Shown: piece after piece, positions 1 through 36,220 of the stretch | Layout of the letters: every line of letters starts with the position of its first letter | Position numbering within the stretch: position 1 is the stretch's first letter | Assembly: GCA_041946735.1 (NCBI GenBank) | Contig: JBHGAY010000038.1 | Coordinates: 1-36,220, forward strand | Reading direction: 5' to 3' | From: Candidatus Eiseniibacteriota bacterium | Lineage (GTDB): Bacteria; Eisenbacteria; RBG-16-71-46; CAIMUX01; VGJL01 | DNA length: 36,220 nucleotides | Notes under the pieces: model-generated | Told to the model about the DNA's origin: nothing | Database searches by the model: none | What the model saw: only the letters and a program-made list of their open reading frames with translations | Made by a program: the position numbers and the translations under genes

Positions 1-129
1 ACGCGCGGCTACATGGCTATCGAGCTGAGCTGTGCAGGCATGTACGCGCGGCTACATGGTCGTCGAGCTGAGCTTCGCAGGCATGTACGCGCCGCAACAT
101 GGTCATCGAGCGTAGGTTTCATGCCATAT
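1..129. repeat. 43-bp tandem repeat, 3 copies visible (third degenerate), truncated at window start
   Basis: ACATGG recurs at 11, 54, 97 and TCGAGC at 20, 63, 106. Unit is ACGCGCGGCTACATGGNNNTCGAGCTGAGCTNNGCAGGCATGT. Confidence 0.9.
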
Positions 130-195
130 CGAAGTGCTGCGGTGCCCATCGAGCGAACTTGAGCGGGGGCGGACCCGGCTGGACCGTTTCCGCCT

Positions 196-1578
196 CTAGT
201 CGTAGGCCGGCAGGATCGCCCCGGTCACCTCGCCGAAGCCGATGCGGTAGCCGACCTTCGCCGATTCGCACGATCCCCGGAAGGTCACGCGGTCGCCGTC
301 CTTCAGGAACGAGCGCACCTCGTCGCCGGGCAGCTCGAGCGGGTGCTTGCCGCCCCAGGCCAGCTCCAGGAGGCTGCCACGCGAGTCGGGGAGCGGACCG
401 CTGATCGTCCCGCTCGCCATCAGATCGCCGGGACGGACGTTGCAGCCGTTCGCCGTGTGGTGCGCAAGCTGTTGCGCCATGCTCCAGTAGAGGTAGCGGA
501 AGTTCGTGTGCGCGATCTCTCGCGGTCCGTTCATCCCGGCCGCCTGCAGTTCGATCACGAGCCGGATGTCGAAAGCCTGCGGTCCGCGCTGCTGCAGGTA
601 TCGCAACGGACGCGGATCCTGCTCCGGCCCGGCGCAGCGGAACGGCTCGAGCGCGTCGAGCGTCACGACCCACGGCGAGATGGAGGTCGCGAAGTTCTTG
701 GCGAGGAACGGGCCGAGCGGCTGATACTCCCACCGCTGGATGTCTCGCGCGGACCAGTCGTTGACCAGGACGAGCCCGAAGATTCGCGCCTCCGCCTCCT
801 CGATCGGGATCGGACGGCCGCGCTCGTTGCCCGGCCCGACGAGGAAGCCGACCTCCAGCTCGAAATCGAGGGCGCGCGACGGCTCGTAGGCCGGCGCCTT
901 CTCGCCGGGCGGGACGATCTGCCCGCGCGGACGCCGCACGTCGGTCCCGGAAAGTACGATCGAGCTCGCCCGCCCGTGGTAGGCGATCGGCAGATGCAGC
1001 CAGTTCTGCGGGAGCGCGTTCTCCGGGCCGCGGAACATCGTGCCGACGTTCGTCGCGTGCTCACGCGAGGAGTAGAAGTCCGTGTAGTCGCCGATCTCGG
1101 CCGGCAGTTCCATCCGCACGCTCGCCATCGGCAGGAGCGCGCGGCGCCGCAGGTCCGCGTCGTCGCGCAGCCGCGAATCCCCTTCGGAGAGGAAGCGGCT
1201 GACGGCGATCCGCGCCTCGCGCCAGGCGGGGCGTCCGAGCGAGAGGAACGTGTTCAGCGAGGGGCGCGCGAAGACCTGCTTGTCGCGCAGCCGCGGTCCA
1301 TCGAACAGTCCCTGCCGCTCCAGAACCGAGAGATCCAGGACGAAGGAGCCGATCGCCACTCCAACGCGCGGCTCGCTGGCCGCCGCGCCGCCGGCGCCGG
1401 AGCCGCCGCTCCCGCCGGCGGGCCGGAAGACTCCGAAGGGAAGGTTCTGGATCGGGAAGTCGGAGTCCCGCTCGATCGGAAGGAAGGATCGAAGGCGCGG
1501 ATCCCGCGTCGCCTCGAGCGCCTGGAGCACCTCGGCTCGTGTCGCCTCCTCGCCGAACGGATCGAAGGACAGGTCCAT
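196..1578 (-). CDS. fahA: Fumarylacetoacetase
   Basis: FAH motifs SDFPIQNLPFGVF, IGDYTDFYSSREHA, LPIAYHGRASS, LDFELE, NDWSARDIQRWEYQPLGPFLAKNF, GDLMASGTISG. Confidence 0.96.
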   Translation of the reverse strand: MDLSFDPFGEEATRAEVLQALEATRDPRLRSFLPIERDSDFPIQNLPFGVFRPAGGSGGSGAGGAAASEPRVGVAIGSFVLDLSVLERQGLFDGPRLRDKQVFARPSLNTFLSLGRPAWREARIAVSRFLSEGDSRLRDDADLRRRALLPMASVRMELPAEIGDYTDFYSSREHATNVGTMFRGPENALPQNWLHLPIAYHGRASSIVLSGTDVRRPRGQIVPPGEKAPAYEPSRALDFELEVGFLVGPGNERGRPIPIEEAEARIFGLVLVNDWSARDIQRWEYQPLGPFLAKNFATSISPWVVTLDALEPFRCAGPEQDPRPLRYLQQRGPQAFDIRLVIELQAAGMNGPREIAHTNFRYLYWSMAQQLAHHTANGCNVRPGDLMASGTISGPLPDSRGSLLELAWGGKHPLELPGDEVRSFLKDGDRVTFRGSCESAKVGYRIGFGEVTGAILPAYD

Positions 1579-1602
1579 TCCCGCTCCCGCCGCGTCGAGC
1601 CG

Positions 1603-2613
1603 CTAGGGCTCGACCGTGTATCCGATTTCCCGCAGTCCGGCCCTGGGATCGTCGAAGCTGCAGCTCCCGAACGACCTCGCGAAATCCTGCCGCAGCCGGG
1701 CGACGTCGGCGACGGGGAGGGAGAGGTCGTTCCATGCGAATGTCTCGTCGCCGACGCAGAAGCGCGAAGGGGGCGAGTCGTCGAGGATCCGCTCGATCGC
1801 TTCGTTGTCCAGCTCCTTCGCGTGCGCGAACAATCCGGCCCCGAACAGATTCAGGAAGCCGTGGGCCGGCGCGCCGGTGAGCGGGTCCGGACCCCGGAGA
1901 GGATTGTGCAGGCCGGCGGTCGCCTTCCAGCAGATGCCCGCATCCCGGCAAGCACCGATCAGAAACGCAAGCTGCTCCGAGGTGGGGAACAGATCCGCCG
2001 TCGCTCCCCCGCAGCGGACCTTCAGGCCCGCCTGCTTCGCGTGCGCTCTCTCGTCGTCGAGGAGCCGGCGCCCGGCGTTGTGCTTGGCGATCGCCTCGAC
2101 CGCGGCGGTGATGCCGTTACGCCAGTCCCCGGACAGCGGAATCTCGTAGAACGGCTCGAGCGGGAGGCCCTTCGCGTCCATCCGCTCCGCCGCCTCGTCG
2201 AGCAGATCGGCGATCCGCTCCGTCTCGTGCCGCGCAAGCGCTTCGTCCGGCAGGCGCGCCTCGATCAAGTCGACCTCGACGCGATACTCGGTCGATTGGA
2301 GAAACGCCTTGATCTCCGCGAGATCCTTCTCGAGACCGATCAGGAACTCCTCGGAGCCCTTCGCGGCTCGCACGAGGATCGAGAATCCGAAGGGAATGTC
2401 TTCCTCGAGCTTCGGAAGAAACACGGGGCGGAAGGCGAGAAGCTCGCGCAGGCGCGACGCGGGGCAGACGAAGCGACCGAGCATCCAGCCGCCCGGCTCC
2501 TCGCGGTACCGCGCATAGCTCTCGATCGCCTCCTTCAGCGAGAGCTGCGCGGGCGGAAACAGCCCGGCGTAATCGACGATTCCCGCCATCAGGGCGCGAA
2601 AGGCACGATTCAT
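1603..2613 (-). CDS. Conserved hypothetical protein, probably co-transcribed with fahA
   Basis: Coding-like ORF with GIVDYAGLFPPA, GLKVRCGG and KATAGLHNP motifs. ATG at 2613 follows GGAGG; 24-bp gap to fahA. Confidence 0.8.
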   Translation of the reverse strand: MNRAFRALMAGIVDYAGLFPPAQLSLKEAIESYARYREEPGGWMLGRFVCPASRLRELLAFRPVFLPKLEEDIPFGFSILVRAAKGSEEFLIGLEKDLAEIKAFLQSTEYRVEVDLIEARLPDEALARHETERIADLLDEAAERMDAKGLPLEPFYEIPLSGDWRNGITAAVEAIAKHNAGRRLLDDERAHAKQAGLKVRCGGATADLFPTSEQLAFLIGACRDAGICWKATAGLHNPLRGPDPLTGAPAHGFLNLFGAGLFAHAKELDNEAIERILDDSPPSRFCVGDETFAWNDLSLPVADVARLRQDFARSFGSCSFDDPRAGLREIGYTVEP

Positions 2614-2758
2614 CTCTCTGGAGCCTCCTGGTCGCACGTCGCACGTCCTATTTGCTTCTCTCGAACCCCCCTGGCGGGGCGAGGATGTGGGCAGTGTACC
2701 CGATGGGAGCGGAGCGGCGCGCGGGGGGGCGAAGGGGATTCGGGCTCCGCCGGACCGT

Positions 2759-3400
2759 TCACGAGGCCGCCGGCCGCGGCACGCAGAGCGCTGCGAACTT
2801 CCGTGCGGCTTCGGCTGGATCCGCGGCGTCCCAGACCGCTCCGATCACGGCGACGCCGTGAGCCCCGGCATCGAGGCAGGCCGCTGTCCGCTCGAGCGTG
2901 ATGCCGCCGAGGGCCAGGACAGGGAACGGCGCGAGCGCCTCGCAGACCCGTTGCAGCGAGGCGAGCCCCTGAGGAGGGCCGAAGGCGCGCTTCGAGGCGG
3001 TGTCGAACACGGGGCTGAAGGTGACGGCGTCGGCCCCTTCGTCACGCGCGCGCTCGGCGCCCGCGAGGGAGTGCGTCGACCGCAGGAGGAGCGCGCCGGC
3101 GGGGAGCAACGCACGGGCGATCCGCGTCGGCAGTCCTCCCTCCGGCAGGTGGACGCCGCATCCGATGGCGAGCGCGATGTCGACCCTGTCGCTCACGAGG
3201 AGCTGGGTCGGCGATCCCTGCGCGCGGAACGAGGCGACGAACGCCTGGGCCGCCTCGTAGATCTGGATCGCCGCAAGATCCTTCTCGCGCCATTGGAAGG
3301 CCGGGAGCCCGGCGCGCGCCATCGCCGAGACCGCCGCGATCGGATCGCATCCCATGCGGCGGCGGTCGGAAATCAGGTAGAAGCGTGGGATGCCGGTCAT
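2759..3400 (-). CDS. thiE: Thiamine-phosphate synthase (ThiE/TenI family)
   Basis: FQWREK, SDRVD, GVHLP, RSTHS, SPVFDTASK, ALGGI. Last gene of the thi operon. TenI-like identity not fully excluded. Confidence 0.8.
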   Translation of the reverse strand: MTGIPRFYLISDRRRMGCDPIAAVSAMARAGLPAFQWREKDLAAIQIYEAAQAFVASFRAQGSPTQLLVSDRVDIALAIGCGVHLPEGGLPTRIARALLPAGALLLRSTHSLAGAERARDEGADAVTFSPVFDTASKRAFGPPQGLASLQRVCEALAPFPVLALGGITLERTAACLDAGAHGVAVIGAVWDAADPAEAARKFAALCVPRPAAS

Positions 3401-3434
3401 GCTCGCTCCTCGCTCGCTCGCTCCGCTGCCCCGT

Positions 3435-4549
<1,115 letters not shown>

Positions 4550-4553
<4 letters not shown>

Positions 4554-5638
4554 CGGCCTCTCTCCATCTCCACGCGGATCCTCTCTCCGGCCAGCGGCGC
4601 GAGAAGGATTCCGTGACGGTACAGCCCGACGGCGTGGTAGAGCCCGGCTCGCGCTCCGTCGGGACCGATCCGCGCGCCGCCCTCGCGGAAGGGACGCAGC
4701 CCCGCCCATGCTTGCGAGAGCTGCCATTCCTGCAGCGACGGCGCGAGCCGGATCGCGCGCTCGAGGAGCGAGAGAGCCCCGTTCGCCGTCGCGATCGCCT
4801 GGAAGCCGACGTCCTCGCTCGTCGAGCCGACGACGAGCGAGCCGTCCTGACGTGGCACCAGGTAGGTCCCTCCGCCCGCCGCATGCACGATCCGGTTCAG
4901 GCGGATCCCGCTGCGATCCGGCTTCAGCACGAGGAGCTGTCCTCGGATCGGCCGGATGCGGTCCTCCGGAAGGAGGACCGAGGCCCACGCGCCCGTAGCG
5001 TTCAGCACGGCCGCCGCCGGGACGGTCCCGGTCGCGGTCCGCACGCCTCTCACGCGTCCTTCCGATTCTTCGAGGCCGAGGACGACCTCCTCCCGCGTCT
5101 CCACGCCCAGGCGGCGGCAGGTCGCGCGCAGGGCGGCGAGGAGGCTCCGGGGCTCGGCGTAACCCTCCTCCGGCAGAAGCACCGCGTCGGCGACGTCCGT
5201 CGTCAGGATCGGCACCTCCGCGCGCGCCTCTTCCGGAGCGAGCCTCCGGTATCCGGGGATCCGATCCTGCGCCCAGAGGAACGATTCGCTGGCCGCCTCC
5301 TCCCCGTCGAGCGACACGACGATCGAGCCGCAGCGCATCATGTCGATGGGCAGCCCGCTCTCCTTCTCGAGCGACTCGATCCAGGTGGGATAGAGCGCGA
5401 GCGCAGCCTCGCGGAGCGCGAGAGAGTCCGGGTCGGTCGATGGCTCGGCCCAGGGCGCGAGCATGCCGGCCGCCGCGGCCGAGGCCGCACCCGAGAGGGG
5501 AAGATCGAAGATCGCGACGCGAAGGCCGCCGCGGGCCAGCTCCCGGGCGCACGAAAGCCCCGCGATCCCGCCGCCGATCACGGCGACGTCGAGCGCGGGC
5601 TCCGCCGACGATTTGCCGATTTCCGTCCTGTCCGCCAT
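4550..5638 (-). CDS. thiO: Glycine oxidase
   Basis: DVAVIGGGIAG FAD motif, ASAAAAGML, PIRGQ, YLVPR, WAGLRP, GLYRHGILLAP. Start placed at ATG 5638 because the upstream ORF extension overlaps the riboswitch. Confidence 0.92.
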
Positions 5639-5781
5639 GCTTCGGTTTCTTGCTTTCCGGGGGAGAGACGGCCCGAGGTGGGGAAGCTCGACGAGGGCCG
5701 GATGCCGCCCGCCGCGCTGCGCCGCGTCGTCCTCGTCGTATCGCGTCGCGTCGCTTCGCGGGATCCCGGCGGATCCGTGAG

Positions 5782-5861
5782 GCCGTTTCCCTACGCTGGC
5801 ATCACCCAGATCAGGTGCTCGGGGTCTCTTCTCAGTCCCACCTCGGGACACCCCCAACGAC
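5782..5861 (-). ncRNA. TPP riboswitch (THI box)
   Basis: Minus strand reads GTCGTTGGGGGTGTCCC..GGGACTGAGAAGAGACCCCGAGCACCTGATCTGGGTGATGCCAGCGTAGGGAAACGGC, matching the GGGG..CTGAGA..ACCC..ACCTGAT..GCGTAGGGA core. Upstream of thiO. Confidence 0.95.
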
Positions 5862-5871
5862 CGTTGCAGGC

Positions 5872-5901
5872 AGGATAGGACGGGCCGGCGAGGAGTGTCA
5901 A
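5872..5901 (-). promoter_or_regulatory. Sigma-70-type promoter of the thi operon
   Basis: TTGACA (5901-5896), 18 bp, TATCCT (5877-5872), immediately upstream of the riboswitch. Confidence 0.75.
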
Positions 5902-5998
5902 CGCGGCCGGGCCGGGTCGGGCCGGTGTGGGCAGGCCCGGGGCGGGCGTGGCCGCCTCGGCGCGGGCGTGGCCGGGGCCGGCGCGTGCGGAGCGACGG

Positions 5999-6670
5999 TC
6001 AGTCCTCGGCCGCGCCTTCCAGGATCGTCCAGCCGTGAGCTTGGGCGGCCCGGCGGAGCCCCGCGTCGGGGTCGACCGCGTACGCCTTGCCCGCCCAGGC
6101 GAGGAGCGCCGCATCGCTCGCATGGTCTCCGTACGCGACGCAATCCTCCGCGAGCCACCCGCGCTCGCTCGCGAGGGCGCGCGCGATCTCGAGCTTCGCG
6201 CTCCCGTAGGGGTGCGGGCCGGAACGGCGGCCGCTGAAGCGCCCGCGCCGGTCGACCTCCAGCGGGGTGCCGACCGCCAGGTCCGCACGGAAGAAGGCAG
6301 CCAACGGCTCGAGGAGGATCTCCGGCATCCCGGTCAGCAGGACGATCGCGCGCCCGGCGGCGCGCTCCCGCTCCACCCACCGGCGTCCGCGCTCCCCGAG
6401 CCTCGGCGCCACCTCTTCCTGGAAGAGCCGCTCTCCCCACGAGCGCAGCTCGGTCGGGGTGGCCCCGCGCAGGTAGGCCTTGTTGGCTTTGCGCGCGACG
6501 ACCAGGCCCTGGGGAAGGAGTCGCGCCCCCTCGATCAGGAACGGCAGGAGACGGAAGCGGCCGGGGAGGCGCCGGAGCAGCAGGCGCCGGGCGAGGAGCG
6601 CCTCCACCGAGACCCCGGGGAGCAGGGTCTTGTCGACATCGAAGAACGCGCCACCGCGAAAGGTCGCCAC
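5999..6670 (-). CDS. HAD-IB family hydrolase (SerB-like phosphatase)
   Basis: Motif I AFFDVDKT, motif II LLTG, motif IV YGDHASD. GTG start at 6670 is inferred. Confidence 0.85.
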   Translation of the reverse strand: MATFRGGAFFDVDKTLLPGVSVEALLARRLLLRRLPGRFRLLPFLIEGARLLPQGLVVARKANKAYLRGATPTELRSWGERLFQEEVAPRLGERGRRWVERERAAGRAIVLLTGMPEILLEPLAAFFRADLAVGTPLEVDRRGRFSGRRSGPHPYGSAKLEIARALASERGWLAEDCVAYGDHASDAALLAWAGKAYAVDPDAGLRRAAQAHGWTILEGAAED

Positions 6671-6866
6671 GGCCGAGGAGTGTATCGGAGATCCCGGTTC
6701 GAGGGGATGGGGAGGCGCCGGCGCCGGCAAACGACAGGCGCCCGCGCGCGCCACGCTTGCCGATCCGGCGTCCGGAGTGCGACCCTCCAACGCGAATGCC
6801 CGGAGCCTCCGGCGGATCCGAGGCGGATCGGGAGCCGGGCTGGCCGTTGGGGCAGGGGAGGATGCG

Positions 6867-7901
6867 ATGCGACGAACCGAGACGATCGGCGGGACCTCGA
6901 GAACCAGGGCCTCTCGCCGGATCCTGCGCGCAGGCTTCGCTCTCGTCTCTCTCGCGATTCTGGGCGAGACTTTCGCTTCGGCCCGAGCCGGTGCCGGCGC
7001 CATCCCTCCGATCGACTTCCCCGGCGCGCGGCAGCTCTCCAGTGGTGAGCTTGCCGCTCCGGAGACCGCTCCCCCCGTCCCGCTCCCCGAGGATGCGCCG
7101 CTGTCGTTCGCGCGCGCGGACTCGGTGATCGCGATCCTCGACGCAGACCCGAAGAATCCCCGCACGCGCTACGACCTCTTCCCGATCGATCTCGATGGGG
7201 ACGGGACGACCGAGACGATCGCGCAGGTCGCGCGCATCGCCGCGATCGGCGTCTACAGCCGCGCCTGGTGGGGCGTCTACGGCGAGGGAGCACGCTCGCA
7301 GGTCCTCTTCTGGTCGCAGGCGGACGAGCGAAAGCTCTTGTCGCGCCTCCGCCCGCCGGATGTCCTCGCGAACGCCGCCGACTCGCTCGCGTTCTTCGGA
7401 ACGCTGCCCGAGTTCCAGCCGGCGATCGAGATGACGAGCGTGGGAGATCTGGATGGAGACGGCCGCTCGGAAATCGGTGTCCTCCTCGCCGGCCGCCGTC
7501 AGTTCCGAACGAGCCGGGGCGCGCTCATCTGGGTCCTCCTGAGCCCGCGAGGGGATCGCGTCGAGGAGATCTTCCGCACGCGGATCCTCCAGGTCGACCA
7601 CGCCCGGGGCCACGAGGGAGCGCCGGACTTCTGCGCGGCGCGCGGCTTCCGCGTCCTGCGGCGACCCGCGTCCGCGACCGGCGAGCCGGTGGAGCTCCTA
7701 CTCGAGCCCTGGCTCCCGCAGCCGCCCGATTCGCTCTGCAGCACGATGATCCGCCTCGATGAGCGCAGCTTCCCGTCCGATCCGCAGGAGTGGATGCCGG
7801 GGGAGCCGGTTCCCGCTTCGCAGCCGCTTCCCCCCGGCTCGTTCACCGTCGACTGGGACGGCAGTCGCTACTCGCGCTTCGAAATCGCGAACGCCCCGTA
7901 G
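6867..7901 (+). CDS. Secreted hypothetical protein with two FG-GAP/VCBS-like Ca-binding loops
   Basis: Signal-peptide-like N-terminus; IDLDGDGTTE and GDLDGDGRSE. GGAGG before ATG 6867. Confidence 0.7.
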   Translation: MRRTETIGGTSRTRASRRILRAGFALVSLAILGETFASARAGAGAIPPIDFPGARQLSSGELAAPETAPPVPLPEDAPLSFARADSVIAILDADPKNPRTRYDLFPIDLDGDGTTETIAQVARIAAIGVYSRAWWGVYGEGARSQVLFWSQADERKLLSRLRPPDVLANAADSLAFFGTLPEFQPAIEMTSVGDLDGDGRSEIGVLLAGRRQFRTSRGALIWVLLSPRGDRVEEIFRTRILQVDHARGHEGAPDFCAARGFRVLRRPASATGEPVELLLEPWLPQPPDSLCSTMIRLDERSFPSDPQEWMPGEPVPASQPLPPGSFTVDWDGSRYSRFEIANAP

Positions 7902-7962
7902 AGAGCGGGGGATGCCGCTCCCACGGGGCGCGCGTTGCTCTCAGTGAATCAGGCTTTCGCGA

Positions 7963-9996
7963 TCAGAACCGGGTGGCCTGCAAGATCGCGTCGCGCACGT
8001 CTTCGGTGCTCGGCAGGACCGCCGCCTCGAGCGACGAAGCGAACGGCACGAAGCTGTCGAGGGCGGCGACGCGCTTGACGGGCCCGTCCAGGCTCGCGAA
8101 GCACGCGTCGGCGATGAAGGCGGCGATCTCCGCTCCGAACCCTCCGGTCAACGGCGCCTCGTGCGCGACGACGGCGCGGCCGGTCTTCTGCACGCTGGCC
8201 GCGATCGTCTCCTTGTCGTAGGGGAGGATCGAGCGCAGATCGATCACCTCGATCGAGAGGCCCTGCTTCTCCAGCTCCGCGGCCGCCTGCAGGGCGCGAT
8301 GGACCGTGCTCCCCCAGGCGATCACGCTGACGTCGCTTCCCTCGCGGGCGATCCGCGCCTTCCCGAACGGGATCAGGTAATCGGGGCCCGGCTCGGGCGA
8401 CTTCGAGAAGACCTGGCGGTAGAGTCCCTTGTGCTCGAAGAAGATCACGGGGTCCGACGCACGGCACGCCGTCTTGATCAATCCCTTCGCGTCCGCCGCG
8501 TTCGATGGGAAGAGGATCCTCCAACCGGGCGTCTGCGCGTAGAGCCCCTCGACCGACTGGCTGTGGAACGGGCCGCCGCGGATGTAGCCGCCGACCGGCA
8601 TCCGCACGACGAGAGGGCACGACCATTCCCCCTGACTGCGCCACCGCAGGGTCGGGATCTCGTTGCGCATCTGCATGAAGCCGGGCCAGGAGTAGTCCGA
8701 GAACTGGATCTCGACGACCGGCTTCCAGCCGCCCATCGCCATGCCGGAGGCCACGCCGACGATGCTCGCCTCGGCGAGAGGGGAGTTCTCCACGCGCCCG
8801 GGAAACGCGGTCCCGAGGCCGCGCGTCACGCCGAAGACGCCTCCCTTGGGGTCGGCGACGTCCTCTCCCCAGATCAGGATCCTCGGATTGCGCGCCATCT
8901 CCTCGCGAAGACCGTGGTTGATCGCGTCGATCATCGTCACCGGCTCCTCGGAGGCCGGGTTCTGCGCCGGCTCTTCGCTGACCGGGACCGTGTCGCTGTA
9001 GATGTTCGCCAGCACCGTCTTCGGATCGGGCACCGGGTAGCCGTCGGCCTTCTCCGCGGCGCGGTCGACCTCGGACTTGATCCGCTCCCGCCACTCGTGG
9101 ACCTGCTCGCTCGTCAGGATGCCGCGCTTCACGAGGGCCGCCTCGGTGTGCGCGAGCGGATCGCGGCGGGCCGCCTCGGCCAGCTCTTCCTCCGTCCGGT
9201 ACTTCTTGTGATCGTCGGAGGAGGAGTGCGACTCGAGCCGGACGACGTGCGCCTCGACGAAGAGCGGGCCCGCGCCCAGCCGCATCACGTCGACGAGCGG
9301 CTTCAGCGTCGAGTACATGTGGGTGAACCGCGTCCCGTCGATGTCGAGCGCGCGAATGTTGAACGACCGGCTGATCTCGTGAATGTGCGCGCCGGTCTGC
9401 TTCTCCTGCGGCACGCTGATCGCGAAACCGTTGTTCTGCACGACGAAGAGGACCGGGAGCTGCTCGCGGCTCGCCCAGTTCAGAGCCTCGAAGAACTCCC
9501 CCTCGCTCGTCGCCCCTTCTCCGGACGAGACGTAGACGATCTCGTCGCGGCCGTCGGCCTTGATCGCGCGCGCCATGCCGACGGCGGGAAGGTACTGCGT
9601 CCCGGTCGACGCGGTCTGCGAGACGACCCGCAGGCGCCGGGACGAGAAATGTTCGCTCATGTTCCTGCCGTTGCCGCACGGATCGCCCTCGCGGGAGAGC
9701 ATGTGCAGGAAGATGTCCTCGAGCGGCATGCCGAGTCCGACCATCAAGGCCTTCTCGCGGTAGTACGGGAAGAACCAATCCTTCCCGGGCTGCAGCGCCA
9801 TCGTGATCGCGATCTGCAGCTTCTCGTGGCCGCGGCTCGACGCATGGAACGAGCACTTGTTGGCCCGGACGAAGACTTTCATCCGCTCCTCCACGTAGTA
9901 GAGCCGAAGCATCTTCTCGTAGAGCGAGAGCAGGATGTCCGGGGTGATCTCCACGCCGTTCAAGACCGACGTGGCGGTCGACGCATAGCTGGCCAT
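7963..9996 (-). CDS. 2-oxoacid (probably branched-chain) dehydrogenase E1, fused alpha and beta subunits
   Basis: Alpha part: SRGHE, YYRE, GEGATSEG..NNGFAIS (TPP motif), SHSSSDD. Beta part: GEDV..KGGVF, SPLAEASIVG, EIQF, HSQS, FFEHKGLY, EVIDLRS. Confidence 0.93.
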   Translation of the reverse strand: MASYASTATSVLNGVEITPDILLSLYEKMLRLYYVEERMKVFVRANKCSFHASSRGHEKLQIAITMALQPGKDWFFPYYREKALMVGLGMPLEDIFLHMLSREGDPCGNGRNMSEHFSSRRLRVVSQTASTGTQYLPAVGMARAIKADGRDEIVYVSSGEGATSEGEFFEALNWASREQLPVLFVVQNNGFAISVPQEKQTGAHIHEISRSFNIRALDIDGTRFTHMYSTLKPLVDVMRLGAGPLFVEAHVVRLESHSSSDDHKKYRTEEELAEAARRDPLAHTEAALVKRGILTSEQVHEWRERIKSEVDRAAEKADGYPVPDPKTVLANIYSDTVPVSEEPAQNPASEEPVTMIDAINHGLREEMARNPRILIWGEDVADPKGGVFGVTRGLGTAFPGRVENSPLAEASIVGVASGMAMGGWKPVVEIQFSDYSWPGFMQMRNEIPTLRWRSQGEWSCPLVVRMPVGGYIRGGPFHSQSVEGLYAQTPGWRILFPSNAADAKGLIKTACRASDPVIFFEHKGLYRQVFSKSPEPGPDYLIPFGKARIAREGSDVSVIAWGSTVHRALQAAAELEKQGLSIEVIDLRSILPYDKETIAASVQKTGRAVVAHEAPLTGGFGAEIAAFIADACFASLDGPVKRVAALDSFVPFASSLEAAVLPSTEDVRDAILQATRF

Positions 9997-10284
9997 GATC
10001 TTCCTTCCTCCCCGATCGGATCTGGGAACTCCGGGCGCCGGTCCCGGGCGAGGCGTCGTTCGGGGGCGGTTCGGTCCTGGGCGCCTCTAGGCAGAATACC
10101 AGGAGAGGATAGCGGGGCCGCCGGCCGAGCGGGGAGTGCGAATCGCGCGCGAGCCGCCGGAGGAACGTCCGCCCCTCCTGTGGTGGTGCGGAGCGCCGGC
10201 GCCGTGAAGGTGTCGGGACTGTCATCGCCAGCGATTTCCCGCCGACCGGCGCGCGCCGGGAGCGCGATGCCGCGCGCCCGCGCA

Positions 10285-10313
10285 TTGCCGCCCGTCCCTT
10301 CCGATGGTAGCAT
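10285..10313 (+). promoter_or_regulatory. Putative sigma-70 promoter for the beta-propeller gene
   Basis: TTGCCG, 17 bp, TAGCAT with an extended TG. Confidence 0.5.
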
Positions 10314-10454
10314 TCGCGCGCTCCGACCGCCGGCATAGGGCCCCGAGCCGATCGGAGGCGGATCTCCGTCGGTCCGCCGCTCGCCGCGCCAACGGGCCCC
10401 GCAGGACGGTCATCACACGCGAAGCATCGTACAGGCAGCAGGAGGAGGTTCCCT

Positions 10455-13151
10455 TTGAGCTCGTCGATTGCTTCCCGGTCTCCGGGCATCGTCCACACGT
10501 TCGGTGGCGTCTTCACCCTTGGCGCTTTCTTCGTCTCCGCGCTCGCCGTCGCCCTCGCTCTCGCGCTCGCTCTCGCCGTGCCGGCCATCTCGGCCGCCGA
10601 GACCGCCTCCGTCGATCCGGGCGGAGAAGCGCAGATCCAGCGAATCCATGCGAGAGGGGGCGAGACGATCGACTCCTTCCTCGACGCGGCCACGCTCCGC
10701 TACACCGGCGAGAGCGTCGATCCGGGGATCGCCCCCGAGGGGGACTACATGGGCTGGCCGGTCTACACGCGCGACGGCGCCCGCGTGATCCTCCCCAATC
10801 GGATGACCGACAACGTCACCTTCTTCGACGCCGCGACGAGGCAGGTCCTCGCGAACGTCCCGGTCGGCCGCTACCCATGCGGCGTCGACGTCTCCAACGA
10901 CTACGCGGTGGTCGCGTGCGTCTTCTCGAACGAGGTCTACGTGATCGACCTCGACGACTACTCGGTCGACGCCGTGATCCCGACCGGCGAGCAGCCCTGG
11001 GTGGTGCGCGTCGCCGCGGACGGCTCGAAGGCATACGTCTCGTGCGACATCGCGAACACCTGCGAGCAGATCGATCTCGCCACCCTGACCCACGGGATCA
11101 CGATCCCGAACTTCCCCGTCGCGCTCCTCGTCTTCACGTTCGGGAGCGAGAACGGAAGGAACAGCGTCGACTTCACGAACTTCGAGTTGACGCCGGACGG
11201 CGGCCAAATCGCGGTCGGGGACTTCGACACCGGCGCGGTCCTGTTTTACGACACGGCGACCGGCGCCTTGGCCCACACGGTCCCCGGCATCTCGGACTGC
11301 GTGCAGGTCGAGTTCTCGGGCGACGGCGGCAAGCTTTGCGCGTTCAGCGACACGAACCCGATCGCCGTCCACCAGATCGACGTCGCCACGCACACGCTCG
11401 CCTCGAGCGTGACCCTGACCGGCTACCAGTTCGGCGCGACCTTCAACATCGGCGTCAATCAGGACGGCTCGAAGGCGTACGTTAGCGTGAGCGGCAACCA
11501 GTCCGCCTTCGTCCGCTTCGCGACGCACGACTTCACGACGATCAGCCAGACCTACTCGGCCTTCTGGATCGGCACATCGCCCGATCATACGAAGGTGATC
11601 AGCGGGCAGTACCGCTTCACGATCCTGTCGTTCGCGACCGAGTCGATCCTCGGCCAGCACGAGGGGAACGCGCAGGCGTTCGGCGCGGTCTCGCCGGTCG
11701 GCTCGCGCGCGGTCGGTCACGATCCGATCCGCAACGAAGGCCTCTACTTCTACGACTACACGACGCCGGGGCCCGGCATGTATCTCGGCAACACGCCGAG
11801 CGGCCAGACGCCCGAAGGGGACTGCCCGCGGCGCGTCGCGATCACGCCCGACGGCTCGAAGGCGGTCGTGACGAACGTGCTCTCCGGCAACGCGACGATC
11901 CTGAACCTCGCGACGAAGGCGGTCGAGGCGATCGTTCCGGTCGGAGGGCGCGCGCAGGACGTCGCGATCACCTCCGACGGTCGCTGGGCGGTCGCCGCGG
12001 GTCTCGAGGCGGACGTCGCGGCGGTCATCGACCTGCAGACGAACACGGTCGTCGCGAACGTGCCGACCGGCACGCGTCCCGGGACGGTCGTGATCTCGCC
12101 CGACAATCAGTACGCCTACGTCGGCAACATCTCCGGCAACACGATCACGGTGATTCGGCTTGCGGGAGCGGCGAGCGTGCCGGAAGCGAACATTTCGTGC
12201 GGCGAGATCGGCGTCGTCTGGGCGAACTACGGGGTGCTGAGCGGGAGCGCGATCAGCCCGGACGGCCGGTGGCTCCTGGTCGCCGCCTCGTTCGACGATC
12301 GCGTGAAGGTGATCGACACGGTGAGCCGGACCGTCGTCGCGAACTTGACGGTCGGCGACTTCCCGCTCGAGATCGCGTTCAACGGCGACGGGCAGTACGC
12401 GATCGTCACGAACTACTTCGGAAACGGGTACACGGTGATGCGGATCGACGGCGCCTCGTCGTCGGTCGTCGGGACGTTCGTGAACGGGCAGGGGGCGCTG
12501 CGCCTCGACTACAACCCGGTCGCCAACCAGACCGGGATCGGCAACTACACGACAAAGAACGTCGTCAACGTGAATCCGGTGACGGGGGCGTTCGTGAACG
12601 CGGTCAGCTTCGCGGCGTACGGGGCGCTCGACAAGGTGCTCTTCGACGAGAACGGCGTGCCGGTCGTGCTCACCGCCTCGGCGACGGGGATCCCGGCGCA
12701 GCTCCACCGCGGGAGCGATCACGTGGAGCTACCGGCCGAACCGTCCTTCTTCGATTACAACGCGGCGGCGCAGCGCGCGGTCGTCACGATGCCGGGTCCC
12801 GACTGGGTGACGATCGTCGACTGGGCGCCGGCGGGGGTCGAGACGGTGACGCTGCCGCTCGATGCGGCCGGATCGCTCGCCGTGCCGCAGCCGAATCCGG
12901 TCCGCGCGGGCGCGGGTGCGCGGACCTCGATCGGCTTCGCGCTCGCGAGGGCGGGCGAGGTCACGATCGAGCTGGTCGATCCGGCGGGACGGTCGATCGC
13001 GCGGCTCGGCAGCGGCTCCTTCGCCGCCGGCCGCCACGAGATCGCGTGGAGCGCGGCGGACGCGGGCGTCGTACCCGGCGTCTACTTCGCCGTGCTGTCG
13101 GTCGACGGGCGGCGGGTCGACAGCGAGAAGCTGCTCGTCGTTCGGGACTGA
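10455..13151 (+). CDS. Secreted YVTN/YncE-type beta-propeller repeat protein with C-terminal FlgD-Ig/T9SS-like domain
   Basis: TTG start after GGAGGAGG; signal peptide; repeated (I/V)P(V/T)G..P..VAITPDG.KA(Y/V)V units; C-terminal PNPV..GVYF..KLLVVRD. Confidence 0.88.
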   Translation: MSSSIASRSPGIVHTFGGVFTLGAFFVSALAVALALALALAVPAISAAETASVDPGGEAQIQRIHARGGETIDSFLDAATLRYTGESVDPGIAPEGDYMGWPVYTRDGARVILPNRMTDNVTFFDAATRQVLANVPVGRYPCGVDVSNDYAVVACVFSNEVYVIDLDDYSVDAVIPTGEQPWVVRVAADGSKAYVSCDIANTCEQIDLATLTHGITIPNFPVALLVFTFGSENGRNSVDFTNFELTPDGGQIAVGDFDTGAVLFYDTATGALAHTVPGISDCVQVEFSGDGGKLCAFSDTNPIAVHQIDVATHTLASSVTLTGYQFGATFNIGVNQDGSKAYVSVSGNQSAFVRFATHDFTTISQTYSAFWIGTSPDHTKVISGQYRFTILSFATESILGQHEGNAQAFGAVSPVGSRAVGHDPIRNEGLYFYDYTTPGPGMYLGNTPSGQTPEGDCPRRVAITPDGSKAVVTNVLSGNATILNLATKAVEAIVPVGGRAQDVAITSDGRWAVAAGLEADVAAVIDLQTNTVVANVPTGTRPGTVVISPDNQYAYVGNISGNTITVIRLAGAASVPEANISCGEIGVVWANYGVLSGSAISPDGRWLLVAASFDDRVKVIDTVSRTVVANLTVGDFPLEIAFNGDGQYAIVTNYFGNGYTVMRIDGASSSVVGTFVNGQGALRLDYNPVANQTGIGNYTTKNVVNVNPVTGAFVNAVSFAAYGALDKVLFDENGVPVVLTASATGIPAQLHRGSDHVELPAEPSFFDYNAAAQRAVVTMPGPDWVTIVDWAPAGVETVTLPLDAAGSLAVPQPNPVRAGAGARTSIGFALARAGEVTIELVDPAGRSIARLGSGSFAAGRHEIAWSAADAGVVPGVYFAVLSVDGRRVDSEKLLVVRD

Positions 13152-13178
13152 AGGCGCGGGGACGGAAACGCCGGGAAC

Positions 13179-13213
13179 GCGGGGCGGCGCCGAGCATCTC
13201 GGAGCCGCCCCGC
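13179..13213. terminator. GC-rich hairpin between convergent genes
   Basis: GCGGGGCGGC-G-CCGAG-CAT-CTCGG-A-GCCGCCCCGC. No U tract. Confidence 0.5.
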
Positions 13214-13216
13214 CTG

Positions 13217-14593
13217 CTACGGGAGGAGCTCCAAGCCCACGGCGAGCGAGACGGTTCGCGAACGGGCTTCGCCGGGCGGGAGCGGGCCGGCCGCGTCGAG
13301 CTTCCAAGTTCCGGCGTCGTGCACGTTCTGCAATCCGTGGGCGTAGTTGAGGGCCGGAAGGAGCTTCACCCGCTCGGAAACCGGCAGCTCGCAGCCGATC
13401 TCGACGCGGAACGCCGCGTCGAAGGCATCGAGGTCGTAGACGGAGCCGTCGCCGAGCGCCGCGAGCTGCGGACCCGCGCCGAGGAAGAGGCGCGCGTTGC
13501 GGCCGATCGACGGCGCATCGACGAAGAACCGGTACAGGAGGGTCGCCGTCGCGTAGTCGAGATCGATCGTGGAGCGGCGTGCGATCGGCGGTATGTCCGG
13601 GACCCACTGCGTCCACTCCACGTCGGCCCGTCGCTGCTGATATCCGAGCAGGATTGCGATCGACTCGGAGCCGCGCGGGTGCGCCACGATCCCGGCTGAC
13701 GCCGAGGGGGCGAATCCTGCATGGACCGTGGACGAGGAGTGCTCCGGCTTCGTGAACCACGACGCGCCTCCTCCGGCTTCGAAGAGGAACGTAAGGGCGC
13801 GGGGGCGGGGGCTGGGGGCGCTGAGCGCCGGTTGCCGCGGTTGCGCTTGCTCGCCGGTCGAGGCCAGCGTTTCTCCGTCCTGCGAAACGGGACGCACACC
13901 GATCTGGAGCGTGAGCTTCCGGATCGAGTCGAAGGAGTCGAGGGTCCCGTCGGCGTCCGGCCACGTCCAGACGCGCGCCGAGTAAGCGAGAGCGGGGGAG
14001 AGGAGAATGTCTCCGGAGCGCAGCTCGCACCCGGCTTCCACCCGGGCGGTGAGCTCCGAGCGGTCGATCAAGCCGACCTCCGGGCCGCCGCCGATGAACG
14101 GGTGGACCCTCCCGGCCGTCCCGCCGAGCGGGAAGAACCGGAAGGCGAGCCGCCCGGAATAGGAGCGGACGAGCTCCGAGCGGCGGGTCGTGTCGCCTCG
14201 CCTCTCGTCGGGCATGTAGATCGGCTCGCTGCGCACGGTCGCGCTCATCTCGTCGTAGGCGAATCCGAGGATCGTCTGGAACGATCCGGTGCCTCCGAAG
14301 AGCGCGCCTGCCAAGCCGTGGAAGCCGACGTGGCCTCGCTCCTCGCCCCTTTCGCCCGAGCGGGAGTAGTTCGCGCCGGACTGCAGGAACCAGGAGCCGG
14401 TGCTGCCCTTGGCGGAGTCGCCCGGCGAGAGGTCGTTGCCCCAGCCGCCGGCGGCGAGGGACGGGCGCGGGCCGGCGGCGATCAGGAGGACGGCCAGGAG
14501 GAGGGCGGCGAGCAGGAGGGCGGCGGATGCGACTAGGAGGCGCCCGGTTCGGACGGGCGGGCGGGGCGGTGACGCGGCGGCCGGCTGCGGCAT
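13217..14593 (-). CDS. Outer-membrane beta-barrel protein with two tandem barrel-like domains
   Basis: Signal peptide and alternating amphipathic strands. Duplicated motifs PFIGGGPEV / LFLGAGPQL and GCEL..LLSPALAY / GCEL..LLPALNY. GGAGG RBS. Confidence 0.7.
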   Translation of the reverse strand: MPQPAAASPPRPPVRTGRLLVASAALLLAALLLAVLLIAAGPRPSLAAGGWGNDLSPGDSAKGSTGSWFLQSGANYSRSGERGEERGHVGFHGLAGALFGGTGSFQTILGFAYDEMSATVRSEPIYMPDERRGDTTRRSELVRSYSGRLAFRFFPLGGTAGRVHPFIGGGPEVGLIDRSELTARVEAGCELRSGDILLSPALAYSARVWTWPDADGTLDSFDSIRKLTLQIGVRPVSQDGETLASTGEQAQPRQPALSAPSPRPRALTFLFEAGGGASWFTKPEHSSSTVHAGFAPSASAGIVAHPRGSESIAILLGYQQRRADVEWTQWVPDIPPIARRSTIDLDYATATLLYRFFVDAPSIGRNARLFLGAGPQLAALGDGSVYDLDAFDAAFRVEIGCELPVSERVKLLPALNYAHGLQNVHDAGTWKLDAAGPLPPGEARSRTVSLAVGLELLP

Positions 14594-14949
14594 GCGGACC
14601 TCCGATTCGGCTTTCGGTTCAGGGTGTGGACTCGCTTCGTTTCTCTTCGCGCGCGTGCTCTTACGCCTCAGCGCTCGCCATGGTTCCGATTCGCTCCGAA
14701 TTGTATCACTCCGGCCGGATCCGCCCGCCGGCTCGGATCTGCCGGACCCGGCGCTTACTTCGCAGCGCCGTCGGTCGACGGACGTCGAGGGACGCCGGAG
14801 GGGCCGAGTAGGCCCGGCGTATCACGCCGGCCGGTCATCCGACTCCTGCGCACGACCCTGTCACGACGGGACCCGCTGCGCTCGGTCCGGCTGCGCCGAT
14901 CCGGCTCTCTCGGTCCGGCTGTCTCCATCCGACCTTCAGGAGGTGCTCC

Positions 14950-15924
14950 TTGCGGCTCTCCCACACCATCCGTCACCGCCCCGTGCACGGCGCGCCCGCC
15001 AGCCGCTCACTCGCCGCCGCGTTCGTGATCGGCGTCGCGTCGTGCTGGTCGGCCGGCGCCGAGGCTACCGTCATTCCGGTCGGCCAGTCGCGCCAGGTCT
15101 CGGCCTTCGCTTTTCTCGATCCGGGACAGGGGCAGGAGCCGCTCCGATGCGACCGGACGATCGAGTCGGTCGAGAGTGGCCTCTTCGCCGACAGCTCCTC
15201 CTGCCACGTGAAGAGCGACAGCAGCTACGTCACGGCCTTGGCGGATCAGTCCTCGATCATCGGCCCCGACGAGATCTCGATCTCGCTCGGCATCTCCGCG
15301 GAAGGGCGGCTCGTTCCACCTGCGGAAGCATCGCTGGGACTCGCTTCCAGCGGCCTCTTGTACGACTTCGACCTCGATGCCCCGACATCCTGCCGGATCG
15401 TTGCCGACGTCCGGGCGGCGGGCGGAGGTGTCGTGGACATCGCCATCCGAGTCCGCCTCGGCGCCTACGTGGTTCGATGGCAGTTCTCGGAGACGGAGGA
15501 AAGTCTGGAGCACGTCGAGGTTCTCCCGCCCGGCGAGTACCAGCTCTCCATCGGCGGCGGCGGGGACGGCGCGACCGGGCCCGGCGGCTCCGGCTCCTCA
15601 CTCGCGGAGGTGGACTGCACGGTGTCCTTCCCGCTCGCGGCATCCACGCCCCTCGAGACGCCGGCGCCTGCCGCGGCCGGTGCGCCCCCCCGCGCGTTCC
15701 CGAACCCGGCGCGCGACTCCGTCACCCTGTCTCCGCCGGATCGTGTCAGCGGCGCGGTGCGCGTGTTCGACGCTTCCGGGCGGCTCGTGCGCGATCTCGA
15801 CCCGGGAACCGCCGCTCCGGTTGTCTGGGACACACGCGACGCGGCCGGCGCGCCTGTCGCCCGCGGCTACTACTTCCTACGATGGGCGAACGCGTCCGTG
15901 CTCAGGATCGCCGTTCTCCGCTAA
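14950..15924 (+). CDS. Secreted protein with C-terminal FlgD-Ig/T9SS-like domain
   Basis: TTG after GGAGG; signal peptide; C-terminal AFPNP..VFDASGRLVRDL..WDTRDAAG..GYYF. Confidence 0.82.
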   Translation: MRLSHTIRHRPVHGAPASRSLAAAFVIGVASCWSAGAEATVIPVGQSRQVSAFAFLDPGQGQEPLRCDRTIESVESGLFADSSSCHVKSDSSYVTALADQSSIIGPDEISISLGISAEGRLVPPAEASLGLASSGLLYDFDLDAPTSCRIVADVRAAGGGVVDIAIRVRLGAYVVRWQFSETEESLEHVEVLPPGEYQLSIGGGGDGATGPGGSGSSLAEVDCTVSFPLAASTPLETPAPAAAGAPPRAFPNPARDSVTLSPPDRVSGAVRVFDASGRLVRDLDPGTAAPVVWDTRDAAGAPVARGYYFLRWANASVLRIAVLR

Positions 15925-15996
15925 CTCGCCGATCGCGCTCGACCGTGAGCCGGGGCAGGCCGGACTGCCCGCGCCGCCCACGCCGAGCGGCCCTAC

Positions 15997-17448
15997 CTAC
16001 GCCGCGCGCCCTCCTTCCCGCTCCGAAAGCAGGCGACGGGTCCACAGGGCCAGCAGGATCGCGGTCGCGAGCAGCAAGGCGCCGCCGGCCTGGTGTGCCG
16101 TCCGGATCACGACCGGGAAGGCCTCATTCGCGCCGTCCCGCTCCGCAATCCCCTTGCCCACGAGCGCACCGATGCCGAGGAGCACCTGGGCGCAGACGAT
16201 CAGCACCATCGACTTGCCGATCCTCCGCAGGAGCGGCTGCGCGGCATGCATCGCCCACGCGCGCACGCCGAGGAACAGCGCCAGCAGGAAGACCAGGCTC
16301 GCCATCGTGATGTGGATCAGGAGCCCCTGCGACAGGTGGCGCTGCACGGCCCCGAGCACGAGCTGGACGAGCAGCATCACGACGAGCGCCGCGGAGAGGC
16401 CTCGATCGGTCGAGGCCGAGGCAGTGTGCAGCACGCGGCGCCCTTCCGACTTCCACGTCGGCGACGTGAACACGGCGAGCGCCACGATCATCGAGAAGAA
16501 GATCTGGCCCAGCACGCCGTGAACGACGGCGAGGCCGAGGCTCGGCGCGGTGTCGGCCGGCGACTGGCTCATCGTGAAGCGCCCGGTCACGCGCAGTCCG
16601 CCGATCAGTCCCTGCAACAGGACGGTGAAAAGCGCGGCGATCGCAAAGCGCTTCAGCCACGCCCGCCGGTCGGCGCGCAAGAGATGGATCGTGAGCACGA
16701 GCGTCGTCAGTCCCACGAGTGAGCCGAACAGACGGTGGGCGTGCTCGTAGTAGACGCCGCCGCTCATGCGCGAGAGCGGGTAGAGGAACATGTTGTAGCC
16801 GAAGGAATTTGGCCAGTCGACGACGGCCAGGCCCGCGCCATGGCTGGTGACGAGGCCGCCGACGATGAGGAGCAGGAACGTCGCGGCGACGGCCACGCCG
16901 GCGAAGAGGGAGGTCCAGTCGGGACGAGCGGCGAGGCGACCCTCCAGCGAAGCGGACGATGCGCGCGCCGCGCCCAGCGCCGCCCCGGCGCCCCCGAGCG
17001 CCATCGCGAGGAGGAACGAGCCCGGCACCCACCAGAGCGCCGATGGAACGAGGTGGCCCGGGGCCGAGCCGGAGAGGAGGCTCCCGAGGATCAGCAGGTT
17101 CAGGAGTGACGAGACGAATCCCGTATAGACGCCCGCGCGCCAGCCACGGCCGGTCGTTCGCCCCGCATAGAAGCCGCCGGCCGCCATGCACCCGAGGAGC
17201 AGGACGACGAGGAGCGAGCTTGGGACCCACACGGGCGGCATGCGTGAGACGTAACCGATCCCCCACATCGCGACGGTCGTTGCGAAGCCGATTGCGAGGA
17301 CGTCGGTCAGTCCCGGTCGAGATTCTGCGCCGGCCGCCGTCCCGGGGCCGGCGCTCGCGCCCGCCCCGCCGGCGCTCGCGCCGCCCGTCCCACGCCGGCC
17401 GCTGTCCTTCGCCGCCCGAGCGGCGGTCGCATCAGCGGATGCCTCCAT
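15997..17448 (-). CDS. ctaA: Heme A synthase (COX15/CtaA family) with N-terminal membrane extension
   Basis: GGLVTSHGAGLAVVDWP, YEHAHRLFG, HGVLGQ, QLVLG, TAHQAGGALL. Divergent from ctaB. ATG 17448 follows GGAGG. Confidence 0.85.
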   Translation of the reverse strand: MEASADATAARAAKDSGRRGTGGASAGGAGASAGPGTAAGAESRPGLTDVLAIGFATTVAMWGIGYVSRMPPVWVPSSLLVVLLLGCMAAGGFYAGRTTGRGWRAGVYTGFVSSLLNLLILGSLLSGSAPGHLVPSALWWVPGSFLLAMALGGAGAALGAARASSASLEGRLAARPDWTSLFAGVAVAATFLLLIVGGLVTSHGAGLAVVDWPNSFGYNMFLYPLSRMSGGVYYEHAHRLFGSLVGLTTLVLTIHLLRADRRAWLKRFAIAALFTVLLQGLIGGLRVTGRFTMSQSPADTAPSLGLAVVHGVLGQIFFSMIVALAVFTSPTWKSEGRRVLHTASASTDRGLSAALVVMLLVQLVLGAVQRHLSQGLLIHITMASLVFLLALFLGVRAWAMHAAQPLLRRIGKSMVLIVCAQVLLGIGALVGKGIAERDGANEAFPVVIRTAHQAGGALLLATAILLALWTRRLLSEREGGRAA

Positions 17449-17558
17449 CTTCCTGATCCTCCCTTCATCCACGGAGCGACTCTTGCCGCGCACGATGCGC
17501 CTTTCCGCGCCGACCGCGCTTGAGGCTCGCCCCACGATCCCCCTAAGATAGCGGGTCC

Positions 17559-20212
<2,654 letters not shown>

Positions 20213-20482
20213 TCATCCGCAACGGAGGCAGCCGCGGAACCCGGGCGCTCCCTGCAAGAAGAGTCGGAGAGGGAGCCCCGCGCGACTGCGTTGTTGGTGA
20301 TCGGCAAGGACCGAGGCTCAGCTCGATGCCGGAATTGTCCTTACCGAATCCTGCCGGAGAAGCGTATCCTCTATTGGCAGTCGAATCCCCAGCAGGTACC
20401 GCCCACGGGCGGATGCGAGATCTCTGTCGGCTTTCTTCCCGCTTGCCGCGGCTTGGGACTATCGAGTCCCGGAGGAGAGGCC

Positions 20483-22732
20483 ATGCTCATCGAGCCGGCC
20501 GTAAGGAATCTTCCCGGTATGCGTCCGTCCGAGCCACTGTCCGTGCGGCTCTTCATCCTGTTCATGGTCAGCTTGATCTCGAGCGCACTCTTGTGCGTAG
20601 TTCCCGCCGGCGCCCAATGCATTGACTGGGCCGGCCATTTGGATGAGCAAGGAGCGGTGCGTCTCCCGGCCGGCCGTGAGGTGGCCGTCGAAGGCGACTA
20701 CGCCTACGTGTCGGGAGCCAGACTGCGCGTCGTCGATCTCTCCAACGCGGACGCTCCCGTGGTGATCCTCGAGGATGCCGGAGTCGGAACGGTTTATGGG
20801 ATCGCCATCTCCGACGGGTATCTGTACGCGGCAAGCGATCTGTTCGGGCTCGCCGTTCTCAGCCTTGCCAATCCGGCGGCACCGGCCCTCGTGGGCTCGG
20901 TCAATCCTCCGGGCTATGGGTGGGGCGTCTGCGCGTCGGGCAACTTCGTCTATATGAGCACCTCCAGCGCTCTGCAGGTGATCGACGTGTCGAACCCGGC
21001 CTCGCCGCACCTCGAAGGTAGCGTCCAGGTCCCCGGCCCCGTGCGCGGTGTCGCCAAGCGCGGTTCGTACGTCTACGCGGCGACGGGCGGCGGGGTGCAG
21101 GCGATCTCGGTCGTGAACCCCGCCTCGCCGTACCTCTCCGGACTCTGCCCGACGCCTGCCGATTGTTTCGCCGTGACCATCTGGGAAGACCGGCTGTGGG
21201 TAACGATGGGACAAGAGGTGGGTGAGATCAGCTTGGCGACGCCAACCGCGCCTGTCCTGCGGGACACGTACGGCTCGAGGTTCTATGTCTATGGGATCGC
21301 ATCGGCCGAAGGCCAGGTCTGGTTCGTGGGCGGTGTCGAGGACGAAGAGCTCGATCTGAACTACGGCGTGCTGCAAATCCTCGACACGACAACGCCCGGC
21401 TCGATGCAGCTCCAGGCGAGCATCGGCCTTCAGTTCAGTTGTGTCGGCCTTGCGCTTCGGCAGCCCATGGCTTTCGTTTGCTCGATCGCCGGGGAGGGTC
21501 TCTTCCACTTGATCGACGGCACGAATCCGGTGACCCCGCCAGTGCTCGGGTCGGCGACCGCTTACGGGCCGGCCGAGGTCATCGTGGAGGGATCGCTCGC
21601 GTACACCGGGGGGCAGGATCGATCACTCAAGATCTACGACATTTCCGATCCGAGCATGCCTGACCTCCTCGGGTCGGCACATGTGGATTGGAACATTGGC
21701 GGTCTCGCTCTCTATCACGCTGGAGGGGAAACCTACGCCTGCGCGGCGGAGCCGTATTACCCCAACGAGATGGAGATCCTCCGCGTCACGGACTCGTCGT
21801 GGCCGCAGGTCGTGGCCAGTCTGCAGATGCCTGGCTATCCGTTCGAGATCGCCGTCCAGGGTAGTTATGCGTACGTTGCCGACGGGACGGATGGGCTGCG
21901 GATCGTAGACCTGACGAACCCCGCGACACCTCAGATCGTGGGACATTGCGCCGTCCCCGGAACAGCGCACGACATCGTCGTCCGGGACTCGTACGCGTAT
22001 GTCGCGGTCATCTCTTTCGGGCTCGTCGTGATCGATGTTTCCGACCCGTCGGCCCCGGCGGTCGTAGGAAGCTTCGAGCCACCGTACGGCTACTTCATGG
22101 GGGTCGATCTTGCGGACTCGATCGTCTACCTCACCTCCGAGTCCACCGGTATCTACGTGATCCGCGTCGCGGACCCGACGGCCCCCGAGCTGCTCCGCAC
22201 CATCCCCACGCTGCCTCACGGCTCCGAGACGCGCGTTCACGGGGGCATTGCGTACTTCGTGAGCACCCAAGGCGGTCTGCAAGTGTTCGATGTGGGCAAC
22301 CCTTGGTCACCGGTGGAGCTAGGGCGGCTCTGGAGTGGAGGAGCGGATGCGGTGGCGCCGGGGGACGAGGTCGTCTGCCTCGCCGGCGAGCATCTGAAGA
22401 TCGTGTCGGCGCAGTGCGCGAGCGCGGACGCCGGCGATCCGATTTCCGGTGGGCCGGCGACCGCGCTGTCCGTGGTACCGAACCCGACGTCCGGCAGCGC
22501 AACGATCCGCTGGCAGCCTCGCGCGGGCGGGGCCGATGCGCCGGTCGAACTCGAGATCTACAATCCTGCGGGTCAGATCGTGCGGTGCCTTCGTGCGACG
22601 GGCGTCGCCGGCCCCGAAATCCTGTGGGACGGGACCGACCAGGCGGGGCGTCGCCTGCCGCAAGGCATCTACCTGGTCCGCGGTCGCGCCGGGGAAGAAA
22701 CCTGGCGCGGTCGGATCGTGCGGATCGACTAG
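20483..22732 (+). CDS. Secreted LVIVD-repeat protein with C-terminal FlgD-Ig domain
   Basis: Repeats of YAYVA..GL.IVD(V/L)S(D/N)P..P; C-terminal VVPNP..WDGTDQAG..GIY. ATG 20483 follows GGAGGAG. Confidence 0.9.
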   Translation: MLIEPAVRNLPGMRPSEPLSVRLFILFMVSLISSALLCVVPAGAQCIDWAGHLDEQGAVRLPAGREVAVEGDYAYVSGARLRVVDLSNADAPVVILEDAGVGTVYGIAISDGYLYAASDLFGLAVLSLANPAAPALVGSVNPPGYGWGVCASGNFVYMSTSSALQVIDVSNPASPHLEGSVQVPGPVRGVAKRGSYVYAATGGGVQAISVVNPASPYLSGLCPTPADCFAVTIWEDRLWVTMGQEVGEISLATPTAPVLRDTYGSRFYVYGIASAEGQVWFVGGVEDEELDLNYGVLQILDTTTPGSMQLQASIGLQFSCVGLALRQPMAFVCSIAGEGLFHLIDGTNPVTPPVLGSATAYGPAEVIVEGSLAYTGGQDRSLKIYDISDPSMPDLLGSAHVDWNIGGLALYHAGGETYACAAEPYYPNEMEILRVTDSSWPQVVASLQMPGYPFEIAVQGSYAYVADGTDGLRIVDLTNPATPQIVGHCAVPGTAHDIVVRDSYAYVAVISFGLVVIDVSDPSAPAVVGSFEPPYGYFMGVDLADSIVYLTSESTGIYVIRVADPTAPELLRTIPTLPHGSETRVHGGIAYFVSTQGGLQVFDVGNPWSPVELGRLWSGGADAVAPGDEVVCLAGEHLKIVSAQCASADAGDPISGGPATALSVVPNPTSGSATIRWQPRAGGADAPVELEIYNPAGQIVRCLRATGVAGPEILWDGTDQAGRRLPQGIYLVRGRAGEETWRGRIVRID

Positions 22733-22891
22733 CGACGAAGGCAAGCTGCGCGCGAGGCCGTCCGCAGCTCGCGGGGCGCAGCCGCTTGCCGCCGAGCCCC
22801 CGCGCGCGGCAATGCCCCGATCTCCTACGGGAGGGATGAGAGCGCCAAGGCTCTCCCCCTCCCGTTTCCGCTTCAGGTCACCGCAAGAGGC

Positions 22892-22920
22892 GGCAGGGGT
22901 GGCAGGGGTGGCAGGGGTGG
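22892..22920. repeat. 9-bp tandem repeat (GGCAGGGGT) x3
   Basis: Exact copies at 22892, 22901, 22910. Confidence 0.85.
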
Positions 22921-23061
22921 AACGGCCGGCCCCGAAGCGGCGGACCGCCATCCATGGTCCCGGCGGAAAGAGAGTAGCGTGGAGGGAAGCGACGGAGCCC
23001 CGACCCTGCCGCCCAGTCAGAACCGAGCGGCGCGAAGGAGGCGGGAGAGGAGGAGCAACCA

Positions 23062-23292
23062 ATGCATCCCTTTTGGAACGGTCCGATGGGATGGGGAGGC
23101 GGATTCCTGATGTGGATCTGGTTCGTGGCCGTCATCGCCCTCATCGTCTGGCTGATCCTGCGATCGGACGGGCAGAGGGCACGGCGCCTCGGTCCGCCCG
23201 AAACGCCCGAGCAGATCGTGAAGCGGCGCTACGCCAGCGGAGAGATCGATCGGGCCGCCTACGAGCGAATGTTGGAGGACCTGCGCAGGTAA
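23062..23292 (+). CDS. Small membrane protein with SHOCT domain
   Basis: Gly-rich N-terminus, one TM helix, then PEQIVKRRYASGEIDRAAYERMLEDL. GAGGAG RBS. Confidence 0.88.
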   Translation: MHPFWNGPMGWGGGFLMWIWFVAVIALIVWLILRSDGQRARRLGPPETPEQIVKRRYASGEIDRAAYERMLEDLRR

Positions 23293-23346
23293 CAGGTGAG
23301 GGCCGGCCGCGCCGGTACCTCGGCCGGGCCTGCACCTCGGGCGCGC

Positions 23347-23780
23347 TGGTTCCTGGGCCGCGCTCGAACATCGTTCGCCGCCCGCGCGATCGTCGATCAC
23401 GCCTTCACCGAGTGGGGATCCAATGCCTCGGTTGCGCCGGCGACGATCCGACGAATATGCCGCTGTTCTGCGCGACCCCAATCACGCGCACGCCATCTGT
23501 GAAGAATACCGGGCTGCAGCGACGCTCGATCTTGAGCACGATCGGGCGGATCTTTCCGCGGGCCGGACGATCGCCTGTCCCGTGCTCGTCCTGTGGAGTG
23601 GAAACGGACCGCTCGGCACGTGGTATCAGCCCGAGGACCCGCTCGCGCTCTGGCGACGCTGGGCTCGAGATGTTCGCGGCCGGCCGGTCGCCGCCGGTCA
23701 CTTCTTCCCAAGAGATCCCGCAAGAAACGGCAAGAGGGCTCGCCGAGTTCTTCGACCGATCCCCTGCCGGGCAGACATGA
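23347..23780 (+). pseudogene. Remnant of an alpha/beta hydrolase (haloacetate dehalogenase/epoxide hydrolase-like), C-terminal half, frameshifted
   Basis: One homologous-looking path crosses three frames: RAIVDHAFTEWGS / HAICEEYRAAATLDLEHD..IACPVLVLW..GHFFP / EIPQETARGLAEFF. No N-terminal half or start. Confidence 0.75.
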
Positions 23781-23850
23781 AGCGCCATCACCGCAGGCAG
23801 GCCAGCGACAGAAGTGGTCGTGTCCGCGGTCGCGGTCGGAGGTCGACATC

Positions 23851-24789
23851 GTGAACACTCTCCTCGGACGCATTGCTGTGGTTGCAGGCGCCACCCGAGG
23901 CGCGGGGCGCGGAATCGCTGCGGCGCTCGGCGAAGCCGGTGCCACGGTCATCTGCACCGGCCGAAGCAGCCGGACGGGAACACTCCGGTCCGACTATGGG
24001 AATCGTCCAGAGACGATCGAGGAGACGGCCGAAATCGTGACGGCGCTCGGAGGAAGGGGAATCGCTCGAATCGTGGACCATCTCGGGCCGGAACAGGTCC
24101 GGCGTCTGGCCGACGAAATCCGAAGCGAGTATGGGCGCCTCGACATTCTGGTCAACGACATCTGGGGCGCGGAAGTGTTGAAAGGCGGCCCGGCGGTCTG
24201 GAACAAGCCTTTGTGGGAAGTGGACCTCGAGAAAGGTCTGCGAACCCTGCGCCTGGCGGTCGACACGCATCTGATCACGTCCCACGCGCTCCTCCCGCTG
24301 CTCATCACGCGGCCGGGCGGGCTCCTCGTGGAGGTGACGGACGGCACCGCAGCGTACAACGCCGGCCACTACCGTATCTCGGTCTTCTACGATCTTGCGA
24401 AGGTTGCCGTGAACCGGCTGGCCTTCTCGGAAGGCCATGAGCTCAGGGCGTTCGGAGGCACCGCCATCTCACTCACTCCGGGGTGGCTCCGTTCCGAGTT
24501 GATGCTGGAGGCGTTCGGCGTCGGCGAAGACAACTGGCGAGAGGCATTGAATGGACAGGCGCCTCCCGATTTCGCGCTCTCGGAATCGCCACGCTTCGTC
24601 GGACGAGCTGTCGTCGCAGTCGCCGCGAATGAGGATCGGGCGCGGTGGAATCAGCAGTCCGTGACTGTGGGACAGTTGGCGGACGAGTACGGTTTCACGG
24701 ATGTGGACGGCTCACGGCCCGACATCTGGCGGTTCATCGAAGAGGTTCGTGAGGGGGGCATCGACGCGGAATACGACCGGTATCGCTGA
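23851..24789 (+). CDS. SDR-family oxidoreductase
   Basis: AVVAGATRGAGRGIA, LDILVNDIWG, catalytic YDLAK, LTPGWLRSE. GTG after GGAGG. Confidence 0.92.
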   Translation: MNTLLGRIAVVAGATRGAGRGIAAALGEAGATVICTGRSSRTGTLRSDYGNRPETIEETAEIVTALGGRGIARIVDHLGPEQVRRLADEIRSEYGRLDILVNDIWGAEVLKGGPAVWNKPLWEVDLEKGLRTLRLAVDTHLITSHALLPLLITRPGGLLVEVTDGTAAYNAGHYRISVFYDLAKVAVNRLAFSEGHELRAFGGTAISLTPGWLRSELMLEAFGVGEDNWREALNGQAPPDFALSESPRFVGRAVVAVAANEDRARWNQQSVTVGQLADEYGFTDVDGSRPDIWRFIEEVREGGIDAEYDRYR

Positions 24790-25010
24790 TGCCGTGAGGG
24801 AGACGCCGAGCGAACGTGCGGCCCTTTCTGCCTCCGCCGCCACGTCGTAATGCAATGCAAGCCGGGCGCCTCGCCCACCGCGTGGTCTATGCTCCGGGCG
24901 AGCCGCTGGACAGACCGGGATCGGTAGGCGGGCCCGCCGCGCTCGTTGGACGTCCGCTTCGCCAAACTCCCAACCGATGCGAACCGACACAACACCGCAA
25001 GGAGGCGCAG

Positions 25011-25310
25011 GTGATCCTCGTACGTGAAGTCTTCATCGCGAAGCCGGGGATGGCTTCGAAGCTCGCGCGAATGTTCAAGGAGATGATCGATCAGGAGGGT
25101 ATGGGCCGGGGCAAGAATGCGAAGGTGATGACCGACATGACCGGCACCTTCAACAAGGTCGTGGTCGAGATGGAGTACGAAGACCTGACGAACTTCGATC
25201 GGGATATGAAGGAGTACATGAGCCAGCCTCCGAAGGAGTCGGATCCCTCGAAGCCGAAGCACACCGACATGTATAACGAGGGCAAGCGGGAGATCTTCCG
25301 GATCTGGTAA
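25011..25310 (+). CDS. Small hypothetical protein, NIPSNAP/dimeric alpha-beta barrel-like
   Basis: GTG after AAGGAGG; ILVREVFIAKPG..MTDMTGTFNKVVVEMEYEDL..GKREIFRIW. Fold is inferred. Confidence 0.75.
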   Translation: MILVREVFIAKPGMASKLARMFKEMIDQEGMGRGKNAKVMTDMTGTFNKVVVEMEYEDLTNFDRDMKEYMSQPPKESDPSKPKHTDMYNEGKREIFRIW

Positions 25311-25677
25311 GGGGGAGCGGCGGAACGCGAGGTCGATCGCGCGCCGGCGCGCGAAGGACACAGGGACGGCGATACCGGGAACGTGCGACCAGCGCTCGAC
25401 GGTACGCACATATAGGCCGTTGCCTCGGGCCTGCGGGTGATACTCCTTCGCATCGGGGGAAACGGACGAGGCAAGAGGAGGGCGGTGCGGGGACGGCGAC
25501 CCCTAGCAGTTCGGGGAACCGATTCGTCGCGAGTCGGGCCTCGGCGCCGTCCCGTTGCCACCGCCCGGTGCACGGGCGTACCCTTACGACGCGCTCATTT
25601 GGGGCCTGCAGGTCGCCTCCCCGGCGATTCGCCCCATCGGTCGTCCCGTTGCGACAGCCAGAGATTGGAGGTGATCG

Positions 25678-27078
25678 ATGATCCGTTTGCTGGCCGCACG
25701 GTTCGTCGTGCTTCTTCTCGTCGGTCTCTCATCGCCGCCCGCCTGGGCAGCCACCACTCATCTCATTCTCCCGGATGGGACGGGAGACTTCCCCGACATC
25801 CGTAGCGCCATCGTGGCTTCCGCATCCGGGGACACGCTCGTTCTGGGCGACGGCACCTTCACCGGCCCCGACAATCGAAGCCTCTCCTTCCTCGGCAGAT
25901 CGCTCGTCGTACGCTCCCTGAGCGGCTCGCTCGCCTGCGTCATCGACTGCGAGAACGCGGCGGGCGGCTTCCGCATTCAAGGCGATGGGATCACGATCAC
26001 GCGCGGATACGCGGAAACCACGGGAGGTGGAGCGATCCTCTGTCAGGGTCCGATCGGCCCGGTGATTCGCAACTGCCGTTTCGTGAGTAACCGGGCGGTT
26101 GGCTGCGGCCCCGCGGGAGGAGCGATCCGGATCACCGGATGCGCGATGAAGATCTACGACTGCCTCTTCGAGGACAACAATTCCGCCGGGTTCGGAGGAG
26201 GCATTGCCTGCCATCAGGAAGCCAACGTTGAGTTGCTTAGTTGCACGTTCCTGGGAAACGCCGCCACGGAGGGTGGCGCGGTCGAGGTGCGCGGCTCGAC
26301 GTTGACACTGACCGAGTGCCTGCTCATCCGCAACGAGGCGTATATCGCGGGCGCCGCTTCGGCCTGGGACAGCTCGACGTTCACCGTCCGTCGTTGCACG
26401 CTCGCGGAGAACATGGCGAGCGGCGATGTGAGCGAGATCTGCGTGCCGGGAGGGAGCGGTTCCGGACCGGTCCGCGTCTTCGTGGAGCACTCGATCCTTG
26501 CCAACGGCAACTCACGCGCGATCTTCTGCGGGAACTTCGGCGCTTTCGATGTCGCGTGCAGCGACATCTACGGCCATCCGAACGGGAACTGGACCGGCTG
26601 CACCAAAGACTTGCTCGGGGTGGATGGCAACATCTGCGAAGACCCGCTCTTCTGCGACGAGGCGAACGATGATTTCACGATCCGCAGCGACTCTCCCTGC
26701 GGGCCTGATCACGATCCTGAGTGCGGTCTGATCGGAGCGCTGCCCGTCGGCTGCTATGCGCCCGCGGGCGCGCCGGCCATCATCGAGCCGGCGGCGCTCG
26801 CCCTGCGGGTCGCAGGCGCGAACCCGGCTCGCGGCGAGGCGCGGATCGTCTACTCGATCCCTCCGGCCCTTGCCGGAAGCCCGGTCACGATCACGGTGCA
26901 TGACGCGACCGGCCGCCTGGTCCGCCGGCTGTTCGAAGGGAACGTCGCCGGTGACACGGGCCTGCTCGCTTGGGACGGCCGCAGCGGAGCCGGCGCGAGG
27001 GCGCCGTGGGGCATCTACTTCTTCCGGATAGTGGCGGGATCGGCAAGCGCGACGGAGCAAATCGTGCTGTTGGAGTGA
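25678..27078 (+). CDS. Secreted right-handed parallel beta-helix protein with C-terminal FlgD-Ig domain
   Basis: PDGTGDFPDI..GDT..GTFTG, repeated C.F..N.A..GGAI units, GNICEDPLFC, C-terminal WDGRSGAG..GIYF. GGAGG RBS. Confidence 0.88.
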   Translation: MIRLLAARFVVLLLVGLSSPPAWAATTHLILPDGTGDFPDIRSAIVASASGDTLVLGDGTFTGPDNRSLSFLGRSLVVRSLSGSLACVIDCENAAGGFRIQGDGITITRGYAETTGGGAILCQGPIGPVIRNCRFVSNRAVGCGPAGGAIRITGCAMKIYDCLFEDNNSAGFGGGIACHQEANVELLSCTFLGNAATEGGAVEVRGSTLTLTECLLIRNEAYIAGAASAWDSSTFTVRRCTLAENMASGDVSEICVPGGSGSGPVRVFVEHSILANGNSRAIFCGNFGAFDVACSDIYGHPNGNWTGCTKDLLGVDGNICEDPLFCDEANDDFTIRSDSPCGPDHDPECGLIGALPVGCYAPAGAPAIIEPAALALRVAGANPARGEARIVYSIPPALAGSPVTITVHDATGRLVRRLFEGNVAGDTGLLAWDGRSGAGARAPWGIYFFRIVAGSASATEQIVLLE

Positions 27079-27110
27079 GAGCTGTCCCCCCTCGATCGTG
27101 ACGATGACGG

Positions 27111-27139
27111 CGGCCGTCTCTCGCTGTGGGAGACGGCCG
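27111..27139 (+). terminator. 12-bp GC hairpin after the beta-helix gene
   Basis: CGGCCGTCTCTC-GCTGT-GGGAGACGGCCG. No U tract. Confidence 0.5.
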
Positions 27140-27182
27140 AGTCCGTTGCGCTTCCCGCCGAGTACCTGTGAATCTGTGTATT

Positions 27183-27272
27183 AGTGCGCGCGGCCCGCTC
27201 CCTACGGATGGAACAGCGAGCCGGCCGTGGTCGGCTTGCTCCCTACGGATGGAACAGCGGGTCGCGCGCACT
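27183..27272 (+). ncRNA. Candidate structured leader RNA: 14-bp closing stem, two identical 22-nt repeats, central hairpin
   Basis: GCTCCCTACGGATGGAACAGCG at 27197-27218 and 27238-27259. AGCCGGCC-GT-GGTCGGCT lies between them. AGTGCGCGCGGCCC (27183-27196) pairs with GGGTCGCGCGCACT (27259-27272). Confidence 0.55.
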
Positions 27273-27282
27273 GGAGGCACGG

Positions 27283-28737
27283 ATGCGAGATGTGTGGGTG
27301 GTCTTGGAGGAGCGCACGCGTGACTGGGATGCGCTCGGGCGCCAGCGACTGGCGAGCGCGATCTGGGAAGACTACGTCTCCATCCGCTTCGGCCGTACGG
27401 CGGATGCCCGGGCGCTCGAGTACCTCTACCCTTACCTGAACAATGCGGACCGCAGCACGCGAGCGCGTGCGCTCGCCGTGGCGGCAAGGGTCTTCGAAGG
27501 GCGCGGCACCCGAGTCATCGAGCATCTCAGGTACTTCGCAAACAACCCCGACCTCTTCCTGCGCGACCGCGCCGTGACCGTCCTCGGCGCGACGGTGACT
27601 GGCTTGCGCGACGACGTGATCCTGGAAGTCTTGTCGCCGTACCTCCGCAATCGGAATCAGTTCATCCGCAAGCTCTCTCTCGTCGCGCTCGGCAAGGCCG
27701 CCGCCGGTCAAGGCTCGGCGCGCGTACTCGCTGAGATCCGGCGCGTCGCCCAGTTGCCCGGACCCCGAGAGGATGAAGTCCGGACCGCCATCGCGAACGC
27801 CTTCGCCGGCCGACCCACCGAAGAGACCTACGCCGAGGTCGCCGGGCCGGCGCCCCTGGAGAGCATCGAGCGAGACAACGCGCTCGCGACCGCCGTGCTG
27901 GTTCGAGGCGCAGGAGAGGAGTGGTACCGCCGCGCCTGCGAGGAAGTGTTCGAGCCCCGGCTGCAAGCGCCAGGCGAGACCGGCTGGAGGCGCGACTTCA
28001 TCCGCCGCAAAGGGATCGAGGCGCTCTGCTATGCCGGCGCGGGAAGAGGGATGGAGCCGCTCCGGCGCATTCTGCCCCTGCGCGGTGATCGGACGACGGG
28101 CCACGCCATTATGTCGGAGGCGCTGCGTTGTTTCGCCGGCGCCGACCCGGTCAACCGCGAGCCGCTGATCGAGTTGGCGAAAGCCGGCGACCTCGTCGCG
28201 CAACGCATTGCCGCAGTCTGCCTCGGGCGGCTCGTGATGGGTCGAGAGGATGAAGAGGCGATCGGGGTGCTCCGCGGAATCTGCGAGGGGGCGAAGAGCA
28301 GCGAGGTCCAAGCGGCCGCGTTGATCGGGCTCGGCATGGCGGCGCGGTCGAGTTGCGACGACGGACTGCGCCGTCTCTGCCTCAGTCGTTTGGCGAACCC
28401 TGAGACCCTGACCGCGGCGCTCCGTGCTCTCGGGATGATCCTCCTCGGCTCCGGGAGGAGGGACGTGTTCGACGCGGTTTGCCGAGCGGCACGGGAACGT
28501 GAGGCCGAACCGGTGCGCAGCCGGCCGCACAGCAAAGCGCTTGCCGCCTGCTACCGCACGATCGGCCTCATCTATCTCGGCACAGGCTCGGATGAGCCGG
28601 TCGGCTTCCTGCTCGACGCGCTGGCGCGGCCGCCGCGGAGCTCGCGGGACGCGTACCAGCGGGCCGCCGCGCGCGCGCTTATCCTGGTTGAGTTCAGCGA
28701 GGCAGCACTGGGTTGGGACTACATCTCTTTCGTATGA
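27283..28737 (+). CDS. All-alpha repeat protein with proteasome/cyclosome (PC)/HEAT-like repeats
   Basis: ATG after GGAGG. Units such as AALRALGMILLGSGRRDVFDAV, YRTIGLIYLGTGSDEPVGFL, LVALGKAAAGQGSARVLAEI, AAVCLGRLVMGREDEEAIGVL. Confidence 0.8.
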   Translation: MRDVWVVLEERTRDWDALGRQRLASAIWEDYVSIRFGRTADARALEYLYPYLNNADRSTRARALAVAARVFEGRGTRVIEHLRYFANNPDLFLRDRAVTVLGATVTGLRDDVILEVLSPYLRNRNQFIRKLSLVALGKAAAGQGSARVLAEIRRVAQLPGPREDEVRTAIANAFAGRPTEETYAEVAGPAPLESIERDNALATAVLVRGAGEEWYRRACEEVFEPRLQAPGETGWRRDFIRRKGIEALCYAGAGRGMEPLRRILPLRGDRTTGHAIMSEALRCFAGADPVNREPLIELAKAGDLVAQRIAAVCLGRLVMGREDEEAIGVLRGICEGAKSSEVQAAALIGLGMAARSSCDDGLRRLCLSRLANPETLTAALRALGMILLGSGRRDVFDAVCRAAREREAEPVRSRPHSKALAACYRTIGLIYLGTGSDEPVGFLLDALARPPRSSRDAYQRAAARALILVEFSEAALGWDYISFV

Positions 28738-28741
28738 GCCG

Positions 28742-29122
28742 ATGGCGAAGTTCAATCCCGACTTCTGGGAGGTGACCATCTCCGCGGAGAGCTGGCGCCG
28801 GTTCTCCACTGAGCATCACCTCTACTACGAGTCACCCGAAGAGGCGAGGGAGCGCCACGCGCGCCTCGTACGGGCGGAAGCAATGCTGCCGCAGCTCCGC
28901 GCTCTCATGAACGAACTCCTCACATCACGGCAGCGCGAGGTCGTGACCCTGTACTTCCTGGCTCGCCTAAACCAGCGCCAGATCGCGGACAAGCTCGGCA
29001 TCACCCAGCAGGTCGTGTGCGAACACCTCTACGGAAAGATGCGGAATGGCCACCTGGTCGGCGGCGCGCTGCGCAAGCTGCGCAAAGCGTGCGCCGAACG
29101 GGGCATCGGGTGGGCAACGTAG
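28742..29122 (+). CDS. Stand-alone sigma-70 region-4-like HTH protein (126 aa)
   Basis: LTSRQREVVTLYFLARLNQRQIADKLGITQQVVCEHL..ALRKLRK. No region 2. Starts 4 bp after the upstream stop. Confidence 0.82.
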   Translation: MAKFNPDFWEVTISAESWRRFSTEHHLYYESPEEARERHARLVRAEAMLPQLRALMNELLTSRQREVVTLYFLARLNQRQIADKLGITQQVVCEHLYGKMRNGHLVGGALRKLRKACAERGIGWAT

Positions 29123-29238
29123 CGTCGCCCTGCACTACGCGATTCCGTTGGAAGTCACCTGGAGATGGCGAAGCACTGCAATGCCAGATCCCCGCAGCCA
29201 TCGCAGATCCGGATTGCCTGGCTACGGAGCGGTGATCA

Positions 29239-29281
29239 GCCGCTGCGTGTGTGAGGTAGAATCCCCGGCACACGCAGCGGC
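29239..29281. repeat. Perfect 13-bp inverted repeat with 17-nt loop
   Basis: GCCGCTGCGTGTG (29239-29251) and CACACGCAGCGGC (29269-29281). Loop contains TAGAAT. Confidence 0.8.
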
Positions 29282-29293
29282 ACCCGGAACGAA

Positions 29294-29325
29294 CGAAGGG
29301 GCCTGCTTCGAAGGGGCCTGCTTCG
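29294..29325. repeat. 15-bp tandem duplication
   Basis: CGAAGGGGCCTGCTT x2 plus CG. Confidence 0.8.
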
Positions 29326-29347
29326 CGGAACCGTGGGAGACGGGACG

Positions 29348-30829
29348 ATGGAACTTCTGGGCCGGTCGATTCGGAACCTGCTCATCGCCCCGCGACGCAT
29401 CGCCGTGGTCGACGATACCCGAGCTTGGCGTGCGATCCATCTCTATGGGGGCGCGCTGCATTTGGCGAGGGAGATCGAGCGGAGGACCACCCGGCCCCAC
29501 ATTGGCTTGATGCTCCCCACCTCGGGACTCACCCCGATGTCAGTTCTAGCGACCTGGGCGTTGGGACGAACCATCGTGCCAATCAACTACCTGCTTCCTT
29601 CTGGGCAGCGCGACAACATCATCCGCAACGCGGAACTCGACACGGTCATCACGGTGACCCCGATGATCGAGCGCTTTGGGGACCTGCCCGGAGCAGTCCA
29701 GCAGATCCGCCTCGACCGACTCTCCTTCGGGGGATTGCCCCCGCTACGCCGGCCGGTGTCGCGTCCCGAGGATCACATCGCCGCCCTGCTCTACACCTCC
29801 GGCACATCCGGCGGACCCAAAGGGGTGATGCTGACCGCCGGCAACCTGACGGCCAATGTGAGACAGTGCGTGGAATGGGCAGCCCTGCCCCGCAGAACGG
29901 TCTTTCTCGGTGTTCTTCCGCAGTTCCACTGCTTCGGCCTGACGGTGCTGACGCTCCTGCCGCTCTGGCTCGGTTCGAAGGCGGTCTACACCGCCCGGTT
30001 CGCTCCGAAGAGAGTGCTGGAGCTGTTGCTCGAGCACCAACCGACCATCGTCCTTGCGATCCCTTCGATGCTGAACAGCCTGCTCAATGCCAAGGACGCC
30101 ACACGCGAGCACTTCTCCTCGGTGCGCTACCTGGTTTCGGGTGGGGAACCTCTGCCGCAGAGCGTCTTCGATGGATTCCGGGAACGCTTCGGCATCACGC
30201 TGAACGAAGGCTATGGGCTCACGGAGACCTCCCCGGTCACCAACTGGTGCCGCCCCGAAGAGCATAAGCGCGGCTCCGTGGGGCCAGCGTTGCCCGGGGT
30301 ACAGCAGAAGATCGTCTCCCTCGACGGTTCGATCTTGGGTGCCAATGAGGAAGGCGAGGTGCGGATCAAGGGACCGAACCTCATGAAGGGATACTACAAG
30401 CTCGAAGAGGAGACGGCCGCCGCCTTCGACGAGGAGGGCTTCTTCCGGACGGGAGATATCGGGCGCATCGACGCGGATGGTCACCTGTTCATCACGGGTC
30501 GCCTGAAAGAGATGATGGTGATCGGGGGCGAGAACGTCTTTCCACGGACCATCGAGGAGGTGCTCGATCGACATCCTGATGTTCTCTGTTCCGCAGTGAT
30601 CGGCATCCCGGATCCCGTTCGTGGGGAAGCCGCGGTCGCTTTTGTCGAGTTGGTCGCCGGAGCGGACTTCGATGAGACACTGCTGCGAGGGCACTGCCGC
30701 CAGCGCCTCGCGCCTTACCAGGTCCCGCGTCGCGTGATTCGCCTGGAGACGATGCCGCGCAACGCGACCGGCAAGGTCCTGCGTCGCGAGCTGCGTGCGA
30801 TCCTCGACGAGCAGCGAGTCTCTCTGTAA
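29348..30829 (+). CDS. AMP-dependent acyl-CoA/acyl-ACP synthetase
   Basis: LYTSGTSGGPKG, LPQFHCFG, EGYGLTETSP, FRTGDIG, GRLKEM..GGENV, PRNATGKVLR. Confidence 0.93.
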   Translation: MELLGRSIRNLLIAPRRIAVVDDTRAWRAIHLYGGALHLAREIERRTTRPHIGLMLPTSGLTPMSVLATWALGRTIVPINYLLPSGQRDNIIRNAELDTVITVTPMIERFGDLPGAVQQIRLDRLSFGGLPPLRRPVSRPEDHIAALLYTSGTSGGPKGVMLTAGNLTANVRQCVEWAALPRRTVFLGVLPQFHCFGLTVLTLLPLWLGSKAVYTARFAPKRVLELLLEHQPTIVLAIPSMLNSLLNAKDATREHFSSVRYLVSGGEPLPQSVFDGFRERFGITLNEGYGLTETSPVTNWCRPEEHKRGSVGPALPGVQQKIVSLDGSILGANEEGEVRIKGPNLMKGYYKLEEETAAAFDEEGFFRTGDIGRIDADGHLFITGRLKEMMVIGGENVFPRTIEEVLDRHPDVLCSAVIGIPDPVRGEAAVAFVELVAGADFDETLLRGHCRQRLAPYQVPRRVIRLETMPRNATGKVLRRELRAILDEQRVSL

Positions 30830-30901
30830 TGCGCGTCACCCGGCGTCTCGTTGGGCCCGATGCGCTGTCGATGCGATCGCGTAGGCGGGAGATCCGGGCG
30901 G

Positions 30902-32839
30902 TCAGGCGCGCGTGAAGACGAGGATGGAGTTCGCGGGGATCGTAACGCGCGCGGAGGCCGGCATGTCGTGGCGGCCCGGACCGTCCGCGTAGATCGCGCC
31001 GCCGTTACCGGTTCCCCACGGGTTGACCCAGTGATCATAGACGTCGCTGTTGAACGACTCGTTCCAGCGTCCCCCCGACGGCATTCCGATCTCGTAGCCG
31101 TACTGGGTCCCGTCGGAGAAGCTCGCGAGGACGACGACGTCCCGCCCTTCCCACGGGACCCACCGGTGGAAGGCGAGGACGCGATTGCGATTGTGCACGT
31201 GGATCACCCGGAACCCCTCGGACCGGAGCGCCGGCTCGCGGAAGCGCAAGGCGATCGCCTCGCGCGCGAAGCGAAGGAAGTCCCGCTGCGAAGGATCCGC
31301 GGACCCCAGGCCATCCCAGTAGATCCGCATGTCGTTGTGGTGGCCGATGTCGTCGGCCCACTGCTTGTCTTCGAGGAACTCCTGCCCCATGAACATCATC
31401 GGGATTCCGGGTGCCAGGAGGATGAGACCCAGCGCGACGCGGCTGCGGCTCCGCGCGTACCAGGAGTGGGGGTTCGAAGGATCGGCGAGCCGGGGGATCC
31501 GCCAGTCGCGGCCGTAGTAGACCTCGTCGTGGTTCTCGATGCACTGGACGGCACGCCACGCAGCGTCGAGGCTGGGCGCGCGCAAGCTGCGGGCGATCGA
31601 GTCCATGTCGACCGGGTGGCCTCCAGGCCACGAGACTTCCCGCACGACCGCGCGGATACTGTCCCGCAGGCCGTCGTGTAGGATCGTCTCGAACCCCGCG
31701 CCCCCTTCCTCGCGTCGCTTCACGACCCAAGGGTCGACGGGCCAGTACTCCGCGTGATCGATCCCCTCGGGCTTCTCCGCCCGTGTCGTCCCCGTCAGGT
31801 CCTGGCAGAATGTCCAGCCGCTCGACTGGTTTTCCTGCACGAGAACACTGACCTGGTCGTACCGAAAGCCGTCGACATGGTATTCCCGCAGATAGAAGAC
31901 AGCGTTGTCGATCAGGAACTGGCGCACCTCGCGCTTCCACATTGCGAAGACGAGCCCACCCGCATGACCGCGATCGAGGAAGTAGAGGGACCGATTGGGA
32001 TCGTCGTCACGGTCGCGATCGAAGAAGTAGATGCTTTCGTCGTCGAAGCCGCCGCCCGCGTGGTTGTAGACGACGTCAAGGATCACCGCCATGCCGTACA
32101 AGTGGCAGAGATTGACGAGCATCTTCAGTTGGTTGAGCGGTCCCCAGAGCGTTTTGGGGGAAACTTCGGGCTTGCCCTTCGCGCGCAGCAGCCGGTTCAC
32201 CGTCGCCAAATGGGGGGCGAGGTCTTCGCGGGGAACGCCGAAGTCCATCTCGGGCGAGAAGTAGTCCGTTCCGTTGTACCCCATGCTGAACATGCTCTGG
32301 AACTCGACGATCGGCAGCAGCTGCAGGCACGTGATCCCGAGATCGTCCAGGTACTCGATCTTCTCGATCACGTCGAGGAAGGTCCCGGCGCGATGCGGCC
32401 AGGCGGGCGTGTAGAACGTCCCGACGTGGAGCTGATAGACGACGAAGTCGTGGAAGTACGGGGTGCGATACTCCTGGTCGGCCCAGGGGAAGCGGGGAGA
32501 GCGGATGCAGCAGTTGCTCTTCGGCCAGTCGGACGTCAGCTCTCGGGCGTAGGGGTCCCGCTTGAACCCTTCGCTGCCGTGTCCGACCACGTAGAACTTG
32601 TACTCGTGGAACTCCCGCGCTCCGTCGAAGAAGCCGGCCCAATAGCCGTCCGCGTCGCGATGGAGCAGGGAGTCGCCGGATCGGCTCCAGTCGTTCCAAT
32701 CCCCGAGGGCATGGACTTCGACCGCGTTCGGTGCCCAGACTCGGAAGGTTGCGCCGAGGACCACGCCGCTCCCCGGCGCCTCTACGAGGTTCGCCCCCAT
32801 CGGGGTGGACGAGGAGATGTGTTCGAGCGAGGCCGGCAT
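30902..32839 (-). CDS. GH13 alpha-amylase-family enzyme with N-terminal CBM48 (GlgB/TreZ-like)
   Basis: ATFRVWAPNA, YQLHVGTF, LDVVYNH, DGFRYD, HAEYW, IENHDE, PMMFMGQEF. ATG 32839 follows GGAGG. Confidence 0.9.
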   Translation of the reverse strand: MPASLEHISSSTPMGANLVEAPGSGVVLGATFRVWAPNAVEVHALGDWNDWSRSGDSLLHRDADGYWAGFFDGAREFHEYKFYVVGHGSEGFKRDPYARELTSDWPKSNCCIRSPRFPWADQEYRTPYFHDFVVYQLHVGTFYTPAWPHRAGTFLDVIEKIEYLDDLGITCLQLLPIVEFQSMFSMGYNGTDYFSPEMDFGVPREDLAPHLATVNRLLRAKGKPEVSPKTLWGPLNQLKMLVNLCHLYGMAVILDVVYNHAGGGFDDESIYFFDRDRDDDPNRSLYFLDRGHAGGLVFAMWKREVRQFLIDNAVFYLREYHVDGFRYDQVSVLVQENQSSGWTFCQDLTGTTRAEKPEGIDHAEYWPVDPWVVKRREEGGAGFETILHDGLRDSIRAVVREVSWPGGHPVDMDSIARSLRAPSLDAAWRAVQCIENHDEVYYGRDWRIPRLADPSNPHSWYARSRSRVALGLILLAPGIPMMFMGQEFLEDKQWADDIGHHNDMRIYWDGLGSADPSQRDFLRFAREAIALRFREPALRSEGFRVIHVHNRNRVLAFHRWVPWEGRDVVVLASFSDGTQYGYEIGMPSGGRWNESFNSDVYDHWVNPWGTGNGGAIYADGPGRHDMPASARVTIPANSILVFTRA

Positions 32840-33000
32840 CGTGCCCTCCATGGCGACAACGGAACGGCGGAAGATAGGAGTCTTCCGCCGCAGGCGTCAA
32901 TCCGTTCCGCTGTCCGGCTCCCTCGCTTCCCCCCTGATCGACGCGTCCCGGGCCGGTTGGGCGAACTCGTGTGGCCGAAGCGCCGGGGAATCGGCTGCGA

Positions 33001-35277
33001 CTACGGCAGCATCACGATCCGCACGGTCTGTGCCTGCACCTGCGCCTGCGCCTGTTCCGATCGCCCGGCCACAGGCGTGACGCGCGCCATGTAGACGCCG
33101 GGCGCGACCCGTCGCCCCGTATCGTCACGCCCGTCCCACAGCACCTCCCGGGCACCGTCATTCCCAGGCCCATCCAAGAGCGTACGCACGCGACGGCCCG
33201 ACACATCGAACACCGTCGCGCTGGCTATCACGATCGCGCCGCCGTTCACGTCGAGCCGGATCGCGGTCCCGCCACCACCGGCGCTCGCCAGAAGGGTCCG
33301 GACGCCAACCCCTGCGTGCGTCGCAGTCGCGCCGTCGAGCGGCAGGCACTGTGCCGGCAAGATTTGAAGCGTCCAGTCGGAGGCGACACAGAGATACTCC
33401 CCCATGACCGCCATGCCGCGCGGTTCGCCGGGCATGGCCGCGGAGCCAAGGATGCGGAGGTCGGTCGGGTCGGTAGCGTCGAGCACCTGGAGGCCATGGC
33501 CATGCTGCCAGCCGTTCGCGCTGTCCCCGACGTACACCACCGGGCCATCGATGGTCACCGACATCGCGCAGTCCGTCGTGAAGCTCTCGACGACTTGCGG
33601 AGCCGTGGGATCTACAAGATCGACGACGTGAATTCCCACGTTGTCGTCGGAGACGAAGACGTAGCGGCCGCCGGCCGAGACGGCCACGCCGGTCGGGTTC
33701 CCCCCGGGCAGTTCGAGCTGACCCAGGATGCGCGGCTGCCGGCTGGCGGCATCGATCACGACGAGGAGCCCGTGACTGATCGGCCAATTGCCGATTCGGG
33801 CCAGGACGCACGCGTGGTTACCGGCGACCGCCAGGGCCATCGTCGCGCCGGCCCATCCCGACGTGTAGGCCGCCAGGCGGGGCGCTATGGGATTCCGGAC
33901 GTCGACGATGTCGAGCCGTCCCTCTCTTTCGGCCACGTAGACATGGCCGCCCCCGTAGGCGGCGCACACGGCGTCGACCAGATCCAGGTTCGCAATCAAC
34001 TCGGGACTCTGTGGATTGCCGAGATCGACGACCTGGAGACCGGGATTCCCATCGGCGACGTAGGCGTAGGAGCCCGAGCAGCTCACGGAATGGGCGAGGC
34101 CCGGCGTGTCAACAGAGCCGACGAGCTCGGGATGGGCGGGATCCGAGACATCGACGACGTCGAGCCCGTCCTCTTCCTCCGCGACGCAGGCGTAAGCGCC
34201 GCAAACCGACACCCCCTGTCCCCATCCGTGAGTCAATGTCCGTCCGATCATCTCCACGCCCTGCGTGCTCGTAACGTCGATCGCGTCCAGGCGGTAGACC
34301 TGTAGGACATAGGCGCGTGAGCCGGAGAGCGCGACGCGGAGCCCGAGGACCGAGGCGAGGCCGCCGTCGAGCACCGGATTCGTCGGGTCGGTCAGATCCG
34401 CGACCAGCAGCCCACCCGATCGACCGGCGGCGTACAGCTTTCCTCCGGCGACGAGCAAGTCGTAGACGTAGTCGGGCAGATCGCTGATCTCGCCGACGAT
34501 CCGGGGATCGGACGGATCGGACACGTCCACGACATCGATTGTGCCGTATGTGCCGATGTAGGCGTAATCGCCGCTCACCGACACCGACCACCAGTGATAC
34601 GGAGTCTCTAGTCTGCCGGCGAGAAACGGCTCATGGGGATCGGAGATGTCCACGATGAGCAGGCCTCCGCCTCCCGTGCTCGGCACGATGTAGGCGCGTT
34701 CGCCCGAGACGACGAGCCGCTTCAAGGTGTAGGGCCAGAGAGCGATGTTCTCTACGACCTGCGGGTGCGCGGGATCGTGGATGTCGACGATGGTCATCCC
34801 GCCCTGGTGGCCGACCGTGTATGCGTAGTCGCCTTGGATCTCCACGTCCCAGGCGAACGGAGTGGCGACCGAACCAATCAGCCGTGGAGTCGAAGGGTCG
34901 GAGATGTCGACCATCTGAAGGCCGGCCGCGCCATCGGCGACGACGGCCAGGGACCCGGAGATCGCGACGTCCTCCGCAGATCCCTCGGCTGAGCCAGGGG
35001 TCTCGAGCTGCGCGACGATGCGGAGGTCGAGCGGGTCCGAGATGTCGATCACCTGGAGGCTGCCGCGCCAGGGACTCGGGCCCACCCCTGCGACGTAGGC
35101 GTAGTCTCCGGAGATCGAAAGGCCTTGCGCATAGACGGGCAGGGACAGTCCCCCGGCCCAGCGCATGTAGTCGCGGTAGTCGATGCAGCCAGCGGAGGCG
35201 GGGTTGGGGAGCGCGACCGGGAGGACGATGCCGAAGCAAGCGAGCACGGAGACGAGGACGGGAAGTGCGGCTCTCAT
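33001..35277 (-). CDS. Secreted LVIVD-repeat protein with C-terminal FlgD-Ig domain (paralog of 20483..22732)
   Basis: Repeats of YAYVADG..GLQ.VDISDP; C-terminal FDVSGRRVRTL..WDGRDDTG..GVY. ATG 35277 follows AAGGAG. Confidence 0.9.
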   Translation of the reverse strand: MRAALPVLVSVLACFGIVLPVALPNPASAGCIDYRDYMRWAGGLSLPVYAQGLSISGDYAYVAGVGPSPWRGSLQVIDISDPLDLRIVAQLETPGSAEGSAEDVAISGSLAVVADGAAGLQMVDISDPSTPRLIGSVATPFAWDVEIQGDYAYTVGHQGGMTIVDIHDPAHPQVVENIALWPYTLKRLVVSGERAYIVPSTGGGGLLIVDISDPHEPFLAGRLETPYHWWSVSVSGDYAYIGTYGTIDVVDVSDPSDPRIVGEISDLPDYVYDLLVAGGKLYAAGRSGGLLVADLTDPTNPVLDGGLASVLGLRVALSGSRAYVLQVYRLDAIDVTSTQGVEMIGRTLTHGWGQGVSVCGAYACVAEEEDGLDVVDVSDPAHPELVGSVDTPGLAHSVSCSGSYAYVADGNPGLQVVDLGNPQSPELIANLDLVDAVCAAYGGGHVYVAEREGRLDIVDVRNPIAPRLAAYTSGWAGATMALAVAGNHACVLARIGNWPISHGLLVVIDAASRQPRILGQLELPGGNPTGVAVSAGGRYVFVSDDNVGIHVVDLVDPTAPQVVESFTTDCAMSVTIDGPVVYVGDSANGWQHGHGLQVLDATDPTDLRILGSAAMPGEPRGMAVMGEYLCVASDWTLQILPAQCLPLDGATATHAGVGVRTLLASAGGGGTAIRLDVNGGAIVIASATVFDVSGRRVRTLLDGPGNDGAREVLWDGRDDTGRRVAPGVYMARVTPVAGRSEQAQAQVQAQTVRIVMLP

Positions 35278-36162
35278 TGCGGTTCCTCTCCTTTCCATCC
35301 GGAGGAACCTGGGTCTCTCTCGGAACTGCGAAGAGGCGGAGATGATGGCGCAAGAAGTGTATCAGAGGGACAACGAGCCCGAGCGTCAAATCGCCGGCAC
35401 GCCCGGCCGTCGGGGGAGCGAGGGGACCGGATCTCGCGCGTTGAGGCGGTGGCTCGCTGTGTAGAAAAGCCTAGCGCCAAACACCGGCAAGGGGCCGCAT
35501 AGAGGACGTCGTTCGCATGCTGCACGTCCGACACCTCGAACAGACTAGTCATCGGGGCTTCGATCCGCAGACGCTCGGGCGTCGTGGCGAACAGCGGGTC
35601 ACCCTGCCAGAGAAGGCCGAAGGTGTAGTCGGGATCTCCGAGTTCTCCTTCTGACACGTCCTGACATGTCGTCGGAATTCGGGCGTTCGCGCGCGTCCGG
35701 CCGGGCGGGCGTCGAAAGCTCGACGACGAGAACGCGTCGCCATGCTGTTCGCAGGCCGTCGAATGCAGCATCGACGCGTGCGCGGCTCGTCCCGAGACCG
35801 TCGAGAGCGGCCCCAAGAAGGTCTTCTCGTATTCGCCCGTCGTCGAGGGCAACTCGGTCCGATCCGTCCGGCGCTCGACGCGGGGCCGTCACCGCAACGA
35901 CGCGTCTCGGCACCGTTCTGCCGATGGCGAACCGAGCGGGGGCGGGTGGACGCGGCGTTCGACCGTCGCGGAACGACGATCCCGGACGTCGATGTCGCGT
36001 TCGCCCGGATTCTCGAGACTCGTGAGCTCCCCCGGGGCATGATTCGTCAGACCCTTGATCACACGGCGAGCGCGCTTCAGACTCCGGACCGTCGCAGACG
36101 GCGACATTGGGGTACCTCCTTGTGGTGGTTGGTTGCCTCACCTGGAGCTACCCCTTCCTCTT

Positions 36163-36220
36163 TGAACCGCCCCGGGTTCTCCGGAGACCAGATTACGTGA
36201 CTCCCGCCAGTTCGGCCGGG
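36163..36220 (-). mobile_element. Right end of an IS3-family (IS51 group) insertion sequence; element continues beyond the window
   Basis: TGAACCGCCCCGGGTTCTCCGGAGAC resembles the IS6110/IS629-type terminal repeat. A minus-strand frame ..PAELAGVT-TAA ends at 36193, just inside it, as expected for the transposase C-terminus. Confidence 0.85.

Follow-up and report, generated by a model that had tools for sequence, protein, structure and literature searches.

In the window, i.e., the whole stretch of 36,220 nucleotides that was analysed, a leader RNA and two ORFs lie contiguously on one strand. The gaps are 10 nt from the leader to ORF1 and 4 nt from ORF1 to ORF2, which confirmed the three-part arrangement of the original prediction, and no further ORF was found within the module. 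The features are listed in Table 1.

Table 1. Features of the three-part module, with positions in the window.
Feature	Position	Strand	Basis or remarks
Upstream hairpin	27111..27139	+	10-nt arms, 100% complementary; fold z -4.6
Promoter-like or operator-like motif, AGTACCTGTGAA-N3-TGTGTATTAGTG	27161..27186	+	Two conserved blocks
Leader RNA, rod-like hairpin	27183..27272	+	90 nt; fold and inverted/direct repeats
Repeat copy 1, GCTCCCTACGGATGGAACAGCG	27197..27218	+	5' side of symmetric internal loop
Repeat copy 2, identical to copy 1	27238..27259	+	3' side of symmetric internal loop
Ribosome-binding site, GGAGG	27273..27277	+	1 nt past leader stem, 5 nt ahead of ATG
P0001 (ORF1), PC/HEAT-repeat alpha-solenoid protein, 484 aa	27283..28737	+	Pfam; predicted Rpn2/Rpn1-like toroid
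P0002 (ORF2), sigma-70 region-4-only protein, 126 aa	28742..29122	+	Pfam; fold; SigF region 4
Downstream hairpin	29239..29281	+	Right edge of module, 117 nt past ORF2 stop; fold z -4.0

The left edge of the module is the upstream hairpin, which lies 3' of a beta-helix gene with its stop at 27078. Both hairpins had been described as strong boundaries. Both do fold, but they lack a U tract and the consensus scan called no terminator at either, despite the terminator-like look of the upstream one. The consensus promoter scan found no sigma-70 promoter at 27161-27186, and no terminator was called between the leader RNA and ORF1. In most relatives, GGAGG or GAGG precedes the homologous start codon in the aligned loci.

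The module had been placed in an accessory region. The absence of ORF1 homologs from all 60 close relatives searched agrees with this, but the GC content of the module (0.677) equals that of the genome (0.684), i.e., its composition is native. An AMP-ligase ortholog in a genome of a sister genus (73% identity) has unrelated upstream DNA. An empty site was sought by comparison with this genome, and no clean insertion boundary was seen; tblastx was noisy in the high-GC DNA.

In the leader, an outer stem is followed inward by a dyad-symmetric internal loop region and then by an inner stem, which carries a 4-nt loop at its tip. The internal loop region carries the same approximately 15 nt on both strands. 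The inverted-repeat arms (27183-27199 and 27256-27272) are 17 nt long and 94% complementary, and a direct repeat (27191-27223 and 27232-27264) is offset by 41 nt. The folding energy was -69.3 kcal/mol, while shuffled sequences averaged -48.4 (z -5.75), and none of 200 shuffles was as good. The 22-mer GCTCCCTACGGATGGAACAGCG has two exact copies in the leader and none elsewhere in the 4.89-Mb genome at 0-2 mismatches; one unrelated genomic site appeared at 3 mismatches. A REP, MITE, or CRISPR-like repeat was rejected because the source genome has only one copy each of the 22-mer pair, the covariance model match, and the motif. A coding leader was rejected as well. In the window and in L011, a GTG-started frame crosses the leader, but this frame is not kept in L012-L015, and the two repeats, being 41 nt apart, fall in different reading frames.

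The same leader was found in 14 further loci, with compensatory changes in the stems. The leader loci come from six named genome records with three phylum labels, and the rest are metagenome contigs and L062. In an alignment of 14 sequences, most of the loop columns were invariant, and 15 of the 32 pairs showed compensatory changes. Pairing was kept in 94.9% of the cells, compared with 83.2% in shuffled alignments (0/500 reached the observed value) and 34-49% when the partners were slid. G.U occupied 45 cells of the stems and A.C 9 cells, which indicates a sense-strand RNA. Alignment A4, obtained by model search, was left out of counts, as it contains a reverse-strand match (L110 +).

A covariance model of the leader found the L062 copy, which was absent from its training, with 36.7 bits (E 8e-5). 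This copy sits between the sigma-4 and toroid genes. The model gave one match per genome in the source genome and in five other module genomes, these matches being the training instances themselves, and it gave zero leaders in 22 scanned sigma-4 loci without a toroid gene. An independent loop-pattern scan of metagenomes returned 28 stretches. Eight were true leaders, all followed by a P0001 homolog, and the other 20 were unrelated tandem repeats or coding DNA. At the gathering threshold of Rfam 15, no family was found for the leader, and the sole match in the window was a TPP riboswitch elsewhere. At E<=10, the leader region gave only microRNA-type hairpin noise, which stayed at or below 20.5 bits where the cut-offs are 70-90. 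By its covariation, the leader is a putative new structured RNA family, which is absent from Rfam 15 and has an unusual exact two-fold symmetry.

The promoter-like motif was absent from the original prediction, and it is the strongest clue to the control of the unit. The last bases at its 3' end are also the first of the leader stem. It is single-copy in the source genome, and its position is shared by the aligned module loci. The form TACCTGTGA-N6-GTA occurred once per genome in 5/5 module-bearing genomes searched, and its reversed control did not occur. L062 has one copy for the sigma-4 gene and another for the toroid gene. Variants of the motif were also found upstream of sigma-4-family genes in other phyla, and one Poribacteria genome has 9 sites. 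Of 80 loci, 30 had a strict form of the motif no more than 700 nt ahead of the sigma-4 gene, where the background was 0.018 per kb. Five classes of the recognition helix in the sigma-4 protein go with the upstream block of the motif, but each class is a single clade, and shared descent alone could explain the link. Registers of -35 and -10 were tried on the motif, and no convincing fit was obtained to the consensus sequences of sigma-70, ECF, sigma-F, or sigma-B.

P0001 was recognized in Pfam by HEAT_2 (36.6 bits, above the cut-off) and by PC_rep (PF01851; 27.5 bits against a cut-off of 21). Its distant relative in L062 reached 76.7 bits for PC_rep. The only other Pfam match was Mur_ligase, which was sub-threshold, so no anti-sigma family is represented there. 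NCBIfam gave nothing for P0001, and thus no anti-sigma domain either.

The AF2 model of P0001 showed pLDDT 91.9 and pTM 0.89. Its best Foldseek matches were Rpn1/Rpn2 (E 1e-7), and the top 24 rows were Rpn1/Rpn2 (PSMD2) chains. In VIA, residues 1-484 of the model were aligned to Rpn2 residues about 348-767 with Z about 19-21.2, and the 50 rows shown were 26S-proteasome Rpn1/Rpn2 chains, except for one designed repeat protein. Taken together, the fold matches listed were Rpn1/Rpn2 chains, importins, PP2A-A, and designed repeat proteins. The predicted fold of P0001 is an alpha-helical toroid of the Rpn2/Rpn1 type, with a presumably closed ring. P0001 shares PC repeats with Rpn2/Rpn1 (PSMD1/PSMD2) and is similar to them over about 350 residues (VIA Z about 20-21, rmsd 5.4-7). 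However, the identity is 11-14%, and P0001 corresponds only to the toroid domain and has no counterpart of the N- and C-terminal domains of the Rpn proteins. Rpn2 and Rpn1 are also parts of the eukaryotic 26S proteasome, whereas P0001 is bacterial and linked with a sigma-4 gene. The P0001 family is small, i.e., 95 cluster representatives at E<=1e-3 among 1.84 billion.

P0002 was assigned to Sigma70_r4 in Pfam (32.6 bits against a cut-off of 24.1), and no Sigma70_r2 match was found in it at E<=0.1. Only about 30 residues, modelled at low confidence, lie ahead of the linker helix. As it has no domain 2, P0002 is not a complete sigma factor. The NCBIfam sigma models all scored far below their own cut-offs. 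The AF2 model (pLDDT 81.4) consists of the low-confidence N-terminus, a long helix, and the sigma-4 HTH, with a short beta-hairpin inserted ahead of the ALRKLRK helix. The N-terminus carries the motif FNPDFWE, which is kept in 32/32 aligned relatives and is one of the two words by which the genome loci were found. By sequence, the best solved relative of P0002 is SigF region 4 (E 1.1e-6), and its best Foldseek matches are sigma-4 domains. The PC-repeat and sigma-4-only assignments, first made from the letters alone, hold at the fold level with VIA, Foldseek, and SigF region 4. The P0002 family comprises 186 relatives, counted as word-index matches.

P0002 also resembles YlxM/UPF0122 and GerE-type proteins, i.e., about 110-130 aa with a sigma-4/LuxR-type HTH core. 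The GerE score was 13.5 bits, below its cut-off of 23.5. The YlxM score was just above the cut-off in Pfam (24.3 against 22.7) and far below it in NCBIfam (27.3 against 80). Both the GerE and YlxM scores were lower than that of Sigma70_r4, and P0002 differs from these proteins by its own FNPDFWE motif and the beta-hairpin insertion.

The three-part module is a conserved unit that recurs in several bacterial phyla. The leader was found in 15/15 loci carrying the repeat-protein gene, always directly ahead of it, and this holds even in L062, where the gene order is inverted. The P0001 and P0002 genes were adjacent in 11 of the 12 loci with enough DNA to judge. In all six genome loci whose P0002 identity is 55% or more, a P0001 homolog lies directly upstream of the P0002 homolog. 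By label, these six records are one Armatimonadota, one Fibrobacterota, and four Planctomycetota, two of which are labelled Phycisphaerae/Phycisphaeraceae. The same order was found in 3/3 metagenome loci that were long enough to judge, L118 aside. In L118, the leader and the toroid gene are followed by some other gene. The neighboring genes are ordinary and are not conserved across the module loci, as would suit the self-contained unit that was proposed. The two genes do co-occur and a conserved leader does exist, i.e., the neighborhood comparison came out in favor of the original prediction.

The taxonomic distribution of the module is patchy, and the sigma-4 family extends beyond it. Sigma-4-family genes without an adjacent toroid gene made up 73 of 80 genome loci, mainly labelled Poribacteria. 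None of the 22 such loci scanned had the leader. The sigma-4 protein therefore does not require the toroid in order to work. The other labels of sigma-4 genome loci were Latescibacterota, Hydrogenedentota, Planctomycetota, Armatimonadota, Fibrobacterota, and Gemmatimonadaceae.

The solenoid had been supposed to partner the region-4 protein. In co-folding, P0001 and P0002 scored 0.52 against 0.01 for the best control, the runs agreed in at least 43% of the contacts, and the partner pLDDT was at least 60. The tool grades this result as 'weak support'. In its calibration, 116 of the 157 solved complexes attained the mark, as did 2 of the 215 mismatches, and scores of at most 0.60 were those of 18 of the 157 complexes and of both mismatches. 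The partnership stands as a weakly supported prediction that P0001 may bind P0002.

From sequence and models, the module is read here as a candidate self-contained, autoregulated transcription cassette. This reading is tentative, with somewhat less than an even chance of being right, and autoregulation itself is plausible. The sigma-4 protein would act at the -35-like block, the upstream one of the motif's two, and drive its own operon. Self-activation by a sigma-4-bearing subunit and its partner has precedents in SigO-RsoA and Sig7-Sig8 of Tn916, as described below. It could do so on RNA polymerase, replacing domain 4 of a sigma factor, or as a GerE-like activator. The toroid would bind the sigma-4 protein as a partner or as an anti-factor-like brake, probably at its low-confidence, conserved N-terminus. 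ECF sigma/anti-sigma pairs are similar in that a regulator and its binding partner are encoded together under a promoter that is probably autoregulated, and the sigma-4 domain of P0002 is of the ECF/group-3 type. Unlike in those pairs, P0002 has no domain 2 and the partner gene comes first.

The symmetric leader would be a cis-regulatory RNA that sets the amount of toroid protein. It would most likely act via a dimeric protein bound beside the ribosome-binding site, for which the first candidate is the toroid protein, i.e., the product of the leader's own gene. It may also stabilize the 5' end. Among known leaders are autoregulatory mRNA leaders bound by their own product, e.g., those of ribosomal proteins, and 5'-terminal stabilizer hairpins. 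The present leader is similar to these as a structured 5' element with conserved loops, ahead of a gene and beside the ribosome-binding site. It differs from both by the exact dyad symmetry with two loop strands of about 15 nt and by having no Rfam family, and its presumed binder is an alpha-solenoid toroid or a sigma-4 protein. No such toroid or sigma-4 protein is known to autoregulate through its own leader. The distance from leader to start codon ranges from about 10 to about 75 nt across the loci. This spread counts against a simple model in which the ribosome site is occluded.

A more specific form of the cassette is unlikely, but it would join all parts in one loop. A free sigma domain 4 would bind RNA polymerase and steer it to a private promoter, and an Rpn2-like toroid would check this domain and, as a dimer, sense its own level by attaching to the leader of its mRNA. 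If this is true, the module would be a circuit of protein, RNA, and promoter with no other target in the genome. PC-repeat toroids would then be older than the proteasome, with an ancient role in binding RNA or regulators.

Of the alternatives, a split sigma factor survives best, although it is quite unlikely. P0002 would be domain 4, and P0001 or an unlinked protein would provide core binding and -10 recognition at the module's own promoter. In ECF-type sigma profiles, P0002 aligns with the C-terminal half (positions 88-154 of 165 in TIGR02937), which together with its SigF relative and the dedicated, two-block, single-copy motif argues for this. Precedents are SigO-RsoA of B. subtilis and Sig7-Sig8 of Tn916, in which a sigma-4-bearing subunit and its partner activate their own promoter (10.64898/2026.10.01.756105; PMC7826278). 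In these systems, as here, a small region-4 protein is encoded with a partner and a dedicated promoter lies ahead of its own operon, a set-up that suggests positive autoregulation. However, the partner described there is small and has a region-2-like segment, whereas P0001 is a 484-aa PC/HEAT toroid, all-helical and with no Sigma70_r2 match at E<=0.1. No region-2-only gene is present in the module, and most P0002 relatives have no adjacent partner of the toroid kind. A structured symmetric leader is not mentioned in the available parts of those sources.

Another reading of the leader is a riboswitch that would bind a small ligand at two symmetry-related sites and put the cassette under metabolite control. 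The internal loops are nearly invariant across phyla while the stems covary, the rod is compact, and a match to known families is lacking, all of which would suit such an RNA. However, no conserved expression platform is apparent, with no U tract found and a spacing to the ribosome site that varies as given above. The controlled genes encode a scaffold-like protein and a regulator rather than a transporter or enzyme, and exact dyad symmetry would rather be expected where a dimeric protein binds. A riboswitch is very unlikely.

Slimmer still is the chance that the repeats work as DNA. Two identical 22-bp words early in the transcribed region, whose starts are 41 bp apart, i.e., approximately four helical turns, could be an operator for an HTH protein that serves as a roadblock or looping site, with the hairpin secondary, and an HTH protein is indeed encoded in the same operon. 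However, the stems keep their pairing with 15/32 compensatory pairs, and G.U is five times as frequent as A.C (45 against 9), which is RNA-like and not duplex-DNA-like. In L062, moreover, the sigma-4 gene has the motif but not the repeats, which accompany the toroid gene.

A Ro60/Y-RNA-like particle for RNA surveillance, or a module for phage defence or stress, as had been suggested by analogy from a toroid-shaped repeat protein beside a small, very stable structured RNA and would fit the patchy distribution, is highly improbable, because P0001 has neither TROVE nor vWA among its Pfam matches at E<=0.1 and no Ro60 entry among the fold matches listed (Foldseek and VIA), the leader matches no Y RNA family in Rfam 15 and is joined, terminator-free, to ORF1 directly ahead of its ribosome-binding site and start codon, PADLOC 2.0 gave only weak and generic matches (HEAT segment, E 7.6e-4; CARF3-regulator HTH, E 9.6e-6), no relatives and no leader were found in viral contigs, and the neighboring genes are ordinary and unconserved in DNA of native composition.

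As for the autoregulated cassette, no family describing its parts was found in Rfam, NCBIfam, PADLOC, or PHROGs, and no description of a leader-toroid-sigma-4 layout was found in the literature searched. This is in line with the original prediction, which had recognized no described system of this layout. Stand-alone Rpn2/Rpn1-like PC toroids of bacteria with a genetic partner give a handle on toroid roles beyond the proteasome. The sigma-domain-4-only family is widespread and tied to a private, cross-phylum promoter-like motif. Because the motif is single-copy in module-bearing genomes, the proposed circuit would be closed and small enough to be rebuilt in a test tube or a laboratory host, which would make the mode of action of sigma-4-only proteins directly testable.

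PHROGs gave generic sigma/HTH matches only, with no phage link. Among the close relatives, P0002 had only four weak matches (E 8.5e-5 to 4.4e-4), which lie in open frames 206-266 aa long and are probably domain 4 of ordinary sigma factors. In the source genome, which is high in GC, 23 region-2 matches were found on other contigs, all in open frames of at least 211 aa.

The module in the window was laid out in the order promoter-like motif, leader RNA, toroid gene (ORF1, of PC/HEAT repeats) and sigma-4 gene (ORF2, of sigma region 4 only). All of the anatomy in the original prediction was found at its place in the window sequence. We read the module tentatively, as a reading that may well hold, as an autoregulated cassette of these four parts. 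The leader RNA was predicted to fold into one long hairpin, i.e., −69.3 kcal/mol (shuffle mean −48.4, z −5.75), and 0 of 200 shuffles folded as well. The two copies of the 22-mer were the only ones in the 4.89-Mb genome, plus one unrelated site at 3 mismatches. ORF1 and ORF2 were each encoded once in this genome. The two hairpins flanking the module showed fold z-scores of −4.6 and −4.0, both without a U tract. A sister genus has an ortholog (73% identity) of the acyl ligase downstream, with no module beside that ortholog.

Features of the module, of its sigma-4 protein and of the surrounding window
Feature	Position	Description
TPP riboswitch	5771-5865 (-)	70.8 bits vs gathering score 54.3; only Rfam gathering-level match in the window
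Upstream neighbour	25678-27078 (+)	466-aa protein, right-handed beta-helix and C-terminal FlgD-Ig-like domain
Promoter-like motif	27161-27186	AGTACCTGTGAA-N3-TGTGTATTAGTG; just upstream of the hairpin, overlapping its first bases
Inverted repeat	within 27183-27272	17-nt arms, 94% complementary
Direct repeat inside inverted repeat		two copies of a 33-nt unit, 41 nt apart; core 22-mer identical in both
ORF1	27283-28737	484 aa; starts 10 nt past the leader, after GGAGG; Pfam HEAT_2 and PC_rep, both above cut-off
ORF2	28742-29122	126 aa; starts 4 nt past the ORF1 stop; Sigma70_r4 above cut-off
ORF2 N-terminus	residues 1-30	low confidence; holds FNPDFWE motif
ORF2 long helix	residues 32-59	model
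ORF2 HTH	residues 62-97	model
ORF2 short beta-hairpin	residues 99-106	model
ORF2 final helix		model; carries ALRKLRK
Downstream neighbour	29333-30829	AMP-binding acyl ligase

ORF1 was modelled with high confidence as an all-helical solenoid (pLDDT 91.9, pTM 0.89). Its best solved matches in Foldseek were proteasome Rpn1/Rpn2 (E 1e-7, TM 0.44-0.50), and re-alignment over approximately 350 residues gave Z 21.2-19 at rmsd 5.4-7. Over its full length, the model aligned with the PC-toroid part of Rpn2, i.e., residues ~348-767. This nearest fold and the PC_rep match bear out the predicted PC-repeat assignment.

The ORF2 model had a pLDDT of 81.4. The nearest solved chains by sequence profile were SigF region 4 (E 1.1e-6), a SigB-type sigma factor, YlxM-type proteins, WhiG, and FliA. 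The nearest by fold were sigma-4 domains at E ~1e-2, which is weak, as expected for a small domain. No region-2 match was found in Pfam, so that the domain match, this absence, and the nearest folds agree with the assignment as a sigma-4-only protein. In E. coli sigma-70, region 4.2 presumably closes with ALRKLRK as well; in that case the beta-hairpin of ORF2 is inserted into the recognition-helix region. No specific family for ORF1 or ORF2 was found in NCBIfam, PADLOC, or PHROGs.

The nearest precedents of the module are SigO-RsoA and Tn916 Sig7-Sig8, i.e., split sigma factors whose sigma-4-bearing subunits activate their own promoters (10.64898/2026.10.01.756105; PMC7826278). By this likeness, the module could be a genuine split sigma factor with a second, unrecognized subunit. 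This is unlikely, because the toroid partner, unlike that of split sigma factors, has no region-2-like part, which is the defining feature of the family.

The ORF2 family gave 186 matches among 215 candidates, and among the 120 matches listed, identity was 60-87% over full length. Conserved motifs of the family were the N-terminal FNPDFWE and the C-terminal VGGALRKLRK. A genome scan seeded with both motifs, using one genome per species, found 127 relatives, and 80 loci were kept. The ORF1 family was much smaller, comprising 95 of 1.84 billion cluster representatives (E<=1e-3), some 20 being full length. By tblastn, an ORF1 homologue was present in 7 of the 80 loci. In line with the co-occurrence on which the original prediction depended, it lay directly upstream of the ORF2 homologue in all six loci (L010-L015) where the latter was at least 55% identical. 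The record titles of these loci name Armatimonadota, Fibrobacterota, and Planctomycetota (four records, two labelled Phycisphaerae/Phycisphaeraceae). In the divergent locus L062, labelled Planctomycetota, the order was inverted and the ORF1 homologue was downstream of the sigma-4 gene. No ORF1 homologue was detected by tblastn in the remaining 73 loci, where ORF2 homologues were 39-45% identical; most were labelled Poribacteria, and some Latescibacterota, Hydrogenedentota, and Gemmatimonadaceae.

Genes around the module varied by locus, e.g., cellulase, SNF2 helicase, sulfatases, B12-binding protein, M48 peptidase, formamidase, and others. In 60 relatives of this genome ORF1 was not found, yet the GC of the module equals that of its genome. 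The gene pair therefore behaves like a portable yet long-resident cassette.

The proposal that the two proteins are partners was assessed by multimer prediction. The co-folding score was 0.52, whereas the highest of three controls reached 0.01, and this was rated as weak support. By the calibration of the method, a pass at or below 0.60 is wrong in more cases than it is right, except where the pairing was likely beforehand. The runs shared at least 43% of contacts, with a partner pLDDT of at least 60.

Wherever the aligned stretch of a module locus extended far enough upstream, the promoter-like motif was kept. It did not match the sigma-70 consensus promoter, nor did any placement of -35 and -10 registers in it fit convincingly. 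It was found at a single site in the window's genome. The form TACCTGTGA-N6-GTA had exactly one site, at the module, in each of five module-bearing genomes, and the reversed control had 0. In L062, the toroid gene and the sigma-4 gene each had their own copy. In loci without the toroid gene, sigma-4-family genes were preceded by motif variants that retained the downstream block (TGTGTATAGGTG) but differed in the upstream block. In 30 of the 80 loci the strict form was found no more than 700 nt upstream (background 0.018 per kb), and most loci had a looser form.

By their predicted recognition helix, the sigma-4 proteins fell into five classes, each paired with its own upstream block, i.e., QQxVxEH with AGTACCTGTGA, RRVVSQH with AGTGCATCCG, VPSVSQH with AGTGCCTTATA, PQQVVSQH with AGTGCCTGTAA, and QSTVSRH with GTATGCATA. 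This pairing is compatible with direct recognition; common descent explains it equally well, because each class is one clade.

In the Poribacteria genome of locus L040 (G061), 9 motif sites of the AGTGCATCCGAAAATGTGTATAG type were found (L092, L094, L096-L102) vs 1 for the reversed control. They precede two ABC-2 permeases, a TPR protein, a WD40 protein, the sigma-4 locus itself, and four ORFs lacking any convincing Pfam domain (one has a marginal AGOG match). These sites resemble a small regulon; in module-bearing genomes, by contrast, the motif has only one site. In three Poribacteria loci (L028:5380-6010, L032:5400-6010, and L040:5350-6010), two motif copies were placed ahead of the sigma-4 gene, with hairpins after the first and a conserved ORF of ~27 codons (..NHTTLN.N.L..RRWCLCP..) after the second.

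A conserved leader, which the original prediction required, was found before the ORF1 homologue in all six genome loci (L010-L015). The link was tested in reverse by scanning a metagenome collection with the two loop words alone. Of 28 stretches recovered, 8 were true leaders (seven distinct sequences), and an ORF1 homologue came next in all 8. Three of these loci extend to an ORF2 homologue and four end at the contig end. In the eighth (L118:1241-3868, leader sequence same as L110), the toroid gene is followed by another ORF, the sole exception to adjacency of the pair.

The other 20 stretches were unrelated tandem repeats or coding DNA. L108, L117, L106, L120, L122, and L125/L126 were tandem arrays (period ~20-38 nt, units with CCCT(A/G)CGG.TGGAA), probably chance minisatellite matches recovered because the pattern required two copies. 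L111:1350-1407 (-) and L123:72-127 (-), on unrelated metagenome contigs, one low-GC, carried two tandem units each, i.e., a short hairpin then CCCTACGG(A/G)TGGAA, so the leader's loop word in a different setting. Those of L111 are closely followed by a ribosome site and start codon, and scored only 18.8 bits in the leader covariance model.

The consensus hairpin (n=14) had 32 pairs, with compensatory double changes in 15; column pair 17/86 was C-G in 4 sequences, G-C in 4, U-A in 4, and A-U in 1. It comprises a covarying outer stem (16 pairs) and an inner stem (10 pairs). Between them, both strands carry the same ~15-nt sequence (CCCUACGGAUGGAAC), conserved at almost every position. The cross-strand pairs predicted there, i.e., CC/GG, central CG/CG, then GG/CC, are dyad-symmetric and invariant in the 14 sequences. 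The covariance model built from these recovered the divergent L062 leader, outside the training set (36.7 bits, E 8e-5), in which the central CG/CG reads as GC/GC. In L062 (2000-2640) the sigma-4 gene comes first and the leader is found only before the toroid gene, between the two genes; it thus belongs to the toroid gene. The model had zero matches at E<=1 in 22 loci without ORF1, and one match per genome in the window's genome and five other module genomes, i.e., the trained instances themselves.

No Rfam family matching the leader was found. That the leader is a riboswitch is quite unlikely. Alternatively, the repeats could be a DNA operator. This is very unlikely, because 94.9% of alignment cells were paired vs 83.2% with shuffled partners and 34-49% with partners slid 1-3 columns, on each of five measures 0 of 500 shuffles came up to the real alignment, and the stems held 45 G.U vs 9 A.C cells. 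The leader is therefore a conserved structured RNA read in the gene direction, not duplex DNA.

In the proposed autoregulated cassette, the sigma-4 protein would act at the motif to drive its own operon, and the toroid would bind it, serving as brake or co-factor. The symmetric leader would adjust how much toroid is made, probably as the binding site of a dimeric protein next to the ribosome site. In the module genomes searched, motif and leader each occur once, and across loci the leader goes with the toroid gene and the motif with both genes. Against this model, a search of sequencing runs listed none of RNA for this DNA, the co-folding support is weak, most sigma-4 family members have no toroid gene and, where scanned, no leader, L118 has no sigma-4 gene downstream of its toroid gene, and the distance from leader to start codon varies from ~10 to ~75 nt. 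Module genomes also have no second motif target; the output of the circuit would thus be the toroid itself or a motif-independent sigma-4 effect on RNA polymerase.

The Ro60-like particle or defence module suggested originally is highly improbable. The leader family, the toroid-sigma-4 gene link, and the private motif were found in none of Rfam 15, Pfam, NCBIfam, PADLOC, and PHROGs, nor in the literature searched for such a layout, which agrees with the original view that no described system has it. Every module part belongs to a known superfamily, and the module would be a sigma-type regulator under its own control, accompanied by a partner and a leader; there is a small but real chance that its mechanism is of a new kind.

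In the protein atlas, sigma-region-4-only proteins of ~110-140 aa make many sizeable clusters, i.e., a large class. The commonest recorded taxa were Hydrogenedentota (616 members), Myxococcota, Bacillota, and phages, and the cluster names mostly just repeat domain labels.

Follow-up and report, generated by a model that had tools for sequence, protein, structure and literature searches.

The leader of the HEAT/PC-repeat gene in the window (the whole stretch of DNA analysed, 36,220 nt) is filled by a two-fold symmetric RNA rod, in which short helices are arranged around a central 2-bp dyad. The rod is a real and undescribed RNA family that heads a compact, patchily distributed unit of three parts, namely a DNA motif, the gene of the HEAT/PC solenoid protein, and the gene of a protein with sigma-70 region 4 only (sigma-4 protein). 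The reading preferred here, with a probability of roughly 0.4, is that the rod is bound by a dimer of the solenoid protein, which would thereby dampen its own translation; the circuit would be turned on by the sigma-4 protein. The features of the unit in the window are as follows.

27161-27181, plus strand: promoter/operator-like motif, consensus RAAGTRCCTGTG-N4-YGNGTA, with its core in 27/27 leaders and no indels
27183-27199, plus strand: 5' arm of the rod, outer stem of 17 bp, to which the GCU of repeat 1 contributes, with two-sided changes in 13/17 pairs
27200-27214, plus strand: core strand 1, from the RNAalifold consensus
27215-27240, plus strand: inner stem (11 bp) with a c(YGNG)g tetraloop at its tip (27226-27229), and with two-sided changes in 9/11 pairs
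27241-27255, plus strand: core strand 2, of the same sequence as strand 1
27256-27272, plus strand: 3' arm of the rod, outer stem
27273-27277, plus strand: Shine-Dalgarno sequence GGAGG for the HEAT/PC gene, not part of the rod, from the sequence and the homologous spacers
27283-28737, plus strand: HEAT/PC-repeat all-helical solenoid protein of 484 amino acids, unnamed family (Pfam HEAT_2, PC_rep)
28742-29122, plus strand: sigma-70 region-4-only protein of 126 amino acids (Pfam Sigma70_r4 only), starting 4 nt after the HEAT/PC gene

The 14-bp closing stem (27183-27196 and 27259-27272, containing one G-U pair), the 8-bp inner hairpin (27218-27237, two G-U pairs and a CGUG loop) and the GGAGG that had been described in a sequence-only reading of this DNA were all confirmed, and the ATG of the HEAT/PC gene follows at 27283. 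The two repeats of that reading are indeed identical, but their length is 21 nt (27197-27217 and 27238-27258) instead of 22 nt, as the 22nd base, a G, forms part of a stem on each side. The repeat was present twice in the window against 0 expected, two matches occurred in 0/100 shuffles, and the folding z of the element region was -5.75. No further copy with up to two mismatches was found in the 4.89-Mb genome, which bears out the view that the repeat does not belong to a dispersed family; REP-like repeats occur in many copies per genome, whereas the covariance model of the element found one strong site per genome in 6/6 genomes with the module. The Rfam 15 scan proposed together with the element gave no match there at the gathering threshold, and only a TPP riboswitch was found elsewhere in the window (5771-5865, minus strand, 70.8 bits). 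None of the five sub-threshold matches obtained in the window at E up to 10 was meaningful for the element, and nine homologous loci gave 0 matches to Rfam families.

Several other structures were seen in the window. A G+C-rich inverted repeat without a T-run lies between the upstream gene and the motif (27111-27139), and its conservation was not seen in the homologous leaders. Downstream of the sigma-4 gene are a hairpin (about 29240-29282) and a tandem duplication of about 15 nt (29295-29325), neither of which is conserved in other loci. Three tandem 43-nt units, 100, 88 and 70% alike, occupy positions 1-129 at the contig end.

Homologous loci were collected by alignment-based scans, as a single-protein query of genome contigs returned nothing. 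The scans found 7 genome and 34 metagenome loci, of which the named ones belong to Planctomycetota, Armatimonadota and Latescibacterota. Fourteen of the 41 loci had no gene start and were dropped, and both the hairpin and the upstream motif were present in 27/27 of the remaining leaders. After removal of 4 duplicates and of the single-repeat leader of locus L007, and with the window included, 23 sequences were aligned. Covariation was found among them, and a covariance model was made, as the sequence-only reading had suggested. The rod measures 80-96 nt across the homologues (about 85 nt).

The element had been interpreted as a four-way junction, an interpretation that the homologues overturned. 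Because the repeat starts with GCU and ends with AGC, a single sequence cannot separate a junction from a rod. Where the repeat flanks differ among the 23 sequences, repeat 1 stays complementary to repeat 2, so that the rod was favoured by 9 sequences and the junction by 0, with 14 ties. The six pairs that define the junction were broken in 22/138 cells of the 23 distinct homologues, against 6/138 cells for the rod, and the folding energy was -61.4 kcal/mol for the rod versus -48.7 kcal/mol for the best forced junction. The covariation analysis took all 4203 column pairs as a control in which relatedness is preserved; the eight highest-scoring pairs were all rod pairs and included two of the deciding ones (0.88 and 0.49), while the junction pairs scored between -0.13 and 0.09.

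In the consensus fold, the 15x15 core forms a CC:GG helix, a central 2-bp helix and a GG:CC helix, joined by 1x3 and 2x3 loops. In the window, CC at 27201-27202 pairs with GG at 27251-27252, CG at 27205-27206 with CG at 27246-27247, which is the dyad centre, and GG at 27210-27211 with CC at 27242-27243. The central pairs scored 0.38 and 0.25 (99th percentile of the null, 0.12) and occur in the compensated forms CG/CG, CA/UG and GG/CC, being broken in 3 rows; the two-fold symmetry noticed in the single sequence is thus backed by covariation, in the form of a rod core with a central dyad. The CC...GG bases are kept in 46/46 repeats and predicted to be paired, and because they are invariant, covariation is silent on them for pairing within and between the repeats alike. 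Function as a plus-strand RNA, which had been proposed from the G-U pairs in both stems, is supported by 46 G-U cells versus 9 A-C cells in the alignment. Together with the c(YGNG)g loop, whose YGNG pattern is in register in 21/23 rows, this excess identifies a plus-strand RNA with a true dyad. The four outermost columns of the outer stem were unpaired in 4-10 of the 23 sequences, and these poorly kept pairs probably lie upstream of the transcript start. Likenesses to the 11-nt tetraloop receptor, to guanidine-II loops and to the hairpin ribozyme were dropped because the bases that they need vary.

The protein encoded directly behind the rod has 82 homologues and consists of HEAT/PC repeats over its whole length, with PC_rep above the Pfam cut-off. 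Its predicted structure (pLDDT 93.1) is all-helical, and its charge (K+R versus D+E of 26/18, 23/24 and 22/21) shows no strong bias. The best solved folds were Rpn2 and Rpn1 of the 26S proteasome, with which it shares the PC-repeat solenoid (TM about 0.42-0.49, 13-16% identity; Z 16.2, rmsd 6.6 and 352 aligned residues for the best fold). In contrast to these proteins, it is bacterial and half the size, its TM scores stay below 0.5, and there are no proteasome genes among the neighbours scanned; such moderate similarity of helical repeats is no proof of a common function. PADLOC gave weak partial matches only, to repeat or HTH parts, and no meaningful family.

The RNA follows the solenoid gene. 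In Latescibacterota, the RNA model matched 5/151 genomes, each time directly 5' of a HEAT match, and at least two of these five had been training sequences; HEAT homologues were found in 6/168 and sigma-4 homologues in 66/168 genomes of this phylum. Among 30 sigma-4 loci and 16 wider regions, significant matches to the rod model occurred only at the two beside a HEAT gene, and no rod was found at the examined loci of paralogous sigma-4 genes without HEAT. Every intact HEAT gene whose leader could be seen was preceded by a rod, and the single-repeat leader of L007 precedes an internally deleted HEAT gene with an intact sigma-4 gene behind it. Two loci, L138 and L150, encode a divergent HEAT protein (26-28% identity, probability 99.95) in a rearranged unit that runs motif, sigma-4, second motif, rod, HEAT. 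In their rods, the two halves have changed jointly while the helix pattern is retained, and the fold z values were -5.2 and -5.5. The rod of L150 was spotted by eye, not by the covariance model. As chance matches reach 28-33 bits, the score of L138 (34 bits) is not decisive alone, and its assignment rests on position, the fold z of -5.2 and the helix pattern. Within the window's phylum, weak matches in 3 of 150 other genomes (28-33 bits) and one elsewhere in the window's genome (25 bits) were attributed to chance, since they have no dyad and no HEAT or sigma-4 gene nearby; those in the other genomes also look coding. The link between the RNA and the solenoid gene is therefore strict and persists even when the gene order changes. 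This agrees with the idea in the sequence-only reading that the RNA has a downstream protein as its partner, and when the preferred reading is combined with its main rival, it is probable that this partner is the solenoid protein.

In the predicted structure of the sigma-4 protein (pLDDT 93.5), a long helix is combined with an HTH and a short beta-hairpin. Its nearest folds were sigma region-4 domains, none at E < 0.001. Sigma region 2 was not detected in its 126 amino acids and all NCBIfam sigma models stayed below the cut-off, unlike an ECF sigma factor with its regions 2 and 4. The protein has 186 close homologues and a wider family of 210 representatives at E up to 1e-10. The sigma-4 gene stands behind the HEAT gene in 31/41 loci. 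In eight of the ten loci without it, the sequence stops inside or just past the HEAT gene, and another is a truncated module. The last, L010, combines the motif, the rod and an intact HEAT gene but gave no sigma-4 match within 1.1 kb downstream.

The AT-rich, promoter-like tract that had been noticed upstream of the element corresponds to the conserved motif, which has a fixed spacing and many invariant columns. It is not a sigma-70 consensus, however; the scan of the window for sigma-70 promoters and terminators returned 0 sigma-70 sites and called no terminator. The copy in the window is among the weaker ones (37.1 bits; range, 32.7-51.2). The GTA of the motif lies 3-14 nt before the stem in 18/23 leaders and 37-55 nt before it in 5, and the distance is as expected of a promoter that starts near the stem base.

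Motif variants with a different middle were found upstream of paralogous sigma-4 genes in 12/16 wider regions, as would be seen for an ECF-type cognate motif upstream of its own gene, and the rearranged loci L138 and L150 contain two motif copies each. With a loose pattern of the family, 8 matches were obtained in 5 genomes, of which 6 adjoin a sigma-4 gene, against 4 matches in the control, and a tighter pattern for one Latescibacterota branch gave 13 matches versus 1. Of these 13, seven flank the sigma-4 gene; the remaining six are at other places, every one of them ahead of an ORF on the sense strand. When seven ORFs behind the tighter-pattern motif were scanned, four belonged to clear families (GNAT, ABC-2 permease, HlyD adaptor and isochorismatase), two had other matches and one had none. 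The motif of the HEAT branch is single-copy in the window's genome and in 5/5 module genomes, where no outside regulon rose above the control. The motif thus tracks the sigma-4 family and not HEAT/PC. It is likely to be the cognate site of this family, and we infer from these sequence comparisons that the sigma-4 protein binds it and activates rather than represses.

Further arrangements were observed around sigma-4 genes. The paralogues of Latescibacterota loci L058-L087, L140-L152 and L163-L175 have a motif of the form AAAAGTGC-N10-GNGT with a branch-specific middle and, among the matches listed, short upstream ORFs and terminator-like hairpins with T-runs. Together with the further motif copies in front of GNAT, ABC-2, HlyD and isochorismatase genes, these paralogues are a candidate WhiB7-like stress regulon. 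In L058-L062 and L066, about 60-350 nt upstream of sigma-4, the leader of a third branch carries two GCCGCTAATAACGG hairpin-like units behind the motif, possibly another structured RNA. A distant sigma-4 branch in the Planctomycetota loci L137 and L139 stands just before an ORF that by eye resembles a serine recombinase, with neither motif nor rod, and at L088:268-1446 (G065) an insertion resembling a transposase by eye separates a sigma-4 paralogue from its motif.

The unit is sporadic among uncultured bacteria. A HEAT homologue was found in 1/61 relatives of the window's genome and sigma-4 in 1/206 genomes of its phylum, and full-length sigma-4 proteins occurred in 5/401 and 1/251 genomes of two other phyla. 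This patchy distribution points to horizontal spread or repeated loss. The flanking genes vary between the loci and are ordinary metabolic ones; 41 of 79 neighbouring ORFs were scanned and were metabolic, regulatory or without a Pfam match, with no integrase or defence family among them. Neither the sigma-4 and HEAT proteins nor the repeat pattern had a relative in viral contigs, and none was found in plasmids. Decayed modules with deletion, frameshifts or truncation in HEAT or sigma-4 were seen in Latescibacterota at L007:5933-6500, L006:6001-7927, L005:7531-7600, L008:6001-6165 and L161:1501-1950.

In the preferred reading, the sigma-4 protein would bind the upstream motif and activate transcription, with +1 at or just within the 5' arm, and the rod would fold at once at the transcript's 5' end. 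A solenoid dimer may then read the two equal half-sites of the rod, and the complex, lying some 20 nt ahead of the start codon, would hinder 30S loading and set the protein level. The feedback is suggested by the gene link, by the joint change of both rod halves with the protein, by the spacing from the stem end to the ATG (15-23 nt in 18/23 sequences), and by the lack of a general terminator, as a T-run of at least 4 follows the stem in 6/23. The solenoid, alone or with the RNA, would be the output of the module, since no second copy of the sigma-4 motif exists in these genomes. The direct abutment of the 3' arm on the ribosome-binding site, pointed out in the sequence-only reading, holds for the window copy and is particular to it. 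Steric blocking is weakened by the position of the Shine-Dalgarno sequence outside the rod and by spacers of 28-84 nt in 4/23 sequences. Counting further against this reading, the closest folds of the solenoid (Rpn1/Rpn2 and importins) are known as protein scaffolds, gene co-occurrence fits equally a cis element read by something else, L010 has no sigma-4 match, and the motif copy of the window is among the weaker ones.

The main rival, a possible though tentative explanation, is that partial termination or trimming releases the rod as a stable small RNA, which would bind the HEAT/PC protein in trans and either keep it inactive or form a working RNP with it, as in the cases of AbiF or type III antitoxin RNAs or of Ro60-Y RNA. 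The rod is self-contained from the predicted +1 and has no alternative fold, and its gene linkage is the same as for the feedback reading, including the pairing of a single-repeat rod with the internally deleted HEAT gene of L007. The T fraction of 0.28 after the stem versus 0.19 upstream also agrees with release, and the AbiF study (PMC12373285) provides a precedent of a two-motif RNA upstream of a homodimeric partner. Against this rival, a terminator-like T-run occurs in 6/23 leaders with none called in the window, the HEAT/PC protein does not have an RNase fold, PADLOC gave no meaningful family, and the neighbours are ordinary metabolic genes.

A riboswitch-like aptamer that tunes HEAT/PC translation when its symmetric core binds two identical small ligands or ions, or a single symmetric ligand, is an unlikely explanation. 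It would fit the two-fold symmetry and a 5' leader in which conserved internal-loop bases separate short helices; however, the minimum-energy folds of 24 leaders have no conserved alternative pairing with the Shine-Dalgarno sequence, and there is no conserved terminator. The element is confined to one gene family with a single copy per genome, its loop bases drift, both halves change in the divergent subfamily, and no Rfam family matches.

Still less probable is that the rod mimics a promoter, like a miniature 6S RNA, and shuts the promoter of the module by acting as a decoy for either the sigma-4 protein or RNA polymerase. The central region is loosely paired, the rod would be made from the sigma-4-linked motif, and the sigma-4 gene is in the unit in 31/41 loci. 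Nevertheless, about 60 Latescibacterota genomes have sigma-4 paralogues without HEAT, at whose examined loci the rod was not found, the rod goes with HEAT in the rearranged loci, and most of the core is paired in the predicted fold, with no open bubble. 6S RNA is a long rod with an open central bubble, present as one copy in most bacteria; the element, in contrast, measures 80-96 nt, has a partly paired core and no Rfam match, and was found in 5/151 genomes.

It is very improbable that a four-way junction offers two GGA loops to a CsrA dimer that controls translation. The CsrA/RsmA sites proposed in the sequence-only reading are present in the window copy as ACGGAUG and AUGGA, with two ACGGAU hexamers within the closing stem, and csrA was found in 4/6 module genomes, the window's included, the two without it possibly being incomplete. 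CsrA/RsmA targets and TwoAYGGAY RNAs have GGA in terminal hairpin loops with a conserved ANGGA(NG). Here, the hexamers are not in terminal loops and are not conserved, the GG is predicted to be paired, and no Rfam match was obtained at E up to 10. ANGGANG occurs in 21/46 and ANGGA in 35/46 repeats, ANGGA is absent from the divergent subfamily (L138 and L150), csrA was not found in the possibly incomplete genomes of these two loci, and covariation and energy both disfavour the junction. In the least probable reading, the sigma-4 HTH protein would use the repeats as DNA operator half-sites, 41 bp or about four turns from each other, and the hairpin would be incidental. This reading gains from a repeat spacing of 40-43 nt in 23/23 sequences and from the HTH protein in the unit, but is opposed by the compensatory changes in both stems, the G-U bias of 46:9, the conserved tetraloop, and the lack of repeats at the paralogous sigma-4 loci examined.

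Among known systems, the module would work most like the AbiF/type III toxin-antitoxin pairs or the autogenous leaders, and is a member of neither. With the former it shares a short two-motif RNA that lies ahead of, and would be co-transcribed with, its one protein gene, and a two-fold arrangement that suits a homodimer; a repeated RNA motif directly upstream of its cognate gene was found in 27/27 leaders, one distinct leader being single-repeat. According to the AbiF study (PMC12373285), each motif of the AbiF RNA (RCd22; Rfam RF03085) forms its own hairpin, a terminator stands between the RNA and the gene, and the protein is of a toxic nuclease type. In the present module, the repeats pair mutually, a T-run is found in 6/23 leaders with no intrinsic terminator kept between RNA and gene, and a HEAT/PC solenoid and a sigma-4 gene take the place of a HEPN or ToxN-type nuclease, the former having HEAT/PC repeats and an all-helical model. 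The autogenous leaders of ribosomal-protein operons such as rplJL (see PMC4538822), which are bound by their own gene product, likewise have a structured 5' leader of one gene family near the start codon. The rod differs from them in having no evident rRNA mimicry, no housekeeping operon, a sporadic occurrence and a dyad-symmetric core.

WhiB7 is an Fe-S WhiB protein, whereas the present regulator has a sigma region-4 fold. The HEAT subfamily differs further from the WhiB7/WblC circuit in that its leader is a rod and no outside target was found. That circuit (PMC7157823) resembles the sigma-4 family in its logic, with a small regulator and a promoter that in the sigma-4 family is predicted to be self-activated; the Latescibacterota paralogues also have a short upstream ORF and hairpin, as well as motif copies in front of GNAT, ABC-2 permease and HlyD genes. 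The lack of membership in any compared system follows from the mutual pairing of the repeats and from the lack of a conserved terminator, a nuclease fold and sigma region 2. No description of the RNA, the protein or the module was found in the largely open-access literature searched, and motif catalogues in supplements may hold an unnamed entry.

In summary, an RNA family backed by covariation has been found, and a candidate partner can be named for it; one 90-nt RNA and one soluble protein suffice for a binding test. The putative RNA-protein pair is compact, symmetric and absent from model bacteria, and could serve as an orthogonal translational switch. If the solenoid binds RNA, a eukaryotic proteasome-cap fold serves as a specific RNA binder in bacteria. 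The cognate DNA motif for a widespread sigma-region-4-only family makes promoter activation by such a protein testable. A bolder and rather doubtful proposal is that the Rpn1/Rpn2-like solenoid and the dyad-symmetric RNA form a new RNP as the sole output of a sigma-region-4-only stress switch, of which other branches would drive resistance-type genes behind leader-peptide attenuators. If this is true, a single portable module would bring together an RNP of a new class and a minimal transcription activator of a new kind.
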